The notes below the pieces were generated by a model, which saw nothing but the letters and a program-made list of their open reading frames with translations, was not told where the DNA came from and searched no databases. Shown here piece after piece: positions 1 to 64,000 of a stretch of DNA of 64,000 nt. The DNA lies in IMG/VR virus record IMGVR_UViG_3300042549_008472, positions 1-64,000 of that record. One strand, written 5' to 3'. Within the stretch, counting starts at the first letter, position 1. Every line of letters starts with the position of its first letter. The translations under genes and the position numbers were made by a program. The stretch is from a virus.

Positions 1-515
1 ATGCGGGAACATTGAAAAAAACAACCGCTCAAAACATAGCTAATTTAGTAGCTGTACCTATCAATATTGCTAACGGTTCTGTAAGTTCCACATTGCTTGT
101 CTCAGGAGTTACTACTTTATTAAGAGAAGAAAATATAGGGACTTTTTCAGGAAAAGATATTTTAAAATTTGATATTCGAGCTAGACGAAGCATTACGGGG
201 AACAATTCAAGAATCATAGTAAGATTATTTGACACGGTTACGTTGGTTGAAACTGAAATAGCGATTTCTGAAACAATGGCAGCGGGTAATACCAATTGGC
301 TAGCAATTCGAAGCATTAATCTTAATGAATCAGCAGGCAATATCTATTACTTGAATCCAACGCTAAGACCAGTTACAGACGAATCCTCGAATGCATCCTC
401 TTACTTGACTACTTCTGTTTCATTTTCGAACCCGCAAACTTTGAGGATTTATGGACTTAACATCACAAGCCCAAGCGATATGGTCATCTATTCATCTTTA
501 ATACAAGTATTCTAA
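1..515 (+). CDS. 5'-truncated putative tail fibre/structural protein (C-terminal part)
   Basis: Frame is open from the window edge; beta-rich S/T/N composition; lies next to tail genes. Confidence 0.45.
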   Translation, partial: AGTLKKTTAQNIANLVAVPINIANGSVSSTLLVSGVTTLLREENIGTFSGKDILKFDIRARRSITGNNSRIIVRLFDTVTLVETEIAISETMAAGNTNWLAIRSINLNESAGNIYYLNPTLRPVTDESSNASSYLTTSVSFSNPQTLRIYGLNITSPSDMVIYSSLIQVF

Positions 516-532
516 CTAATAATACTAAAGCA

Positions 533-922
533 ATGAGAAAATTTATAATAGATACTAACACTGGAATTGTAAAGTTTGAAACGACAATACCTTACCAAGT
601 TGTACAAGGTGAAACATTAGTTGAAACAGATGATTTGACAACTTTAAATTTTCCCGAAGTTGAAACTCAAGTACCACTTACAATTACAAGGATGAATTTA
701 AAAATTCAACTTTTAAAACGTTCCATTACAATTCAGGAGGTAATTGTCACCATAGATTCTATTCCAAACTCAATGTTTAGTGATATTGACAAAGAAATTG
801 CTAAAATCAAATTTACCGAAGCAGTTTATTTCGACCGTGATAATGCAGATTTAAATCTAGTAGCAGTCCTACTAGGACTTTCACAGACAGAATTAGACCA
901 AATATTTATAGATGGAAACTGA
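533..922 (+). CDS. Tail-fibre-associated (assembly chaperone-like) protein
   Basis: C-terminal A-x-x-F-x-R...LGLSQTELDQIF pattern typical of small proteins following tail fibre genes. Confidence 0.45.
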   Translation: MRKFIIDTNTGIVKFETTIPYQVVQGETLVETDDLTTLNFPEVETQVPLTITRMNLKIQLLKRSITIQEVIVTIDSIPNSMFSDIDKEIAKIKFTEAVYFDRDNADLNLVAVLLGLSQTELDQIFIDGN

Positions 923-1380
923 TGTTAAGTAGTAAAAATACATACTTTAAAAAAGCTATTGAAAAGTTAAATCAAGAGCGGATACAGATGCGGAGTTACC
1001 TTGAACTGAAAGGTTACAAAGAGGATGAAATAAAACTGTACATAGAAGCATTTGATTTTTTTACAAAAAATTCAAATGATTTTGATGGAGCTACAATTGT
1101 AAAGGATTTAGTAGATTTAAATGGATTAGATTTAGATGCAATGCTTCACGATTACCAATACATAGTGTATCGAGCCGCTGCTAATTTCATCACAAAGTGG
1201 CAATCTGATTGGATGTATGCCAAAGGAATCGAGCGAAAAGGTAAAGGACAATATTGTGCTTTTACAAGGTTATTAGCTCTTACGCTTATAGGAGTGGTAT
1301 TTGTCCCCCACTCATTTTTAAAAAGAGGTAAGGCGGATAAAAAAAGCATTAAAAAACAATATAATATACTAATAAAATGA
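922..1380 (+). CDS. DUF1353-like protein
   Basis: FDGAT and AMLHDYQY motifs; C-terminal hydrophobic segment. Confidence 0.45.
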   Translation: MLSSKNTYFKKAIEKLNQERIQMRSYLELKGYKEDEIKLYIEAFDFFTKNSNDFDGATIVKDLVDLNGLDLDAMLHDYQYIVYRAAANFITKWQSDWMYAKGIERKGKGQYCAFTRLLALTLIGVVFVPHSFLKRGKADKKSIKKQYNILIK

Positions 1381-3644
1381 AAAAATTTGAACTCTCTAAA
1401 GAGCCTATAATAGTTATAGATAGTCTGATAAATTTAAACGGAACTGAGCTAAAATTAATAAAAGACCAAACTTTAAAGTTCGAAGGTATTGGAAAATTTA
1501 TCAATGGTACTATAATAGGAGACGAAAATAAAATTGAAGCAAAAAATGTAGAAATTTTTAAAGATATAAAAATAAGAGGTACTTGGAATATAGAAAAAGC
1601 AACATCGCATTGGTTTTTTCTCCACAACAACGCCTATGAAATAGAAAAAGAAGACTTAATAGAACAAGATGGGACTGTTGTGCAAGTGACAAAGATAAGA
1701 GATAAAGAGTATTTTGTAAACAACACCCCATATAAAATAGGAAGTAAAAACGGAATATTATTTAATAACGACACAGACAACTTACAACAGCTCCTAAACC
1801 TAAAAGCAAATTACACCGTTATTGAAAGTAATGTTAGAGCAATGATTGATGGTAATAATTCCGAAGACCCATCAGATTATGTATATGGAGGGTTGACTTG
1901 CAGAAGTTTCCACAATAAAACTTTAGAGATAAATGGTTTTTTAAAACAGATACCTACAACTAAAAACAACGCTTCTCTACTTAGAGTTGAGTTTTGCAAG
2001 AATTTTAATTTAATAGGTTCAGGAACATTTCAAGGAGAGTCCTTAGAACACGAGGGAGAAGTAGGAGAGGGTTGTATGGGGTTATACGTACATTCAACAG
2101 AGTATTTAAATGTCAAAGGATTAAGATTTGAATTATTTTGGGGTGACGGAGTCTTTTGTAGTTGGAATAGGAGAAAAATCTACAACCTTACAGCAGAGGA
2201 AATGAATCAGAGAAATAATCAATCAAGACATACTTGGGATTCGGTCAAATGCTATCAAAACAGGAGAACTGGGTTAGCTTATGAAAAAGGAGATTTTGTA
2301 GACTACATAAATTGTGAGTTTTCGTATACATCAACTATTAGAGGGACTTCTACTTTTTCGGGAGTAGACATAGAACCATTTGGAGATAGTTCCGCACCAG
2401 TTAGATACTGCCACAGTCATTCATTTATTAAGTGTAGAGTAATAGGTAATGAAAGAGGGGATGGAATACGAGGAGAAAGAGCTATAAACTTAGTTTTAAG
2501 AGACAACTACTTCTCTCAAAACAATTGTGATATAAACCTTTTGAGACAGTCATTTGTTAGTGTAGACAGAGAATGGCTTAAAACTAAAGAAAGCAGTCCC
2601 TCAGATAGAGTTATTTTACGGGGGCAAAGTATTGTAGACTCTAATAAGTCATATTCTTCGGGAAGATTTATAAATTCAGAATACTCTCACGCATCGGTAA
2701 TATGTAGCAACAACACTGTCATAAATATGGCACATACAGTCTTTAATGGAATATTTATAGACTCTTTATTTCAGAATAATTATATGTTTAATGTAAATGC
2801 AGTGGCTAATTTTAGCTCATTTATTGATTCTAAATTTGTAGATAACACCGTAAAACATTGCAGAGGAAGAAACCACAGTAGTAATTTCAATGATTTTGCT
2901 ATTATATCATTAGCATTATATGAAGGTAAGGACATCACCACTGGTCAAAATTTTATTTGTAATAACGCCTTAATTAAGAACAATATAATACACGACTATT
3001 CAGAGGAAGTGTTGTTAGGCTCAGGTAACGAAGTACTACCTAACTCAGCATTAAGAACATCATTTATAACTACTAGGATGAACGACAACCCTGACAGATA
3101 TATAAATGTTCAAATAGTTGATAATATATTTCCTAGAGAGAGAAGTTTTAGACCCTCAATAGAATTGCACAAATTCCTTTATGGAAATAGTAGATTGACA
3201 ATCAGTAATGATGTGGGTAACTTATTAGATAACACGGTACTATACCCAGGAGATATTGTTTATGATGCAACTTATAAGCAAAAAGGTGTGGTAGAAGTAG
3301 GAGGTTTTGTTAAACCTAGTGCTAAATGGGTAGAACCTAAACCATTTTTAAAAGTATTACCAAACACAATAATATTCGACTCTACAAGAAACACTATAAT
3401 GCCAACAATAAATGGAGGAACTTTAGGTAAAGATTGGATAGGGTGGAGTTCAGGAGATGTAAGATACGAGAGATTCCCTTTAATAGTACCTATTATTCGT
3501 TGGTTAGATATAGGAGAAACAAAGTCCGATAATAGACCAAAAAACTACTTAACAGTCGGTAGAAAATTATTTGACACAACAATTAATAAATTAATAATCT
3601 ATAATGGTAAAGAGTGGATAGATTCTTTAGGTAACAAACTATAA
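1377..3644 (+). CDS. Tailspike/depolymerase with right-handed beta-helix (pectate lyase-like)
   Basis: Asn-rich beta-helix repeats (WGDG, NRRTG, GVDIEP); C-terminal RP...GRKLFDTTINKLIIYNGKEWID tailspike motif. Confidence 0.75.
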   Translation: MKKFELSKEPIIVIDSLINLNGTELKLIKDQTLKFEGIGKFINGTIIGDENKIEAKNVEIFKDIKIRGTWNIEKATSHWFFLHNNAYEIEKEDLIEQDGTVVQVTKIRDKEYFVNNTPYKIGSKNGILFNNDTDNLQQLLNLKANYTVIESNVRAMIDGNNSEDPSDYVYGGLTCRSFHNKTLEINGFLKQIPTTKNNASLLRVEFCKNFNLIGSGTFQGESLEHEGEVGEGCMGLYVHSTEYLNVKGLRFELFWGDGVFCSWNRRKIYNLTAEEMNQRNNQSRHTWDSVKCYQNRRTGLAYEKGDFVDYINCEFSYTSTIRGTSTFSGVDIEPFGDSSAPVRYCHSHSFIKCRVIGNERGDGIRGERAINLVLRDNYFSQNNCDINLLRQSFVSVDREWLKTKESSPSDRVILRGQSIVDSNKSYSSGRFINSEYSHASVICSNNTVINMAHTVFNGIFIDSLFQNNYMFNVNAVANFSSFIDSKFVDNTVKHCRGRNHSSNFNDFAIISLALYEGKDITTGQNFICNNALIKNNIIHDYSEEVLLGSGNEVLPNSALRTSFITTRMNDNPDRYINVQIVDNIFPRERSFRPSIELHKFLYGNSRLTISNDVGNLLDNTVLYPGDIVYDATYKQKGVVEVGGFVKPSAKWVEPKPFLKVLPNTIIFDSTRNTIMPTINGGTLGKDWIGWSSGDVRYERFPLIVPIIRWLDIGETKSDNRPKNYLTVGRKLFDTTINKLIIYNGKEWIDSLGNKL

Positions 3645-3647
3645 ACT

Positions 3648-3992
3648 ATGACAAATCAAAGAAAAGACTCCTGTTCAAAATCCTATGCGATATGTTCAGT
3701 ATATGAGGGAAATATCCCAACAAGCTCCCCACTGACAGAGGAAGAATGTATATCAGTTGAAGAAGTATTAGAAGACTTATATTCTATCACAACAGACATA
3801 AAAGAGGGTATATCCATGACCGATATATCTGAGGGATGTTTGGAATTTCCAACCACACCAACATTACCAGAAGTGATTCAACTTTTGGTAAATGAAATTT
3901 GCGCTCTAAAAGAAATAGTGGAGACGCAAGCAGAAACAATAGAAACAATTAACTTACAAATTGAGGCTCTCCAAGAAAATCAATGTCCCTAA
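3648..3992 (+). CDS. Cys-containing small tail/structural protein with coiled coil
   Basis: Cys motifs plus C-terminal heptads; structural context. Confidence 0.45.
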   Translation: MTNQRKDSCSKSYAICSVYEGNIPTSSPLTEEECISVEEVLEDLYSITTDIKEGISMTDISEGCLEFPTTPTLPEVIQLLVNEICALKEIVETQAETIETINLQIEALQENQCP

Positions 3993-4004
3993 TCTAAATT
4001 AGTT

Positions 4005-4217
4005 ATGCAATGTCCAAACAACGGTGTGTTTACACCAACAAATAACGACCCAATATTGTGCGATGGAGTTTTTACTTCAACGGAGTGTGCTTTAACACCC
4101 GAAGCACTAACTTTCCTAAACGTGCCAATTAACGGCTCACAAGACTTGATAAATAAAAAATTGATATTAGTTATTCAAGATTTATTAGCAAGAATAGTAG
4201 TTTTAGAGAACGCTTAA
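4005..4217 (+). CDS. Small structural protein
   Basis: 70 aa; similar Cys and coiled-coil layout to the upstream gene. Confidence 0.4.
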   Translation: MQCPNNGVFTPTNNDPILCDGVFTSTECALTPEALTFLNVPINGSQDLINKKLILVIQDLLARIVVLENA

Positions 4218-4256
4218 GAATTAGGTTTTTGGTTTCCTAATTTTTGAAATGAAATC

Positions 4257-4278
4257 GGAGGTGTAATGCCTCCTTTTT
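4257..4278 (+). terminator. Intrinsic terminator
   Basis: GGAGG...CCTCC stem followed by TTTTT. Confidence 0.75.
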
Positions 4279-4303
4279 CTATTTAAACAGAATTTTAATA
4301 ATT

Positions 4304-4334
4304 TTTGAATTACCTTTAAAATGTGGTAAATTTG
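4304..4334 (+). promoter_or_regulatory. Bacteroidetes housekeeping promoter
   Basis: TTTG-N19-TAAATTTG. Confidence 0.7.
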
Positions 4335-4353
4335 CAAATTAACTGACAATAAA

Positions 4354-5022
4354 ATGACTAACTTAGAATTAGTATCTCGCATATCAAACACTGTAAAATC
4401 TCTGACAAAAGACGGACGAATTTCGCCACGCTATATTTTAAGGACTGCCCAGGAAAAAGCTAAATATTTGTTAGTACAAAAACTAACAGACAGGTCTCTG
4501 TATAGAGAGGCAAATATATACACAGAAGTACCTTGCATAGAATTAGAAAAAGAAGATATTGTAAGCTGTCCAATAGTAGAGTTCAGAAGATGTAAATCTA
4601 TTATGAAAAGTAAGAAAAAACTACCTGAACTTCTTAATAGTAAGTATGGAGTGGCAATTTATTCAGTTACAAGCGTAGATGGAGAATTTCAATTCACTCA
4701 AACAACTCCAAATCAGTACAGATTAGACAGTAAGAGAAATGCGATAGGAAAAAAACCACAGTACTTTTATGTCAAAGACGGTTACTTATACCTACTTGAA
4801 TCAGAAGTTCTAAGTGTCACAGTAAGTGTTATAACTTTAGATTTATATGACGCAGACCAATGTTCAGAATGTAGACAAGAAAATTGTAAATCTGCTTGGG
4901 ACTATGAATTCGTTTGTTCTGACAAACTTTTAGAAGTTGTGATTCAGGAAACAATAAAAGAGCTTCTAACTAACAAACAAATCCAAGAAAACGTTAATCC
5001 AAATCTGAACAAGCTTGACTAG
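4354..5022 (+). CDS. crAss-like tail ring/tubular protein
   Basis: ISPRYIL...CIELEK...KSKKKLPEL...YSVTSVDG...YFYVKDGYLYL pattern; position before the muzzle gene. Confidence 0.65.
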   Translation: MTNLELVSRISNTVKSLTKDGRISPRYILRTAQEKAKYLLVQKLTDRSLYREANIYTEVPCIELEKEDIVSCPIVEFRRCKSIMKSKKKLPELLNSKYGVAIYSVTSVDGEFQFTQTTPNQYRLDSKRNAIGKKPQYFYVKDGYLYLLESEVLSVTVSVITLDLYDADQCSECRQENCKSAWDYEFVCSDKLLEVVIQETIKELLTNKQIQENVNPNLNKLD

Positions 5023-5584
5023 AAGAAAAGAAGATTCTCCTCGTTTTGAAAGAGGAAAGTACACCCCTTCTTGGCGAAAAATGCCAGATAAGAAAAAAAA
5101 GAAAAAGCAATGGAAGTGCGATATACCTCACGAATATGTAGACGAAGAAAACTATTTTAGATGTATAGAATTACTTTCAGAAAGAGCTTATCAATACTAC
5201 AAAGACCATTCAAAGGCAGATAAAAAATACTCCATTCACGCATTTTATAGAGTGATAAAATTTGTATTTAAAAGGATGAAACACTACCTCACAAGAAATG
5301 AAACAGGTATTTTCATTAAAAATTTTGGGTACTTTTTTATAATGATGTATCCAAAACGCCGAGTAACAAAGTATATGGCAATGAGAATTAAAAACAAAGG
5401 ACACTCCTTTGAACCAATGTTTCTCCCCATAAGAAAAGATGTTGCTTTGAGAACTTGGACAATGAGAAAAAGCTTTTTCAGAAGTGGTTCTTTAGGATGG
5501 TATCTCTACTCAGGTAAAAAATATAGAATGGCTTACACTTACTTAAACACCCTATACGGATTTAAAAAACAAAACACACCATGA
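5015..5584 (+). CDS. Basic IHF/HU-like DNA-binding protein
   Basis: Very basic; GIFIKNFGYFFI strand motif; crAss-like position between ring genes. Confidence 0.5.
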   Translation: MTRRKEDSPRFERGKYTPSWRKMPDKKKKKKQWKCDIPHEYVDEENYFRCIELLSERAYQYYKDHSKADKKYSIHAFYRVIKFVFKRMKHYLTRNETGIFIKNFGYFFIMMYPKRRVTKYMAMRIKNKGHSFEPMFLPIRKDVALRTWTMRKSFFRSGSLGWYLYSGKKYRMAYTYLNTLYGFKKQNTP

Positions 5585-6450
5585 CAGTTGACCAATTAAT
5601 TATAGAATTACGTTCGGATTTTAAGGCTTACAGTGAATCAGGTCTTTTAGATGATATAACTTTAAGGCGACACATTATCCAAGACTGTAAAAAGTTTGGT
5701 GGAAATATAATGGATGTAGAGTCTGTAACTTTGGAAATTAAAAATAACCAAGCTAAATTACCTGAAAATTTTTGGAGTTTATATTATGCTGTAAAAGCTA
5801 CGCCTAAGAGTTGTGAAATAGATGATGAAACTGGGTGTGTAACAGAGGAAGATTTAATAGGAGACTATTTTTATAGAGTTAGAGTAGAAGCATCAAAAGA
5901 GTTTGACAATCAATCAAATGTAATTCAGGCGGGAGAGTATAAAGAAGTAAGAGAGAAAACTTACTTACACAGAACTAAAACAAATGCGACTTTCACTTAT
6001 GGTAACTTTCAACACTTAGTTTTAAAGAAAGGACATTCAAGACAGATGATTGATAAAAACTGTAAAAATCTTGGAATATCAGACAGTCCCTACGAAATCT
6101 ACATAAATAGAGAGACACTATATACCAACTTTAATAAAGGTTTTGTAACCCTTTGGTATCAAGGATTAGAAACTGACGAAGAGGGTGATATACTTTTACC
6201 CGAAGAAACTCAAATATATGATTACTTGATGTACTCGGCAAAACATAAGATATTAGAAAGTATTTATGGGAATGAGGACGCTGATGTACAACAAAAAATG
6301 ATGTACTTTGGACAAATGAAACAGCAACACTTTATGCCTGCAATGACAACAGCTAAAATGAGAAGCGTAACAGGGAAAGATTGGTGGAAAGGAATGAAAC
6401 AACAACAACAAAAAAGAGTGAGAGTCTTTGAAAGCTTCCCAAGAATTTAA
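5581..6450 (+). CDS. crAss-like tail tubular/ring protein
   Basis: LEIKNNQAKLPENF and YINRETLYTNFNKGFVTLWY...DEEGDILLP motifs. Confidence 0.65.
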   Translation: MTVDQLIIELRSDFKAYSESGLLDDITLRRHIIQDCKKFGGNIMDVESVTLEIKNNQAKLPENFWSLYYAVKATPKSCEIDDETGCVTEEDLIGDYFYRVRVEASKEFDNQSNVIQAGEYKEVREKTYLHRTKTNATFTYGNFQHLVLKKGHSRQMIDKNCKNLGISDSPYEIYINRETLYTNFNKGFVTLWYQGLETDEEGDILLPEETQIYDYLMYSAKHKILESIYGNEDADVQQKMMYFGQMKQQHFMPAMTTAKMRSVTGKDWWKGMKQQQQKRVRVFESFPRI

Positions 6451-6453
6451 GAA

Positions 6454-9400
6454 ATGGAAAACAAAATAAACACTTTTCAAAAAGGATTAAATAGAGACAG
6501 TCAATATCTAAGTGAAGGAGAGTATGACACTTTAATTAACGGTAATTTTGACTCTTACGATACCTCTTTCATCTTGACAAATGAAATGTCCAATCTTTTA
6601 AGTTCGAGATTCAAACAAGGTTTTGAAGTTATACACGCCACTAATGATACACTATCTAACACCACTTATTTCTTTTTAGTTAATGAAACTACGGGGGAGG
6701 GAGAGTTCGGACAGATAAAAAATTTACAAACAGTTAATAACTTGCAGGATTTACCTTCGGAGTGTGACACTTGTGGACTTACAAATGATTTAGCAACCCC
6801 TCTTGAAGAGATTGAGCAAGTGCCTTTAAATACTTACCAAACTTTACTTTCAGATACTTGTAAAGTAAATAAAAAAGAAGGATTTAATTTTTCAATTGCA
6901 CATCCTATAAAATTCAGCGTAATAAAAAATGAAAAGTGTGGGAAAGTAATTTATTTTACCGATGATTACAATCCTTTCAGATATATTAAAATTGATAAGA
7001 TTTTAGACTATTTTATTCAAAATGTCCCGTGCACAGATGATATAGAACTAAACTGCATAGATTTTGATGACTTAAGAGTTTTCAAGTTACACAACTTTCC
7101 CACTATAACCCCAATAGAGATACAATCAGGCGGGAGACTAGAAGAGGGAGTATATGAATTTGCATTAGCTTATACAGACGAAGAAGGTTCGGAAATTACA
7201 GAATACACTTCAATAACAAATCCAATAACAATAATTGACCCTAATCAAGTAAACAAAGAGAACCAAACAGACGGTTCTCAAACAAACTATGCAATCAGGT
7301 TACAAGTAGAGGGACTGGATACAAACTTCTCTCACTATAAAATAATAGTGGTACAAACCTTGGCTAAAAACTTAGGAGTAAGCTCTTACTTTGAAGAAGG
7401 TGTGCACACTACGGACGACAATATTGTAGTTTACAGCGGGGATAGTAATAAAAAAACAAGCTCCATAAACACTCTTACACTTAAAAATGTATTTTTGGAA
7501 AGAGTGGGGATGGTAGGAGCTTCTAATAATACACTTTTTGTAGGTGGATTAACATTTGAAAAAGAGGACAACTTACAACCAGTTGTGAACTTTCTTGGAG
7601 AATTTATACAGTGGCAAACTCATATAGCTACGGAAGATTTATATAATGATGGTATAAACACTTCAAAATTTGCAGGTATAAACAGGGATGAAGTAGTCCC
7701 TTACGGAATTAAATTTCTATATGATGGAGGGCATAAGTCTTCAATTTTTCCATTAATTGCAAGACAAGCTATTGCAAGTGACTTAATAGTATTATCTGAC
7801 ACAAATAAAGATGTTCAATCTATAAACTCTTTTGATGATTGTACAACAACGGCGAGAACTAAAAAATGGCAGTTTTATAATACTGCTACGGTAGATAGTG
7901 GTTTTTGTGGAAACGATGAAATAGAAACAACACCCGTAACAGAAACAGTAGAAAAAATATGTTACATAGAAGATATAGATGAAAGTTTAGACCAATCTAT
8001 TACGATACTACTAGACGAACCTTATACTAACCTTTTAACATACATAGAACAAGTAGTAGAGAATGGGGACTGTACAACTGCATTCGCAGGAACAGATTTA
8101 TGCGAATTACTAGATGTTACAAACTATACAGAAACTTGTGGAGACAACCTTTTCAAAAACTGTTATGAAGTATGTGAGGGAGAAGATTGCTATGAAGTAT
8201 GTGAAGATGAGGATTTTTGTACAACACCTGAACTTTTAGAATCCACAATTGAAATTACAAGTATTGAAGGAGTAACGGAAGTATTTACAGAAGTAGGCTT
8301 TCCAGAGGATTACTCTAAGCTAAAGAGTCCCGATTACTGTAATTTATATACACGTTCGGCAGACAAAGGAGAGTATATACAAGACAATGAGTTTGAAGTG
8401 CTGTATATGTTTTGGGAAGAAGATGGTGGAGATTTATTTTTTGACAAAGCTTTATTTAGAGATTATAATTTTTCTAATATAACCTGTGCATCCGCAGACG
8501 AAATACTAGAATACTCAGACAGTAATTCTTACTATCAAGGATATTTTCATAATTATATTGGAGCAGTTGAAATAGAAGATTTACAAACTAATAAAAATGC
8601 CTTTGAAGATATAAGTAATCCAAAAGCACTTTTTACAGATAAAATACATAAAGATGTCTTATGGTATAAAGGACTGACTTTAAACAGAGATGTATTTATA
8701 TTAGAACTGACTAAATTTAAAATAATCAATGGAGCAGACGATATACTTACAGGTAACGCAAATCCGCAACAAAAAGTAAGAATATCTGTATTTAATAAGT
8801 GTGGAGATACTGACCCTATATTTTCAGAAATACTTGATTTAAGAACAGCAGGAAAACAATATAGAATTGAAGTATTAGAAGACAGTATAATAGTAGATAA
8901 CACTACTACTATCGAAACATACACTTTAACTAATCCATTTTCAGGTGGAGTTTTCTATGTAGCTATTGACACACCATTAGTGGCAACAAGTGGTATAACA
9001 AGTTATGACGAACCTAAAGATAACACAATAATAGATAAATATAGAAGCGCTCCACCAGAGGCTTGCTATGGAATAGTGTTAAGAAATGTGCAGTACTCTG
9101 AGGTAACAGTTACTTGGGAGAGAATAACCACAAGAAAGAAATCAATTTACGAAGCAACTTGTACCTATGACCAACCCATAGTACAGGATTGTACTGCTGT
9201 ACCTTACAAAAAAGGAAACTTTGCATATTGGGAATCAACTGAGGAGTACCCTGACAATAATGAATTATTTAATTCATCTAACATAGAAATAGCTCCAAAT
9301 GATATTCCGCTAGAATTTAGAAGTAAATTTGAAAATAAGTTTGTACAGTCTAACACAGGAGGTAAGTACAATTGGAAGACTTCTTTAAAAAGAGAAAACT

Positions 9401-12400
9401 CTGACCCAGAACCAGTTACAGATTTTACTTGTCGTCCTATCAGACATTTTAAATTCCCAGACAATAGTAAAAGCCCTTTCATTTATAATAATAAGCAAGC
9501 ACCTTTCAGTGGCTCTTTAATTTTCCCTTTAGGAATAACTATTCCTGAAACACTTATCAATTCATTTCTTGATATAGCCGTAAAAAATAATTTAATATCA
9601 GCAGAGAGAAGAAATAAAATAGTAGGCTATGAAATAGTAAGAGGAGATTTGTCAAAAAACAGGTCAATTGTTGCATCAGGACTTTTATATGATTACAGAA
9701 AGTATAAAGAGAAGAACAAAGACATCTATTATTCAAATTATCCTTTCAATGATTTAGGGGCGGATAAATTAAACTTAGACTCTTCGGGTACACCTATAAA
9801 TCATCCCTACCTAGGCAAGGCAAACGATAAATTCTCATTTCACTCACCCGAAACAGATTACTTTAAAGTGCCTTCAACTTCTGAAATGTCTGTACAAGGG
9901 TATATGTATGGGACAAGCAGAGGTAATTTTGACGAAGTAGAGAGACACTCTAAGTGGGTTATATTGTCTCCAAAAGCAAAAGATACAGCAAACCTTTTAG
10001 CGGCATTAGAAACAGCAACAGAAGTAGCAGTGAATGTAGCTCAAAGTGCTGAGGCTTGGAGAGTAGGCGGAGGTCTATATTTTACAGCAAATCCTGTGGG
10101 GATAGGTTTGAATATTGCTTCGGCGGCACTATCTGCAATAAGCTCAGTTTTAGCTAACTTTGGAAGATACAGATATGAATGGTTGAAAGCTTTCAGAGAT
10201 TTAGGACAGCCTCAAAATTTTGCTTATTACTATTATGCGGAGGGAAAATATAACTATTTAAACACTATTCAAGAAGAGGGTAACAAGTTAAGAGCATTAC
10301 AGGTAGCTAAATACATAAGGGAGGGTAACGCAACCACTACAAACAGAGTGACAGGAGAGATTGTCTCCATAAACAACATAGACAGAGAAAGGAGTATGTT
10401 TATAAGTTTGGGGGAAAATAACAAATTAGAATATCCCGCATCCTATGTAAACTATGACAATAATAAAAGCGACTTTAACAAATCTTCTTTAACATTCTCA
10501 TCGGAGTCAAATCTTTGTGAAACAGGTAAAAGCTCAGAGATTCAAAAGAATGTTGCAAGTCCTTATGTTGCTTTAAAAAACTACATCCCATCTCAGTACG
10601 GTACTATAAATTCTATTAATTGGTTAAGTACAGGCTATCAAGGAGATTTAAAAAATGTGAAGCAAGGATGCCTTTCTATTTTTGGAGGCGACACTTTAAT
10701 AAATCGACACACTTTAAAAAGAAAGATACCTTTGTTTGTGTCTGATGCCACTTATTTACCTGATTTAATACCTTTCAATTACAAATTTTATAGTAACATA
10801 GGGAAGAACCCTAGATTTTACGTAGACTATGAAGTTCTAACCAATTTTTCAAGAGGTTCTGCAACTTTACCAGATATTGATTACGATTTAAGGTTTGATT
10901 GTTCGTCAAGAAGTGGTAATTATTACAGACCACCAAGTAAATTTTATTTATATTATTATGGTGTTCCTAGTTTTCTAACTGAGACTAGAATAAACACTGT
11001 TGCAAGAACGGCAGGTAAAGAACCAAAAGATGACTTTTATCCTAATTATGGAGATTTAAATAGATTAACGCAAGAAAAAAGAGTATCTATAAGAACACAA
11101 GAAAAGTTTAACTACAATTCAGTTTACTCAAAAACAGGATTAAGTTTAGGTAGCAGAACTCTACCCACAAATTATAAAAAATCAGAGTTTAATTGTAGAG
11201 CAGATGCAGAGAATGGAGTAATGTATTCACTCCCTGACAACACTGAAAACAATTATACAGACCCTTGGACTATCTTCAGACCTAATAATCGCTATGAATT
11301 CCCTACAAGTTGGGGAAGATTAATAAGCATAAAAGGTATTGAAAACGAGGAAGTTTTAGTGCGACTTACAGACTCAACGGCTATTTTTAATTCAGTTGAC
11401 ACAACAGTAGATGATGGAACACCTGCGGAAATTCAAAACTTAGGCTCAGGAGGGGTATTTGCAAGAAGACCAAGAACTTTTCAAGCAACGGAGTTAGGGT
11501 ATGGTGGTACGCAATCACATCAGTCGATTTCAACTGAATTCGGACATTTCCACGTAGATGCAAAAAGAGGACAAGTAATACAAGTAAATGGCGGAAAAGG
11601 AGGAATGCAAGAGATATCTTCTTTCATTGACGGTAAGCCATCAGGAATGAGAAACTGGTTTAAAGAACAATTACCATTTAAGATACTAAACTACTTTCCA
11701 AATTTAGACGTAGATAATCCTTACAATGGAGTTGGAATCTCTATGGGCTATGACAGCCGTTTTAAAAGATTGTTCATAACTAAGAAAGACTACTTACCAA
11801 TAGGTAAGTGTAAATCATGTGAGAATGACAATTTAGTAGTAAATGGCTCTTTAACTTCAAACTTGAATGGTTGGGATAATTCCGAGGAAGGATACACTTG
11901 GAACGCAGGTAAAATGTGGAACACTGATTCAGCAGATGTAAGTCCTAAAATAAAACAAAACATACTAACTGTTGGGAAAACCTATAGAATAACTTTCGAC
12001 CTTTTTATAAATCCAAATTGTCAAGAAACATTTAGCGAAGAAACTCCAATAAAATTTGTAAAAGTTTTTACAGGAACTACGGAATCAGATTATATAATAG
12101 AAGAGGGAAGTACAACACAGTCATTAATATTAACTTGTACAGGTAACAGTACTTTTGCATTACAGACAGGTTTTTCATGTGCCGCTGATATAGGTTACTT
12201 ATACAACAGTGTAGGAATAGATAATGTTTGTGTAGTAGAGTTTGAACCAAGCCCTTTATGTTGTTTAGAAGAGGTTGATGGACAACTATTCTACAATGTA
12301 ACTGAATGCGAAGACGTAGACACTACCCCAACTTGTCAAACAGGGTATACTTTCAACAGTGAAAGTCAAATGTGTGAAAGAACAACAGTAAGTAGTTTAT

Positions 12401-13917
12401 GTCCAATATCCTACACATATAATGAGTCTAATGGACAATGTGAGCTATCATTAGACAATTGCGAGTCAGACATTGTATTCGTTATGGATAATTCAAGCAG
12501 TATTAACTCAACAGAAATAGAACAGCTAAACGATTTTGTAGCTCAAGTTGTAACAGGTATTGAAGATGTAATATTAAACGGTAACACTAAAGTAGGTGTA
12601 ATAAAATTTGCGGAAGAGGGTGTTATAAAAACAGCATTAAGTTCTAATTTAACTACAATAAATGATGCCGTATATTCTACTAGGTCTGCTGGAAGTACAA
12701 ATGTCAATGACGGGCTATGTAAAGCGGAGCAAGTATTGAACGGAGTAGGTTCAAGAGACAACGCACTTAAAAAAATAATCTTGGTAGTAGATGGTTCACA
12801 AAATGCTTCATCTTCAACACCTTGTGGTACACCAAATACAGTACAAGGAAGTTTAACTTTCGCAAGACAGTTAAAAGATGCAGGAGTAAATATAACTCTT
12901 GTAGTGCTAGGTTCGGAAGTAGAAAGGTCATTAGTGAAAATTAGATATGGAGGAGAAGATGGAACAGGATATACAGATTATCCGTTACCGTCAATTGGTA
13001 CAGGTTTATATGGTTATGCAACTTATGAAGCAGAATTTGAAACAGTTGGTGCGATAGTTGATAGTATAACTAATCAATTAGGTTGTACAAGTACAGTACC
13101 TGCAATACCCTGTGATGAACCAAATGTAGAGCAAGGTACTTGCACAACTTTGGAACAAGTAGAGCCGACTTACGTACAAACAACAGTACCTGCCGACTAT
13201 TCGGATGAAACTTTGTTTAAAGACGTATCTTGGACTATTGCATTTAGTTTAGTAGAAAGAAAATGGATTGGGTGGTATGACTATAAACCTAATTACTACA
13301 TAGCTCATCAAAATTATTTCCAAACAGGAATTAGAGGAGGAGGGTTGTGGTCACACTTATTGACTAACAAATCTTACCAAGTTTTTTATGGAGAATTAAA
13401 ACCATTTGAAATTATATATAAATCTCAATATGGTATTCAGAATTCAACTTTGAAAAACATTAAAATTGAAGCAGATGTTTTAAGATATCACAACTTATAT
13501 GATTATGCTTTTATTGATGATAAGTTTTTCACTAAGGCGACTATATTTACAAATGGAATGAACACAGGAGTTCTAAATTTAGTAAATAATACAGGACAGA
13601 TGAATTTAGTTTCAAAGTATCCTATAACAGCACCTGATGGGAATTCGCAGTCTATACTCTACTCTAAAACAGATAATAAATACAGCTTAAACTACTTCTA
13701 CAACAGAAGTCTCAGAAGTGGAACTAATACACCAAATATGTTGTATGACGATATGGCTATAAGAAGACGAGTAAATACAAACTTTGTAAAATTCGGCGGA
13801 AAGAAAACTTTAGAATTTATAAGAGGAGGATTCTACTATATACAACTAAAACAAGATGTAGAAAGCAGACTGAGATTTAATTTAAACATAGGGATAATAC
13901 AAGAAGACAAGATATAA
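6454..13917 (+). CDS. Tail stabilisation/muzzle protein with inserted Cys-rich and vWA domains
   Basis: 2487 aa; FQKGLNRD, IYFTDDYNP, GGRLEEGVYEF, RPIRHFKFPD, FSFHSPET, FGGDTLI, WTIAFS motifs; DIVFVMDNSSSI MIDAS motif. Confidence 0.75.
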   Translation: MENKINTFQKGLNRDSQYLSEGEYDTLINGNFDSYDTSFILTNEMSNLLSSRFKQGFEVIHATNDTLSNTTYFFLVNETTGEGEFGQIKNLQTVNNLQDLPSECDTCGLTNDLATPLEEIEQVPLNTYQTLLSDTCKVNKKEGFNFSIAHPIKFSVIKNEKCGKVIYFTDDYNPFRYIKIDKILDYFIQNVPCTDDIELNCIDFDDLRVFKLHNFPTITPIEIQSGGRLEEGVYEFALAYTDEEGSEITEYTSITNPITIIDPNQVNKENQTDGSQTNYAIRLQVEGLDTNFSHYKIIVVQTLAKNLGVSSYFEEGVHTTDDNIVVYSGDSNKKTSSINTLTLKNVFLERVGMVGASNNTLFVGGLTFEKEDNLQPVVNFLGEFIQWQTHIATEDLYNDGINTSKFAGINRDEVVPYGIKFLYDGGHKSSIFPLIARQAIASDLIVLSDTNKDVQSINSFDDCTTTARTKKWQFYNTATVDSGFCGNDEIETTPVTETVEKICYIEDIDESLDQSITILLDEPYTNLLTYIEQVVENGDCTTAFAGTDLCELLDVTNYTETCGDNLFKNCYEVCEGEDCYEVCEDEDFCTTPELLESTIEITSIEGVTEVFTEVGFPEDYSKLKSPDYCNLYTRSADKGEYIQDNEFEVLYMFWEEDGGDLFFDKALFRDYNFSNITCASADEILEYSDSNSYYQGYFHNYIGAVEIEDLQTNKNAFEDISNPKALFTDKIHKDVLWYKGLTLNRDVFILELTKFKIINGADDILTGNANPQQKVRISVFNKCGDTDPIFSEILDLRTAGKQYRIEVLEDSIIVDNTTTIETYTLTNPFSGGVFYVAIDTPLVATSGITSYDEPKDNTIIDKYRSAPPEACYGIVLRNVQYSEVTVTWERITTRKKSIYEATCTYDQPIVQDCTAVPYKKGNFAYWESTEEYPDNNELFNSSNIEIAPNDIPLEFRSKFENKFVQSNTGGKYNWKTSLKRENSDPEPVTDFTCRPIRHFKFPDNSKSPFIYNNKQAPFSGSLIFPLGITIPETLINSFLDIAVKNNLISAERRNKIVGYEIVRGDLSKNRSIVASGLLYDYRKYKEKNKDIYYSNYPFNDLGADKLNLDSSGTPINHPYLGKANDKFSFHSPETDYFKVPSTSEMSVQGYMYGTSRGNFDEVERHSKWVILSPKAKDTANLLAALETATEVAVNVAQSAEAWRVGGGLYFTANPVGIGLNIASAALSAISSVLANFGRYRYEWLKAFRDLGQPQNFAYYYYAEGKYNYLNTIQEEGNKLRALQVAKYIREGNATTTNRVTGEIVSINNIDRERSMFISLGENNKLEYPASYVNYDNNKSDFNKSSLTFSSESNLCETGKSSEIQKNVASPYVALKNYIPSQYGTINSINWLSTGYQGDLKNVKQGCLSIFGGDTLINRHTLKRKIPLFVSDATYLPDLIPFNYKFYSNIGKNPRFYVDYEVLTNFSRGSATLPDIDYDLRFDCSSRSGNYYRPPSKFYLYYYGVPSFLTETRINTVARTAGKEPKDDFYPNYGDLNRLTQEKRVSIRTQEKFNYNSVYSKTGLSLGSRTLPTNYKKSEFNCRADAENGVMYSLPDNTENNYTDPWTIFRPNNRYEFPTSWGRLISIKGIENEEVLVRLTDSTAIFNSVDTTVDDGTPAEIQNLGSGGVFARRPRTFQATELGYGGTQSHQSISTEFGHFHVDAKRGQVIQVNGGKGGMQEISSFIDGKPSGMRNWFKEQLPFKILNYFPNLDVDNPYNGVGISMGYDSRFKRLFITKKDYLPIGKCKSCENDNLVVNGSLTSNLNGWDNSEEGYTWNAGKMWNTDSADVSPKIKQNILTVGKTYRITFDLFINPNCQETFSEETPIKFVKVFTGTTESDYIIEEGSTTQSLILTCTGNSTFALQTGFSCAADIGYLYNSVGIDNVCVVEFEPSPLCCLEEVDGQLFYNVTECEDVDTTPTCQTGYTFNSESQMCERTTVSSLCPISYTYNESNGQCELSLDNCESDIVFVMDNSSSINSTEIEQLNDFVAQVVTGIEDVILNGNTKVGVIKFAEEGVIKTALSSNLTTINDAVYSTRSAGSTNVNDGLCKAEQVLNGVGSRDNALKKIILVVDGSQNASSSTPCGTPNTVQGSLTFARQLKDAGVNITLVVLGSEVERSLVKIRYGGEDGTGYTDYPLPSIGTGLYGYATYEAEFETVGAIVDSITNQLGCTSTVPAIPCDEPNVEQGTCTTLEQVEPTYVQTTVPADYSDETLFKDVSWTIAFSLVERKWIGWYDYKPNYYIAHQNYFQTGIRGGGLWSHLLTNKSYQVFYGELKPFEIIYKSQYGIQNSTLKNIKIEADVLRYHNLYDYAFIDDKFFTKATIFTNGMNTGVLNLVNNTGQMNLVSKYPITAPDGNSQSILYSKTDNKYSLNYFYNRSLRSGTNTPNMLYDDMAIRRRVNTNFVKFGGKKTLEFIRGGFYYIQLKQDVESRLRFNLNIGIIQEDKI

Positions 13918-13919
13918 AG

Positions 13920-15539
13920 ATGGCAAAAAATCCAAAACAAGATAAAGCATATAGATTTTTTATAAGTAAGGGATACTCTCCAAGTGCGGCTTCGGGAATT
14001 GTAGGTAATCTAGATTATGAGAGTGGTCTAGATACCTCAATTGAGGGAGACAAAGGGTATAAAGGCGGTTCGTCTTATGGTATAGCTCAGTTTAGAGGAG
14101 AGCGATTACAACGTCTCAAAAAGATGTATGGGGAGAATTGGACAGACTTTGACAATCAATTGAACTTTGTGGATTGGGAGCTAAATAACACGCATAAAAA
14201 GGCGAGAAATATATTAAAAAGTGCAAAAGATTTTCACGTAGCAGGACAAGCTTTCTCTGATTACTATGAAATCCCACAGAAAAAATACGCGGAAAATAAA
14301 AACCGAAGAGACAGAGTAGAATTAATTCATAGAAGATTTGCAAATCAAGATAACTATTATGCACAAGAAGAATCAGAACCACAAGCAGTACAGCAAAATC
14401 CCGAAATGGACATTCAAGTACCTGATTATGTAAAACAGATAGAAGAGCAGAATAATAGAAATTTAAGATATTTTGCCGAACAAGAAGAAAAGCTTAAATT
14501 TGCAGAATCAGAGTTAGATAAAAAGACTGCACAACTCGACGAAAAAATACAAGAGAGAAACTTCATAAACGACTTACTTAAAGCAACCAATGTTCAATAT
14601 AATGAAGAACAACCTACACAAGAGTTTCAAACAGGAGGTAGAGCACCTATCGTAGTCACAGATAAAAATGACCCAAGATATAGAGCTTATCAAGATAGTT
14701 TGAGTTTATACAACAATTACAATGATGTAATTATTAACCTAAAAAATAAAAAATATGAAGAAAAATCTCCAATTAAGACTATTAAAAAAATGTACTCAAA
14801 TTGGGATTTTGCAAAAAATAAAGCTGAAGAAAAACCAAAAACTACAGGATTAAAAAAAGTTAGTGGTAATTTATATTCTGTAAACGATTTTATACCTGCA
14901 ACAGTAAATAAAAATTTACCTGAACAATTATTCTCTAATTTTATAGAGCCAGCAGGAACTCAAATTTTTTATAATAGCTCAGTGTACGGTAAAAATGTAT
15001 TTCATCCTAAAAAAATAGATAATAAGATTATAGATGAATTAGAGAGAGATGATGAAAATTGGTTTACTGCGAAACCTGACTACAGAGTAGTAGCAAATTA
15101 TTCAAATGTAAAACCTAAACAACAGGTAATAGTTGAGCCAAAACAACAAACTGTACAACCAACATCATTTCAAGCACCAACGCAACCTCCACAAATAAGA
15201 GACGCTCAACCAACAAAACAAATAACTCCCGCAGGAATACAAACACAAGCACAACTTCCACAAGGAGAAGAACTACAACAAAGAACTTACGCTAAAATAC
15301 CAACTTCATATAATGTAAACAGTCAAAGATTTAATATGACAGGAGAAAATCCTTACTATGATTTTAATGCTGAAAATGCAGATTATGAAACAGCTCTCAG
15401 AGCAAAAATGGCGGCAGAAACTTATAACTCAGACATTGAAAACAGATATGGTAATGAAGAATCTTTAAAAAACCCAAAAGCGGTGGAGAGATTAAAAAAA
15501 CTAAGACAAAAAGTACAGATAACTCCGAATTACAATTAA
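13920..15539 (+). CDS. Virion protein with N-terminal phage tail lysozyme domain
   Basis: AASGIVGNLDYESGL...GSSYGIAQFRGERL...QLNFVDWEL. Confidence 0.8.
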   Translation: MAKNPKQDKAYRFFISKGYSPSAASGIVGNLDYESGLDTSIEGDKGYKGGSSYGIAQFRGERLQRLKKMYGENWTDFDNQLNFVDWELNNTHKKARNILKSAKDFHVAGQAFSDYYEIPQKKYAENKNRRDRVELIHRRFANQDNYYAQEESEPQAVQQNPEMDIQVPDYVKQIEEQNNRNLRYFAEQEEKLKFAESELDKKTAQLDEKIQERNFINDLLKATNVQYNEEQPTQEFQTGGRAPIVVTDKNDPRYRAYQDSLSLYNNYNDVIINLKNKKYEEKSPIKTIKKMYSNWDFAKNKAEEKPKTTGLKKVSGNLYSVNDFIPATVNKNLPEQLFSNFIEPAGTQIFYNSSVYGKNVFHPKKIDNKIIDELERDDENWFTAKPDYRVVANYSNVKPKQQVIVEPKQQTVQPTSFQAPTQPPQIRDAQPTKQITPAGIQTQAQLPQGEELQQRTYAKIPTSYNVNSQRFNMTGENPYYDFNAENADYETALRAKMAAETYNSDIENRYGNEESLKNPKAVERLKKLRQKVQITPNYN

Positions 15540-15542
15540 AAA

Positions 15543-18395
15543 ATGAAAAACAATAAGAAAAAATATAAAAGAGGTGGCGGAATAAACACAACAGGATACA
15601 AAGAAAATACACCAACAGAAAATAACCTGTACAACATAATTCCTAATACTTCTAATATTACGATGAAAGAAGTCGATGATAACATTATGGGAGCTTCCTA
15701 TGATGCAAATGGAAATCTTACGTCTATGAAATTTATGAAACCTGAACAAGATTATCAGTATCCACCTAATACGGAAGCTGTTTATGAAGTACCTCAATAT
15801 CAAGTGGCAGGAGTAGCTGATTGGCAAAACCTTTTTGGAAACTTGCCAAATACACCAAAACCTACTTCTCAAGTAAATGCACAACCACCTGCAAAACAAG
15901 TGTGGAATACATCAACAGGAAAGTATGAAAATGTAAATTCTCAGTCATCGGCGGGAAACACGCCAATAAACTCCCCAGTTATTACTCCAAGCAGTAATTC
16001 GTTAGGAACAGCAAGACCCCAAGTAGAAAGTGGGATAAAGAAGACAACCCCTATGGAAGTAAAAGACCCTATGCAAACTATGCAAGAAAACGCCCTAGCT
16101 ACAACTACACAATTTGAAAATACAAACGCAAATGGGGAGGCTGAACAAGGTTTTCAAAACCCACAAAACAGTAAGTATCAGTTTATAAATCCTTACGCAA
16201 CTGGATTTGATATCCCCAGTGCCGCAGTAATGTTAGGACAAGGTATTGAATCAGGGAATGCTTTTGACATAGGAGTTTCAGGATTAAAATTAGCAACAGG
16301 ACTTGCAAGAAATGTTGTAGGTGGAATGGGTGCAGAAAATCGCCGTCAAAATGTAATGCAAGATGCAACAGAAAGATACAGAGAAAGTTTAACACCTGGT
16401 GAACAATATTATCAAGACGGAGGACAACAAGCTCCACCACCATCACAAGAAGAAATTATGCAAATGGTAGCACAAGCTTTACAGCAAGGAGCGCAACCAG
16501 AAGAAGTGTTACAACAACTTTTATCTATGGGGATTCCACAAGAAGTTGCTACTCAACTAATTCAAGGAGCTATGCAAGGTGGTCAAGAACCACAATACAT
16601 GGAAGAAGGTGGTATTGCAAAAGTTTTAACAGGGGAGTATATACAAGAGCCTCAAGACGTTGAAGATGAGGAAGTTGTTGCAGAAATAGAAGCGGGAGAA
16701 TTTATTTTAAACTCAGAAACAGGTAAAATAACCAAAGCTTTAGGAAAGACACATGAAAGCGGAGGCATAGTAGTAACAGCAGAGCAATTGCCACCAAACT
16801 CCTTAATAATCTCCGACCACTTGAAATTAGGCGACAATGCAAAATACTACAAAGACAACTTTGAATTAGACGTAAAACCAAAAGACACATTTGCAAAAGT
16901 ATTGGATAGCTTTACTAAAAAGTCAGGTTTACAAAAATTAGTTGATGAGCAAGAAGACTACATTAAGTCTTTAGAGAAAGAAACTAAAAAAGAAAAACAA
17001 GATGAAACAGTTCAACTAAATCAAAGATTTTTACAAAGTAAGATTGAGGAAATAGAAAAGAAAAAAGAACCGTTAGAAAAAGTGAGGATGGATTTATTTC
17101 AAGATGTGTTTGAAAAACAAGAGGCGGGAAAGAAAGTTGAAAAAGAACAAATGGAATTTCAAAACGGAGGGATGTACAATGGAGACTTAATAATGGAGTA
17201 TGCCAATAAGTATAATATTTCACCTGACCGAGCAAATCAAATAGTACAAGAATATAGAAACGGTGGAAAAAATATACCCATGTACCAAGACGGTAAAGGC
17301 AGATTTGACGCTTGGTACGCAGATGCCCAAGCAAATGGATATACAGGGGTAAAAGACGTAGGTGCTATACAAACTTGGCTAGCTCAAAACAATCCTCAGT
17401 TGGTAGAGGACTACTTCGTCAAAAATAGACAAGGTATGACAGCTAAACATATTGACATACTTAAACAAAAAAATCCGCAAGCATTTAAAGATTTAGGCAT
17501 AGATATTAACAAAGCTTCTGCTCAACTAACACCTGAAGAAAAGTTCAAACTACAAGACGCTCTGTCACCAACTTTAGATAGAAACTTTTGGTTAGAGGGA
17601 TTTCAAGACCAAAAGAAAGACAGGAGATTTCCTATGCAAGGTGTCACTATATCTGCACCCATGACAGGAACGTATGATAATACTATTAAAGCACCTTTAA
17701 TGCCGTCAAATCCTTATGAAGCACCGTTAGTAGACCCTTACAACCCACCAACAACTACCCCAACAGAGGAAAGAAGAGACCCACGAACAGGAATTTTACT
17801 ATTACCTGACCAAACACCACTCTCTCCTCAAAGTTTAGCACCTGCTCTAAAAATAGACAGAAGATTTGATAGAGTAGAAGCTATGCAAGTAACACCTGAA
17901 GCAAGTATAGCTGAATTAAGACGACAAGAAAAAGCGGCAATAGATTCTTACAGTTCACTCCCTGATTCTCAAAGAGCCGCCGCAATAGCACAAGTTCAGT
18001 CTAACACTCAAGATAAAATTGCTCAAATTTCAGCACAAGTACAAGGACAAAATGTGGCTTCTAAATTACAAGCAGATACAACAAACGCAGGAATTCAAAT
18101 GCAAGAAGAAAATGCGAGAGGAACAGACTTATTAAGTTATGAACAGAGAATACAAACAGCTTCTGACAAAACCTTTCAAGACTTAAACAGATACTACAAT
18201 ACACTACAAAAAAATAACGTAGGTAATTTTAACACAGTTAACAACGTAAACCTTTTAAATGCAATGTATGATAATTACCAGTTTACAGGAAATGGAGTAG
18301 AGCAAGTAGGGGACAATCCTTATTTAAACTACGACAATAATGTAACACCCTCTACCACGACACCAAAAAGAAATCCTAGAAAGAGAAAAAATTAA
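15543..18395 (+). CDS. Putative ejection/cargo protein
   Basis: 950 aa, Q/P-rich; repeated [YFM]xxGG motifs; EIEAGE...HESGGI motif of crAss-like internal proteins. Confidence 0.55.
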   Translation: MKNNKKKYKRGGGINTTGYKENTPTENNLYNIIPNTSNITMKEVDDNIMGASYDANGNLTSMKFMKPEQDYQYPPNTEAVYEVPQYQVAGVADWQNLFGNLPNTPKPTSQVNAQPPAKQVWNTSTGKYENVNSQSSAGNTPINSPVITPSSNSLGTARPQVESGIKKTTPMEVKDPMQTMQENALATTTQFENTNANGEAEQGFQNPQNSKYQFINPYATGFDIPSAAVMLGQGIESGNAFDIGVSGLKLATGLARNVVGGMGAENRRQNVMQDATERYRESLTPGEQYYQDGGQQAPPPSQEEIMQMVAQALQQGAQPEEVLQQLLSMGIPQEVATQLIQGAMQGGQEPQYMEEGGIAKVLTGEYIQEPQDVEDEEVVAEIEAGEFILNSETGKITKALGKTHESGGIVVTAEQLPPNSLIISDHLKLGDNAKYYKDNFELDVKPKDTFAKVLDSFTKKSGLQKLVDEQEDYIKSLEKETKKEKQDETVQLNQRFLQSKIEEIEKKKEPLEKVRMDLFQDVFEKQEAGKKVEKEQMEFQNGGMYNGDLIMEYANKYNISPDRANQIVQEYRNGGKNIPMYQDGKGRFDAWYADAQANGYTGVKDVGAIQTWLAQNNPQLVEDYFVKNRQGMTAKHIDILKQKNPQAFKDLGIDINKASAQLTPEEKFKLQDALSPTLDRNFWLEGFQDQKKDRRFPMQGVTISAPMTGTYDNTIKAPLMPSNPYEAPLVDPYNPPTTTPTEERRDPRTGILLLPDQTPLSPQSLAPALKIDRRFDRVEAMQVTPEASIAELRRQEKAAIDSYSSLPDSQRAAAIAQVQSNTQDKIAQISAQVQGQNVASKLQADTTNAGIQMQEENARGTDLLSYEQRIQTASDKTFQDLNRYYNTLQKNNVGNFNTVNNVNLLNAMYDNYQFTGNGVEQVGDNPYLNYDNNVTPSTTTPKRNPRKRKN

Positions 18396-18400
18396 TAAAC

Positions 18401-18431
18401 TTGCACAAAACAAATAAAATAGCTAAATTTG
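18401..18431 (+). promoter_or_regulatory. Bacteroidetes promoter
   Basis: TTG-N20-TAAATTTG. Confidence 0.7.
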
Positions 18432-18452
18432 TAGCTTCAATAGAAACAGTCA

Positions 18453-21281
18453 ATGGCAAACGCATATAGCACACCGCAACAGTTTAACGAATATCAAAAC
18501 CCCTATAATCTTGAATTGATTAATGGGGTTTTGGCGGCTAAACAAGGCAGTTATGATAAAAACTTAGCAGTCTTAGATGAAAATCTTGCTCAATTAAAAA
18601 CACAAGAAGGTTTATTATTGAGAGATAAAGATAAAGAGTACTTTAACAATAAAGTACAAGGACTTTTAAATGAAGTAGGGAGGTCTGGTCAAATTGACTT
18701 GTCAAGTAACAATGTAACTCGTAAAATTAAAAATTACATTAACGATGCTCAAGATGAGTATATTATAGACCAAATTGGAGAGTCTCAAAAATTTAGAAAC
18801 TTTCAAATGACAGTGGAAGAGACTAAAAAACGAGGCAAAGGGGAGGGTTATAATGACATAAACTATGTAGATGCAATAGAAAGAGGCGGATTACAACAGT
18901 ACTTAAACGGAGAAACGGATTCGATAGGTAGCTTGCAATATAAAGAATACATTGACGCTCCAAAGGTAATAAATGATGAAGTTGCTAAGTGGGCAAAGGA
19001 TTATGGTTATAGAAAAGAAATGAGTTCCCAAGAGGGGGAATACTACACTAAAGACATAACCAAAGAAGTTTTAACTAAAGACGAGATAACCAAGTTTATT
19101 CAGACAACTTTAAGTCCTCAAATTAAAGAGCAATTGCAGATAAATACTCGTCAAACTTACAAAAATTTACAAGGACAAGATTTAAATAACTTCTTAGCTG
19201 AAAATTATAAGAGAGATAATATACAACTAAATTATAAAATAGCACAGCTTAAATCACAGGAGAAATCAGCAGTAGGAGAACAAAAAGAAATAATTTCTAG
19301 TAATATACGATTTTACGAAGACGCAATAGAACAAAGTAATAAAAAGATAGATACTAATGACTTTTCAAGAGATGAATTATATTCAATCTATGAAAAAAAC
19401 TTATTTGATGGCATAGCCGACAGTTACGACAGAGATGCTGTAATTGATATAGATTATGACACTACTAAGTTGGAAGTTATGAAGTTTCAAGCGGATATGG
19501 CTTACAAAGCGGAAGATTTGAAGTTGAAAAAGTATGCTTTGGACAATAAAAACAGTACAGGTGTTTCAAATGATTTAGGAACAGCTATACCAACAGTGCC
19601 TGAGAATGAGGAAGAGAAACCGTCTGCCGTAAACCAAGTAACAACAGCTTTTAAAGAATCTAATGCACAACTTATGGCGACTTTAGAAGCAGAGGATGAG
19701 GAGTACAGAAATATGCCAAAAGCTGAAAAAGAAGCTTACGTTATAGGACTTATGAAGAATAACAACGGCATAAATCCAATGAACAGAAAACCTTTAAAAG
19801 CCTCTGTAATTAATGCTGTATCGGCACATAAAGCTAACTATGAAGCATATTCAGGGTATAGAAAAGGAATTGGAGCAACATTTGACAAAGTAAATAGAGA
19901 ATCTTATGATGACATTTTAGGAGCGGTAAGGTCAGGAAATGGAGTTAAAGTGGATAACTTGGCTTATTCTATGCCGTCTGTTTCTAAATTTCTAAAATCA
20001 GGTAGGAGTTTTAATAATCTAACCGAGCAAGAAAAAGAAATAGTAAGATATGAAATGACAGCAAGTGCTGTTGTAGATGGGGAATTAGGAGATAATAAAG
20101 AGTATCAAATGTACTTGAACATCCTAAAACAACGTAATAGAAAAAACCCACAAGTTCTTAAAGTTTTTGATAATACTTTAAGTGAGGATAGTAGTGCAGT
20201 AGGGGCTTTTTTTAGTACAATAGGTAGAAATTTATATGGAGGATTAGAGGATAAAGTACTCAATCCTATCTCTGAAAGTTTTACTCTTTTAACACAAGGT
20301 AAAAAAGCAGCGGATAAAGTAGTAGCACAAAACCTAAAAGAAAGTTTTGAGAGAAATAGAAAAAATACGAAAGATTCTAAGGTATTAGAGCGGTGGAATA
20401 CTGACTATATTTCACCCTATCAAGATACAAACATAACAGAGATAGAAGGATTTGAAACAGCAAGCGGTAAAGATTTATTTTTCAAATATAAAACTGACAT
20501 AGAAACGTCTAAAACAATACAACAGCAAAAGTTACAACCCTATTTACAAACAATGCCCGCAAAAATGGCTTTTTCGTTCTCAACAGAAAATAAAGGACAA
20601 CAAGCTATGGCAGATTTAATAAAACAAACAATCTTAGCAAGAGAGGGTGCAACACCCGCCGATAAAAATAATTACGAATTAAATTTCAACGCTAGTACAA
20701 ATCAATATACAATATCTTACCTAGTAAAAGACGGTAAAAACTTAGTAAAAACACCAATTACGGTAGACGCATCTCTAATGCCAAAAGTAATTACCGATAA
20801 ATATAGTACAAGTAAAGGTAACTGGGCAACTGACATAATGAATCCAAAAGCAACTGCACCTACTTACAATTATGAATCCCCAAGAGACTATACAGACACG
20901 GAAAGAATCATCAATAACCTTAATGTAGTTACAGATAATGGATTCTCTGACAAAGAGCTTTTAGACTTAACTTACAATCCAATAATGCTACCTCTACCTC
21001 AAAGAGTTGAGATTGTACTTCAAAAGTATCCTACTCTGAGTAGTAAAAAAGAAGAGCTCGCCAAAACTTTAAGTAGCCCTATCTCTGTGGAAATTAAAAA
21101 TTCAAAAGGAGTAGGATTTTATGCAGATGTATTCAAAACTATTAATGGGCAGAAAGTAAAATTGAACACAAGTGCAGAATCTATGGGAACATCTTATAAC
21201 CCAACAGAATTTGTAAAGAAGCAAATGGCATTAATAGGACACTACACTAACTTAGAAGTTGAAAAACTTATCTCAAAATAA
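18453..21281 (+). CDS. Putative ejection/cargo protein
   Basis: 942 aa, helical, no Cys seen; lies in the cargo cluster. Confidence 0.5.
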   Translation: MANAYSTPQQFNEYQNPYNLELINGVLAAKQGSYDKNLAVLDENLAQLKTQEGLLLRDKDKEYFNNKVQGLLNEVGRSGQIDLSSNNVTRKIKNYINDAQDEYIIDQIGESQKFRNFQMTVEETKKRGKGEGYNDINYVDAIERGGLQQYLNGETDSIGSLQYKEYIDAPKVINDEVAKWAKDYGYRKEMSSQEGEYYTKDITKEVLTKDEITKFIQTTLSPQIKEQLQINTRQTYKNLQGQDLNNFLAENYKRDNIQLNYKIAQLKSQEKSAVGEQKEIISSNIRFYEDAIEQSNKKIDTNDFSRDELYSIYEKNLFDGIADSYDRDAVIDIDYDTTKLEVMKFQADMAYKAEDLKLKKYALDNKNSTGVSNDLGTAIPTVPENEEEKPSAVNQVTTAFKESNAQLMATLEAEDEEYRNMPKAEKEAYVIGLMKNNNGINPMNRKPLKASVINAVSAHKANYEAYSGYRKGIGATFDKVNRESYDDILGAVRSGNGVKVDNLAYSMPSVSKFLKSGRSFNNLTEQEKEIVRYEMTASAVVDGELGDNKEYQMYLNILKQRNRKNPQVLKVFDNTLSEDSSAVGAFFSTIGRNLYGGLEDKVLNPISESFTLLTQGKKAADKVVAQNLKESFERNRKNTKDSKVLERWNTDYISPYQDTNITEIEGFETASGKDLFFKYKTDIETSKTIQQQKLQPYLQTMPAKMAFSFSTENKGQQAMADLIKQTILAREGATPADKNNYELNFNASTNQYTISYLVKDGKNLVKTPITVDASLMPKVITDKYSTSKGNWATDIMNPKATAPTYNYESPRDYTDTERIINNLNVVTDNGFSDKELLDLTYNPIMLPLPQRVEIVLQKYPTLSSKKEELAKTLSSPISVEIKNSKGVGFYADVFKTINGQKVKLNTSAESMGTSYNPTEFVKKQMALIGHYTNLEVEKLISK

Positions 21282-24200
21282 TGGACAACGAAGGAATAAT
21301 TAAAGATTTACGCAACAAATACAACCCTAAAAATAACGTTAACTTATTTGAGGTAAAGTTTGACGCACCAAAGCAAGAACAAGTAAAACCAAGCTTTTAT
21401 TCATATTCTGCCGACACGCAAGATATGGCATATCAAACTCTAAACGATGATACTCAAATAGCACGATATGAAAGCTATGTACCAGGCTCAGATAACAGCG
21501 AAAGACTTGCCTTAAATCAATCAACAGGAGATAAATGGATAAATGGATTAGGTAAATTTCTAGGTAAAACAGGAACAGCAGTTGGTGGAGGCACAGTAGG
21601 AACAATTTATGGTATTACAGAAGCTATAAAACAAGGTTCTTTTGACGCTCTATACGACAATGATTTCTCTAGAAAGTTAGATGATTTAAACGTCAAAATG
21701 GACTATCAACTCCCTAACTACTATACAAAACAAGAAAGAGATAAAGGGTTTTTAAGCAGTATGACAGATGCTAATTTTTGGGCAAATGATGTACTATCAG
21801 GACTTTCATTTACAGTTGGTGCAATTGTTTCAGAAGGTATTTGGGCAGCTGCAACAGGAGGAACTTCACTAGCTTCAACAGGAGCAAGATGGGGAATGAG
21901 AACTATAGGTGAAGCAGGAATACGTTCAGGATTAAAATCATTGAAAGGAACAGGAAAAACCTTATTAAAAGTTGGAGCAGTTAATGTTGATAAAGCTATT
22001 ACGGCAGGAAAAATTGGCGCAGGAGTAAATGCTTTAAGATTTGCCATAACTTCAACAGGTTACGAATCAGGTGTAGAAGCATTACATTTTAAAAAAGAGG
22101 CGGAAGAAAACTTCCAAGCAGATTTTGAAAAATTAAATGGAAGAGCTCCAAATGAAGAAGACTATGCACTCTTTAAGGAGAATTTAACAGGAGCTGCTAA
22201 CGGAGTATTTGCGCTAAATACAGCTCTTTTAATACCTTCCAATTTAGCTATGTTTGGTCAGAATGTAATGAAAAACTTACCTTCGCCATTCAAAGGAGTG
22301 ACTCAAAAATTAAATAAAAGTTTATACGGAATAGGTACTAGATTAGAAGGAGAAACCCTTAAAGTTTTAGACCCCACTAAATTCCAGAGGATTGCAAGAA
22401 AAGCGACAATCTTAGGGAAGCCTGCCATAACAGAGGGTTTATATGAAGAGGGTATGCAATCAGTCGCTTCAAACTTAATGGGTAAATACTTAGAAGCAAG
22501 CTTTAACCCAAAATACACCCGAAACAGTATAGACATGTTTGACGCTGTATATGATAGTATGGCTGAAACCTATGGCACTAAAGAGGGCTGGAAAGAGATT
22601 GGGATAGGAATGCTTATAGGAGGTGGAACAAGCCTTCTTATGGGGCAAGGAGCTAACGAATTTAAAAAGTTAGATAAAGCTCAAAAAGATTATGCTGAGT
22701 ATACTAACACCTATCAGCAAATGAGCCTGAGACAGAAAGGCATTATGAGTAATCAAACCCAGACTGCCATAACCAACTCAGAGACAGCCTTAGAGAGAAA
22801 TGACAGAGTTGGAGCTAACTTAGCATCTAATGAGGCAATCATTGCTCAAATGGATTATAAGTTTTCAGTGGGGGAAGATTTAGCTGACTTGACAGCAGAG
22901 TATGCTGATGCTTTAAACAAAATGACGGCTGAGGAGTTTAAAGAAATAGGTGTAGAAGAGAGTCAAATACAAGAGTATAAAGATACAGTTATAAGTGCTC
23001 ACAAATCACTAACAGAAAGATACGATAAGAATAGAACTTTTGCTGACTTATTTGTAGGAAGCTCTAATGTAATAGGGATGGATACTCAAGCTTTCGCTAA
23101 GGGATTGGCGTTTGCTATGACACAAGGGGAGAACTCTAATATTCTTATGGGAGATATCATAGAAAATTTATCTCAAAAACTAGGAGCAGAAAATACAGCT
23201 TCAATTCAAGCCGAGAGAAAACTAAGACAAGCAGGAGCAGAAGTAACTCAAGAAGTATATAAAACGGCGGAAGAAATAAAAGCTCTACAAGCCAGAAGTG
23301 CTCAATTAGAAAAGACCATTAGGAGAGTACAAGCAAGACCTAAAACTACGGGGGACATTAAAGGTAATCAACAAGCAGGTAATGAATACTTTGACGTAGC
23401 TGAACAACTTATAGACGTACAAGCACAATTAAGTGAAAAGCAAGCACAATTAGACTCACTTGTAGCAAGAGTAAATAGTGAAATAGGAAAACAACAAGGA
23501 ATAGGAGAATTAAATTTACAAGGAAACCTAACAACAGACTTAGTTTCCTCAGATGTATTTTTAAACTTACAAGAGAATATAAAAAAAACAGACGCTTTAA
23601 TTGAATCTTACAGAAATACTAATCCACAAGCATTTGCGGAATTAGCTGAATTAACTAGACAATACAAGAGTGCAGAACAAAACTTTGAGGGTTATCAAAC
23701 CCTGGCTAATCAGATGATGAGTGGTAAGTTAAACTTCAAATCTACAAACACTTGGATTGGAAAAGCTTTGAAAAAGGGGCAGACCTTAGATGATTTTACC
23801 ACTGACTTTTTTGCAGGAATAAGAGACACAACAGAAAGAGCTAATGCAGAATTTGAAGTAGTAGATACACAAGAGGAAGAGATAGCAAGAGACCCTAACA
23901 AACCATCACAAGAAAATAAGAATGAAGAGAAAATACAGGTATTAAATCAACAGTTAAGCGAGTTAGAAGCAGAACTAAAAGCATTAGAAAATAAATCTAA
24001 AACTAATAATGGTAAAGTTACTAATGTTGTAACTAAACCCGAAGTTAAATCTGATATAGAAACTAAAAAAGCTGATATAGAAAAATTAGAAAAAGATAAG
24101 CAAGAAGAATTAAATAAAGATGTGTCAGACAGGTTTTCACAAGTAGAACGGCAACAAGCAAAACTTGAACCTAACCAAGAAGCACCTTTAAAGATAGGTA

Positions 24201-26656
24201 CACCTTATAATGGAGGTATGAAATTAAGTGCCACTTTTGTTGCTATTGATGAAGATGCAGGAAAAGATGGTTATGAAGCTATTGTAAAAGTTATAAAACC
24301 TCAAATAAATCAGCTTAATGAAGAAACAGGGAATATAGAGATGACTCAATCTGCACAAGTAGAAGTTGGTGTTTTTAAAGATAAAGAGTCTTATGATAAG
24401 TGGGAAAAAAATGAAAGAGACAAAACAAAAGAAAGATATAAAAATAGAGAAAATAGAATCAACGTTAAATACAATACACAAATAGCTCAAAAACAAGCAG
24501 AACTAAAAGCATTAGAACAATCTACATCTATTCAAACAGTAAATCCCAGAGTAGTAGAATTAGAAAAAAAGATAACAGATTTAAAAAAGGAAATAACAAA
24601 TTTAGGAGTAGCTCCTACTCCAAAGCTATCAACAGTAGACCAATTAAAAGCAAGGATTAAAAACGGCTTAGAAAACAGATTTCGTTCAATAGAGTATATA
24701 GGTCAAACAGCAGATGAACTTAAAATAAAAAAACCAACTCAAAAAGACGTAGACAGATTTCAAGAACTGTATAAAACAAGAACTGCTGAACAAGAACAAG
24801 AATACCAAGAACTAAGAAAAAAATTCGCCGATTGGAGAATGGTGGACAGTGCCTACGAGAATGAAGGAGAAACTTTAGCAGATTTAGTAGAAATTTTAGA
24901 ACAATTAGAAACTGCACAAGAAGTCGCCCAAACAAAAGTAGAAACAACAGAGGGGGACATTCAAGACATAACAGAAGAAGATAAGGCAACAGGTAATATT
25001 GTAGCAGACGAAATAGGACAAAGAAGTGTAGCACCAGCAACGGCACAAAGAACAATTAAAGGAGAGATTAAGTTCAGTCACCTAAAAATTGATACTTTTT
25101 TGAATAGATTAGGAATGCCCTATGAAATAGAATTTCCAAAAGGAGAAAAAAATCCCGAAGCTATGGGTGTAAAATATAAACTCTCAAGTGAAAATCCTAT
25201 AACAATTACTATGGGAGAAGGAGGTACTATTCTTATGAAAGAGAAAGACTACTTTGCTAATATGGAAGCATTAAACCTAAGAATATTAAGAACAGCTCAA
25301 GAACAAGTTACTTGGAGTTATTTTGATGTTTATGAGTGGAATGGAGTAGAAACAGTGCCAAAAACTTCTGAATTTGAGGGGGATACTCTAACAGGGGATT
25401 CTTACACTTTGCCTATTGACACTCCTATGGAGTTATATTTAGACTTGGAACACCCTTACAATAAAACTCTAATTGAAGAATATAATAAATCAAAAAAAGA
25501 GGAAAAGCACAAAAAGAAGATAATGTCTCAATTAGTTATTTATATAAGAAAAGACGGCAAAAACTATTCAACTTTAAAATCTCTAAGAGAAAAATCAACA
25601 GACCCTAAAATGCAACTCATTAGAGAAGCATCGTTTCAAGCTATGCTTTTAGGTACTTCAACAGTTGTAGGAGAGACTAAGTTGGACAAGATTTTTATGG
25701 GAACTCCTAAATTTAGTTTAACACAAGAGGGGAGATTAAACACCTTTTATTTTAATGATAAATCTATAAAAGAAGTTGTAACTACGGGATATATTTTGAA
25801 CGGGGAATTGACTTTGGCAGATAAAAGTTTAACAGAAGTTAAGAGAAGTTTTGTAAGTAAGTTGTCAACTAAAAACAAAGAAAGTAAAATCCCTGTTGTA
25901 GTAGTTAAGAAAGGACAGTACTTAGTTGCATATCCAATATCATTATCAAAAACTTCGGCTTCAAAAGAATCTGAATTAGATGTAATTTTAAACTCTCCAA
26001 TAGCAGACGTAGAAAAAGTAAAAGCTATTAATAAACTACTTTTAGAAAATCAAGTGTTACCAAGTAAGTATAACTTAGTGAGTTTAGATGACGCTAAAAT
26101 AGAACAGATTAGAGAAGAGATGAAAAATCATACAACAACTCAGTCTGTGGATTTAATGGCGGAAGTAAGCTATAAAAAAGAACAGTTAAAAGAGGATGCA
26201 ACAATTCAAATTAACTTGGAAGATTTGAATAACAGCATTTCCTCTCCAAAGATAAGTATTGACTTAGCAGGAGCTATTGTTAAAACTACTAATGACTTTA
26301 AGAACAGTAGTTTAACTGACTTAGAGAATGAGCTAAGTAATGAAGCTATAAGAATCAACAGTTTACTGTCTTCAAGAAATGGAGTTGTGGGATATGCAGA
26401 TAAAAATGGAGACCCTATTGAAGACAAGTTTATAGAGGTTTTTGATGACAATGAAGTTAATAAGTCGCCTGAAAACCAATTAGAGAAGATGAAAAATTTA
26501 AACATCCTATCTAAAGCTATGAATAACCTAACTAAAAATGCAAGAGCTTTCTTGGGAACAGATAATGTAAAGGCAATTCAAGCCAAACTAAAACAACTAG
26601 AAACAGTTAGAAACCAATTAAATACAAGACCTGTTCAAAATAATGTTGCATGTTAA
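21281..26656 (+). CDS. Large ejection/cargo protein with membrane-inserting glycine-rich helices
   Basis: 1791 aa; QSTGDKWINGLGKF, LPNYYT, GLYEEGMQ and G/A-rich hydrophobic segments; coiled coils. Confidence 0.6.
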   Translation: MDNEGIIKDLRNKYNPKNNVNLFEVKFDAPKQEQVKPSFYSYSADTQDMAYQTLNDDTQIARYESYVPGSDNSERLALNQSTGDKWINGLGKFLGKTGTAVGGGTVGTIYGITEAIKQGSFDALYDNDFSRKLDDLNVKMDYQLPNYYTKQERDKGFLSSMTDANFWANDVLSGLSFTVGAIVSEGIWAAATGGTSLASTGARWGMRTIGEAGIRSGLKSLKGTGKTLLKVGAVNVDKAITAGKIGAGVNALRFAITSTGYESGVEALHFKKEAEENFQADFEKLNGRAPNEEDYALFKENLTGAANGVFALNTALLIPSNLAMFGQNVMKNLPSPFKGVTQKLNKSLYGIGTRLEGETLKVLDPTKFQRIARKATILGKPAITEGLYEEGMQSVASNLMGKYLEASFNPKYTRNSIDMFDAVYDSMAETYGTKEGWKEIGIGMLIGGGTSLLMGQGANEFKKLDKAQKDYAEYTNTYQQMSLRQKGIMSNQTQTAITNSETALERNDRVGANLASNEAIIAQMDYKFSVGEDLADLTAEYADALNKMTAEEFKEIGVEESQIQEYKDTVISAHKSLTERYDKNRTFADLFVGSSNVIGMDTQAFAKGLAFAMTQGENSNILMGDIIENLSQKLGAENTASIQAERKLRQAGAEVTQEVYKTAEEIKALQARSAQLEKTIRRVQARPKTTGDIKGNQQAGNEYFDVAEQLIDVQAQLSEKQAQLDSLVARVNSEIGKQQGIGELNLQGNLTTDLVSSDVFLNLQENIKKTDALIESYRNTNPQAFAELAELTRQYKSAEQNFEGYQTLANQMMSGKLNFKSTNTWIGKALKKGQTLDDFTTDFFAGIRDTTERANAEFEVVDTQEEEIARDPNKPSQENKNEEKIQVLNQQLSELEAELKALENKSKTNNGKVTNVVTKPEVKSDIETKKADIEKLEKDKQEELNKDVSDRFSQVERQQAKLEPNQEAPLKIGTPYNGGMKLSATFVAIDEDAGKDGYEAIVKVIKPQINQLNEETGNIEMTQSAQVEVGVFKDKESYDKWEKNERDKTKERYKNRENRINVKYNTQIAQKQAELKALEQSTSIQTVNPRVVELEKKITDLKKEITNLGVAPTPKLSTVDQLKARIKNGLENRFRSIEYIGQTADELKIKKPTQKDVDRFQELYKTRTAEQEQEYQELRKKFADWRMVDSAYENEGETLADLVEILEQLETAQEVAQTKVETTEGDIQDITEEDKATGNIVADEIGQRSVAPATAQRTIKGEIKFSHLKIDTFLNRLGMPYEIEFPKGEKNPEAMGVKYKLSSENPITITMGEGGTILMKEKDYFANMEALNLRILRTAQEQVTWSYFDVYEWNGVETVPKTSEFEGDTLTGDSYTLPIDTPMELYLDLEHPYNKTLIEEYNKSKKEEKHKKKIMSQLVIYIRKDGKNYSTLKSLREKSTDPKMQLIREASFQAMLLGTSTVVGETKLDKIFMGTPKFSLTQEGRLNTFYFNDKSIKEVVTTGYILNGELTLADKSLTEVKRSFVSKLSTKNKESKIPVVVVKKGQYLVAYPISLSKTSASKESELDVILNSPIADVEKVKAINKLLLENQVLPSKYNLVSLDDAKIEQIREEMKNHTTTQSVDLMAEVSYKKEQLKEDATIQINLEDLNNSISSPKISIDLAGAIVKTTNDFKNSSLTDLENELSNEAIRINSLLSSRNGVVGYADKNGDPIEDKFIEVFDDNEVNKSPENQLEKMKNLNILSKAMNNLTKNARAFLGTDNVKAIQAKLKQLETVRNQLNTRPVQNNVAC

Positions 26657-26676
26657 TAATTAATTTTATATATTTG
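26646..26676 (+). promoter_or_regulatory. Bacteroidetes promoter (leaderless transcript likely)
   Basis: TTG-N20-TATATTTG ending 4 nt before ATG 26681. Confidence 0.65.
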
Positions 26677-26680
26677 TAAA

Positions 26681-26869
26681 ATGGAAGCAAAACAAAAAGA
26701 ACAGTTGAAACAGTTTGAAGAACTAGGACTTGACACCTACAGACAAACATACGCTGAATGCGTAGATGAACTAATCTCTAAATACTTAGGCGTTTGTGAT
26801 GCCCTAGAATACGATGAAGAAGAACGGTGGAGAAAAGAACTACTAAGAATTAAAAACCCAACCAACTAA
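26681..26869 (+). CDS. Small hypothetical protein
   Basis: 62-aa ORF with its own promoter; stop overlaps the next ATG. Confidence 0.55.
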   Translation: MEAKQKEQLKQFEELGLDTYRQTYAECVDELISKYLGVCDALEYDEEERWRKELLRIKNPTN

Positions 26870-29148
26870 TGAGTTGTCAAATTAAAAACGGTCAATATTT
26901 TGCACCAAATGAAAATCCATCAATCCTATATAAAGAACTTTCTCAACAAGTAGGAGAAGAGAAAGCAGGGGAGTTATTTGTGTATGCTTATTCAAATGAG
27001 TTTACAAATTCATATTTAGTACCTCTAAAAAGTAGCTACAAGTCAAAAGTATTTCAAGCTTTAGATGCCACAAGAAGCTATAATGGAGAAGCTAAGTACA
27101 AAACTTTAGAAGTTAATGGTTTTAGAACACTCCAAATGTTTCAAGACGGTAAAATGCTTGGATATATAAGAATGAAGCCTTTTAAAGACGGTATGCAAAT
27201 TGAGAGAGTAAATCTTTCGGCGGGAACAAAAAAAGGACAAGTAATAGGTAAAGAACTTTACATTAGAGCTATTAAGGACACTCTAAGAAGAGATGTACCA
27301 CTATACTCAGATAATGCTCAAACGCAAGATGCTTTAAGAGTGTGGGAAAGTTTAAGTGATAGTGGGGTTGTAACTAAGGAAGGAGTTAATTTTAAAGTTA
27401 ATAATCTACCTCAATCACATTTTGACAGTAACGGAGAGATAAAAGCTTCCAAATTAATTCAAAGAGTCGGCGAAGAAAATAAAACAGAAGAGTCTCTATC
27501 ATTTGTAGAACAATTACAAGTTAGAGATATGATGATACAATTTCCCGAAGTAGAAAACTCCACAGAACTTTACAACCAACTAGAAAAAGCTTTTTACACA
27601 GAGGGTATGTTCTTTCCAACACAAGATAGTCTAAAAGACATTTACAATGAATATGAAATAGAAGTAATTCTTAGTGACACTTCTTTACAAGGAAGAATAA
27701 AAAGTGCCATAGATAAGCTTAGAAACACTTCTGAAATAAATAACAACTCTTACGACATAGAATATTTAGACACCCTAAATGAACTTAATATTTTCGGTAA
27801 AAGTAATGTCAATAATCCTCTAAGATTCCAGAGTGATTTGATTCAAGATTTTGCAGGAACAGAAAATTTAGAAGAAACACTTCTAACGGTAGAATCAACA
27901 AGTTTTCAAAAGAAAGATAAAGAACCTATAATAGAAGAATTAAACAGATATGTAAGAATCCCTCAAATAGATGAACAAGGTAACACTATCTTAAATGAAC
28001 CTTTTTATCCTGAATTTTTTAAAGAGTTTACAGATATGTCTGTAATTAGAGCTTTGGACACATTAATTCAAATGCCCTCAGATTTAGCAAACACAGAACA
28101 AGCAAAAGAAGTTATGCAAGGAGTTGAAGAAAGTCTTTTGGAGATAGGATTGGACATTAGAGGATTTAACGAATTTGAAAACTATCAAAGTATTTTACCA
28201 AGTTTACAAGATTTTCTTATTAATGAGAATGTAGAACCGTTTAAAGCTCAATATTTAGAGTTTAAATCGGCGGAACAAACAATAAAAGAAGTGCCTACCA
28301 TAATTGAAAACAAAGAAAGAAATTACAAATATTTAGAAACTGAATTAAGTGAACAAGAGCTATTTGACAATTTAAACCTAGTCCAAACAGCAGTTCCTAA
28401 TGTCTACCACAAAGTAAATAAAATAGATTTTGAAGAACTTAAAACCATTATAGAGGCAGAAGACACTATTTCAGAAATAGATGCATATAAAGAGTATTTT
28501 GGATATCCAAGAGAAGTTCAATATCCTCAAAGAGAAGTTTTATCAGAAAGTTTTACAGGAGTAAGTTCAGATTTTATTTCTGATTTTTATGTAGAAATTT
28601 TAAAAGCAGAAGAGGGAGATTTTTACAGTAATTTCAAAGTAACAGAAAAAGGGATTGAATTAATTAGTGATGACATTCTAACAATTGGAAAAGTTAAAGC
28701 TTATATTAAAGATGGTGTTAAGCTTGGAAGAGAATTAGAGCAATACAGCTTACTTAGTAAATCAATGCCAAATTTAATTGACAAAGCAGAATTTACAGTT
28801 GAAGATAAGATATCTCAAAGAATTTCCGCCGTAAACAATAAAAGAACAGTAGAAAAACCTAACAACATACTAACTACCATAAACAATAACATGGTAACAG
28901 TAAAAAACACTCAACAACCATATATAAAAATAGGAGAAGATATCTATGAAGCTCAACAAGTAATAGGAGAAGATACTTACTATTTAAAAGTTTATTCAGA
29001 AGCTAACTCTACCTTCAATGATTTTAATCCATCAGTTTTTACAGCAGTTCCTTTAAAAGACTTTCTAAATAAGAATATTTCCAACGACACAAAAATTAAA
29101 AAATCGTGGAAAAAAGAAACTGTGGGTGATATGTTCGATTGTATTTAA
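26869..29148 (+). CDS. Cargo/polyvalent protein with GNAT-like domain
   Basis: MSC...NPSILYKEL N-terminus; KKGQVIGKELY...LYSDNAQTQDALRVWESL GNAT-like segment. Confidence 0.55.
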   Translation: MSCQIKNGQYFAPNENPSILYKELSQQVGEEKAGELFVYAYSNEFTNSYLVPLKSSYKSKVFQALDATRSYNGEAKYKTLEVNGFRTLQMFQDGKMLGYIRMKPFKDGMQIERVNLSAGTKKGQVIGKELYIRAIKDTLRRDVPLYSDNAQTQDALRVWESLSDSGVVTKEGVNFKVNNLPQSHFDSNGEIKASKLIQRVGEENKTEESLSFVEQLQVRDMMIQFPEVENSTELYNQLEKAFYTEGMFFPTQDSLKDIYNEYEIEVILSDTSLQGRIKSAIDKLRNTSEINNNSYDIEYLDTLNELNIFGKSNVNNPLRFQSDLIQDFAGTENLEETLLTVESTSFQKKDKEPIIEELNRYVRIPQIDEQGNTILNEPFYPEFFKEFTDMSVIRALDTLIQMPSDLANTEQAKEVMQGVEESLLEIGLDIRGFNEFENYQSILPSLQDFLINENVEPFKAQYLEFKSAEQTIKEVPTIIENKERNYKYLETELSEQELFDNLNLVQTAVPNVYHKVNKIDFEELKTIIEAEDTISEIDAYKEYFGYPREVQYPQREVLSESFTGVSSDFISDFYVEILKAEEGDFYSNFKVTEKGIELISDDILTIGKVKAYIKDGVKLGRELEQYSLLSKSMPNLIDKAEFTVEDKISQRISAVNNKRTVEKPNNILTTINNNMVTVKNTQQPYIKIGEDIYEAQQVIGEDTYYLKVYSEANSTFNDFNPSVFTAVPLKDFLNKNISNDTKIKKSWKKETVGDMFDCI

Positions 29149-29163
29149 GAAAAATTAATAATG

Positions 29164-29194
29164 TTGTATAAATAAAATAAAAACACTATATTTG
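29164..29194 (+). promoter_or_regulatory. Bacteroidetes promoter
   Basis: TTG-N20-TATATTTG. Confidence 0.65.
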
Positions 29195-29195
29195 T

Positions 29196-29224
29196 AACCT
29201 CGTTCAACTTTTGGGCGGGGTTTT
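29196..29224 (+). terminator. Terminator-like hairpin
   Basis: AACCTCGTTCAA/TTGGGCGGGGTT stem with G-U pairs, followed by Ts. Confidence 0.55.
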
Positions 29225-29244
29225 AATTTTAAAAGATAAAACAC

Positions 29245-32200
29245 ATGGCGTGTAAAGTAGAATTTACAAAAGACGGTAAAATAAGAGGAGTTTTAAACTC
29301 AGAAAATAAACCCTCAACACTATTTAAACAAATTGTATCAACTCCAACTATAACAGTGGAGCAAGCAATTGATGCATTTAAAAATACGGTTAAAAAGCAA
29401 GTAGTAGTAGAACAAAAAGCCATAGAACCAAACCTAACATTTGAAACTCCACAAGGAGAAGAGTTCACCACTTATAAAGAAGCACTAAAAAACACTAAAG
29501 AAGGAAACATTAAACTACAAGTCGATGGTAAAACTATTGCAGAGGTAGACTCAACAGTAGATTTAAGAACGGCGGAAGGCACAATCAACAGTTTAATAAA
29601 AGAAGGACTACTATCAGGAGAAAGAGTTTTAGAACCTAATGGAGATTTAGTTTACATTACAGAAGGACAAACCGAAATTAAAAAAGCAGTTAATTCTGTA
29701 TTTATAGAAGACGAAGCTATTAAAACCTTTGGACAAACAAGAGTTAAAAGACTTTCTAATTATAACTTCATTTTTGACGATTTAGTTAATAAAAGAAGAA
29801 TTGGAGATACCACCTATACAAAGCAAGAGGTAAAGGAAATGTCCATAGAAGAAGTAAGAGAAAAATTCCCCCAAGAAGAAGCAGATGCTCTTACGGTTGA
29901 AAAAATATTTATAGAGAATTACAGAGCTTTTGGCGAGACTAAAGTTTTAGAGGAAGTTCAAGAGTACACACCTGAGAATGAGTTGCAACTGTCTCTAATG
30001 GATTTGCTTAACAAACTTGGCATCAAAACAACTTCAATAACTTCTTACATGGAAGTGTTCACAGCTAAAAATGGCGTAGCACCATCAGCAAGAGCTTTAG
30101 CAGATATTGCCGAAAAAGTAATAGCTTTTGAAAATGGGGAAATAACAGCGGACACTTTAACAGAAGAGGTAGCTCACTTTATAGTGGAAGCTTTTGACAT
30201 TAATGAAGTAGAGAATCTATTGAGAAATATTCATAAAACACCTCAATATACGCAATATGCAGAGACTTATAGAGAAATCTATGCAGATGAATATAGTGGA
30301 GCAGAATTAGAAAACGCTGTAAGAAGAGAAGTTTTAGGTAAGATTTTAGCGGAGTCTTTACAAGCTAATTTTGAAGCAAGCCAAGTTAAAGTAGAAGAAA
30401 ACTTTCTAAATTATTTGAAGAACTTGGTTAACAAATTTTTCGAAACGGTAAGAGCGTACTTTAAGCCACAATATCAAAAGGATTTAAATAAATTTCAAGA
30501 CCAAATATTTAAAAACTTATTGGCAGGGGATTTAATGGACAGTTTAAATCCTGAACAACTAGAAGGGAATAAATTTAGACTATACAACACTGACCCAAAA
30601 GACAGAACAGCTTTAGACTTACTTGGCAGAAGAGCTGAGCGAGCAGAATTATTATTGTCTTCACAATTGTATCAAATACAACCAAAAGATGCCGTTCAGA
30701 AGCAAGTTTTAGTTAAGCTTAGAGAAGATATTGCAAAAGAAGAATTTATAGGAGCTTATGCGGGAATTATTTCAATGACTCAAAGACAAACAAAATACTT
30801 ACAGAGAGCCGCCGAAAAGAATAAGAACAAGAATTATATGTTTTCAGCAGAGGAAAAGATTGTCTATAATTCTCTAATTGGAGAGATGAGTAAACTACTA
30901 GGAGAAGTAAGAACAAGTTTAGTAGATTCAACAATAATTGAACCTTTAAAAAGAGACTTTATGATTTCTGAGTTGGAGAGAGTGACTAAACAAATTGCCG
31001 ATTTACAAGGTCAAGTAGGAAACATTGAGTCAAATGCAATGCAAAACATTGTAGATAAAATGGCAACAAGACTAGGTTTAGCAGATGCACAAAAAGTAAA
31101 ACTACTAGCAGATTTACAAGGTAATCAGAAAGAGACCAACTTCTTACACACTTACTTTGGGCAGTTAATACATGCTCAAAATGCTTATTTAAATGTTGCG
31201 GGAGAAATAACAGCAAAAACAGTAACAGAAGCTAGATTAGGATATTTGAGTAATGTAAAACCGTTCTTAAACACTTTAGAAAGATTAGGTATAGATACTA
31301 CTCAGCTAAAAAACTTGGCAAAAGGAAGTTACATAGAAAACATTCACAATAGAACATTACTAGAAGAAGCGGAAAACAAAGAAGCAACTAGAATTTACAA
31401 CAGTCTAGCTGAACCAACTGACGCCGTTACAGAGGATGAGTATAAAAGAAAGTTTAGTGATGGAACTCTTAAACCTTTGGATGCTATAAGTGCAAATGAA
31501 TTTAGTAAACAGATGAGAACTTGGAGAGAAGAAAATGTATCTGAAACCATGTTTACTTCTGAAGAGACAAAATTAAGAAGAGAGAAATTACAAAAGTACA
31601 ACCCTCTAACGCAAAGTTTTGAAAGAACAATGTCTTCAGCTTATGCAGATATAATGAAAAATGCCGAAGTAGTCAATGGAGTTCCTTTAATGACTACCGA
31701 GATGAAAGATGACATTGAAGAGCAAAGAAAGAATAGAACAGAAGCTAAATCTATATTTGATTCAGGAGGAAACTTTAGAAAAGGCTTGACTACAATTTCT
31801 TTGGAAGAGTTTGATGAGGCAAATACAGACCACGTAAAAGTAGGTAATCTTTACATAGCAAGAAACTCAGATATTGAAAATGACGGTATTTTAGCATTTG
31901 AGTTAAACCAAATTGACAATGAAAAATTATTAACGTCTAAGGAAAAAAGTACAGACAGAAGTGTTTTCTCTGACTCTTTCAAAGAGATGTTGAGTAATAT
32001 GAGTAATGCAGATGCCTATGACTTTGTGGCTTTAAACTCTTACATTGGGTACACTAACGAATACTATGAGTTAACAAAAAGCCCCGAAACTCTAATTGAC
32101 AAGTTAAGAACGGCAAAAGAGGATAAACCAGAAGAAGCGGATAAAATTGAAGCAATAATTAGAGAAATAGCTCTTTACAACGCTAAAATTAACAACATCC

Positions 32201-34992
32201 TTTCCGCCAATAAAGTTATGAATAATTCCTCAGAGGTAAACTTTGAGAGAATGTCTAAACAAAAAGGTGGAGAAGTAGATGCTGTAATGCAATACTCTGA
32301 ACTATTACAAAAAGCATTTCAAGATGCCTATCAATATTTAGAAAAAGGAGAAAAACAAGATTTTGAAAATACAACTTCAATTACAATTCCTAATAAAGCT
32401 TTTGGAAATTATATTTTTGACAAAGTTAACGAAGCTAGAATAGACCCTAATTTTCTAATGTTAGAGGAGAACGAAGAAACGTTATTTAAGGTATTGGATG
32501 TAGTTAGAAGTCATGCCACAACAAGTGATAAAGATAAAATTGATAGAGCTAAGTTTCTAAGAGCTGATATTGTCAAAGGGAAATATAATAAAATCTCAAA
32601 ATCAATGGCTAACATCTTTAAGTCAGACTATGCTTCAATGACCGAGGAACAAGCAAGACAGCAAGCCAATAAAGAACTTATAGAATATGCCTACTCTAAA
32701 TTACTTCCCTACTTTAAAAAGACAGCACCAATTGGAGTAGATTTAATTTTAAGTCTGTTTGAAGCAGGAGAAATTACAGCTCAAGAGTTTATAGATAATT
32801 ATGAAAAAGGAGAAGGGGATTATAAATATTTAAATATAAGTCCTAACTACAACTTTCAAGAAGTTTCTAATCAGAACAACTTAAATCAGAAATTCAAGCT
32901 TAACAAAGAGTTTGACCTCCCACAGTTAAGAGTGTTTAATGAAGATGGTTCAATAAATAAGTTTGTAGATATGGAGTATGTTAATAAATATGGTATTGAC
33001 TTACAACAGTTACAATCGACAGGAGTTGAAGTGGCAACAAAAAATCTTAAGGACTTTGAAGCTAGAAAAGCACTACTTGATTTACAAAGGAATTCAATAG
33101 AAACGGCGGGAATGAAAGGTTCTCACGATATATATTTACTCCCACAACAAGAGATGACAAAAGCTCGAAAAGTACAAGAGTTTTTTAATAACAATAAAGG
33201 TAAAGGATTAAAAGGTATAGTTGAAGAATTCGTAAATTTTAGAGAGGACGATTCTGACCTAGGACAAACCATCGACGGTAAACCTATTATAAAAGGATTT
33301 GGAGCAAACACAGTCCCTAAATACGGTTTTAGAAGATTAAGAGAATCTCAACCAACAGATGAGCTTTTAATGTCTTATACTTGGATGAATCAGCAGGCTC
33401 ATTTAACCAGAGCCAGAATGGAGAATATCGGAGATATGTTAGCTTTGAAAGACACTATTTTAAAGGCGGATTTCGCAAATAAAGAAGCATCTAAAACTAA
33501 CACCTTTAAGATGTTTGAAGAAAATTTGAAGTATAACTACTATGGTATCAAAGAAACAGGTGCAAAGGAATTTCAGTTTATGGGTATCAAAGGAGATTGG
33601 GCTAAAGTAGCAAGAACTTTTGCAAATTGGATTAGTATTCGTAACTTAGGATTTAACGCCACCATTCCAATAACTTCCGCTTTGACAGCAAGTGCTCAAT
33701 TAAGAATTGAAACCTTAATTGGAGAGAGATTAGATAGAGGAGCTAAAGTAAAAGCTGATAGAGAATACAGCAAATTAGCTTCAGAAGCTATGGGAGAGAT
33801 TATGGGCATAAATTCAAAAGCTAAATTGAATGTAATAGGGGAGCTTTTAGGAATCTATAATAATGCAGAGAGATTGGAGAGTAGTAACTATGGTAAGACT
33901 ACAAGAGGTTTACTAAGGTCTTCTTTTATTTTACATGAGGCAGGAAACTTCCCAATTATCCCAAGAGTATTCCTAACAGTTTTATTTGACCATAAGTTTG
34001 TAGAAGATAGACTTATAGATTTTAGAACTTTTAAGATAGAAAATAAAGGTAGAAACGCAGGAGAACTTAGAAGAGAGTGGGACAGTTTTACCTCATTCTA
34101 TGAGATAATGGACGTAAAAGATGGGTTAGTCACTTTCAATGAACAGAAAGTAAGTGATTTAACGGGATTGTCAGAAGAAGAAACTAAGGAGTTTTTAAAA
34201 GACCGTTTAGTAGGACTTACTCAAAAGGTAGGATTAGCAGTTCAAGATATTGACCAAGCTATTTCACCTGAACAGAAAAGTTATGTGGCAAGACACGCAT
34301 TACTTTCATTTTTTGGAATCCACCGAAGTTGGTTATTTTTAGCGGCACAAAGAAAATTCAAATCAAAACACAGTTCTTTAGCATCAGGATTTTCAGAGGA
34401 GGGTTCTTGGATGACAGTTGCAAGAGTTATTGGGGATATCGCCGCCGACTATAAAAATGGAAAAGCACGAGAGTTTATAAAATATTTAAAAGAAAAATGG
34501 CAAAATGCAGATGATACTTCAAGAAGAAACTTAATTAGAGGAGCAACCGAAATAACAATATTAAACCTACTAGTTGGAATGACAGTTTTAGCTTTAAAGG
34601 AATTAGGAGACGACGACGAAGATTCTTACTTATTTAAATTGTCGAGTTTATTCCTTATGAGAACAACGAATGAAATATCTTCCGCAACAGTATCTCTTCC
34701 TAAGAGTATTTATGACACTTTGGAAAACACAATCGTAGGACTTAACAGTTTACAAGTAGTGACAGACGTTCTAGATGTAGGTTCTTCGGATTTAGTTGAG
34801 AGAGGTATTTATGCGGGCAAAACAGAAAGAGAAAGGTATTTTTTAAAACACTTGCCAATTTGGAAAGAGTATAATGCTTTGGGCTCAGGAATAGATGGAA
34901 CAATTAAAAACTACAACTATTTTAACTTCACAGAAGATGGAGGTAGTCTTAAATGGACTATAAAAAGTTTCCTAGAAGACGAAAAAGAATAA
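29245..34992 (+). CDS. Large cargo/polyvalent protein with degenerate zincin-like motif
   Basis: 1915 aa; MAC...KPSTLFKQI N-terminus; TLTEEVAHFIV motif; C-terminal hydrophobic helices. Confidence 0.55.
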   Translation: MACKVEFTKDGKIRGVLNSENKPSTLFKQIVSTPTITVEQAIDAFKNTVKKQVVVEQKAIEPNLTFETPQGEEFTTYKEALKNTKEGNIKLQVDGKTIAEVDSTVDLRTAEGTINSLIKEGLLSGERVLEPNGDLVYITEGQTEIKKAVNSVFIEDEAIKTFGQTRVKRLSNYNFIFDDLVNKRRIGDTTYTKQEVKEMSIEEVREKFPQEEADALTVEKIFIENYRAFGETKVLEEVQEYTPENELQLSLMDLLNKLGIKTTSITSYMEVFTAKNGVAPSARALADIAEKVIAFENGEITADTLTEEVAHFIVEAFDINEVENLLRNIHKTPQYTQYAETYREIYADEYSGAELENAVRREVLGKILAESLQANFEASQVKVEENFLNYLKNLVNKFFETVRAYFKPQYQKDLNKFQDQIFKNLLAGDLMDSLNPEQLEGNKFRLYNTDPKDRTALDLLGRRAERAELLLSSQLYQIQPKDAVQKQVLVKLREDIAKEEFIGAYAGIISMTQRQTKYLQRAAEKNKNKNYMFSAEEKIVYNSLIGEMSKLLGEVRTSLVDSTIIEPLKRDFMISELERVTKQIADLQGQVGNIESNAMQNIVDKMATRLGLADAQKVKLLADLQGNQKETNFLHTYFGQLIHAQNAYLNVAGEITAKTVTEARLGYLSNVKPFLNTLERLGIDTTQLKNLAKGSYIENIHNRTLLEEAENKEATRIYNSLAEPTDAVTEDEYKRKFSDGTLKPLDAISANEFSKQMRTWREENVSETMFTSEETKLRREKLQKYNPLTQSFERTMSSAYADIMKNAEVVNGVPLMTTEMKDDIEEQRKNRTEAKSIFDSGGNFRKGLTTISLEEFDEANTDHVKVGNLYIARNSDIENDGILAFELNQIDNEKLLTSKEKSTDRSVFSDSFKEMLSNMSNADAYDFVALNSYIGYTNEYYELTKSPETLIDKLRTAKEDKPEEADKIEAIIREIALYNAKINNILSANKVMNNSSEVNFERMSKQKGGEVDAVMQYSELLQKAFQDAYQYLEKGEKQDFENTTSITIPNKAFGNYIFDKVNEARIDPNFLMLEENEETLFKVLDVVRSHATTSDKDKIDRAKFLRADIVKGKYNKISKSMANIFKSDYASMTEEQARQQANKELIEYAYSKLLPYFKKTAPIGVDLILSLFEAGEITAQEFIDNYEKGEGDYKYLNISPNYNFQEVSNQNNLNQKFKLNKEFDLPQLRVFNEDGSINKFVDMEYVNKYGIDLQQLQSTGVEVATKNLKDFEARKALLDLQRNSIETAGMKGSHDIYLLPQQEMTKARKVQEFFNNNKGKGLKGIVEEFVNFREDDSDLGQTIDGKPIIKGFGANTVPKYGFRRLRESQPTDELLMSYTWMNQQAHLTRARMENIGDMLALKDTILKADFANKEASKTNTFKMFEENLKYNYYGIKETGAKEFQFMGIKGDWAKVARTFANWISIRNLGFNATIPITSALTASAQLRIETLIGERLDRGAKVKADREYSKLASEAMGEIMGINSKAKLNVIGELLGIYNNAERLESSNYGKTTRGLLRSSFILHEAGNFPIIPRVFLTVLFDHKFVEDRLIDFRTFKIENKGRNAGELRREWDSFTSFYEIMDVKDGLVTFNEQKVSDLTGLSEEETKEFLKDRLVGLTQKVGLAVQDIDQAISPEQKSYVARHALLSFFGIHRSWLFLAAQRKFKSKHSSLASGFSEEGSWMTVARVIGDIAADYKNGKAREFIKYLKEKWQNADDTSRRNLIRGATEITILNLLVGMTVLALKELGDDDEDSYLFKLSSLFLMRTTNEISSATVSLPKSIYDTLENTIVGLNSLQVVTDVLDVGSSDLVERGIYAGKTERERYFLKHLPIWKEYNALGSGIDGTIKNYNYFNFTEDGGSLKWTIKSFLEDEKE

Positions 34993-34998
34993 AACTTC

Positions 34999-35031
34999 AT
35001 CCCTCACCTTAAAAAAGTGGGGGATTTTTTT
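34999..35031 (+). terminator. Intrinsic terminator ending the structural module
   Basis: ATCCCTCAC/GTGGGGGAT stem plus T tract. Confidence 0.8.
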
Positions 35032-35059
35032 GCGTATTAAATAAATAGTTGTATATTTG
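35029..35059 (+). promoter_or_regulatory. Bacteroidetes promoter
   Basis: TTTG-N19-TATATTTG. Confidence 0.7.
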
Positions 35060-35089
35060 TCAAACAAATAAAATTTAAAGCAATAGCAC

Positions 35090-35437
35090 ATGGAAGGAAC
35101 AATAATCAAACAAGGTAACAGACAGTTCGTAAGAGTAAAATTTTCAATAGATGAAGACGACATTCATTTCAAAAATTACCCAACCCCAACAACAGAACAT
35201 CAGTTTGATGAGGGTGACGAAGTAGAATTTGAAGTAGAAGAAGAAAGTTATGTTTATGATGATGGTTCGGAAGAAAAAATTAAGTGGGCAATAAATGTAA
35301 CTCTAAAGTTTACACCACCTTTCAAAGTAGAGGGAAAATTAGTCTTAGATTCTAAAGGAGTAGAAGTTGCTAAACTGAAAGCAGAGGAGTCTGCCATAGC
35401 CTATGCTACATTTCTTAACGATATTTGCGAAATATAA
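35090..35437 (+). CDS. Hypothetical protein (possible OB/cold-shock-like fold)
   Basis: EGDEVEFEVEE...WAINV resembles a CSD-like C-terminus. Confidence 0.4.
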   Translation: MEGTIIKQGNRQFVRVKFSIDEDDIHFKNYPTPTTEHQFDEGDEVEFEVEEESYVYDDGSEEKIKWAINVTLKFTPPFKVEGKLVLDSKGVEVAKLKAEESAIAYATFLNDICEI

Positions 35438-35460
35438 CTATTAAAATAGCGGGAAAAAGA

Positions 35461-35781
35461 ATGAAACACAAGAAAGTGTTAAAATTAACAGAAGAAATAT
35501 CCAACAGTAACCCAATAATGTATGATATATTTCTAAGAGGCTCTTGTTGCAACTTCCACTATATATTAAAAACAGTGTTTCCAAAAGCAAAAGCCTATTT
35601 TAATTTAGAGCACATAATAACAAAAATAGAGGGTAAATACTATGACATCACAGGAGAAGTTTCCTCAGAAGGGTATATTCCAATTGAAGAAATGTATGTT
35701 GGTAAATATAAAGACGATGAAAGTATAAAAGCAGGAGAAATGTATAATCCCAATTTAAAAACGAGATATGAGAGTACTTAA
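35461..35781 (+). CDS. Conserved phage hypothetical protein
   Basis: GSCCNFHYILK...HIITKIEGKYYDITG motif; ATG 35461 preferred over TTG 35425. Confidence 0.55.
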   Translation: MKHKKVLKLTEEISNSNPIMYDIFLRGSCCNFHYILKTVFPKAKAYFNLEHIITKIEGKYYDITGEVSSEGYIPIEEMYVGKYKDDESIKAGEMYNPNLKTRYEST

Positions 35782-36052
35782 AATAAATAGTTTAAAATCA
35801 GTAAAAGAACAACCTTGGTGTGACCGCGACTACTTACTTTTCCACGCTTGTTTCCAAATATTAGTTGATTGGGTAGAACAAGAAGAGGGAATAGAAAATT
35901 GGAGATTTGAAGAATATCAAACACCTATAAACACTTTAAAAAGTTTATATGATTGGTGGAAATCTTTGGATGAAGAATACGATTTAGCAGAAGATTCAGC
36001 TCAAGAAAAATTAGAACAATTAGTTAAGTTAAGAAGGTATCTGTGGACTTAA
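35768..36052 (+). CDS. Conserved phage hypothetical protein
   Basis: WCDRDYLLFHACFQILVDWVEQE...RRYLWT. Confidence 0.55.
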   Translation: MRVLKINSLKSVKEQPWCDRDYLLFHACFQILVDWVEQEEGIENWRFEEYQTPINTLKSLYDWWKSLDEEYDLAEDSAQEKLEQLVKLRRYLWT

Positions 36053-36075
36053 TTTCGCGGAAAAATAAATAAAAG

Positions 36076-36276
36076 ATGGACAGAAAATTAGAAAGAACAG
36101 TAGACGAAATTAGATGGGGAATTGATGCACTAGTAGCAGAAATAGAAGCATTAGAAAGTCAAGTAAGTGAACTACAAGATTTAGTTGAAAAACAGCAAGA
36201 ACAAATTGAAAGTTTAGAGGAAGAATATTCTAAATTAGCGGATAAATTGGAGACTTTAACAGAACAGATAAAATGA
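36076..36276 (+). CDS. Small coiled-coil protein
   Basis: Heptad repeats. Confidence 0.5.
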   Translation: MDRKLERTVDEIRWGIDALVAEIEALESQVSELQDLVEKQQEQIESLEEEYSKLADKLETLTEQIK

Positions 36277-36614
36277 CAGACCTAAAAAGATTACATGATG
36301 TACATTACAGCTACCCATACACAGTAAGAAGACAAGGTAAAACATACTATTGCTTTGACAAACTATTAAGGATAGCTCAACTAGGAGAAGTTAAAGAGCA
36401 AGTTTATGTAACTAATACACAACAAGCCACAGCTAGAGCACACAAAGATTTTATAAGGTTTTTGTTTGATGCTGATGAAGGTTTTAGCTCCGACATTAGA
36501 GATTTAACAGTTTCTATAGGAGATTGTAAAATTAAATTCATATCTTTGGCGGGGAAAGAAAAATTAAAAGGAAGCTATGACGCTATAGTAGAAGATGTAT
36601 ACGAAGACAGATGA
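36273..36614 (+). CDS. Hypothetical protein with P-loop-like RRQGKT
   Basis: ORF in operon context; ATGA overlap. Confidence 0.45.
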   Translation: MTDLKRLHDVHYSYPYTVRRQGKTYYCFDKLLRIAQLGEVKEQVYVTNTQQATARAHKDFIRFLFDADEGFSSDIRDLTVSIGDCKIKFISLAGKEKLKGSYDAIVEDVYEDR

Positions 36615-36670
36615 AACTTTTAAAGTTTTGTAGATATAGCGAGAGAAAAAAAATAAAAAGGTTTAAATAA

Positions 36671-36997
36671 ATGAAAGAATATATATTATGTGCCGCCGTT
36701 TGGTATAAAGAGTTTCCACATATAAAAAATCAAGATATACCGTTAAAATCATTCTTACCGAATAATTTAAGTAGTGGTGTTGTATTCTGTGGGCATCGTC
36801 ACGGACAATGTATTTACTCAAAATGTGCAGTTACAGGATTAAGAGACGCAGAGAGTGGAGAACACGTTCAAGGATTTCTAACAAACTTAAATCGTTTTGT
36901 AAATAGGCAAGAAGCTTGGGACATAGCTAAAGAAGTTAATCAAATAATTCGAGTTAGTGGTGGTGAGGGTACATTATATTCAGAGGACTTGTATTAA
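36671..36997 (+). CDS. Conserved phage hypothetical protein
   Basis: CGHRH...QGFLTNLNRFVNRQEA...LYSEDLY. Confidence 0.6.
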   Translation: MKEYILCAAVWYKEFPHIKNQDIPLKSFLPNNLSSGVVFCGHRHGQCIYSKCAVTGLRDAESGEHVQGFLTNLNRFVNRQEAWDIAKEVNQIIRVSGGEGTLYSEDLY

Positions 36998-37023
36998 AAA
37001 TTCGCCGCAAAAAACAGTAAAAA

Positions 37024-37209
37024 ATGAGATATATTCACTACAAAAACGGAAAAATATATAAAACAATAAAAAATTGTTTTGACGAGGAACGAGTCTTTAT
37101 CCAAGAAAACCAAGAGTGGAAAGAGGGAATAATCTACACAGAAGAAGGTGGAGATAAGTTGTTTGTTAGAAGTTTGGAAGAATTTAATTTGAAATTTAGG
37201 GAGGTATGA
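37024..37209 (+). CDS. DUF1653-like protein
   Basis: YIHYKNGKIY...LFVRSLEEF. Confidence 0.6.
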   Translation: MRYIHYKNGKIYKTIKNCFDEERVFIQENQEWKEGIIYTEEGGDKLFVRSLEEFNLKFREV

Positions 37210-39221
37210 ATTTAGATAATGTGTATGTAGCTGATTGTGAGACAGATGGGCTTTATGAAACTGTATCAAAAATGCACGTTTTTTCTATTGGTTGGAAATC
37301 CGAGGGGCAATGGCAAATAAAGTCAACTAATAAAAAAGAAGATGTAGAAAAAGTACTATGTAACCCTAAGAACGTAATCGTGATGCACAATGGCAGACGC
37401 TACGACAAACCTGTTTTAGAGAAGATTTTTGGCTTTACTGTTACTGCAACTATAATAGACTCTTTAGCATTAGCTTGGTGGTTATACCCAAACCGTTCAA
37501 AAGAGGGTAAAAAATTCGGACTTGCTTATTTTGGTGAAGACTATGGAGTCCCAAAACCTATTCTAGAAGATTGGGAAAATCAGCCCTACGAAGTTTATGT
37601 TAACAGATGTGAAGTTGATACTCGCATTAATATACTGTTATGGGAAGATTTAAAGGCTAAACTAGACTTAATGTATCAAGACAATGAACAAGATAAAATA
37701 AGGCTTATAAACCTTTTAAATTGGGTCATGGACTGTTCTTTTATGCAGGAATTGCAGAAGATAAAAGTTGACGTTAAAAAAACAAAGGAAAACCTTTCTT
37801 ATTTTGAATCCCTAAAAGAGGAGAAAATCCAACAGTTAAAGCAGGCAATGCCTAAAATACCTGTAAAGGTTAAGAGAACAAAGCCAAAAAATATGTTCAA
37901 AAAAGATTTGTCTTTATCTGTTGCAGGTGAGAAATGGATGACCTTGATTAGAGGGTGTAATTTAGAAGAAGATTATGGAGGCGAAATAGAAGAAATTATT
38001 TCATGGGAAGAGCCAAATCCTAACTCTGTAAAGCAAAAAAAAGATTGGTTATATAGTCTTGGATGGAATCCTCAAACATTCAAACACAACAGAGATAAAG
38101 CTACAAATGAAGTAAACATAGTGGAACAAATAATGACTGAAGAAAAAATGCTTTGTCCAAGTGTTTTAAAATTAGTTGAAAAAGAACCTGCTATTGAAGC
38201 TTTTGATGGTCTCACTGTTTTAACACATAGAATTGGACTGCTAAAGGGTTTTCTATCCAATATGGACGAAAATGAGATGATTGCTCAAGGACTGATGGGC
38301 TTAGCCGTTTCAATGAGATGGATGCATTCCAAAATTGTAAACCTTCCGCGTTATACAGGTAAAGGAGATATTAGAGACGGTAAATGGATTAGAGAGTGCC
38401 TTGTAGCGGGAGAAGGAAAGAAGATTGTACAAAGTGACCTTTCTGGAATTGAAAGTCGAACTTCAGACCATTATACGTTTTTTATCAATCCAGATAGAAT
38501 TAAAAAGACACAGATGCCTTATTTTGACCCACATTGCGAAATATCTGTTCAGAGTAATCTAATGACACCTGATGAGGAAGTTTTTTACATTTTTAAATCA
38601 GCAGTAAAAGACAATCCAGAGTTAAATATAGATACATTTAGTGAACTGTATAAACCGACAGAAGAAGTTAAAAGAATGTTGTCATTACCTATTGAGGAAC
38701 AATATAGTTTAATGAAAAAACTAAAAAACGTTAGGACAAAAGGAAAAACTACGAATTATAGCTCACTTTACCTTGTTGGAGCTGAGACACTTAGCAGAGC
38801 TTTAGAGATTACTAAAAAAGAAAGTCAAAAACTTATAGACTCTTATTGGCAAATTCATTACGCAGTCAAAAAAGCAACTGAGTCTTTTGAAACTAAAACA
38901 GTTGGTGATGAAACATGGGTTTATAATCCTATATCAAGATTTTTTTATTATTGTAGAAACACTAAAGACTTATTCAGCATCGTAAACCAGTCTAGTGCAG
39001 TTTACTGTTTCAATATGTGGGTTTGGAATTGTACACAAATGGGTATCTACCCTGTAACACAAAGCCATGACGATTCCGCTTATGTAGTTGATGAGCAATA
39101 TGTTGAAAAAACTAAGTCAATAATTACAGAGGCTATGAGGAGAGTAAATAAACAACTACAGTTAAATGTAGAATTAGCTTGTGAGACTCAGGTAGGAAGT
39201 AATATAGCGGAAACGCATTAG
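37206..39221 (+). CDS. polA: Family A (T7-like) DNA polymerase with 3'-5' exonuclease
   Basis: ExoI DCETDG, ExoII HNGRRYD, motif A DLSGIESR, motif B KTTNYSSLY, motif C SHDD. Confidence 0.92.
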   Translation: MNLDNVYVADCETDGLYETVSKMHVFSIGWKSEGQWQIKSTNKKEDVEKVLCNPKNVIVMHNGRRYDKPVLEKIFGFTVTATIIDSLALAWWLYPNRSKEGKKFGLAYFGEDYGVPKPILEDWENQPYEVYVNRCEVDTRINILLWEDLKAKLDLMYQDNEQDKIRLINLLNWVMDCSFMQELQKIKVDVKKTKENLSYFESLKEEKIQQLKQAMPKIPVKVKRTKPKNMFKKDLSLSVAGEKWMTLIRGCNLEEDYGGEIEEIISWEEPNPNSVKQKKDWLYSLGWNPQTFKHNRDKATNEVNIVEQIMTEEKMLCPSVLKLVEKEPAIEAFDGLTVLTHRIGLLKGFLSNMDENEMIAQGLMGLAVSMRWMHSKIVNLPRYTGKGDIRDGKWIRECLVAGEGKKIVQSDLSGIESRTSDHYTFFINPDRIKKTQMPYFDPHCEISVQSNLMTPDEEVFYIFKSAVKDNPELNIDTFSELYKPTEEVKRMLSLPIEEQYSLMKKLKNVRTKGKTTNYSSLYLVGAETLSRALEITKKESQKLIDSYWQIHYAVKKATESFETKTVGDETWVYNPISRFFYYCRNTKDLFSIVNQSSAVYCFNMWVWNCTQMGIYPVTQSHDDSAYVVDEQYVEKTKSIITEAMRRVNKQLQLNVELACETQVGSNIAETH

Positions 39222-39242
39222 ATGTTAAAGTTTTAACAAAGA

Positions 39243-39274
39243 TTTGCACAGTTAAAAATTATTTTGTAGATTTG
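39243..39274 (+). promoter_or_regulatory. Bacteroidetes promoter of the HNH gene and its leader
   Basis: TTTG-N20-TAGATTTG. Confidence 0.7.
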
Positions 39275-39277
39275 CTT

Positions 39278-39382
39278 TGTAATTATTTTGTGCGAGATTT
39301 GATTACATTTAAAACACTAAAAAATATAATGCTGAAAGTTTGTTTGATGATACTCGCACTATCGGATAACAAACTTTTCGGC
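39278..39382 (+). ncRNA. Candidate kissing-loop RNA leader, copy 1
   Basis: Hairpin TGTAATTA/TGATTACA with GTGCGAG in the loop; second long hairpin with 7-nt loop CTCGCAC. Confidence 0.7.
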
Positions 39383-39398
39383 GTTTATAAGATAAAAT

Positions 39399-40337
39399 AT
39401 GTATAAAATTTGGACTGAATACGAAATTAACTTTTTAATTGAACACTACCCTTATAATGGTGTGAATTATTGTGCTAAAGAGCTAAATAGAAGTTATAGT
39501 TCTATAAGTAGAAAAGCACAGAAACTTCAAATAAATGTAAATGGACAAGTATGTAATATGTTAAAAAAAGAAGGAATTTCAAAATCTAATAAACCTAGAA
39601 GAAAAGATAGAGTAGGTAAAAAATTTATAACTTATCAAGGTTATGAAATTGAGATTATTGAATATTTCGGAGCACGAAATTGTACCATTAGATTTAATGA
39701 TAAAAATAACACTGTTAAATATAACGTAGCGGTAAAAGAAATACAAACAGGAAGTATTAAAAACTGCAATCATCCAGAAGTATTGGGTGTAGGGTATATT
39801 GGGATAGGTGACCATACTGCAAGGGTTGATGGTAAAATGACAAAATGTTATAACACATGGTTCAACATGCTAAGTAGATGTTATCAAAGTACAAATAATA
39901 GAAACTATAGTTATTGTGATGTAGAGGTTTGCGAAGAATGGCATAATTTTCAAAATTTTGCCGAATGGTTTTATGACAATTTTAAGAATAACGGTTGGTT
40001 TTTAGACAAAGATATTCTATGTCCAACTTGTAAAATTTACAGCCCTGAGACTTGCTGTTTTGTACCTAATGAGGTGAATGTACTATTTAGTAAAAATAAT
40101 ATAAGTACGTATAATTTACCAAGGGGAGTCTATCCTAAAGATGGTAAATATGAGTCTGCTATTAGTAAATTTGGTAAACAGTATTACTTGGGATTTTTTA
40201 ATACTATCGAAGAAGCACAACATACTTACAATACAGCTAAAAAAGAGTATATACAAGAAGTCAGTGATAAGTGGAGAGGTATATTAGCCGATAACATCTG
40301 TAATGCCATAAGAGATTTTGATATTAGTTTACTATAA
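39399..40337 (+). CDS. Free-standing HNH-type homing endonuclease with N-terminal HTH and C-terminal AP2-like domain
   Basis: YNTWFNMLSRCY, VCEEWHNFQNFAEWF, LDKDIL, YSPETCCFVP, LPRGV...YLGFFNTIEEA. Confidence 0.85.
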   Translation: MYKIWTEYEINFLIEHYPYNGVNYCAKELNRSYSSISRKAQKLQINVNGQVCNMLKKEGISKSNKPRRKDRVGKKFITYQGYEIEIIEYFGARNCTIRFNDKNNTVKYNVAVKEIQTGSIKNCNHPEVLGVGYIGIGDHTARVDGKMTKCYNTWFNMLSRCYQSTNNRNYSYCDVEVCEEWHNFQNFAEWFYDNFKNNGWFLDKDILCPTCKIYSPETCCFVPNEVNVLFSKNNISTYNLPRGVYPKDGKYESAISKFGKQYYLGFFNTIEEAQHTYNTAKKEYIQEVSDKWRGILADNICNAIRDFDISLL

Positions 40338-40362
40338 CTTTCAAACTTTAACATAACTCTCC

Positions 40363-40393
40363 TTGCACATCAATAAAATATGTTTTATATTTG
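40363..40393 (+). promoter_or_regulatory. Bacteroidetes promoter
   Basis: TTG-N20-TATATTTG. Confidence 0.7.
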
Positions 40394-40444
40394 CAACATA
40401 ATCTGCTGTTTTATTCTTTTTCGCGGCAAAAAACAAATAAAAAT

Positions 40445-40750
40445 ATGACAAACAACTTACTAAAATACAATTCAATTGAAGAGTTATTAGATGCGATGAC
40501 TACCGAAAAATCAACAGGAAAGAAACTAATTTTCTCTGATATAGGAAGTGATGAAGAGGGGTATAGAGATTTTAGGAGTAGATTTGAATCTTTTAAGGAA
40601 GTAATTGAAAGAGATTTACCTGAATTAACTAAAGATGAGATTATAAAATTTAACAGACATTATCACAGTTTTAGAGAGATTTATAAGTGGAGCGGATTTG
40701 ACGTTTTATTGAGAGTCTTGGAGTGGGAACAATTAAAAAATAAGAAATAA
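40445..40750 (+). CDS. Hypothetical protein
   Basis: Start moved to ATG 40445 because the track's TTG lies inside the promoter. Confidence 0.5.
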   Translation: MTNNLLKYNSIEELLDAMTTEKSTGKKLIFSDIGSDEEGYRDFRSRFESFKEVIERDLPELTKDEIIKFNRHYHSFREIYKWSGFDVLLRVLEWEQLKNKK

Positions 40751-41175
40751 TGTTAGGAAAAGCAATTGCATTAGCATCAAAAGCGTTTGAGAACACAAAA
40801 GATAAAGGTGGACAACCTTATATACTTCATTGTTTAAGAGTTATGCATAATTTGCATACAGATGATGAGGAACTTAAAATCATAGCAATTTTGCACGATT
40901 TACTAGAGGATTGTAAACAGTTCACTCTCAGAGAACTACAAGATTTAGGATATTCAAGACGTATTCTAAAAGCTTTAGATTTACTCAACCACGACAGAAA
41001 TGTTCCTTATGATGACTATATCAAAGCTATCTCTTTTAATGCTGATGCTACAAAAGTTAAATTAGCAGATTTAAAAGATAATTCTGATATTACTCGTCTT
41101 AAAGGACTGACTAAAAAAGATTTTGATAGGATGGAAAAATACCATAGAAGTTTTATTTATTTAAGTAGAATTTAA
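40750..41175 (+). CDS. HD-domain hydrolase (RelA/SpoT-HD/Mesh1-like)
   Basis: DKGGQPYILHCLRV, AILHDLLED, VKLADLKDNSD. Confidence 0.85.
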   Translation: MLGKAIALASKAFENTKDKGGQPYILHCLRVMHNLHTDDEELKIIAILHDLLEDCKQFTLRELQDLGYSRRILKALDLLNHDRNVPYDDYIKAISFNADATKVKLADLKDNSDITRLKGLTKKDFDRMEKYHRSFIYLSRI

Positions 41176-41203
41176 CAGTAAATAATCAATACCTTTACAA
41201 AAA

Positions 41204-41401
41204 ATGGAAGCTTACAAAGTAAAACAAGGAACTAAAGTAGTAGTCACAGACAACTCTGTTAAAACACCACCCTCATCAATACCTGTAAATAAAGGTGACA
41301 TTATTACGATTAACAGACTTGATGGAATGTATTGTAATGGAGTAAATGAACATGGGGATAGGGTTTATGTTGCATCATGGACAGAAGTTGAAATTTATTA
41401 A
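41204..41401 (+). CDS. Small SH3-like hypothetical protein
   Basis: 65-aa beta-rich ORF. Confidence 0.45.
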   Translation: MEAYKVKQGTKVVVTDNSVKTPPSSIPVNKGDIITINRLDGMYCNGVNEHGDRVYVASWTEVEIY

Positions 41402-41417
41402 TATCTAAAAAACAACA

Positions 41418-41864
41418 ATGAAAAAATTATTATTCTTACTGTTTTCAATAACAGTAGTAGCACAAAACCAAAGTAAATTAAATGCAAATTTTCTAGTAGA
41501 CAGAACGGCTCATTTAGTTCTAGAAATTGAAGGAGTGGAGAAAAACTTATATGTAAAGGGTGCAGTGGAGTATGCTCCAAACATCAAAGGAGGCTTCTTT
41601 GTATTAGGTAGCGCATTAGGACTTAGCACTGATTTAAGACAGTATAGAATTTATACAGCACCTAAAATCCAATTCATTTTAAGAGGTGGTAATGTATATC
41701 CCTCTGCTGGATTTGAGTTAGGAATTGATAAAACTTTTAATTCAGGTTTAATTATTGGAATCAGAGGAAGTTACGACTACCGTTCTGACTTTGAATATTG
41801 GGATAAATATGCGGCAGAATGGAGACCAAGTGGATTTGTTAAAGTAGGATGGAGAATTAAATAA
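41418..41864 (+). CDS. Outer-membrane beta-barrel-like protein with signal peptide
   Basis: MKKLLFLLFSITVVAQ signal; amphipathic strands; C-terminal GFVKVGWRIK. Confidence 0.6.
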   Translation: MKKLLFLLFSITVVAQNQSKLNANFLVDRTAHLVLEIEGVEKNLYVKGAVEYAPNIKGGFFVLGSALGLSTDLRQYRIYTAPKIQFILRGGNVYPSAGFELGIDKTFNSGLIIGIRGSYDYRSDFEYWDKYAAEWRPSGFVKVGWRIK

Positions 41865-42051
41865 ATATAAAATGGATTCACTAAGATTTTGGATGTCGGA
41901 AGACTACATAAACGAGAAAAAAGAAACGGATTTAAGTCAAAATATTAAGGACTTGTTAATACTATACAGTGTTTTGTCTTTGGAAGATAAGTTAGTAGCA
42001 AAGAGAGAAATTAGAAATGCAGAAATATTTTAAAAATTTATTCAATTTTCT

Positions 42052-42083
42052 TTTGTTTTTGCCGAAAATTAATTGTACATTTG
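42052..42083 (+). promoter_or_regulatory. Bacteroidetes promoter
   Basis: TTTG-N20-TACATTTG. Confidence 0.65.
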
Positions 42084-42106
42084 TAGAAGAATTAAAAACT
42101 ATAAAA

Positions 42107-42334
42107 ATGATAAAAAGTTCAATAGAATTAATAGCAGAAAACATAGGGTTTGACATAGCTCATTCAGATGACCACACACAAGCAAATCTTTTAAATGGTT
42201 TAGGTAGAGGTTTTAAGTTATACAGACAACAAGACTTTCAAATGCAGTTGAGTTATATTTCAGGTAAGCTCAGTGTAGATGCGGAGAAGGTTATTTTAGA
42301 ATTAGCGGAATTTATAAAACTAAAAAATACATAA
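42107..42334 (+). CDS. Hypothetical protein
   Basis: Start moved downstream of the promoter. Confidence 0.5.
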   Translation: MIKSSIELIAENIGFDIAHSDDHTQANLLNGLGRGFKLYRQQDFQMQLSYISGKLSVDAEKVILELAEFIKLKNT

Positions 42335-42798
42335 TGAAAGTAAAAATTAAAAAGATTAACGAAAATGCTACAATTCCAAAACAAGCAACTGAATTAGCAG
42401 GAGGGTGGGATGTAACAGTAACAGAAATTGAACAGGTTGAAAGTGATTTGGTTATTTGCAAATTAGGATTCGCATTACAGTTACCTACAAATTACCGTCT
42501 TATTTTAGTTCCAAGAAGTAGTTTAACAAAAACTAAATGGATTTTACAGAATAGCCCTGGTCTTGGAGATGCAGATTTTCTGCAAGAATACTCTTTTAGA
42601 TTTAGGGCTTTACCTGAAGATGTCGATACTGTAGATGGGTTTGGAGGTATTGTATTAACCTACCCTAAATTTCCTTATCAAGTTGGAGATAGGATTGGGC
42701 AAGTTTATTTAGAAGAAGTTATTCATATTGAGTTTGAAGAAGTAGAAGAGTTTGATTTTGAAAATAATAGAGGAGGGTACGGAAGTACAGATAAATAA
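42334..42798 (+). CDS. dut: Trimeric dUTPase
   Basis: AGGWD, PRSS, NSPGLGDADF, GDRIGQ, RGGYGSTD. Confidence 0.9.
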   Translation: MKVKIKKINENATIPKQATELAGGWDVTVTEIEQVESDLVICKLGFALQLPTNYRLILVPRSSLTKTKWILQNSPGLGDADFLQEYSFRFRALPEDVDTVDGFGGIVLTYPKFPYQVGDRIGQVYLEEVIHIEFEEVEEFDFENNRGGYGSTDK

Positions 42799-43001
42799 TG
42801 AATATATACTATCATCCAATTTTAGGGCTTCAATACGCTATGATAGGCTCAACATTCTTAATTGATGTTGCTGTATTACCACAAGATTTTGACCTAGAGA
42901 GATTTAGAGAACAATGGTTAGAATGGCGAGATACAGAGGGAGTATCTTTTTATGACTCGGTAGAAAGTTGGATAGAAATAACTAATATAGATTTAAACTA
43001 A
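42798..43001 (+). CDS. Hypothetical protein
   Basis: Translationally coupled 67-aa ORF. Confidence 0.45.
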   Translation: MNIYYHPILGLQYAMIGSTFLIDVAVLPQDFDLERFREQWLEWRDTEGVSFYDSVESWIEITNIDLN

Positions 43002-43222
43002 TAATGAATAATTACACAATATTGATTTACTACATCTACGCTTTAGTAGTTATATGTTTGACAGGTTATGTCGTATTTATACTAGACTATTCAGGATGGT
43101 GGTTTATAATGACACTAATACTTTTAAATATTTCGCCGACAAATGAAAAAAATTAAATTTTACCTGACAATACTACCCTATATAGCACTAATAATCTTAG
43201 AAATAATACTAATAATTCACTT

Positions 43223-43427
43223 ATGGCAAAAGCTATTTTAGAATTTAATTTAGACGACTTGGAAGATAAAAGGTCTCATTTAAGATGTCACGTTATTTGA
43301 CAGTTTATTTACAATTCGCGCAAAAAAACTTGAAAACGAGGAAAAATACACAGCAGATAATGTGTTCGACCATTTTCACTCACTACTAGAAGAATACGAT
43401 ACAAACATAGACGAATTAATTAATTAA
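43223..43427 (+). pseudogene. Disrupted small phage gene (MAKAILEFNL...NIDELIN)
   Basis: Stop at 43298-43300; protein-like sequence continues in another frame to 43427. Confidence 0.35.
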
Positions 43428-43430
43428 ATT

Positions 43431-43757
43431 ATGAAAAAATTAACATTATTACTATTTCCTACAATCTTATTTGCACAGACAAGAGTAGAAGTATATGAAA
43501 CTGTAAACGGTGTGCGCAACGTACTTCCATCAAAAATCATTGAAACTCAAGGTAACACTACAACTGTCTATGAAACCAACTCAGGAGTTAAGAATTTATT
43601 TCCATCCCAAGTAATTGAGACTACAAAAACAGAAGTTAAGAGTTTTGAAGTTAAAGATGGACTTAAAACTTTATTTCCTACGCAAGTTATACCTGTTGTT
43701 GAACCACCTAAAAAAGTAGAAATTGATGTTTTTAAATTTCCAATTATTTCACAGTAA
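43431..43757 (+). CDS. Secreted protein with three internal repeats
   Basis: Signal peptide; VYETxxGVxNxxPSxxIET-like unit three times. Confidence 0.6.
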   Translation: MKKLTLLLFPTILFAQTRVEVYETVNGVRNVLPSKIIETQGNTTTVYETNSGVKNLFPSQVIETTKTEVKSFEVKDGLKTLFPTQVIPVVEPPKKVEIDVFKFPIISQ

Positions 43758-44307
43758 AGGTTTAAAGCCCGAGGATTTATATTATCTTTTGGCAATAAAA
43801 CAAATTGAAAAAGAAGTGTTAGAAAAGCTCCCTAGTGATGTTTTTATGAGATTAGAGGCACTTTCTCTCTTGACTAGTATAAAGGGGAAGAAAGGGGATA
43901 ATCCTGACTATAATATACGTTTGTCAAAGAAAGGGTTAGAATTTTTTAACACTTTGGATATTCCTGAAGTTGCTGAGGGAGATTTAAAAATGGCAGAATA
44001 TTTATTTTCAATGTACCTTAACCACGAAGATGAAGAAAGGGTTCTAGGCAATAAAAAAGCTATCACAAAATACATAGCTATTCTTAGAAATCATTTAGAC
44101 TTATCTTTACATGAATTTTTCTACCTTTGTGAATACTTCTTAGCAGAATATCCGTTCACGAAAAAGCTAGAGAATATTTTTCTAGACAAGAATAAGAACC
44201 GTTATGGAGAATTTAAAAATAATATTGATAGTTCAGTCTTATTCCAATTTTGGGAACAGAAGGAACAAGAGATAAGACAATATTTTAAAATAAAAATAAA
44301 AGATTAA
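43726..44307 (+). CDS. Hypothetical replication-associated protein
   Basis: Abuts the helicase gene; wHTH-like N-terminus. Confidence 0.45.
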   Translation: MFLNFQLFHSKGLKPEDLYYLLAIKQIEKEVLEKLPSDVFMRLEALSLLTSIKGKKGDNPDYNIRLSKKGLEFFNTLDIPEVAEGDLKMAEYLFSMYLNHEDEERVLGNKKAITKYIAILRNHLDLSLHEFFYLCEYFLAEYPFTKKLENIFLDKNKNRYGEFKNNIDSSVLFQFWEQKEQEIRQYFKIKIKD

Positions 44308-45375
44308 ATGGCATTAAAAACGGGTAAACAACTTACAGATGAAACAGTTATCACAATAGGAAAATTCCAATCAGGAGAGCTGAGACCCATTTCTACAGGA
44401 ATAGTGCATTTAGATGACAGTTTATTATCAGGGTTAACCCCAGGAATTGTCCTTGGAATAATTGGCAGGAGTCAACATGGAAAAAGCTATGATATGGAGC
44501 GTATTCAACGCCATATTTTAAAAACACAAACAGATGTAATTTATATAAACTGTAATTGGGAACTCTCTCACTTTAAACTTCTCCTAAGAGATATTTCACA
44601 ACGTACAGGGGACAACATTGGTAAAATACTTTTTGAAAAACCTACGGAGGAACAATTGGCTAAACTAAAAGAAATTTGTGATGATAATAGAACCGAGAAT
44701 GTACTATACCAAAATGAACCAGTAGATGCTGAAACTTTTAGGCAAGATATTGAAAAAGTAATATTAGAAAACCCTACAAAAAAAATAGTAGTAGCAATTG
44801 ATAATTTAGAAAACATTTTAAATACAAAAGGTTCTCAAAAAGAGTCTATGGATGCCTTGCTTTATCAAGTAAACAGACTAAAAAATATACACCCTTATAT
44901 CTGCTTTATAGTGTTGAACCAAATGAACCAAAACTATATTTTGAGAATGGATAATCCTAAAAACCAAAGACCTATTGAGAGTGATATCTACGGTTCTGAC
45001 CAACTTTTCAAACTTTGTGATGTATTATATGTAAAACTAATTCCTTGGAAGTTAGGTATAAGAGAAAAATTTATGGTTTTTGGAAAAGATATGTATCATT
45101 GGTTAGATGAACATAAGATATTTGGGAGCGGTAATACAGCAAGTTTTGACCCTTTTGGTAGAGCATTTTATTTTTATTTGAAATTAAGGTCTGTTAAGGA
45201 TGAAAAAAATATACAAGATTTATTTATAGAACAAATGTTTACAAAAGAAGAAACTAATATTCCTAGCAGTAAAAATATTATCCAAACACCTGTATTTGAA
45301 AAACCCTCTCCTGTAATTCCTAATTTCAATATGAATACAGCATTTGATATTCCCGAAGAAGACAGTCCATTTTAA
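44308..45375 (+). CDS. DnaB-like (SF4) replicative helicase
   Basis: STGIVHLD, Walker A GRSQHGKS, Walker B VVAID, LNQMN, PIESDIYGSDQL. Confidence 0.8.
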   Translation: MALKTGKQLTDETVITIGKFQSGELRPISTGIVHLDDSLLSGLTPGIVLGIIGRSQHGKSYDMERIQRHILKTQTDVIYINCNWELSHFKLLLRDISQRTGDNIGKILFEKPTEEQLAKLKEICDDNRTENVLYQNEPVDAETFRQDIEKVILENPTKKIVVAIDNLENILNTKGSQKESMDALLYQVNRLKNIHPYICFIVLNQMNQNYILRMDNPKNQRPIESDIYGSDQLFKLCDVLYVKLIPWKLGIREKFMVFGKDMYHWLDEHKIFGSGNTASFDPFGRAFYFYLKLRSVKDEKNIQDLFIEQMFTKEETNIPSSKNIIQTPVFEKPSPVIPNFNMNTAFDIPEEDSPF

Positions 45376-45475
45376 AGTCGAAAAAAGCATCGTATTAGAC
45401 TTAAGCCAAAGATGACTCAGGATGCTCGAAAGACCCGAAAAGGATTAAACCTTAGTGAAGCTGTAAGTCATCTTT
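45375..45475 (+). ncRNA. Candidate structured RNA (hairpin plus multi-stem with pseudoknot)
   Basis: AAAGATGACT/AGTCATCTTT stem; AGCATC/GATGCT complementarity; GAAA loops. Confidence 0.45.
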
Positions 45476-45479
45476 AAAA

Positions 45480-45510
45480 AGCCAGTTGATTAATTTCTTC
45501 TGGTTTTTTT
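45480..45510 (+). terminator. Intrinsic terminator
   Basis: AGCCAG...CTGGTT stem plus T tract. Confidence 0.65.
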
Positions 45511-45536
45511 GTTTTTTGAAAATAAATAATAAATCT

Positions 45537-45568
45537 TTTGCAGGTTTAAAATATAGTTTGTATATTTG
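45537..45568 (+). promoter_or_regulatory. Bacteroidetes promoter
   Basis: TTTG-N20-TATATTTG. Confidence 0.7.
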
Positions 45569-45595
45569 TGGAATAAAATAATTAAATTTTTAAAA

Positions 45596-47164
45596 ATGAG
45601 AATGAATAGTATGTTTTTAGCAGATGGTTACAAAGTTGGTCATTTTAACATGTATCAAGATGGGACTGAAGTAGTATACAGTAATTTTACTCCAAGAAGT
45701 AATAAGTATGCTCCAAAAGGCAATAATGGGAAAGTTTTAAACTTTGGACATCAGTATGCAATTAGGTTTATTGTTGAACATTTTAATGAAAATTTCTTCA
45801 ATCTAAATAAAGAAGAAGTAATTCAAGATATTAAAACAAATTTTTCTGCATACCTTGGTGTAGACTACGATACAAACCACATTTCAGAATTACATGATTT
45901 AGGGTATTTACCTATAGAAATTAGAACCTTGGATGAGGGTACAGAGTCTGCAATTAAAATTCCTATTTTATTTTTATATAATACAGACATTAGGTTTGCT
46001 TGGGTTACTAACTACATAGAAACTATTTTAAGTAATCTTTTATGGCAACCCCTTACAACGGCTACAAATGTTTTACTTATGAAACGAATTGTAAAAGAAG
46101 CAGTATTAAGAACCGACAAAGATAATGTAGGAGCTGTTGATTTTATGTTACATGATTTTTCTATGCGTGGTTTAACAGGATTAGATGCTACAATTGGTTC
46201 AGGATTAGCTTTTGCCTCTGTATCAAAAGGTTCTGATAGTCTACCTACAATTAAAGCTTCTCAGCATTATTATGATGAAACAGAAACTCCTGTCTTTTCA
46301 GTTCGGGCTAGTGAGCATTCACAAATGACTGCGGGGGGAGTAGAAGGAGAGTTTGAAATTTATAAAAACTTACTGACTAAATTTCCTAATGGAATTATGT
46401 CTTTAGTATCAGACAGTTTTGATTTATGGAGAGTTTTGACAGACTATTTACCTAAACTGAAAGATATTATCATGGCTCGTGATGGTAAATTGGTTATTCG
46501 CCCTGACTCAGGAAATCCTGTGGATATTATTTGTGGGATAAACAACTGTAAAGTTGAAAATGAACAAGTATTTAAATTTGAAAAAGAATATGTAAGAGAT
46601 AATGGAGGAAATGAAAGAGAACCAAATTGGTATTGGGAAAAGAAATCAAATGTGAAATACTCCCATTCTGAAATTAAAGGTGTCATTGAATTACTTTGGG
46701 ACGTTTTTGGAGGTACTATAAATGAGCAAGGCTTTAAAGTATTAGACTCCCATATTGGAATGATTTACGGTGAGGCTATCAACCAAGATAATATTAAACA
46801 AATCTTTGAAAGATTAGAAGCTAAAGGTTTTGCGGCAAGTAATTGTTTCTTTGGACAAGGTAGTTATTCAATGCAAATGGTAACTAGAGATACTTGGGGG
46901 ATGGCTTTAAAGTGTATTGCTCAACAAAGAAATGGTAAGATAGTTGAAATCTTTAAAGACCCTATTACAGATGACGGAATTAAAAAATCTGCAAAAGGGT
47001 TAACAGTTGTTTATAAAGATGAAAATGGAGATTATTATTTGAAAGACCAAGCCACATTAGCAGAAGTTAATTCAGAAGAAAATCAACTTAAAGTTAGATT
47101 TAAAGATGGTAAGTATTATAACCAAACAACGTTAACCAAAATCAGAGAGAGAATTACTGAATAA
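45596..47164 (+). CDS. Nampt-family protein, probably Namat (nicotinamide ADP-ribose transferase)
   Basis: LADGYKVGH, LHDFSMRG, SVRASEHS, SLVSDSFD, VIRPDSG, KDPITDDGIKKSAKG. Confidence 0.9.
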   Translation: MRMNSMFLADGYKVGHFNMYQDGTEVVYSNFTPRSNKYAPKGNNGKVLNFGHQYAIRFIVEHFNENFFNLNKEEVIQDIKTNFSAYLGVDYDTNHISELHDLGYLPIEIRTLDEGTESAIKIPILFLYNTDIRFAWVTNYIETILSNLLWQPLTTATNVLLMKRIVKEAVLRTDKDNVGAVDFMLHDFSMRGLTGLDATIGSGLAFASVSKGSDSLPTIKASQHYYDETETPVFSVRASEHSQMTAGGVEGEFEIYKNLLTKFPNGIMSLVSDSFDLWRVLTDYLPKLKDIIMARDGKLVIRPDSGNPVDIICGINNCKVENEQVFKFEKEYVRDNGGNEREPNWYWEKKSNVKYSHSEIKGVIELLWDVFGGTINEQGFKVLDSHIGMIYGEAINQDNIKQIFERLEAKGFAASNCFFGQGSYSMQMVTRDTWGMALKCIAQQRNGKIVEIFKDPITDDGIKKSAKGLTVVYKDENGDYYLKDQATLAEVNSEENQLKVRFKDGKYYNQTTLTKIRERITE

Positions 47165-47176
47165 AATGAAAGAGCT

Positions 47177-47536
47177 ATGAACAAAAGTAAGAAATTCTAC
47201 AGAGTATCAAATACAGATACTAATCAAGGATTATGGTATCACTTCGACGGAGAATTTTCAGGGTTTATTCACGACAAATTTAATTTCTGCAATAATAGCG
47301 ATTTAAAAATGGATTTTGATGAAGACCTTGTAGGATGGATTTCGGTAGTTGATAATATTGATGATTTATATCAGTGGTTTTCAAAAGACGATATCTTAAA
47401 ACTTCAAGAACACGGTTGGTACATTCACGAGTATGAATCCCAAGATTTCAGATTTTATGACAAATTTGGTCACTACATAATCAAACAGGGTACTTTTAGA
47501 CTAACAAATAAAATAATACTAGATGGAAATCACTAA
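47177..47536 (+). CDS. Conserved phage hypothetical protein within the NAD operon
   Basis: FYRV...QGLWY...LYQWF...LQEHG. Confidence 0.55.
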   Translation: MNKSKKFYRVSNTDTNQGLWYHFDGEFSGFIHDKFNFCNNSDLKMDFDEDLVGWISVVDNIDDLYQWFSKDDILKLQEHGWYIHEYESQDFRFYDKFGHYIIKQGTFRLTNKIILDGNH

Positions 47537-48350
47537 ATATCCCGACGGAAGTTCTTATGTAACTGTTCATCCCATATCAGAATTTACTTTTAGACTAAAT
47601 AATTATGAAGATGTGTGGCACTTAAATCAAACAGTGGATGCTTTAAATAATTTAGGAATTACCCCAACAGTTACAATTCCTAATCTTTTAGATGCACAAG
47701 CTGATAGAAGATTTGCTAAAAATCAAAGTAGTGGTTTAAAACTAATTTGTAAGTTTTTAAATTCTATGAAAGCTGATTTTAAAGTTTTTCACCCTCACAA
47801 CGGAGAACTTGTAGAAGGTTTAATGGACAGTGTAAAAATAATTGATAACTTTGGTTTTATAGGCAGAATTCTTTCTGAGCATTTCAATAATGGAAAAGGT
47901 ATACACGGAGAATTTCAAAACAATTTGGTTTTATTCTCAAGTGATGCAGGTGGATTTAAACCTTTAATGAAGTTAGCCGATAAATTACAATGGAAAGGAG
48001 AAGTATATGGAGCTTCTAAGTCACGAAAGTATGAAGATGGTAAATCAAAATTAGTACAAGTTGTTGACAGAGAAGATTTTAGAGGTAAGGATGTGCTGAT
48101 TATAGATGATTTAATGATAGGAGGCTCAACATTTGTAGGCTTAGCTAAAATGTTGAAGGAACGTAATTGCGGTAGATTATATTTAGCTTTGTCTCATATT
48201 ACAATAGAGTCTCCAAATGCTGAAATATGGAAACTTTTCGACAGAGTTTTTACCACTAATTCTAAAGGTTTAGATTATATTGTAACGGTAGGTAGTTATG
48301 ATAAATATGGTAAAAAACCTAAAAATCTAATAGTAGTTGATTTATTTTAA
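47523..48350 (+). CDS. PRPP-synthetase-like protein, probably Adps (ADPR-PP synthetase)
   Basis: YPDG, AQADRRF, HPH, SSDAGG, VLIIDDLMIGGSTF, FTTNS. Confidence 0.85.
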   Translation: MEITKYPDGSSYVTVHPISEFTFRLNNYEDVWHLNQTVDALNNLGITPTVTIPNLLDAQADRRFAKNQSSGLKLICKFLNSMKADFKVFHPHNGELVEGLMDSVKIIDNFGFIGRILSEHFNNGKGIHGEFQNNLVLFSSDAGGFKPLMKLADKLQWKGEVYGASKSRKYEDGKSKLVQVVDREDFRGKDVLIIDDLMIGGSTFVGLAKMLKERNCGRLYLALSHITIESPNAEIWKLFDRVFTTNSKGLDYIVTVGSYDKYGKKPKNLIVVDLF

Positions 48351-48354
48351 TTTG

Positions 48355-48382
48355 AAGCGGGGATTAATTTTCTCCGCTTTTT
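48355..48382 (+). terminator. Intrinsic terminator
   Basis: AAGCGGGGA/TCTCCGCTT stem plus T tract. Confidence 0.8.
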
Positions 48383-48383
48383 C

Positions 48384-48414
48384 TTGTTTAATATAAAAAT
48401 AACTTGTATATTTG
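48384..48414 (+). promoter_or_regulatory. Bacteroidetes promoter
   Basis: TTG-N20-TATATTTG. Confidence 0.7.
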
Positions 48415-48433
48415 TGGAATAAAATTAGAAATT

Positions 48434-48751
48434 ATGATAACACAAACAGAATATGGCTTAAAAGTAGAAGCGTTAGATTACGCCGTAAAAAGAAAAATAG
48501 TAAATGAAAAAACTATTGAAGCATATATAAACGCTTATAAATCTTGTGAAAGTAAATTCACCGTTGAAGTTATGTTAAATTACATTAGAAATGTATGGAA
48601 TCACTCCCAAGAAACTATTGAAAGAGAGGTCTCGACACATTACGCTTATTCAGGTTATGAATCTAGCAAAAGAGAACAGATTATGATGGAAAAACAACTT
48701 GAAATATCAAAAAAAATAGGAGAGGCTTTAGAAATATTTAAAACGATTTAA
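48434..48751 (+). CDS. Hypothetical protein
   Basis: Start moved to ATG downstream of the promoter. Confidence 0.5.
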   Translation: MITQTEYGLKVEALDYAVKRKIVNEKTIEAYINAYKSCESKFTVEVMLNYIRNVWNHSQETIEREVSTHYAYSGYESSKREQIMMEKQLEISKKIGEALEIFKTI

Positions 48752-48755
48752 GATT

Positions 48756-49112
48756 ATGAAAGAACAACTAGAAAAATACAGCAGAGAAACAACAGTAGGA
48801 GAGATATTAGACAGTTTGAATGAAGACTTGTCTCAATATGAAGGACAGTTTTATAAACAGTTTAAAGAAGATATTGTCTTTGGAGATTCTTTAGATGTTT
48901 TTTACATAGAAAGTTTTAAAGAAAACAGTGGAGAGTTTTATGGTAAAAGAGTTCACTTTTCTAATTGTGGGACTTGGGTTGATAGTGCGTATTCTGTTGT
49001 TTTTAATTCTTCTTCCGCGGAAAAAATAGAACACAGTGAATATATAAAATTTGTAGAAAAATCAAATAGAATTAGTGAACAAATTAAATACATTATTAGA
49101 AATGAGAAGTAA
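48756..49112 (+). CDS. Hypothetical protein
   Basis: ORF in operon. Confidence 0.5.
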   Translation: MKEQLEKYSRETTVGEILDSLNEDLSQYEGQFYKQFKEDIVFGDSLDVFYIESFKENSGEFYGKRVHFSNCGTWVDSAYSVVFNSSSAEKIEHSEYIKFVEKSNRISEQIKYIIRNEK

Positions 49113-49201
49113 GACAGCAGAAAGGATAATAGAAGAAACTCCACAAGAAACTGAGGAAAGAGTTCAAAAGTGGGCGGAATAAATTTTAAAAACAGGGGGT
49201 G

Positions 49202-49699
49202 ATGATAAAAGATAAAGTTTTATGTGCCATAATTCCAGAAGCAGTTTTTGAAGATATAAATGAAGAAGATTTGTGGATGGATTTAGAAGATTATTCATTA
49301 AAGACAAAGAATTTCTATTACAAAATAATACCTCTTATTGACCATCCACATTCTGACATAGAAAACGGGCAAAGAGAAATCCATTATCATGCTGATATGA
49401 GGTATAATGGAGAACAACCTAGCTTGGGAAAATATAAAATTCAAGTAGATTCTACTCGACCTATAAAAGGACAATTTGAAACAAGGTATTTTAATTTGAT
49501 AAGACATTCAGAAAATCATTCAGGAGGAACATCTGTGGAACGCATTAAAAATTCAAAGTTAAAGCATAAATGTATTCACAAAGGAAAATGTCCACACAGG
49601 GGTTTCGATTTGAGCAATATAAATCCTATTGATGGAGTTATAACTTGTCCACTACACAGCTTAAAATTTGATGCAAAGACTAAAAAATTGATAGAATAG
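49202..49699 (+). CDS. Rieske [2Fe-2S] domain protein
   Basis: CPHRG...CPLH Rieske ligand pair; His-rich N-terminal half. Confidence 0.8.
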   Translation: MIKDKVLCAIIPEAVFEDINEEDLWMDLEDYSLKTKNFYYKIIPLIDHPHSDIENGQREIHYHADMRYNGEQPSLGKYKIQVDSTRPIKGQFETRYFNLIRHSENHSGGTSVERIKNSKLKHKCIHKGKCPHRGFDLSNINPIDGVITCPLHSLKFDAKTKKLIE

Positions 49700-49862
49700 A
49701 TGAAAAATAAATGGATTGATGTAGAAGAATTTTTAGTTGTAAAAGAATTAAATACACTAAGAAGTAATGAAGTGCTACAGCAGATATGGCACGAGAATTG
49801 GTTAAAAGTACAAGAAATAGGAGTGGAAGAGTATTTAAAACAATTTGAAGATGAAAAATAAA

Positions 49863-50174
49863 ATGGTATTAGAAGAAATAAAACGGTTTGAGAATGCACA
49901 CAAAGAATTTACTTCTAAAATAAAGGAAGAAGAGGATAAGATACAGGTTGCAAAAAACAAAATAGATAATATTTTAAAAGAGCAAAGAGTTTACACAAAT
50001 TCATGTAAACACACTTTAGATGATGGTAGTACAGCTTTTAAGGAATCGAGGTATTGGATTTCAGATATATACACTTATACAGATAATTGGACAGGGGAAG
50101 AAGCTGAAGGAGACAATGGGCATACACAATATATTAAAACCTGCCAAATTTGTGGAAAAGAAATAGAATATTAA
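49863..50174 (+). CDS. Coiled-coil/zinc-ribbon hypothetical protein
   Basis: CKH...CQICG; start uncertain. Confidence 0.45.
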   Translation: MVLEEIKRFENAHKEFTSKIKEEEDKIQVAKNKIDNILKEQRVYTNSCKHTLDDGSTAFKESRYWISDIYTYTDNWTGEEAEGDNGHTQYIKTCQICGKEIEY

Positions 50175-50184
50175 AATTGATAGA

Positions 50185-50442
50185 ATGAAAGAAACTAAAG
50201 AACAATTAGCACTGTGGTACTATAAAAGAGATGTGGAAGGAGTTCCTTTGACACAAGATAAAATAATTCAGTCTTTTTTAGAAGGTTTTAATTCGGCGGA
50301 AAAGAAACTGCTCGATAAACTAAACCACTACAAAAGTCAACTAAAAGAGTTAACCTCTGCTAAGCTAGACAAGAGAGTAAACCAAGACAAAGTAAGAGAG
50401 TTAGAGATAAGGATAGAAACACTACAAGATTTGTTAAAATAA
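50185..50442 (+). CDS. Hypothetical protein
   Basis: Last + strand ORF before the convergence point. Confidence 0.5.
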   Translation: MKETKEQLALWYYKRDVEGVPLTQDKIIQSFLEGFNSAEKKLLDKLNHYKSQLKELTSAKLDKRVNQDKVRELEIRIETLQDLLK

Positions 50443-50470
50443 AAAAGCCCCTAAGTGGGGCTATATTTTT
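50441..50470. terminator. Bidirectional terminator at the strand convergence
   Basis: A tract-AGCCCC TAAGT GGGGCT-T-rich. Confidence 0.7.
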
Positions 50471-50636
50471 GGAGTTTAATCGCTGAAGTGAGATGGTAGC
50501 AGTCACAGTATTTACAATAGTACTTACGACCTGGCGTTAAGCCTTTCCAAACTCTATAGTCATTTACTTCAACAATTCTTCTCAGCTCATTTGAAGCCTC
50601 TTCTTCCGTATATCTTATTTTAACACATTGTTTCAT
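50451..50636 (-). CDS. Small zinc-finger protein
   Basis: C..K.RY...YYCKYCDCYHLTS. Confidence 0.55.
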   Translation of the reverse strand: MKQCVKIRYTEEEASNELRRIVEVNDYRVWKGLTPGRKYYCKYCDCYHLTSAIKLQKYSPT

Positions 50637-50639
50637 TAT

Positions 50640-51404
50640 TTAATCTGTTATTTCTACTTGGTAAGCACACATTGCTTGGTAAACTTCATCTAAAATTAGG
50701 GATTTCCATTTATTAGCAATTTCTTTTATGTATATTTCTTTTGCTTCTTTGTACGCTTGAAACGCTTCTTCTATAGTTTTATACAATCCTAAATATTTCT
50801 GAATACCATTTCCTATTTTTAAATAAGCTTTATATTTATTACCTTCTTTTACTACTCCTATTGGACAACTACCCCTATTAATATTGTTTTTAATAAAAAG
50901 TGTATTGATTTCTTGTGGTACAAAGCAACAAGCTTCAGGTGAATAAACTTTGTTACCCTTGATTAAAATGTCCTTATCTAATTGCCAACCATCAATATAG
51001 TTATTTTCAAACCATTGTGCAAAGTTTTGAAAGTTGTGCCACTCTTCTACTACGCTACATCCCTTATAAGTGGGTTGTTTTTCTTGTGTTTTTTCACTAT
51101 AACATCTTAACAAAAGATTATACCATGTTCTATATTGCTTGTTAGTATTACCTTTATCTGAGGAAATATGGTCACCGTAACCAAAATATCCAACACCAAA
51201 AATTTCTTTATGGTAAGGGTTTTTAACACTCCCCCTTTTTAGATTAGATAGTCTAACTTTCATAATAAAACTATTCTCAAATTTTATATAAACATTATTT
51301 TTATCTACATACTCAACTATAGTTACTTTATAATCTTGCTTAGTTATAAAGACCATATTAGTGTAAAAATTACTATTTAATTCTTGTCTTTCTTTATTTG
51401 TCAT
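50640..51404 (-). CDS. HNH-type homing endonuclease (AP2-like C-terminus), paralogue of 39399..40337
   Basis: YRTWYNLLLRCY, EEWHNFQNFAQWF, LDKDIL, YSPEACCFVP. Confidence 0.85.
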   Translation of the reverse strand: MTNKERQELNSNFYTNMVFITKQDYKVTIVEYVDKNNVYIKFENSFIMKVRLSNLKRGSVKNPYHKEIFGVGYFGYGDHISSDKGNTNKQYRTWYNLLLRCYSEKTQEKQPTYKGCSVVEEWHNFQNFAQWFENNYIDGWQLDKDILIKGNKVYSPEACCFVPQEINTLFIKNNINRGSCPIGVVKEGNKYKAYLKIGNGIQKYLGLYKTIEEAFQAYKEAKEIYIKEIANKWKSLILDEVYQAMCAYQVEITD

Positions 51405-53281
51405 AATTTTTTCATTAATACTTTTTTACCTTCATAAGTTCCAAACTGAAATCCTTCTTTCTCTAATCTTTTATAAATATCTCTTCTTCTACTATCACTC
51501 CAACCTATCATCAAATATTCTTTAAAATTACTGGTGTTTACTCTATTTTTATAGTAAGTCGGAAAATCATACATCGCCTCTTTAATATAAAGTAAAGCAC
51601 GTAATCCGCCCAACGATTTATTCTGATATTTTAATATATTTATAACCTTTCGGTTTTGTTTGAAAGTCATATAATTTACCTTCTATAAGTCCATCAGCTC
51701 TAATCCAAAAAGCAATCACCATATTAAAAGCAAACTCTTTATGATAATAGGTATCTTTTTCTATAGAACTGTTTCTATAACCTAATTTTTTAAGTTGATT
51801 ATATATCTTTAATTTTGTACTATTACTTACTTCACTAACATCTATTGATGTTTCTCTTAAATCTATTTCTGTTATTTTCATTTTAATTTTTTTACGGGCA
51901 AATCTGCCAAAGACGATAAAGCACTAATAAACTCGAAATCTATGAATTCGGGGAAAGAGAAATAAGAATCAATCGCCAAAATCATTGCTTCATTGTCGAG
52001 AAGCCTTAATCGAATGTTATAGCCGTCTGATTCTATTTGAAATAATTGTGGATTAGATTTAACTAAAACAAGTTTTCCAAGTAGTGTTTGACTGTTGAAT
52101 CTTTCACTGAGAACTTTGTAATTTTCTGCGGAATAAATCATATTTTTATTTGATTAAGTTTTGGCAAAAACAAATGTTTACTGCCGAAGTTTAATTTATC
52201 TTGCCCCACCAAATCATGTAAGGGTCGTATTTACAATTTTCACTATTATACTCAACACCCTCAAATAAATATTTATATCCTTTTGGAAGTACTTCGGTTA
52301 TTAATCTAGCTTCTTTTTCATCCCAATCATCGGGTAAGACTAAACCACCTACCTCAAATCGTTTTGCAGGTTTGCACTTTTTATAGTTGTTCATTTGTTA
52401 GTGTTTTTAATTCCTCAATCAATTCTAAAACGCCTTCTTCTGACAACACTGTACCTTCGTCTCCCATGTGTGCGCTAAACGGAAATACTATAAGTTGTAA
52501 ACAGTTATCTTTATTATATTGAACTTCAAAATATCTCTTATCAAATTCAAATCCTGGACAATAATGTGAGGATTCTAAAATTTCCGCAAAAGAATAAAAA
52601 GCAGCAAAATTAATTTCATCACTCTCTTCTAATCTTTCTAACTCCAAACATAATAAATACATAGTCTTTGTAACTCCAACTACCTTACTTCTCATAATTT
52701 CTTAAATTTAATGTTCAAAAACCTATTCCACAAAACAGATGTATTAACTCTTTCAATTAGTGCATCTATTGTAATAATAATTGCACCTCCCCAATTGAGT
52801 ATAGGAATAAAAATAAAAACCCCATACTTAAACAAATCCCCAACAGTTTTTACGTCCTTATCTAAATAAATCGAGTATAAAAGCATAAGAATCAAAGGTA
52901 ATACATACCCTAATAATATAATTTCTATCATAATAATTCTACTTTTAATATTAACTCTAATTTTTTAATCTCACTCAAAGTCCAATCATGTTCACCTTTT
53001 AAATTCAGTTCAAAACCAACTGTTTCCTCTAACTCTTCTTTTTCTATTTTATTTTCGCGCAAAAAAGATAAAACAGCAAAAGAAATTTCAAAAGAACTAT
53101 CTAACCAATACTTATTAATTTTTCTCCAACCTATTCTACCAAGAAATCCTGCATCTCCTTGATAAGCAGTTCTAGTTAACCAGTCACCAACTGTTTCTCC
53201 TTTAATACGTTTAAAAAATGTACGTGGTTGACAGTCTAAATAGAAGTTGTGGAAGTTTAATCCACTCTGTAGTTCTAGCAT
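51401..53281 (-). CDS. Run of seven small hypothetical genes (51401-51670, 51618-51881, 51878-52141, 52191-52394, 52381-52695, 52692-52931, 52928-53281)
   Basis: Tightly packed, overlapping ORFs; 52692-52931 has two TM helices. Confidence 0.5.
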
Positions 53282-53454
53282 ATTTTAATTATTAAATTCG
53301 TTACTAAAAGGAACAAAAGTACCTGTTTTAAATCTGTCTAATTCTATATCCCAACAGTCATATAACCATCCTCCTGGAACTTTCATTATAAAGATACCAA
53401 ATTCAGTTTGCAATCCTTCATGTAGTCCTAAATTGTACAGTGATTTCATAATTT

Positions 53455-53643
53455 TTATTTTGTTTTATATATCCACAAAGTATCGACGGTCTTACCATCG
53501 GTTGTAAGTCTGTATTTGGGAATTATTTTATTTTTTGAACTTATTTCAGTTCCGCTAGGTAATAATGTCATACTAACTACCCCTATTACAATACCTCCAA
53601 AAATACAACCCCATAAAAAACCCCTTTCAAATTGATTTTCCAT
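53455..53643 (-). CDS. Small membrane protein
   Basis: N-terminal TM helix; VDTLWIY. Confidence 0.5.
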   Translation of the reverse strand: MENQFERGFLWGCIFGGIVIGVVSMTLLPSGTEISSKNKIIPKYRLTTDGKTVDTLWIYKTK

Positions 53644-53645
53644 AA

Positions 53646-53873
53646 TTATTTAATTGTATCCCCCGCTTTTAAATTCTTCACATCAAACTTTAAAACTCTT
53701 ATAATACGAACAGTGTCTGTATTTTTAATGTATATGTTCACAGAACTATTACTAGAAAAAGTCTGAGACCACCCTACATAAATAAAACCCTTATATTTTT
53801 GAATAGGTTCAACATTTGTTGTAGTGCAAGAAATCGCGCAAAAAGCTAAAAACAGTAAAATTAATTTTTTCAT
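53646..53873 (-). CDS. Lipoprotein
   Basis: MKKLILLFLAFCAISC lipobox. Confidence 0.55.
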   Translation of the reverse strand: MKKLILLFLAFCAISCTTTNVEPIQKYKGFIYVGWSQTFSSNSSVNIYIKNTDTVRIIRVLKFDVKNLKAGDTIK

Positions 53874-53892
53874 AATATTTATATTCATTCCA

Positions 53893-53923
53893 CAAAGATA
53901 AAGAATAGTTTTTAAATGACAAA
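53893..53923 (-). promoter_or_regulatory. Bacteroidetes promoter
   Basis: TTTG-N19-TATCTTTG on the minus strand. Confidence 0.65.
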
Positions 53924-53925
53924 AC

Positions 53926-53954
53926 AAAAAAGGAGAAACTTTTCAGCTCTCCTT
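53926..53954 (-). terminator. Intrinsic terminator after the ligase gene
   Basis: AAGGAGA/TCTCCTT stem plus T tract on the minus strand. Confidence 0.7.
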
Positions 53955-53962
53955 GATTTTAA

Positions 53963-55018
53963 TTATTTATCTAATCTAAATCCAACAAATACAGGAAACC
54001 TCATAACACCCTCTTCACTTACTCCAAAATATCTAACTTCGCAAGTTTTACCAATGTAATCAGCTTTGTTTTTTAATAAGTCTACTCTTTCTTCATGTGT
54101 CAATCTTGTACCTGCTTCATTTCTTTTACCTTTAAAATCAAAAACAGGTGTACCCCATTCAGGTCTTTGTATTCCTGGAACAACGTCTATGAGAGGAAGA
54201 GCCACATCGTCAAAGTCTTTTTTCTTTAATAAATTAGAACTTCTACCATTTAATTTATAACCTTCATTACCATGTCTTACAATAGAGCCCTCATAACCTT
54301 CTTGTACAAAATTAATGTGAATTCTCTCTAAATCTTCTCTGTTTACTTCAAAGGTTTCAACTGTTTTTAGTGGTAAATTTAGATTTAAACTTTTAATGTG
54401 GTTACTTCTATTTTTAAATTTTTCGGCGGAAACAAAATCATAAATATGATACCAAACATCAAAAGACTCTTCTCTCCACTTCTTAATAAGTCTCATATTT
54501 TCTTGAAAACTTTTACCATGGATATATAATTCTCCATCATAAACTCCATCAGGCAGTTCACTTAAAGCATCTACTATGTGAGGAAGAGTTGTAATAGTTT
54601 TACCGTCTCTTGAAAGCATTTCTACTTCTCCATTCTTAACAGTTGATAAACAACGCATGCCGTCCAACTTAGCTTGAATAAAAACATCTCCATCCCAATC
54701 TATTTTCTTCTTTTCCTTTTCAAAATCTTTAGCTAACATTGGAAATAACTTCTCTCCATTTAAAGCTTCTTCTTGTGTTGGGTAGTAATCTTCTTTAAGC
54801 TTTATAGCAATCATAGCTTCCGCCTCTACTAAGCACTGTTCATAGTCTGTAGTTTCATTTACTTTTCCAATATTTTTACCTTTACATTCCTTTGAATGAA
54901 TTATAGGACTATCTGTATCTAGTAATCCTGACTCTTGGAAAAGTGTGTTACCCTCAGTTCTAATAGTTAAAAATCTTAACTTTCCTTTTGAGTCTTTTTT
55001 GTAAATTGTTTGTGTCAT
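53963..55018 (-). CDS. lig: ATP-dependent DNA ligase
   Basis: QAKLDGMR, DGELY, EGYEGSIVR, LLKKKDF, RFPVF; start moved to ATG 55018. Confidence 0.92.
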   Translation of the reverse strand: MTQTIYKKDSKGKLRFLTIRTEGNTLFQESGLLDTDSPIIHSKECKGKNIGKVNETTDYEQCLVEAEAMIAIKLKEDYYPTQEEALNGEKLFPMLAKDFEKEKKKIDWDGDVFIQAKLDGMRCLSTVKNGEVEMLSRDGKTITTLPHIVDALSELPDGVYDGELYIHGKSFQENMRLIKKWREESFDVWYHIYDFVSAEKFKNRSNHIKSLNLNLPLKTVETFEVNREDLERIHINFVQEGYEGSIVRHGNEGYKLNGRSSNLLKKKDFDDVALPLIDVVPGIQRPEWGTPVFDFKGKRNEAGTRLTHEERVDLLKNKADYIGKTCEVRYFGVSEEGVMRFPVFVGFRLDK

Positions 55019-55035
55019 AATTGTGTTATTTTTGA

Positions 55036-55066
55036 CAAAGATATGATTAATTTTTATGTTGTGCAA
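55036..55066 (-). promoter_or_regulatory. Bacteroidetes promoter
   Basis: TTG-N20-TATCTTTG. Confidence 0.65.
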
Positions 55067-55152
55067 TTAAATTTCGCGGAAAAAGGATAAAAAACAGACA
55101 TTTTATAGTAAAAATATCAGTTCAAACCTGACTAGAGTGATATGAATGGTAA

Positions 55153-55764
55153 TTATACCGAATCCCATCCAACTCCATAACATATTTTATCAAAACCAGC
55201 TCTGCCAACTTTATCGGAGAATAATTTATATAGATTATCATTATTTTTACCTTTTTTATAATTAGCTCGTATATATCTTACATCTTCATTGGTAAGGTTG
55301 GTGTTGGAATGTTGTTCTCCTTTTACTTTTTTAACGTTATCAAAACAGCCATTTATGTAAGCATGTAATCCATTTTCAGACTTAGTGCACCATTCTATAT
55401 TAGAAATTCTGTTATCCCATTTCTTAAGGTTTAGATGATTTACAATTGGTAGGTTTTCAGGATTATTCACAAAGTGCTCAGCTACAACTCTATGCCCTAA
55501 AAAATTAAATCTTACACTATCTACATACAATATTAATTGCACATAACCATTTGAATAATAGTTGTTTTTTAAAATCTTACTTTTGGTGAATTGCTTTATA
55601 CCATTACTTCTAGTTAATAATCTATCTTTATTTCTAAATCTACCTAAACTACTCACTTCATAATAATCTTCAAAACCTTTAATAGGTAGCCAAATTTCAC
55701 TTTCTAATTCTTCTTTAGTAAACTCAATTACCATTTTTCTTAACTCTTGCGTTGTTTGTTTCAT
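55153..55764 (-). CDS. NUMOD4-HNH homing endonuclease
   Basis: EIWLPIKGFEDYYEVSSLGR; HRVVAEHF...VNH...DNRISNIEWCTKSEN; start moved to ATG 55764. Confidence 0.88.
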   Translation of the reverse strand: MKQTTQELRKMVIEFTKEELESEIWLPIKGFEDYYEVSSLGRFRNKDRLLTRSNGIKQFTKSKILKNNYYSNGYVQLILYVDSVRFNFLGHRVVAEHFVNNPENLPIVNHLNLKKWDNRISNIEWCTKSENGLHAYINGCFDNVKKVKGEQHSNTNLTNEDVRYIRANYKKGKNNDNLYKLFSDKVGRAGFDKICYGVGWDSV

Positions 55765-55784
55765 ACTTAATTTAAAATAAAAAT

Positions 55785-55874
55785 CCCGCAAACAAAAACT
55801 AGGTAGGATAGTCTTCGTAAGCGGGGGTAATAAAAATTCTTTAAAGGTAATTAAGCATCCTACCGAGTAATTAC
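55785..55874 (-). ncRNA. Candidate kissing-loop RNA leader, copy 2
   Basis: Hairpin GTAATTA/TAATTAC with GGTAGGA in the loop; second long hairpin with 7-nt loop TCCTACC. Confidence 0.7.
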
Positions 55875-55880
55875 TGAGTG

Positions 55881-55912
55881 TAAATATACACCTTTAACTC
55901 TACACTTCCAAA
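55881..55912 (-). promoter_or_regulatory. Bacteroidetes-type promoter (variant -7 element)
   Basis: TTTG-N20-TATATTTA. Confidence 0.55.
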
Positions 55913-55934
55913 TGAGTGTTAAAATTTTAACTTT

Positions 55935-57521
55935 TTAGTAGAAAGTGGTGTATTTACCTTGGGTAATATGAATGTGTTGAGCTTTTCCATTAGGGTATAT
56001 AACCACGTTAGAGGCATTCCAGCTTGACATTCCAAGATTATACCCCATCCTAAGTTTAGTAAGAGTTCCAACACATAAATGCCCATCCGTTTTTGAACTA
56101 GTATGTGAATGTGCAGTGACCGTTCTAACATTTAGGTTTTTATATTGTGTAATGCTGCCTCTCGACCCAGATGCCCCACGATTCCCATGGATGGACAATT
56201 CAAAACCTAAAACATTGTAAGACTCATCTGCTCCAAGACACTTGATATGGTTGAACTCAGATTCTAATATATAAGCTATAATACCTTTAGGAGCTAAACC
56301 TTTTGCTGTAATGTTTGCATATTCAAGATATAGTTTTCTATTCCCTTCTTTTCTCCAATCACCGCTTTGTAACCATCTGTCAATGAAGTCGTTATGATTT
56401 GCAGACGGAATAATGTAGTTGTATTTAGGCTTAACTTTAAACCACTCTCTTATGTAGTTAATTTCTTTTTCTAAAGAGTGAGAACCGTCTTCTTCTCTCT
56501 TCAATAACTGAAATGGATTGGACTTCTCGTGATGACTGATGCTCGACATATCCGCGATGTCATGGAGTATTACGTGTTTAGGTTTAAATTTATCTAACAT
56601 ACCAAAAGTAACTTCTACATTTTCTATATCCTCTGCTGTTAAATGTAAATCACCTAAAACGGCAACCTCAATTTTATCATTATTATGAATCACACCATCA
56701 GTAAGACGATTATTCAAGTCATAGAAATTTCCGTTTTTCTCGGCAACAATTTGACGTATGTGAAAAATATCACCATCTAACTCTACTACAACACACCCTA
56801 TGACATGATTAAATTCACTAGATTTTCCAATTTTTGTATCCGTATAGTTTTCAACTGTACATGCTCCTGTGGTTAGTAGAACTTTACTTGGATACCCGTC
56901 CAATACTGGTAAAAATCTCATGTGGGAGCGAGGATGCCCAACAATACACGATTCTAGACCCGTCAAACCATTTAATGAGGTAAGGGGAAGTACTGATGTC
57001 GGTTGAATTTTTACGTCGCTTAAAACAACTAAATGCTTGTGTAAATTATGTCTGTTAGCATCAAGATAAGGTAAAATAGATTTATCCCAAGTATTTACAT
57101 TTTTTTCAGCCTTTTCTAATGCTTTACTAGATGCAAGAGAATTTGGATTTTTATAACGTCCAGCAATTATTAATATTTGTGCATCAATTTCTTCAGCATA
57201 GGCTTCCATATTTTTTAGAAAGCCCTTATGGACTTGTGTGTCTGACTGTGCCCAACTTATCAAAAATCTCTTCTTAGAATTATCATGCTGTTTTTTCTGA
57301 GCTTCCTTAAAGTCATCCGTGTCTTCAATTGTGACTACATTGTTAGTAACTCCTAATCTTTGCATAGCTTTTCTCATTCCTCTGCCATAAGTGTCATCAT
57401 CAAATGTAAGTCCAAAATGTTCACACATCTTTCTTGCCGCAGGTGTTACACTACTTCCTTGGTCTACAAGATTTTTTACAAAGGTTATATACTCTTCTGG
57501 ATACTTTGTCTTTTTACTCAT
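55935..57521 (-). CDS. T5 A1-like metallophosphoesterase nuclease
   Basis: KRFLISWAQ, TTGACTVENY, GDLH, HD, NH, HG.RG.SGSRG, HSH, MGYNLGMSSW match the phage T5 A1 family as recalled. Confidence 0.8.
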   Translation of the reverse strand: MSKKTKYPEEYITFVKNLVDQGSSVTPAARKMCEHFGLTFDDDTYGRGMRKAMQRLGVTNNVVTIEDTDDFKEAQKKQHDNSKKRFLISWAQSDTQVHKGFLKNMEAYAEEIDAQILIIAGRYKNPNSLASSKALEKAEKNVNTWDKSILPYLDANRHNLHKHLVVLSDVKIQPTSVLPLTSLNGLTGLESCIVGHPRSHMRFLPVLDGYPSKVLLTTGACTVENYTDTKIGKSSEFNHVIGCVVVELDGDIFHIRQIVAEKNGNFYDLNNRLTDGVIHNNDKIEVAVLGDLHLTAEDIENVEVTFGMLDKFKPKHVILHDIADMSSISHHEKSNPFQLLKREEDGSHSLEKEINYIREWFKVKPKYNYIIPSANHNDFIDRWLQSGDWRKEGNRKLYLEYANITAKGLAPKGIIAYILESEFNHIKCLGADESYNVLGFELSIHGNRGASGSRGSITQYKNLNVRTVTAHSHTSSKTDGHLCVGTLTKLRMGYNLGMSSWNASNVVIYPNGKAQHIHITQGKYTTFY

Positions 57522-57619
57522 CTACTTTATTTTTAATTTCACGTTGTTTTAATAGTTCTTTTAAGTCGTCTAATTTTTCTATTTCTATGTTCCAAGCTTT
57601 TGCTAGTTGTTCTATGTAT

Positions 57620-59261
57620 TTATCCATTTTCTAGCTGTTTTTGTAGACGGTTTATCTGTTCTCTAATTCTATCTTTTTCCGCCGATTTATCTTCTTCTTG
57701 CTTTTTTAATTGTATCTCTATTTCACCGTCAAACCACTTTTTAAAGCCTTTTTCACTAAGCTTAAGTAAAAAGGAAGGGATAGTAGAAAAATCATTGTTA
57801 GTGTATGATTCGTAGGGAATTCCATCATTATTAAATACAACAATTTTATCTCCGTCTATACTAAATGAATAATAGTTTAAAAAACTTTCAAAACTCCTCT
57901 CTACATATTTAGACCTATGACCTAATAAATACACATAAATATCTTGCTCCCACAACTCTGATTGTTTGTTTGAAAGTTTATCACAGATTCCCCACAAACG
58001 GTGTAAGTTTAATGTTTTCATATCTCCTTTATTTCATATTCCGAATTTTTAGTTTTAAAATGCCTGTCGTTAATTATTTCAATAATCTCTGTTGTCATCC
58101 ACCGAAACATGCTGTTATATGGAGGCAAAATTAAAGCTGTTTCTATTTCAGGATTATCTATTAGTTCTTTTCCTCTACCATTCTCAAAAACTACAAATTT
58201 ATAGTGTTCTGTTTCAAATGTTTTTCCGTCGTTTATGCGAGTGATTTTATACATCTTTATACTTTCTTAATAGTTCAAATATTTTAGTAAGGTCTTCAAA
58301 TGTAAATCCTTTATTTCTATAACCTACTACAAATCCATAGTCACTTTGAAACTTTTCTGTTACTCTTTTACCATTAATTGAATTAAAGTAAATCCAGGGG
58401 TAGTTTGCAAAATAGTCTGTTTCTATTCCTATCTTTTTTAATCGGCGAACAAAAATGTCTAATTTATCTTCCACTATTTTGAATGTTTTAAAATTTCTTC
58501 TCTTTTATTAAAATCTGCGGATAAAAAATTAGAAAAAAGTTCTTGAATTTGCATATCAAAAACAACATTATTTTCCATAGAAAACCTTCTAAAACACTTA
58601 TCTTCAATTTCATCATCACTTAATTCATTTTCATCACACTCTTCTACTAAGTCTAAATATTCTGTGGCGTAATCTCTAATCTTGTAATTAGGAACTTCAT
58701 TTAAAACGTCATCCCAATTTTCATAGAAAATGTATTTAGAAATATCTCTATTCCTAATCATTTCTAAAGCTTCCTCTAAAAACTCTTGCTCTTTTATTGT
58801 TGTTTTCCAAGCACCTTCAATAACTTTTAAAAGGTCTTTCTGTTGTTTTTCTGTTCTGTTTGTCATAATGTTTTTTCTAAATGTTCAATACACCTCTTAA
58901 CGCCAATTTCTAGAGCTTTTGTTCTTCCGATTATTCCCGAATTATTGTAGAACGGTCTTTTTACGTGAGGGAATTTACTCCCGTCTTCTTCCTTAAAATA
59001 ACAACAAGTTACATATTTATATTCGCCCCTCAAAGGAAGTCCAATATAATAACCTTTGGTCTCTAAAAAATCCAAAATATTTCCCGTATGAAAATGAAAA
59101 AACATCTCTAAATTATTAATTGAACCTAAAGCCAAAGCTATTTTTATATGTTCTACATCATATTCACAAAGTTCCCCATTGTTTTCACAGTAGTCTATAA
59201 AAACTTTAATTGCTTTTGTATTCTCACCAAACAAGGCTCTAAGTCCTACATTATTTCTCAT
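57620..59261 (-). CDS. Run of five small hypothetical genes (57620-58021, 58018-58254, 58247-58474, 58474-58866, 58863-59261)
   Basis: Tightly coupled ORFs. Confidence 0.5.
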
Positions 59262-59389
59262 ATTCTGTTATTATTATTCTCTGTTTTACTTTTTCTTTCG
59301 CCGAAAACTTTTGAGGGAAATTGGCTGTACATAAATTACAAAGTAATCTGTATTTGATTTTATTTTCTGCCTTTAAAAACTTTTTATAA

Positions 59390-60307
59390 TCAATCATTTT
59401 CTTCAAGTGTTATCGGTGCTAGAGTACCCTTCTGAACCATATATCTAATAGTATCACAGTATCCTTTTCTATTTTTGGAACAATACCCAGATTCTAAAAC
59501 TTTATCACACATATAATCACAAGCTTCATCATAACTTAGATATCCTGCGCCTACGTAGCCACCAATTAATAAGGCGCAATTTCGTAGACTATAGTGTGCT
59601 GTTTGTTCACGGTCTATTTTTTCAAATGTTCTGTCAATTATCCTATAAATTCTATCTAAGTCAATTTCGCTTACATTCTCAACTTCTTGAAAAATCCCAT
59701 CATAAATTTTAAACTCGTCAATTTTTTCACCCCTCTGAGTCCAAATTTCAGCATCATCTCTCCACTTTAGATTTTCGTCCCAAGAAAGGTATAAAGGTAA
59801 AATAGGTGACTGTGAAGTACCATCGAAGCCTGTAAATTTAGAGAACCAATACCCCAAACCATAGAAATAAGCCTTAAATTCGTCAACCGTTCTTATTCCA
59901 TCAGGTAGTCTTATAATTGTCTTAACCCCTTTTCCAGAAGGACTGATATAAGCACATATACAAGATTTTAAGTTTTCAAAAATAAAGTCTCTAAGTTCCG
60001 AAGCAAATTCTACTTTGTCAAATTCCATCACGGCAACGCCAAGAAATGATTCGATGTCACTATAACTTCTTCCAAGACCATTTGTTCTTACACAAGGAGT
60101 GAAATAAAATAAGTTTTCTTTTAATTTTCTTTTTAATTCTTCATCCCCATTTTTAGAAGCTTCGTGAATTTTAATAAAAGTTTGCCTCATATCATCGGAA
60201 GGAGAAGTGTTTGCTCGAATAAATTCTTTCAGTGTTATCTTTCCCAAAGGTTTAGTTATCTTCACATTGGCTGGATAATAATAAAATTCTTTTTCTAAAT
60301 AACTCAT
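59390..60307 (-). CDS. BT4734/VirE-N-like primase-related protein
   Basis: KLKENLFYFTP, MEFDK, YISPSGKGVKTII, LYLSWD. Confidence 0.7.
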   Translation of the reverse strand: MSYLEKEFYYYPANVKITKPLGKITLKEFIRANTSPSDDMRQTFIKIHEASKNGDEELKRKLKENLFYFTPCVRTNGLGRSYSDIESFLGVAVMEFDKVEFASELRDFIFENLKSCICAYISPSGKGVKTIIRLPDGIRTVDEFKAYFYGLGYWFSKFTGFDGTSQSPILPLYLSWDENLKWRDDAEIWTQRGEKIDEFKIYDGIFQEVENVSEIDLDRIYRIIDRTFEKIDREQTAHYSLRNCALLIGGYVGAGYLSYDEACDYMCDKVLESGYCSKNRKGYCDTIRYMVQKGTLAPITLEEND

Positions 60308-61900
60308 ATCCCCTTTGGTGCGTAATTATGAACATTAAATCTAATACTAGCTTTTGACAGATTAGTTAATCTTTTACCTTTTAAAGCTTCTTCTAAAATA
60401 GTGTCTTGACGCTCTTGTAGTAGAATATGGTTATGAAACCAAAACTCTTGTTTAGTTTTTTCTTCCGCCATAGCTTTCTCTAAGTCTAGTGGAGGAGTTG
60501 CCTCTGCATACATTTGTGTTAGTATTTCTAGGATTAGTTTGTCTAGTTTTTTCATGTTGTAATAATTCTTTTAAGGATGTTAATTGCAAATTCAGCTCTT
60601 TCATAATCGTCTGATGAGTTTGCATAATCTTTAAGTTTGTCAATTTCGGCGCGAATAAAATTAGAAGAGATATATTCTAAATCATCACTGTAAATTTTAT
60701 TAGCGCACCAAGAAACCATATACAGTTCATCAAAGTCACTACAGGTTTCTCCACAGTCTTCTAATCCTGTCTGCAAAAATATTTTATTTGGTTGGTTTTT
60801 CATTTTATAATGATATTAAATATTTTTCACTTGTGCAAGAAAAGAAACAAAAAACAGCCTTTAAAAACTAAAAAAGTGCATTCTCTTTTTGATAACCATC
60901 CAGCTTCATAAGGTTCTGTAGTTTTTAAAGTTATGTGAGCAATTGATTCAACCCAAATATCGCCTTCAAAATCTTCTCTGTTATTATAAAATTCAATAGT
61001 GGCTGATTGATGTCTCGCCCTAAAATAAAAGAAATAACCAAGAAAATAACCTTCGGCTTGTACAGGACAATTTCCACCAGGTTTATTAATCCACTTAAAT
61101 AATTTTTTCATAACTTACTTTTACATTAGGACAAGCTCTACTATCTACACTACTATCAACTGTTATGTCACTTCTTTGAGGGTCAGCTAACCAAAATTGA
61201 TGTCTTATGTGTTGTACAAGTGAGTAAGCTTCTCTACAAGACTCATCCACTTTAGAATTATATATCCCCCAAGAGCCATTCACTCCCATATCTTCTCCAT
61301 ATAATAAATTACGAGCCACATTAAGCTGTCTATCTACTTCTTCTCTTATTCCGTGGTATTGTTCCCAATCAGGAGAATGATGAATATTTTCTAAGTCAGT
61401 CCATTTTTTAATTTCCTCTCCATTACCCCATGTACCTTTAGTCCAAATAGCTGTCTTAGTTATTTTAGTTATTTCTCCTCTCATTGTTCTATCGCCAACT
61501 TTTAAAGGAGTTTTTGGAGAAGTGAGTCTCAATACAGAATTTTCAAATGTTGGATGATTTTTAATTTCGGTGAACTGTCCCATACCACAGCGACTATAGA
61601 AATCTAAAGCTCTTTGAATTAACCTCAGTTGCTGTTCGTTACACTCTATTTTACAATTGTTTTCCATTACTCCTCAATCTTTTCTAAACACATTATTTCT
61701 AAAACTTCTAGGTGGTCTTCAAGTAAGTCAAATAAATCAACATCTGAGTCTCTTACTGTAATACTTTGGATTTCAAAACTCGACGGAGTTGAAGGCGTTC
61801 CGCTCATGTCACTATAATATCTAACCTCTTCTTCTCCTGGGTCATAGTTACCTTCAATTGTAAGTTCTACTCCTCTAAATTCTAAAATTATTTTGTCCAT
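60304..61900 (-). CDS. Run of five small hypothetical genes (60304-60555, 60552-60803, 60827-61111, 61095-61667, 61667-61900)
   Basis: Coupled ORFs; 60827-61111 carries a CPVQAEG...FYFRARH phage motif. Confidence 0.5.
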
Positions 61901-62271
61901 AATAAATATCCGTTAATTGCTAAACTTCCATAGAGTAATATTTTACTCCACAATGTCTTGTTTTTTTGTTGTTTTATTTGTTTTTCCTGCGATTCTGCCA
62001 ACTCTTTATAAAGTAATATTTGATTATTCTTATTGTTTATTACAGTGTCTTTTAGATTTGACTTAGTTTCTAATTGTAACACTAGCTTTTTAGTCTGTTG
62101 TAATTCTAGCTCACAGTAATCACCTTTTATTAAATCTTTTATAACTTTTCTTGCGACCTCATTCTTTAAAACTACTTTTGTTGTGTCAACCTCACTCTTA
62201 GTTTTCTCTTGTCCATACAAAGATACGGCGGAAAAAAGTAATATGCAAATTATTGTTAGTTTATTTTTCAT
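61888..62271 (-). CDS. Spanin-like/membrane coiled-coil protein
   Basis: Signal peptide, coiled coil, C-terminal TM. Confidence 0.45.
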   Translation of the reverse strand: MKNKLTIICILLFSAVSLYGQEKTKSEVDTTKVVLKNEVARKVIKDLIKGDYCELELQQTKKLVLQLETKSNLKDTVINNKNNQILLYKELAESQEKQIKQQKNKTLWSKILLYGSLAINGYLLWTK

Positions 62272-62750
62272 TTTACTTGTTTTAAAATTATTAGTTTACC
62301 TTTTATTACTTTGCTTTCGGCTTCATCAAATCTTTTTACAGTGTCTTGCCATTTTTCAAATTTATCAAAAGACTCTGTTCTGTCATCTAAGTCTTTAAAT
62401 TTATCAATATTTGGCTTTTCAATCGGATTAACCCAATGCAATCCATTTGCTTTTAATAGGTTTAAAAACTCATCAAAATCTAACTTTAAATCTTGCCTGA
62501 TATAATCGTCAAGTGCTGTTAAAATTGAATTAGCTGTTACTTCTCCGAGTATTTCGAAATCTTCATTGCTTCCTAAATTTATTTCAAATCTTGACGAGCC
62601 GACATCGTAAGTTAAATACATATTTCCTAACAACGAAAATAAATATCTTTCTGAATTTATCGGCACTTCCACCGCTATTAAGTCAGTAGGGAGTAACTGT
62701 ATTGGTTCACTTTCCATATCGTTCTTCAAAATATTTAGATAAATCTTCAT
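62268..62750 (-). CDS. Hypothetical protein
   Basis: ORF; start uncertain. Confidence 0.45.
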   Translation of the reverse strand: MKIYLNILKNDMESEPIQLLPTDLIAVEVPINSERYLFSLLGNMYLTYDVGSSRFEINLGSNEDFEILGEVTANSILTALDDYIRQDLKLDFDEFLNLLKANGLHWVNPIEKPNIDKFKDLDDRTESFDKFEKWQDTVKRFDEAESKVIKGKLIILKQVK

Positions 62751-63036
62751 TAGAGTATCTGTCGATATATTTAATTTGGACTTCTCTCTCTTTTGTGATG
62801 TTGTTAATAACTGTTTTTGTCTCTACTATTAGACCGTCTAAACTGTCTATTTGTTTCTGTTGTTCTCTCTCTTTTGCTTCGTACTTTTGAATTTCTTTCT
62901 TAGTTTGTTCATCTTTATATTCTAAGAGTTCATTAGTATTCCGCCACTGAAAAAATAAGATAATGATTAAAATTAATATTAAAATTAACTGCCAATTAGA
63001 CTTTAAAGAGGATACGATTCCTTGTTTGTTTTCCAT
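62707..63036 (-). CDS. i-spanin-like membrane coiled-coil protein
   Basis: N-terminal TM plus coiled coil. Confidence 0.45.
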   Translation of the reverse strand: MENKQGIVSSLKSNWQLILILILIIILFFQWRNTNELLEYKDEQTKKEIQKYEAKEREQQKQIDSLDGLIVETKTVINNITKEREVQIKYIDRYSNEDLSKYFEERYGK

Positions 63037-63142
63037 TATAGTGAATTATTAGTATTTTACTTTCTTCTACATATTCTAAATTTGGCTTATATTTGTACAA
63101 AAGTAGAATGATGACTATTAATATTATGATTGTTGCTAACAT
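62996..63142 (-). CDS. 48-aa membrane protein (not in the ORF track)
   Basis: MLATIIILIVIILLLYKYKP...FKV*. Confidence 0.5.
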   Translation of the reverse strand: MLATIIILIVIILLLYKYKPNLEYVEESKILIIHYNGKQTRNRILFKV

Positions 63143-63159
63143 ATATTATTAAGATAACG

Positions 63160-63615
63160 TTAATACTGACAAATTTGCCCCGTAAAATTAACAGTAAAAG
63201 GCTGGTTAATATTTAAAGGTTGTCCACTTGTATTCGTGTAAGAGTAAAAGTAAGTATTGCCACTTACCCACGTTCCCGCTGGCTGAAAAGTTTTTCCTTG
63301 AATTACTAAAGTAGCGTTTGGGTTTACGATTGGGACATTTGATTGAAATTTCAAATAAAACCCATTACTTTGACCTTGTCCAGTTACCAAAATAGGGCAA
63401 TTTGTAGGCGGTGTGTATTGATAATAAGATGCTGGAACTTTCATAATTTCCCCGTTTCGGATAACTAAAATAGTGTCGTTTACCGTGCCTATTGAGGCTT
63501 TTAGTTTTACGTTTCCATTAACTTCTAGCTTAGCCGTTGGGTTTTTCGTTCCGATTCCAACGTTTTGAGAAATTGCCATTGTTGGCAAAATTAGTAGTAA
63601 AAATAGTTTTTTCAT
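63160..63615 (-). CDS. Flavobacterial-type secreted protein (VGIGT motif)
   Basis: Signal peptide then QNVGIGTKNPTAKLEVNG. Confidence 0.65.
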   Translation of the reverse strand: MKKLFLLLILPTMAISQNVGIGTKNPTAKLEVNGNVKLKASIGTVNDTILVIRNGEIMKVPASYYQYTPPTNCPILVTGQGQSNGFYLKFQSNVPIVNPNATLVIQGKTFQPAGTWVSGNTYFYSYTNTSGQPLNINQPFTVNFTGQICQY

Positions 63616-63616
63616 T

Positions 63617-63798
63617 TTAAAAAGGTGTTTCTGATTTCTCAGGTTTTGGAATTAAATTTTTGTACTTTTTTTTTGATTTTTCCGATATCGCATCTCTGAT
63701 GAATTTACCTACATCTACGTTATAATATTTCATCTTTTATAAAGTTTTGTGTTGCGTTTCTGAAATTCGTATAACCTTGTTTTAGTATATAATTTCAT
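63617..63798 (-). pseudogene. Degraded small ribbon-helix-helix-like gene
   Basis: MKLYTKT / KVIRISETQHKTL*KMKYYNVDVGKFIRDAI...PF, with a frameshift and an in-frame TAA at 63737-63739. Confidence 0.45.
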
Positions 63799-64000
63799 AA
63801 TTGTAATACATTTATAGCGATTAGCGATTAGTTATGTGATATTTACGCAGTTGACTAAAGCGTACCACATTCCTTTTTCATCATAACAAGTTTCAGCTTC
63901 TTTATTTATTTTAGCTATTTTAAAAATTAAACCGTTGCAATAATTTACTGTATCCCCGACAGAAAAAACATCACATAACAGTGGTTTTGACTTATTGCCA

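What the first reader, a model, noticed from the sequence alone, without database searches (positions are those of the whole stretch)
39243..40337. Kissing-loop RNA leader cassette in front of an HNH-AP2 endonuclease (copy 1)
Seen: the promoter (39243-39274) is followed at once by hairpin P1, TGTAATTA(39278-85)/TGATTACA(39300-07), whose 14-nt loop holds GTGCGAG (39290-96). An A-rich linker leads to a long hairpin P2 (39331-39382) capped by GATA-[CTCGCAC]-TATC, whose 7-nt loop is the exact complement of the P1 loop. The ATG follows 16 nt later. The same architecture recurs before an unrelated HNH gene at 55785-55874 with different loop sequences. Inference: a conserved promoter + structured RNA + nuclease module that I cannot assign to a named family. 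It could be an attenuator or translational switch restraining a toxic nuclease, a small RNA antitoxin, or an RNA cofactor/guide.
Basis: partly seen in the sequence, partly recalled or inferred. Interest (0 to 1): 0.9.

Follow-up and report, generated by a model that had tools for sequence, protein, structure and literature searches.

The report
Kissing-loop leader RNA before homing endonucleases
A lake-water Bacteroidota phage places a portable promoter plus a folded RNA leader of about 105 bases in front of two unrelated selfish DNA-cutting-enzyme genes; the tips of its two hairpins always pair with each other using different letters in each copy, it matches no catalogued RNA family, and it most likely limits how much of the downstream gene is expressed.

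Summary
Copy 1 (39231-39398, + strand) has a Bacteroidota-type promoter, a hairpin P1 at the predicted transcript start and a long hairpin P2. The 7-nt P2 loop (39353-39359) is the exact complement of the P1 loop core (39290-39296). Copy 2 lies on the minus strand (55924-55765) and uses a different loop pair.

I found four more copies in three related phage genomes. Each has its own loop pair, and one carries two G-C to A-U compensatory changes relative to copy 1. Matching loops form 7-8 Watson-Crick pairs; the 56 mismatched combinations form at most 4. On a model-based alignment that knew nothing of the loop pairing, all cells of the kissing helix pair and 5 of 7 pairs change on both sides. 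Rfam has no match.

Relatives with no inserted gene after the DNA polymerase lack the leader. It precedes five different endonuclease families and also helix-turn-helix genes, and many homing endonuclease genes lack it. This argues against a nuclease cofactor or antitoxin.

Best reading: a cis-acting attenuator or insulator leader. A terminated leader RNA acting in trans remains possible. No RNA data exist. This scan has noted the same family before on other DNA (at least 47 genomes).

The parts
39231..39274 (+). Copy 1 promoter: upstream element TTTTAACA (39231-38), -33 TTTG (39243-46), -7 box TAGATTTG (39267-74)
   Evidence: Sequence. The element TTTTAACA-N-ATTTG occurs only at the two copies in the window. 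A promoter of the same class without a leader lies at about 65.4 kb of the genome. With the sigma-A box at -12 to -5 (PMC9723704), the predicted +1 is G39279.
39278..39307 (+). Copy 1 hairpin P1: arms 39278-85 and 39300-07, 14-nt loop with kissing core GTGCGAG at 39290-96. It begins at the predicted transcript start.
   Evidence: In a lake-water variant contig the stem changes keep the pairing and no difference is listed in the core.
39308..39330 (+). A/U-rich single-stranded linker between P1 and P2
   Evidence: Unpaired in the MFE and centroid folds.
39331..39382 (+). Copy 1 hairpin P2: long imperfect stem with a 7-nt apical loop CTCGCAC (39353-59) complementary to the P1 core. A weak U-tract (GUUUAU) follows.
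39383..39398 (+). 16-nt A/U-rich spacer between P2 and the start codon
39399..40337 (+). Downstream gene 1: 312-aa homing endonuclease with a C-terminal AP2-like DNA-binding domain
   Evidence: PHROG 953, E = 6e-60; AP2 domain match to 7wq5_A, E = 2e-5; no Pfam hit.
55881..55924 (-). Copy 2 promoter: TTTTAACA (55924-17), -33 TTTG (55912-09), -7 box TATATTTA (55888-81)
55847..55874 (-). Copy 2 hairpin P1: GTAATTA / TAATTAC arms, 14-nt loop with core GGTAGGA (55864-58). It starts at predicted +3.
55785..55825 (-). Copy 2 hairpin P2: CCCGC/GCGGG base plus a 10-bp upper stem, 7-nt loop TCCTACC (55808-02), followed by A-UUUUUAUUUU (terminator-like)
55153..55764 (-). Downstream gene 2: 203-aa NUMOD4 + HNH_3 homing endonuclease
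   Evidence: Pfam PF07463, E = 4e-14, and PF13392, E = 9e-8.

Best explanation
This is a portable, transcribed cis-regulatory leader that travels with inserted genes, mostly homing endonuclease genes, in a group of freshwater T5-like Bacteroidota phages.

A sigma-A-type promoter starts the RNA at the first bases of hairpin P1. After an A/U-rich linker comes the long hairpin P2, which in most copies is followed by a U-tract, as in an intrinsic terminator. P2 ends 14-22 nt before the start codon. The P1 loop and the P2 loop form a 7-8 bp Watson-Crick kissing helix that locks the leader into one compact fold.

Proposed action: the folded leader stops or slows most transcripts, both from its own promoter and from the upstream gene, before they reach the nuclease gene. 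Only a small, insulated dose of the gene is then expressed.

What the sequence shows: the promoter motifs, the hairpins, the loop complementarity and its covariation, the strand, the association with inserted genes, and modularity across gene families.

What is inferred: transcription from this promoter, termination at P2, the direction of the effect on expression, and whether the kissing helix helps or hinders termination.
For: 1. Fold. P1 and P2 are predicted in both copies, with z-scores of -3.4 and -4.5. In all nine leaders examined the sense strand folds 6-12 kcal/mol better than the antisense strand. G-U pairs are frequent in the stems. Both points indicate RNA rather than DNA.

2. Homologues with new loop pairs.
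- G001, after the DNA polymerase: ACGCAAC/GTTGCGT, before a LAGLIDADG gene. Model R1 finds it at E = 1e-5.
- G002: ATACGAG/CTCGTAT, before an HNH-AP2 gene 49% identical to gene 1. Model R2 finds it at E = 8e-4. Relative to copy 1 this is two G-C to A-U double changes.
- G002, a second copy: GTAGTGC/GCACTAC.
- G005: AGTCTCA/TGAGACT, before a DUF723 endonuclease.

3. Pair counts on the model alignment A9. The covariance model holds no pseudoknot, yet the kissing helix is 100% paired and 5 of 7 pairs change on both sides. The whole structure is 93.8% paired against 78% in shuffles (0 of 500 reach it) and about 40-48% when partners are slid.

4. Specificity. Cognate loops give 7-8 pairs at about -10.7 kcal/mol. 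The 56 non-cognate combinations give at most 4 pairs, mean -2.3.

5. Genome-wide control. In the six related genomes (708 kb) the energy-filtered scan finds 5 hits with P2 at or below -20 kcal/mol, against 0/0/0 for reversed, complemented or direct-repeat controls. In 1 Mb of unrelated viral contigs there is no enrichment.

6. Terminator-like tail. U-runs follow P2 in copy 2, the first G002 copy, G005 and both L107 copies.

7. Link to insertion. Relatives whose polymerase gene is followed directly by the next resident gene have no leader (L154, L157, L158). Three relatives with three different endonucleases at that site do have it.

8. Precedent. T-even phage homing endonuclease genes are held down by terminators and RNA hairpins (review PMC2988022).
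Against: - There is no RNA evidence. The transcript start, termination and any effect on expression are untested.
- Copy 1 and the G001 copy have only a 3-4 U tail after P2, and the simple terminator scan reports nothing at either copy. P2 of copy 1 may therefore terminate poorly.
- Loop-loop pairing does not compete with the P2 stem, so the classical alternative-structure logic of attenuators is absent. It is unclear what the kissing helix adds.
- Many endonuclease genes in the same phages do without the leader. It is not needed to tolerate a nuclease gene.
- A 5'-terminal hairpin plus a compact fold could equally stabilise the mRNA and raise expression.
Confidence: 0.5

Rival explanations
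1. The functional product is a discrete small RNA of about 105 nt (promoter to P2 terminator). It acts in trans on nascent or read-through transcripts of its own cassette through the same loop pairs. This would be a sense-encoded, self-addressed regulator like IsrK of Gifsy-1 or the CI RNA of P4.
For: - The anatomy is that of a small RNA gene: a promoter, a hairpin at +1, an A/U-rich linker and a terminator-like hairpin with a U-run.
- The loops diverge faster than their surroundings. Copies 1 and 2 share about 70-100% identity in the promoter and P1 stem but only 6 of 14 loop positions.
- The two copies in one genome are orthogonal, with at most 3 pairs in cross combinations. That is expected if cross-talk between molecules must be avoided.
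- Precedents exist for regulator and target sharing one transcript (PMC4825925).
Against: - No RNA data exist.
- Intramolecular pairing is kinetically favoured over pairing in trans.
- Neither core has an extended complementary match anywhere else in the genome; only scattered chance-level 7-mer copies occur.
- Loop divergence with compensation also follows from drift or from module shuffling.
Confidence: 0.2
2. The leader is an mRNA-stabilising or translation-enabling element. The 5'-terminal hairpin and the kissing fold would protect the transcript from 5'-end-dependent RNases, so the leader would raise expression of the inserted gene rather than restrain it.
For: - P1 begins at predicted +1 to +3 in five copies. 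From general knowledge, 5'-terminal stem-loops stabilise bacterial mRNAs.
- The 14-22 nt before the start codon are A/U-rich and unpaired, as Bacteroidota translation initiation prefers (PMC9723704).
- The tail after P2 in copy 1 is U-poor.
Against: - Clear U-tracts directly after P2 in most copies indicate termination.
- A simple 5' hairpin would be enough for protection. This reading does not explain the conserved, covarying pairing with the P2 loop.
Confidence: 0.15
3. It is a DNA-level element. The two complementary 7-mers would be an inverted repeat bound by a protein, for example the endonuclease repressing its own gene as I-TevI does, or a recombination or insertion site.
For: - I-TevI binds an operator at its own promoter (PMC2988022).
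- Each nuclease would have its own sequence specificity, which could explain a different 7-mer pair in each copy.
Against: - Both 7-mers always sit in hairpin loops.
- The stems hold many G-U pairs, which would be A-C mismatches on the other strand, and the sense strand folds 6-12 kcal/mol better.
- The half-sites are 56-63 bp apart.
- Leaders also precede non-nuclease genes.
Confidence: 0.05
4. It is an RNA cofactor, guide or antitoxin dedicated to the HNH nuclease. These were the first reader's other options.
For: Only the position next to nuclease genes.
Against: - It sits in front of five unrelated endonuclease families and of helix-turn-helix genes.
- It is absent from most paralogous nuclease genes and from the orthologues of gene 2 in relatives.
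- There is no match to the HEARO/omega RNA or any other Rfam family.
Confidence: 0.03

Closest known systems
Regulatory terminators and RNA hairpins of T-even phage homing endonuclease genes (I-TevI/II/III, segB, mobE, segF, seg43(25); review PMC2988022)
   Same: Both involve selfish nuclease genes in lytic phages with their own promoters and structured RNA, including intrinsic terminators, that hold expression down. The seg43(25) hairpin also sits just upstream of the start site without covering it.
   Different: In T-even phages the hairpin hides the Shine-Dalgarno sequence, and a late promoter inside it yields translatable RNA. The mobE and segF terminators lie inside the coding region. Here the promoter precedes both hairpins, the start region is free, and a covarying loop-loop helix joins two hairpins. 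The review describes no such feature.
IsrK of Gifsy-1 and CI RNA of P4 / C4 RNA of P1-P7: regulator and target encoded on the same strand of one transcript (PMC4825925)
   Same: All have a promoter-proximal small RNA module with a terminator, followed by read-through into downstream genes. The complementary segments lie on the same transcript. Specificity is carried by short loop sequences that covary with their targets.
   Different: No sequence or Rfam relationship was found. Those RNAs target ribosome-binding regions or distant segments and act in lysogeny control. Here the complementarity joins the loop of a 5' hairpin to the loop of the terminator-like hairpin, and any action in trans is unproven.
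Zipper-type transcription attenuator cATT of plasmid pLS20 (PMC13401043)
   Same: Both are leaders in which an upstream stem-loop is complementary to a downstream intrinsic terminator, gating entry into a mobile-element operon.
   Different: In pLS20 the complementarity covers the terminator stem and forms an antiterminator. Here it is confined to the 7-nt loop and does not extend into the stems (checked on the sequence). The two structures therefore coexist rather than compete.
Kissing complexes of antisense-RNA control systems such as ColE1 RNAI/RNAII and plasmid copy-control attenuators (from general knowledge)
   Same: Fully Watson-Crick 7-nt loop-loop helices, with specificity set by the loop sequence and different sequences in compatible systems.
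   Different: Those partners are transcribed from opposite strands and meet in trans. Here both loops are on one sense transcript, 56-63 nt apart.

Membership tests
T-even homing-endonuclease translational-control hairpins | [quoted passage not shown] | tested here: not met
   P2 ends 16 nt (copy 1) and about 20 nt (copy 2) before the ATG, and the spacer is unpaired.
T-even homing-endonuclease translational-control hairpins | A promoter embedded in the hairpin, so that its transcripts lack the inhibitory arm | tested here: not met
   The promoter lies upstream of both hairpins. The predicted +1 (G39279) is the first base of the P1 stem.
Intrinsic-terminator attenuator | A stable hairpin immediately followed by a U-tract, placed between promoter and gene | tested here: inconclusive
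   Met by copy 2 (GCGGG-A-UUUUUAUUUU), the first G002 copy, G005 and both L107 copies. Copy 1 and G001 have only GUUUAU / GUUUUAU. The simple terminator scan reports none, because the stems hold internal loops.
Intrinsic-terminator attenuator | An alternative antiterminator structure, or a factor that switches termination | tested here: not met
   The loop-loop pairing does not overlap the P2 stem, and it extends into the stems in neither copy in any general way (sequence).
P1 C4 / P4 CI antisense RNA (Rfam RF01695 and relatives) | Match to the covariance model | tested here: not met
   There are no Rfam hits at gathering score in the window. Only chance snoRNA hits with E > 0.3 appear in E-value mode.
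P1 C4 / P4 CI antisense RNA (Rfam RF01695 and relatives) | The regulator loop is complementary to a target on the same transcript, with covariation | tested here: met
IsrK-type dual small RNA / mRNA | The short terminated RNA acts in trans on the read-through transcript | not testable with these tools
   No RNA holder is listed for this DNA.
Zipper-type attenuator (pLS20 cATT) | An upstream segment pairs with the terminator stem to form an antiterminator | tested here: not met
   Complementarity is limited to the 7-8 nt of the loops.
Riboswitches with kissing loops (purine, cobalamin, guanidine-II) | Match to the Rfam model or a conserved ligand-binding core | tested here: not met
   No Rfam match. 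There is no conserved sequence core: the loops differ completely between copies.

The most novel reading that the evidence does not exclude
The leader is a self-addressed RNA 'barcode' control. Each cassette would make an abundant terminated leader RNA whose loops recognise only nascent transcripts of the same cassette. This would give copy-specific feedback on read-through: sense-encoded, antisense-like regulation that is portable between mobile genes and kept orthogonal within a genome by rapid, compensated loop turnover.
Probability: 0.15. Interest if true: 0.8.

Novelty: new variant of a known kind. Interest (0 to 1): 0.62.

Why it matters
Homing endonuclease genes must be expressed enough to spread but not enough to harm the phage. 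How they manage this outside the T4 family is little known.

This leader is a compact, modular and strongly covarying RNA element that moves between unrelated nuclease families and some helix-turn-helix genes. It comes from Bacteroidota phages, whose hosts lack Shine-Dalgarno-based control.

If it gates transcription, it would be a regulatory architecture I found in neither Rfam nor the papers I searched: a loop-loop lock between the 5' hairpin and the terminator. It would also supply a natural set of orthogonal RNA-RNA pairs, and a marker for mobile cassettes in uncultured phage genomes.

Tried and rejected
- **Pattern scans of viral contigs.** Only the known G001 copy came back.
- **Loose structure scans.** Any 7-mer in a hairpin loop with its complement in a later hairpin loop is not enriched over reversed, complemented or direct-repeat controls. 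The signal appears only for strong P2 hairpins in the related genomes. Architecture hits in unrelated contigs should therefore be treated one by one. L090 is simply one long hairpin, and L073 has a competing fold.
- **Covariance models.** R1 and R2 find only the copy 1 / G001 / first G002 copy subfamily. Copy 2, G005 and the second G002 copy are too divergent, and the weak extra hits were false.
- **Metagenome scan with the polymerase alignment.** It gave two loci, neither with a leader.
- **Expression data.** No RNA holder is listed. Only DNA contigs from lake water could be laid on the region.
- **Hammerhead-like words in P2 of copy 1 (CUGAAA, UGAUGA).** They are in the wrong arrangement and absent from the other copies.
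- **Leader peptide.** An ATG-started 25-codon frame (39329-39406) crosses P2 of copy 1, but nothing comparable is conserved in the other copies.
- **Resident leader of the gene downstream of the polymerase.** Rejected, because relatives without an insert lack it.

Full report
**1. What is in the window**

The window is the first 64 kb of a 79.5-kb IMG/VR virus record. It comes from lake water and has about 32% G+C. It encodes a family-A DNA polymerase (37206-39221), an ATP-dependent ligase and a T5 A1-like 'DNA transfer' protein. It therefore looks like a T5-like phage of a Bacteroidota host.

- -33 TTTG at 39243-46.
- -7 box TAGATTTG at 39267-74, 20 nt downstream.
- P1 at 39278-39307, with a 14-nt loop holding GTGCGAG (39290-96).
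- An A/U-rich linker.
- P2 at 39331-82, with the 7-nt loop CTCGCAC (39353-59).
- 16 nt of spacer, then the ATG at 39399.

RNAfold predicts exactly these two hairpins (-27.5 kcal/mol, z = -3.4). The opposite strand folds worse.

The second copy is on the minus strand. It has the same upstream element TTTTAACA, a promoter, and P1 with the same stem letters (GTAATTA/TAATTAC) and the same loop length. Its core is GGTAGGA. P2 is closed by CCCGC/GCGGG, has the loop TCCTACC and is followed by a U-run. The ATG is at 55764 (z = -4.5).

The two copies align at about 70% identity from the promoter through P1, but not in the loops or in P2.

The downstream genes are unrelated. One is an AP2-domain endonuclease (PHROG 953, E = 6e-60; AP2 match). 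The other is a NUMOD4-HNH_3 endonuclease.

**2. Is the loop pairing more than chance?**

CTCGCAC occurs once in the genome and GTGCGAG twice, with about one occurrence expected for each. Simulation gives about 1e-3 per copy for at least 7 contiguous Watson-Crick pairs between loops of these sizes.

The stronger argument comes from relatives that were found without using the loop pairing.

*The G001 copy.* A phage with 81% identical polymerase (G001, locus L115) carries a homologous leader at the same place. A model built from copy 1 alone finds it at E = 1e-5. Its loops are ACGCAAC/GTTGCGT, and a LAGLIDADG endonuclease gene follows (Pfam E = 3e-10).

*The first G002 copy.* A phage carrying a 49% identical HNH-AP2 gene (G002, locus L012) has a leader that the two-sequence model finds at E = 8e-4. 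Its loops are ATACGAG/CTCGTAT. That is copy 1 with two G-C pairs changed to A-U on both sides.

*Two more copies from a whole-genome scan.* I scanned six whole related genomes with an energy filter. This turned up two further copies:
- G002, after a tRNA-Gln gene: GTAGTGC/GCACTAC.
- G005, again directly after the polymerase: AGTCTCA/TGAGACT, before a DUF723 zinc-finger endonuclease.

At P2 of -20 kcal/mol or stronger the scan gives 5 hits. Controls that ask for the reversed, complemented or identical 7-mer give 0, 0 and 0. The same scan on 1 Mb of unrelated viral contigs shows no enrichment. Looser versions of the scan are at chance level.

*Pair counts.* In the model-made alignment A9 the two cores fall into the same columns in all three rows, although the model contains no pseudoknot. 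Counting pairs on it gives:
- Kissing helix: 100% paired, with 5 of 7 pairs changed on both sides.
- Whole structure: 93.8% paired, against 78% in shuffles (0 of 500 reach it) and about 40-48% when partners are slid.

With only three sequences this is a description rather than a statistic.

*Specificity.* Cognate loops give 7-8 pairs at about -10.7 kcal/mol. The 56 non-cognate combinations give at most 4 pairs, mean -2.3.

**3. RNA or DNA, and which strand?**

In all nine leaders the sense strand folds 6-12 kcal/mol better than the antisense strand. The stems contain many G-U pairs. This indicates an RNA read in the direction of the downstream gene.

In Flavobacterium the sigma-A box TAnnTTTG lies at -12 to -5 (PMC9723704). 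That places +1 at G39279, the first base of the GTAATTA stem. By the same rule P1 starts at +1 to +3 in copy 2, the G001 copy, the first G002 copy and L073. P1 is therefore predicted to be a 5'-terminal hairpin.

**4. What the leader travels with**

At the 3' end of the polymerase gene:
- Relatives without an inserted gene have no leader (L154, L157, L158).
- Three relatives with three different endonucleases have one (G000, G001, G005).
- One close relative has an HNH gene there without a leader (L279).

The orthologues of gene 2 in other phages lack the leader. So do most other endonuclease paralogues in these genomes, including a second HNH-AP2 gene in this window at 50649-51404.

The leader also precedes a phage helix-turn-helix protein in G002.

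An analogous pair of leaders sits before an HNH gene and a helix-turn-helix gene in an unrelated contig that reads TGA as Trp (L107). These have sigma-70-type promoters, P1 at +1, and P2 with a strong U-run.

The leader is thus a module that accompanies some inserted genes. It is not a partner of one nuclease family. That argues against a cofactor, guide or antitoxin.

**5. How it most likely works**

P2 stands between the promoter and the start codon. In most copies a U-tract follows it directly, which is the anatomy of a transcription attenuator.

My best reading (about 0.5) is that the leader stops most transcripts before the nuclease gene and insulates that gene from read-through out of the polymerase gene. 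The kissing helix would hold the weak apical part of P2 and the 5' hairpin in one fold.

Open points:
- Copy 1 and the G001 copy have only 3-4 U after P2.
- The simple terminator scan finds nothing at either copy.
- Loop-loop pairing does not compete with the terminator stem, so there is no obvious switch.

Two rivals stay alive.
- **Small RNA acting in trans.** The terminated RNA of about 105 nt may act on its own cassette, as IsrK or P4 CI RNA do (PMC4825925). In favour, the loops diverge faster than the flanking stem and promoter, and the two copies in this genome are orthogonal.
- **Stabilising fold.** The fold may protect the mRNA and raise expression instead.

A DNA-level operator and a nuclease cofactor are unlikely, for the reasons given in sections 3 and 4.

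**6. Comparison with what is known**

Rfam 15 has no match. A full-text search for kissing loops with homing endonucleases in phages found nothing relevant.

- **T-even phage regulation (closest).** Promoter choice, intrinsic terminators in mobE and segF, and hairpins that hide the ribosome-binding site (PMC2988022). The defining features of those hairpins are not met here.
- **pLS20 zipper attenuator (PMC13401043).** It shares complementarity between an upstream segment and the terminator. There, however, the terminator stem is involved and an antiterminator forms.

I file the element as a new variant of a known kind: a structured leader or attenuator of mobile-gene expression.

**7. Earlier notes of this scan**

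The scan's own notes describe the same kind of leader in at least 47 other genomes. These are unchecked AI notes. They agree with what I tested here, and they led me to the pLS20 paper and the C4/CI comparison.

**8. Population data**

Only DNA contigs from lake-water metagenomes hold the region. One variant contig has 21 differences between 39242 and 39361. None of the 11 differences listed lies in the GTGCGAG core. Its changes in the P1 stem turn a G-U pair into A-U and an A-U pair into G-U. The P2 part of that contig could not be judged. The promoter segment alone also occurs in other sequence contexts in these lakes.

Noticed in passing
window 39219-39245; L115:12017-12045; L143 ~16305-16480; L279 ~2313-2340; L158 ~5508-5560: The 3' end of the DNA polymerase gene is an insertion hot spot. 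Relatives carry an HNH-AP2, a LAGLIDADG, a DUF723-type or a NUMOD4-like HNH endonuclease gene there, or nothing. The bases right after the stop codon (TGTTAAA) are shared by G000, G001 and L158.
   Followed up: partly
window 50649-51404 (-): A second HNH-AP2 paralogue (44% identical to the gene at 39399) has no kissing-loop leader. Its start follows the upstream sequence without a recognisable hairpin pair.
   Followed up: partly
L107:2140-2293 and L107:4735-4889: A very AT-rich viral contig (24% G+C) that reads TGA as Trp carries two paralogous leaders of the same design. Each has a sigma-70-type promoter, P1 at +1, and a terminator P2 with a strong U-run. The loop pairs are CTCCGAC/GTCGGAG and TCGGACA/TGTCCGA, before an HNH gene and a helix-turn-helix gene. 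The design may be convergent or very widespread.
   Followed up: partly
L079:3268-3320: Before a NUMOD4-HNH gene of another phage, the loop of a first hairpin (CTCCAAT) is complementary to the loop of a second hairpin that contains the Shine-Dalgarno GGAGG. This would be a loop-loop version of ribosome-binding-site masking.
   Followed up: no
G000 about 65400-65480 (-), beyond the window's end: The same promoter class (TTTTAACA, TTGCACAGTTAAAAA, TATATTTG) occurs after a canonical terminator and directly before a gene, without P1 or P2. The cassette promoter is thus an ordinary promoter type of this phage.
   Followed up: partly
window 39329-39406: An ATG-started 25-codon frame crosses P2 of copy 1 and ends 5 nt after the endonuclease start codon (ATGTATAA overlap). 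It is not conserved in the other copies.
   Followed up: partly
window 39287-39290; 55867-55864 (-); L115 P1 loop: In copy 1, copy 2, the G001 copy and roughly in G005, the kissing core is preceded by a YUNR-like word (UUUG, CUCG, UUUA). Such words form U-turns in fast-pairing antisense RNA loops. The word is absent from the other copies, so this is only a hint.
   Followed up: no
window 39231-39284: In lake-water metagenome contigs the promoter segment alone occurs with unrelated sequence on both sides. This suggests that the promoter is shared among co-occurring phages.
   Followed up: no

Follow-up and report, generated by a model that had tools for sequence, protein, structure and literature searches.

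A structured leader RNA with covarying loop-loop pairing ahead of phage homing endonuclease genes

A homing endonuclease gene of an uncultured lake-water phage is preceded by a leader in which the loops of two hairpins, P1 and P2, are exactly complementary to each other. The same arrangement, with a different pair of matched loops, is found before a second nuclease gene of this phage, and about 30 further leaders of the same build were detected in five phage contigs and in metagenomes. The complementarity of the two loops is under selection, and the leader is very probably a real structured RNA in which they pair. In the best overall explanation that we can offer, whose chances we consider evenly balanced, the leader is part of a portable cassette and attenuates expression of the nuclease by means of its kissing hairpins.

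Architecture and folding of the leader

The window, i.e., the whole stretch of DNA analysed here, comprises 64,000 nucleotides (positions 1 to 64,000 of the IMG/VR record IMGVR_UViG_3300042549_008472). It lies within a contig of 79.5 kb originating from lake-water metagenomes, which is listed as linear in IMG/VR and is about 56% complete according to CheckV. The leader of main interest, referred to as copy 2, is located on the minus strand in the intergenic region between a gene of 528 aa (phrog_1745, ending at 55935) and the nuclease gene. A predicted Bacteroidota-type promoter (55881-55912) is composed of the -33 element TTTG (55912-55909), a 20-nt spacer and the -7 box TATATTTA (55888-55881). 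Six bases past the -7 box, hairpin P1 begins (55847-55874), in which a 7-bp stem (GTAATTA/TAATTAC) closes a 14-nt loop, CTCGGTAGGATGCT. Within this loop, the bases GGTAGGA (55858-55864) form the code that is matched in P2. A linker of 21 nt, rich in A and U (55826-55846), leads to hairpin P2 (55785-55825), which spans 41 nt and reads CCCGC-tt-ACGAAGACTA-[TCCTACC]-TAGTTTTTGT-tt-GCGGG. P2 thus has a 5-bp GC base (CCCGC/GCGGG), separated by a 2x2 internal loop (TT/TT) from an upper stem of 10 bp, two of them G-U, which carries an apical loop of 7 nt. This loop, TCCTACC (55802-55808), is exactly complementary to GGTAGGA in P1. Directly 3' of P2 follows the U-rich tract ATTTTTATTTT (55774-55784), a putative termination site, and the ATG at 55764, 20 nt past P2, opens the nuclease gene (55153-55764, minus strand). 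Its product of 203 aa contains a NUMOD4 (E = 3.8e-14) and an HNH_3 domain (E = 9.2e-8) in profile searches, and homologues of this protein start at the equivalent ATG. Promoter, P1, P2, T-rich tract and ATG had all been listed in an original prediction made from the DNA letters, and every one of them was recovered base for base. Copy 2 hence displays the full architecture used here to recognise such leaders, namely a position between promoter and ATG, both hairpins, an A/U linker of 10-30 nt and loop pairing over 6-10 nt. In every contig from four lake-water runs that spans the copy 2 leader, its sequence is identical, so there is no natural variation to be exploited at this locus. The public sequencing runs listed as containing this phage include no RNA run.

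The sequence TTTG-N18-21-TAnnTTTG, which we take to be the Bacteroidota housekeeping promoter motif, occurs at 14 sites of the contig versus about 3 in shuffled sequence. The promoter of copy 1, the second leader of this phage, is among the 14, and that of copy 2 is left out, being one base off in the -7 box; judged by its sequence, the copy 2 site would nevertheless be a functional promoter. Most motif promoters of the contig are situated 25-35 nt before an ATG and have no hairpins, and the nuclease leaders of copies 1 and 2 are atypical in this respect, being structured and about 125-135 nt long. Further promoter-like sites occur past both nuclease genes. Behind copy 2, a putative site read by eye (ATTG, a 20-nt spacer and TATCTTTG; 55036-55067, minus strand) precedes a DNA ligase gene (53963-55018), and a similar one lies at about 40364-40395, past the nuclease gene of copy 1. 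Absent from the original description was a perfect, strandless 14-bp palindrome, GTTAAAATTTTAAC (55918-55931), 5 nt upstream of the -33 element. With the consensus GTTAAA(A/G)TTTTAAC, it is present in the 79.5-kb contig solely at copies 1 and 2 and is common to about 20 metagenomic cassettes, making it a candidate operator of the cassette promoter. Two palindrome-bearing promoters without hairpins are found before a ribbon-helix-helix gene and a SprT-like gene. GVMAG matches to the palindrome pattern turned out to be the antisense strand of ubiquitin genes.

Folding of the copy 2 leader gives -29.1 kcal/mol for the sense and -20.5 kcal/mol for the antisense strand, with a z of -4.1 for the sense strand against shuffles. 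For copy 1, the corresponding values are -27.5 and -20.1 kcal/mol and a z of -2.9. The better folding of the sense strand and the G-U pairs of the stems indicate an RNA that is read in the direction of the nuclease gene. P2 of copy 2 (-19.7 kcal/mol) is found in both the minimum free energy (MFE) and the centroid fold. P1 alone is weak (about -2 kcal/mol), and the loop-loop duplex plus one extra A-U pair, 8 nt altogether, is worth about -11 kcal/mol. The 20 nt from P2 to the ATG are unpaired in the centroid fold of copy 2; a pairing of the 3' strand of P1 with the region before the ATG, seen in the MFE fold, is not conserved in copy 1 and was dropped.

For detection of such leaders, an initial detector based on exact stems proved too permissive, with about 63 matches in shuffled sequence, and was replaced by energy-based versions. 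These have a background of about 4 weak matches per 470 kb of shuffled DNA, and detector counts were therefore not used alone. When the entire contig was scanned on both strands with an energy-based version, five candidates were returned, of which three correspond to copy 1, copy 2 and the antisense counterpart of copy 2. Candidates in coding regions (L057, L090, L093, one at 66630 of contig G001, and others) were discarded on inspection. Shuffles, contig scan and the recurrence with other matched loops together exclude chance as the source of fold and loop match. Two further readings of the region were abandoned: a leader peptide, for which no conserved peptide was found, and a group I intron remnant, for which Rfam gave no match and both flanking genes are intact.

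A second copy and covariation of the loops

Copy 1 is located on the plus strand (cassette 39224-39398), where the palindrome (39224-39237) and promoter (39243-39274) are followed by P1 (39279-39306; GTAATTA, a 14-nt loop and TGATTAC) with the code GTGCGAG (39290-39296), and by a long P2 (39331-39382) with the cap loop CTCGCAC (39353-39359). After P2 comes only GTTTAT, a poor U-tract, and the ATG, 16 nt past P2, opens the gene of an AP2-type HNH endonuclease (phrog_953; 39399-40337). An alignment, as suggested along with the original claim of a second homologous copy, bears this claim out: the copies share the palindrome, the promoter type, the P1 stem and the 14-nt loop length, and are homologous from the palindrome through promoter and P1 to the start of the linker, while P2 differs in sequence and length. 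By this alignment, copy 1 is a true homologue of copy 2. It had also been proposed that GGTAGGA/TCCTACC replaces GTGCGAG/CTCGCAC with complementarity retained. Indeed, 5 of the 7 loop positions differ between the copies, every change is compensated, and the related leaders covary as well. The pairing register inside the 14-nt P1 loop is shifted by one base between the copies. Since only 3 nt are complementary across the copies, copies 1 and 2 would not cross-pair.

The covariation was quantified in an alignment of nine alignable leaders (A3), which was scored against a structure comprising P1, the two P2 helices and the kiss as pseudoknot. Standard pairs were obtained in 97.9% of cells, versus 33-42% when the 3' partners were slid by 1-3 columns, and the covariation score was reached by none of 500 shuffles. 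The kiss helix itself comprises 8 pairs, with 98.6% of cells paired and changes on both sides in 4 of the 8 pairs, and it is on these data that selection for loop-loop complementarity is concluded.

Across all leaders, 17 distinct loop codes were counted, each perfectly matched. Cognate P1 and P2 loops are complementary over 6-10 nt (mean 7.5) and non-cognate ones mostly over 2-3 nt, the few higher values occurring between near-identical codes. On one viral contig of IMG/VR, the 119-nt leaders of two cassettes are identical and are followed by different genes; distinct codes are hence not obligatory. In the A3 subfamily, moreover, the loops are neither faster evolving nor more variable than the stems. 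Judging from these sequences, drift with compensation can explain the distinct codes, and selection against cross-talk is a possible cause that is not required.

Related leaders in other phages and their link with nuclease genes

Among the IMG/VR relatives of both nucleases, two loci were found that have a promoter, both hairpins and matched loops differing in sequence from those of copies 1 and 2. Four whole contigs were additionally fetched and scanned with the energy-based detector. Contig G001 (130 kb) contains three leaders, which precede an AP2-type HNH gene (ATACGAGC/GCTCGTAT), a GIY-YIG nuclease gene with AP2 domain (ATGCGAA/TTCGCAT) and the gene of a 278-aa protein of unknown family (GTAGTGC/GCACTAC). 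The code of copy 1 is akin to the ATACGAGC group, from which it differs at two positions, both compensated in P2. Contig G002 (36 kb), for the reading of which TGA must be a sense codon and which has sigma-70-like promoters, contains two leaders, one before a NUMOD4-HNH gene (CTCCGACA/TGTCGGAG) and one before the gene of a DnaD-like helicase loader (TCGGACAA/TTGTCCGA). Both finish in canonical terminators of hairpin and U-run. A single leader was found in contig G003, before a GIY-YIG nuclease gene (TCCGACC/GGTCGGA). Contigs G003 and G004 had been considered relatives of this phage with an HNH gene at the same locus, which proved wrong, as the nuclease gene alone is shared.

Searches of IMG/VR and metagenomes with a pattern of palindrome plus TTTG, together with a P2-stem pattern, yielded about 20 clearly homologous cassettes. 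The genes behind them encode GIY-YIG nucleases with NUMOD1/NUMOD3, NUMOD4-HNH_3, LAGLIDADG_3, DUF723/MUG113 and AP2-type HNH proteins, as well as cysteine-rich proteins of about 310-340 aa without family. Two variant leaders, L181 and L182, have no P1 hairpin; about 15 nt near the transcript start pair with the apical loop of P2 instead. As these pair directly without P1, the constant theme of all leaders is a 5' end tethered to the tip of P2. The position of the leader is likewise constant, always on the coding strand between promoter and ATG.

Other searches were negative. A P1 stem pattern gave only two chance matches in IMG/VR, inside coding sequence. By DNA similarity, no homologue of the leader was found in deposited phages, the sole match, in Tenacibaculum phage PTm1, being a plain promoter, and a scanned 50-kb stretch of PTm1 contained no kissing leader. 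Rfam 15, whose families include C4 antisense RNA, HEARO, group I introns, and the hammerhead and other ribozymes, gave no match for the whole window at gathering threshold and none on any leader of seven related loci. With the limit relaxed to E up to 5, nothing was returned for copy 2, and only chance matches far below threshold for copy 1.

The link with homing endonucleases was assessed in five phage contigs, in which profile searches identified 19 HNH_3, phrog_953 or GIY-YIG genes. A leader precedes 6 of these 19 nuclease genes versus 2 of about 611 other ORFs (Fisher p = 8.6e-9). The nucleases served belong to four or five families (NUMOD4-HNH, AP2-type HNH, GIY-YIG, LAGLIDADG and DUF723-type). 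The link is real, yet obligatory in neither direction. On the one hand, the gene of the DnaD-like loader, that of the unknown-family protein and small ORFs also have a leader. On the other hand, most nuclease genes of the five contigs have none, including the third HNH gene of the window (50640-51404), which at its start overlaps with the ORF before it. Nor is there a leader in the closest relatives of the copy 2 nuclease (51-79% identical), which occur in unrelated phages. The original prediction had assigned the two nucleases to different HNH subfamilies, which they are (NUMOD4-HNH_3 and AP2-type phrog_953), and had concluded that the RNA tracks nuclease function rather than one gene lineage. 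The occurrence before several nuclease families and the leaderless closest HNH relatives favour this conclusion, whereas the non-nuclease genes served by leaders limit it. Identical leaders precede different ORFs in two pairs (L142/L163 and L169/L191). Since, in addition, the same nuclease occurs with and without leader, the leader is a module that recombines independently of the ORF.

Possible functions of the leader

The mechanism that we favour starts from a portable cassette for the expression of homing endonuclease genes of the free-standing kind, in which a palindromic operator and a Bacteroidota-type promoter would be followed by the leader, with about 100 nt of folded RNA, and, after some 20 nt, by the ORF. 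By pairing with 7-8 bases in the loop of P1, the P2 apical loop very probably forms a kissing complex, and thus a pseudoknot; this kiss would aid, nucleate or clamp the folding of the long A/U-rich P2. The GC-rich base of P2 together with the U-rich tail would most likely constitute an intrinsic terminator or attenuator. Transcription, whether begun at the cassette promoter or in upstream phage genes, would then mostly end ahead of the nuclease ORF, and the nuclease would be made from read-through alone. A separate promoter past the nuclease gene would renew transcription of the next phage gene. Start of transcription and termination at P2 are both inferred here from the sequence, as is the direction of the kiss effect, which may strengthen or weaken termination. 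That the main role of the leader is the dosing of expression through termination we hold to be slightly less probable than an even chance.

An intrinsic terminator is defined by a GC-rich stem base followed by a U-tail. In the A3 subfamily, conservation, measured as mean pairwise identity, is highest in the outer GC-rich stem of P2 (1.00 and 0.88), the -7 box (0.92) and the U-rich tail (0.92). Lower identities, between 0.59 and 0.77, are found in the rest of the leader, with P1, kiss, linker and upper P2 among these segments, and from tail to ATG the value is 0.41. It is this conservation of GC base and U-tail, along with the presence of downstream promoters and a similar logic in the mobE gene of phage T4 (see below), that leads us to favour an attenuator. 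The resemblance of P2 to a terminator, pointed out in the original prediction, can be seen by eye, in the GC base and the U-rich tail, both best conserved in the subfamily, but a simple terminator scan called neither copy 1 nor copy 2. In copy 2, the GC base and the U-rich tract fit, but the stem is long and interrupted; in copy 1 and some relatives, the U-tract is weak or interrupted. It also counts against an attenuator that a promoter followed by a constitutive terminator needs a modulating signal, and that the majority of nuclease genes in these genomes, like the nearest relatives of the copy 2 HNH, do without a leader. Additionally, the linker of G002 measures only about 10 nt between two stems of 12-13 bp, which, by a geometric estimate, may strain an intramolecular kiss.

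Several observations would suit a post-transcriptional element of the nuclease mRNA, be it a stability structure, a processing helix of the RNase III type or a U/A-rich placement for Shine-Dalgarno-independent initiation. P1 lies at the predicted 5' end of the transcript, and the tethering of this end is conserved even in L181 and L182, where the first 15 nt or so pair with the P2 loop. P1, kiss and upper P2 would together form a helix of an estimated 24 bp, and a short stretch from P2 to the ATG is kept in front of different ORFs (e.g., AAGCCAAAATG). We regard this reading as unlikely, however, given that the best-kept parts of the leader are the determinants of intrinsic termination and that the start codon is not covered by P2.

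The unit from promoter to P2 could also be a small RNA gene. Its product, a terminated RNA of about 100 nt, would use the coded loops to target, in trans, cognate leaders of other genome copies or of co-infecting phages, and the loop code would define a specificity group. With a promoter, a 5' hairpin and a terminator-like 3' hairpin, the transcription unit would be complete, and the 17 loop codes with their low cross-complementarity would suit such a role. Related leaders combine similar P2 stems with different loops, as in L195 and the leader at 22944 of G001, and the short linker of G002 is estimated to possibly favour intermolecular pairing. Both partners are always present on one transcript, however, so that pairing in cis should win kinetically. 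The lack of elevated loop variability in the A3 subfamily and the identical leader at two sites of one contig likewise argue against action in trans. A search of the contig for targets matching the loops, as had been suggested with the original prediction, gave 6 extra sites versus 4.1 expected and thus no excess. A small RNA acting in trans therefore seems quite unlikely to us. Its extension, in which the loop pair is a specificity code and terminated leader RNAs sense the copy number of the cassette or a co-infecting phage and switch termination in trans, we deem very unlikely. If it were true, homing endonuclease cassettes would fall into RNA-defined 'incompatibility groups', a single-strand-encoded analogue of plasmid copy control or of P1/P7 immunity.

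Finally, it is extremely improbable that the hairpins act as DNA, i.e., as a cruciform, recombination or homing site moving the nuclease cassette, with the RNA fold being incidental: the modularity described above would fit, and recombination could use the roughly 120 bp of shared leader as a homology arm, but the G-U pairs of the stems are A-C mismatches on the other, less well folding strand, the leader keeps to the coding strand between promoter and ATG, and compensatory changes maintain a complementarity of hairpin loops for which we know of no role in duplex DNA.

Comparison with known systems

The closest parallel to an attenuating leader is the free-standing HNH gene mobE of phage T4, whose transcript is limited by an intrinsic terminator in its 5' region, with 30-50% termination (PMC2790892). 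A downstream promoter compensates for the next gene, and the terminator is present only in phages with the nuclease gene (PMC2790892). The parallel would lie in a hairpin with U-tract that restrains transcription at the start of the nuclease unit and in a promoter further on, whereas T4 mobE has no promoter of its own and its terminator, a simple 9-bp hairpin, is located 27 nt inside the ORF (PMC2790892). Neither a second hairpin nor loop-loop pairing occurs in mobE, which has no sequence or family relation to the leader.

In I-TevI and its relatives and in Aeh1 mobE, all homing endonuclease genes of the T-even type, hairpins reportedly hide the ribosome-binding site, and a late promoter inside the hairpin allows it to be bypassed (work of Gibb, Edgell and Belfort). 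The common ground is a 5' RNA structure of a selfish nuclease gene, expression being kept low or delayed in the T-even cases. In the present leader, by contrast, P2 ends at 55785, 20 nt before the ATG at 55764, a Shine-Dalgarno sequence plays no part and the promoter lies upstream of both hairpins. Sequestration of ribosome-binding site or start codon by P2 is hence not found in copy 2.

The c4 RNAs of P1/P7 and the CI RNA of P4 are processed out of their transcripts and act in trans at or near a ribosome-binding site to control immunity genes. As in the leader, complementary segments lie on the same strand within one leader, and matched changes create new specificities; in the case of P4 CI RNA, the outcome is premature termination. 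For the present leader, however, Rfam gave no match, neither to C4 nor to another family. In the plasmid systems ColE1 RNA I/RNA II, R1 CopA/CopT and pT181, the partner RNA comes from the opposite strand, which makes complementarity automatic. The fully paired loops of about 7 nt are similar, loop sequence sets specificity in these plasmids, and in pT181 the kiss decides on terminator formation before the rep gene. The two loops of the leader, by contrast, reside on one RNA and must co-evolve. Another structured RNA adjoining an HNH-domain nuclease gene is HEARO, the omega RNA of IscB, which is about 300 nt long and serves an RNA-guided nuclease as guide-RNA scaffold. The leader differs from it in that Rfam gives no match and in that its nucleases are protein-guided homing enzymes of several unrelated folds. 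A full-text literature search for homing endonucleases combined with kissing or loop-loop interactions, or with terminator and stem-loop, retrieved no description of such a leader. With respect to published knowledge, it is a new and widespread RNA family and would be a variation on a known theme, namely the 5' terminator or attenuator restraining a selfish nuclease.

Significance

Few selfish genes of phages are as common as those for free-standing homing endonucleases, and restraint of their expression is, to our knowledge, known solely for a few T-even examples. In the cassettes described here, one portable module of operator, promoter and pseudoknotted leader would serve nucleases of four or five unrelated folds, across phages with different promoter types and including one phage with a different genetic code. 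The natural, mutually non-complementary loop pairs are possible orthogonal RNA parts. If confirmed, the leader would give Rfam a new, abundant family and provide a clean natural case of a long-range kissing interaction maintained through compensatory evolution. It would likewise aid the annotation of homing endonuclease cassettes and their boundaries in the genomes of uncultured phages.

Variation among leaders

Besides the leaders in which the loop of hairpin P1 pairs with that of P2, a variant is found before GIY-YIG genes at two related loci (L181:1165-1341 and L182:1067-1281). Here, the P1 hairpin is absent from both leaders, and about 15 nt close to the transcript start are the perfect complement of the large apical loop in a terminator-like hairpin. 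Identical leaders can also stand at different sites of a single phage: on an 81-kb IMG/VR phage contig, the 119-nt transcribed leader is the same at two loci (L143 and L205), both loops included, although the promoter spacers and the genes downstream differ. Two further kissing leaders are carried on the minus strand by G002 (the contig of locus L043), a complete 36-kb phage that can be read only if TGA counts as a sense codon. Both finish in canonical terminators, at about 33321 and 30727, the promoters of this phage are sigma-70-like (TTGCAA-N16-TATAAT), and one of the two leaders precedes a gene for a DnaD-like helicase loader, not a nuclease gene.

In the alignment of nine related leaders (A3, columns 24-25 and 89-91), the subfamily with a GCCTCA outer stem always opens the P1 loop with two unpaired A's ahead of the pairing bases, while unpaired CC(C)U closes the P2 loop. 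Unpaired purines are present in other kissing loops, e.g. HIV-1 DIS, and these loop-flanking bases resemble them.

Genomic surroundings and recurrence

Each of the two leader-associated nuclease genes is directly followed by a promoter-like site that would serve the phage gene downstream: TTG-N20-TATATTTG after copy 1 (about 40364-40395, plus strand) and ATTG-N20-TATCTTTG after copy 2, before a ligase gene (55036-55067, minus strand). A corresponding arrangement has been described for mobE, a free-standing HNH gene of phage T4, and nrdB (PMC2790892). A third homing endonuclease gene of the window (50640-51404, minus strand; phrog_953, E = 1.4e-70) has neither leader nor intergenic space, its ATG overlapping the stop of the ORF before. 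When window positions 54900-56400 were compared with contigs of four lake-water metagenome runs (X3-X6; several studies, 2020-2024), zero differences were found wherever these contigs cover the leader, and this sequence identity indicates that the same phage strain recurs across samples and years.

Palindrome upstream of the promoter

Both window cassettes and about 20 metagenomic ones share a 14-bp palindrome, GTTAAA(A/G)TTTTAAC, placed 4-5 nt ahead of the -33 element TTTG (window 39224-39237 and 55918-55931). Three Maribacter genomes (L207, L219 and L224) have this palindrome-plus-TTTG arrangement upstream of a PII-like gene (MKKIEAIIRKSKFDDVKEAL...). At another related locus (L165:1648-1862), palindrome and promoter stand without hairpins immediately before a gene for a 46-aa ribbon-helix-helix (CopG-like) protein, which is a candidate palindrome-binding protein; its sole counterpart on the window's contig is a weak look-alike at about 69090-69215 (E = 0.006). 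The palindrome may be a site at which a host or phage transcription factor times expression of the cassette.
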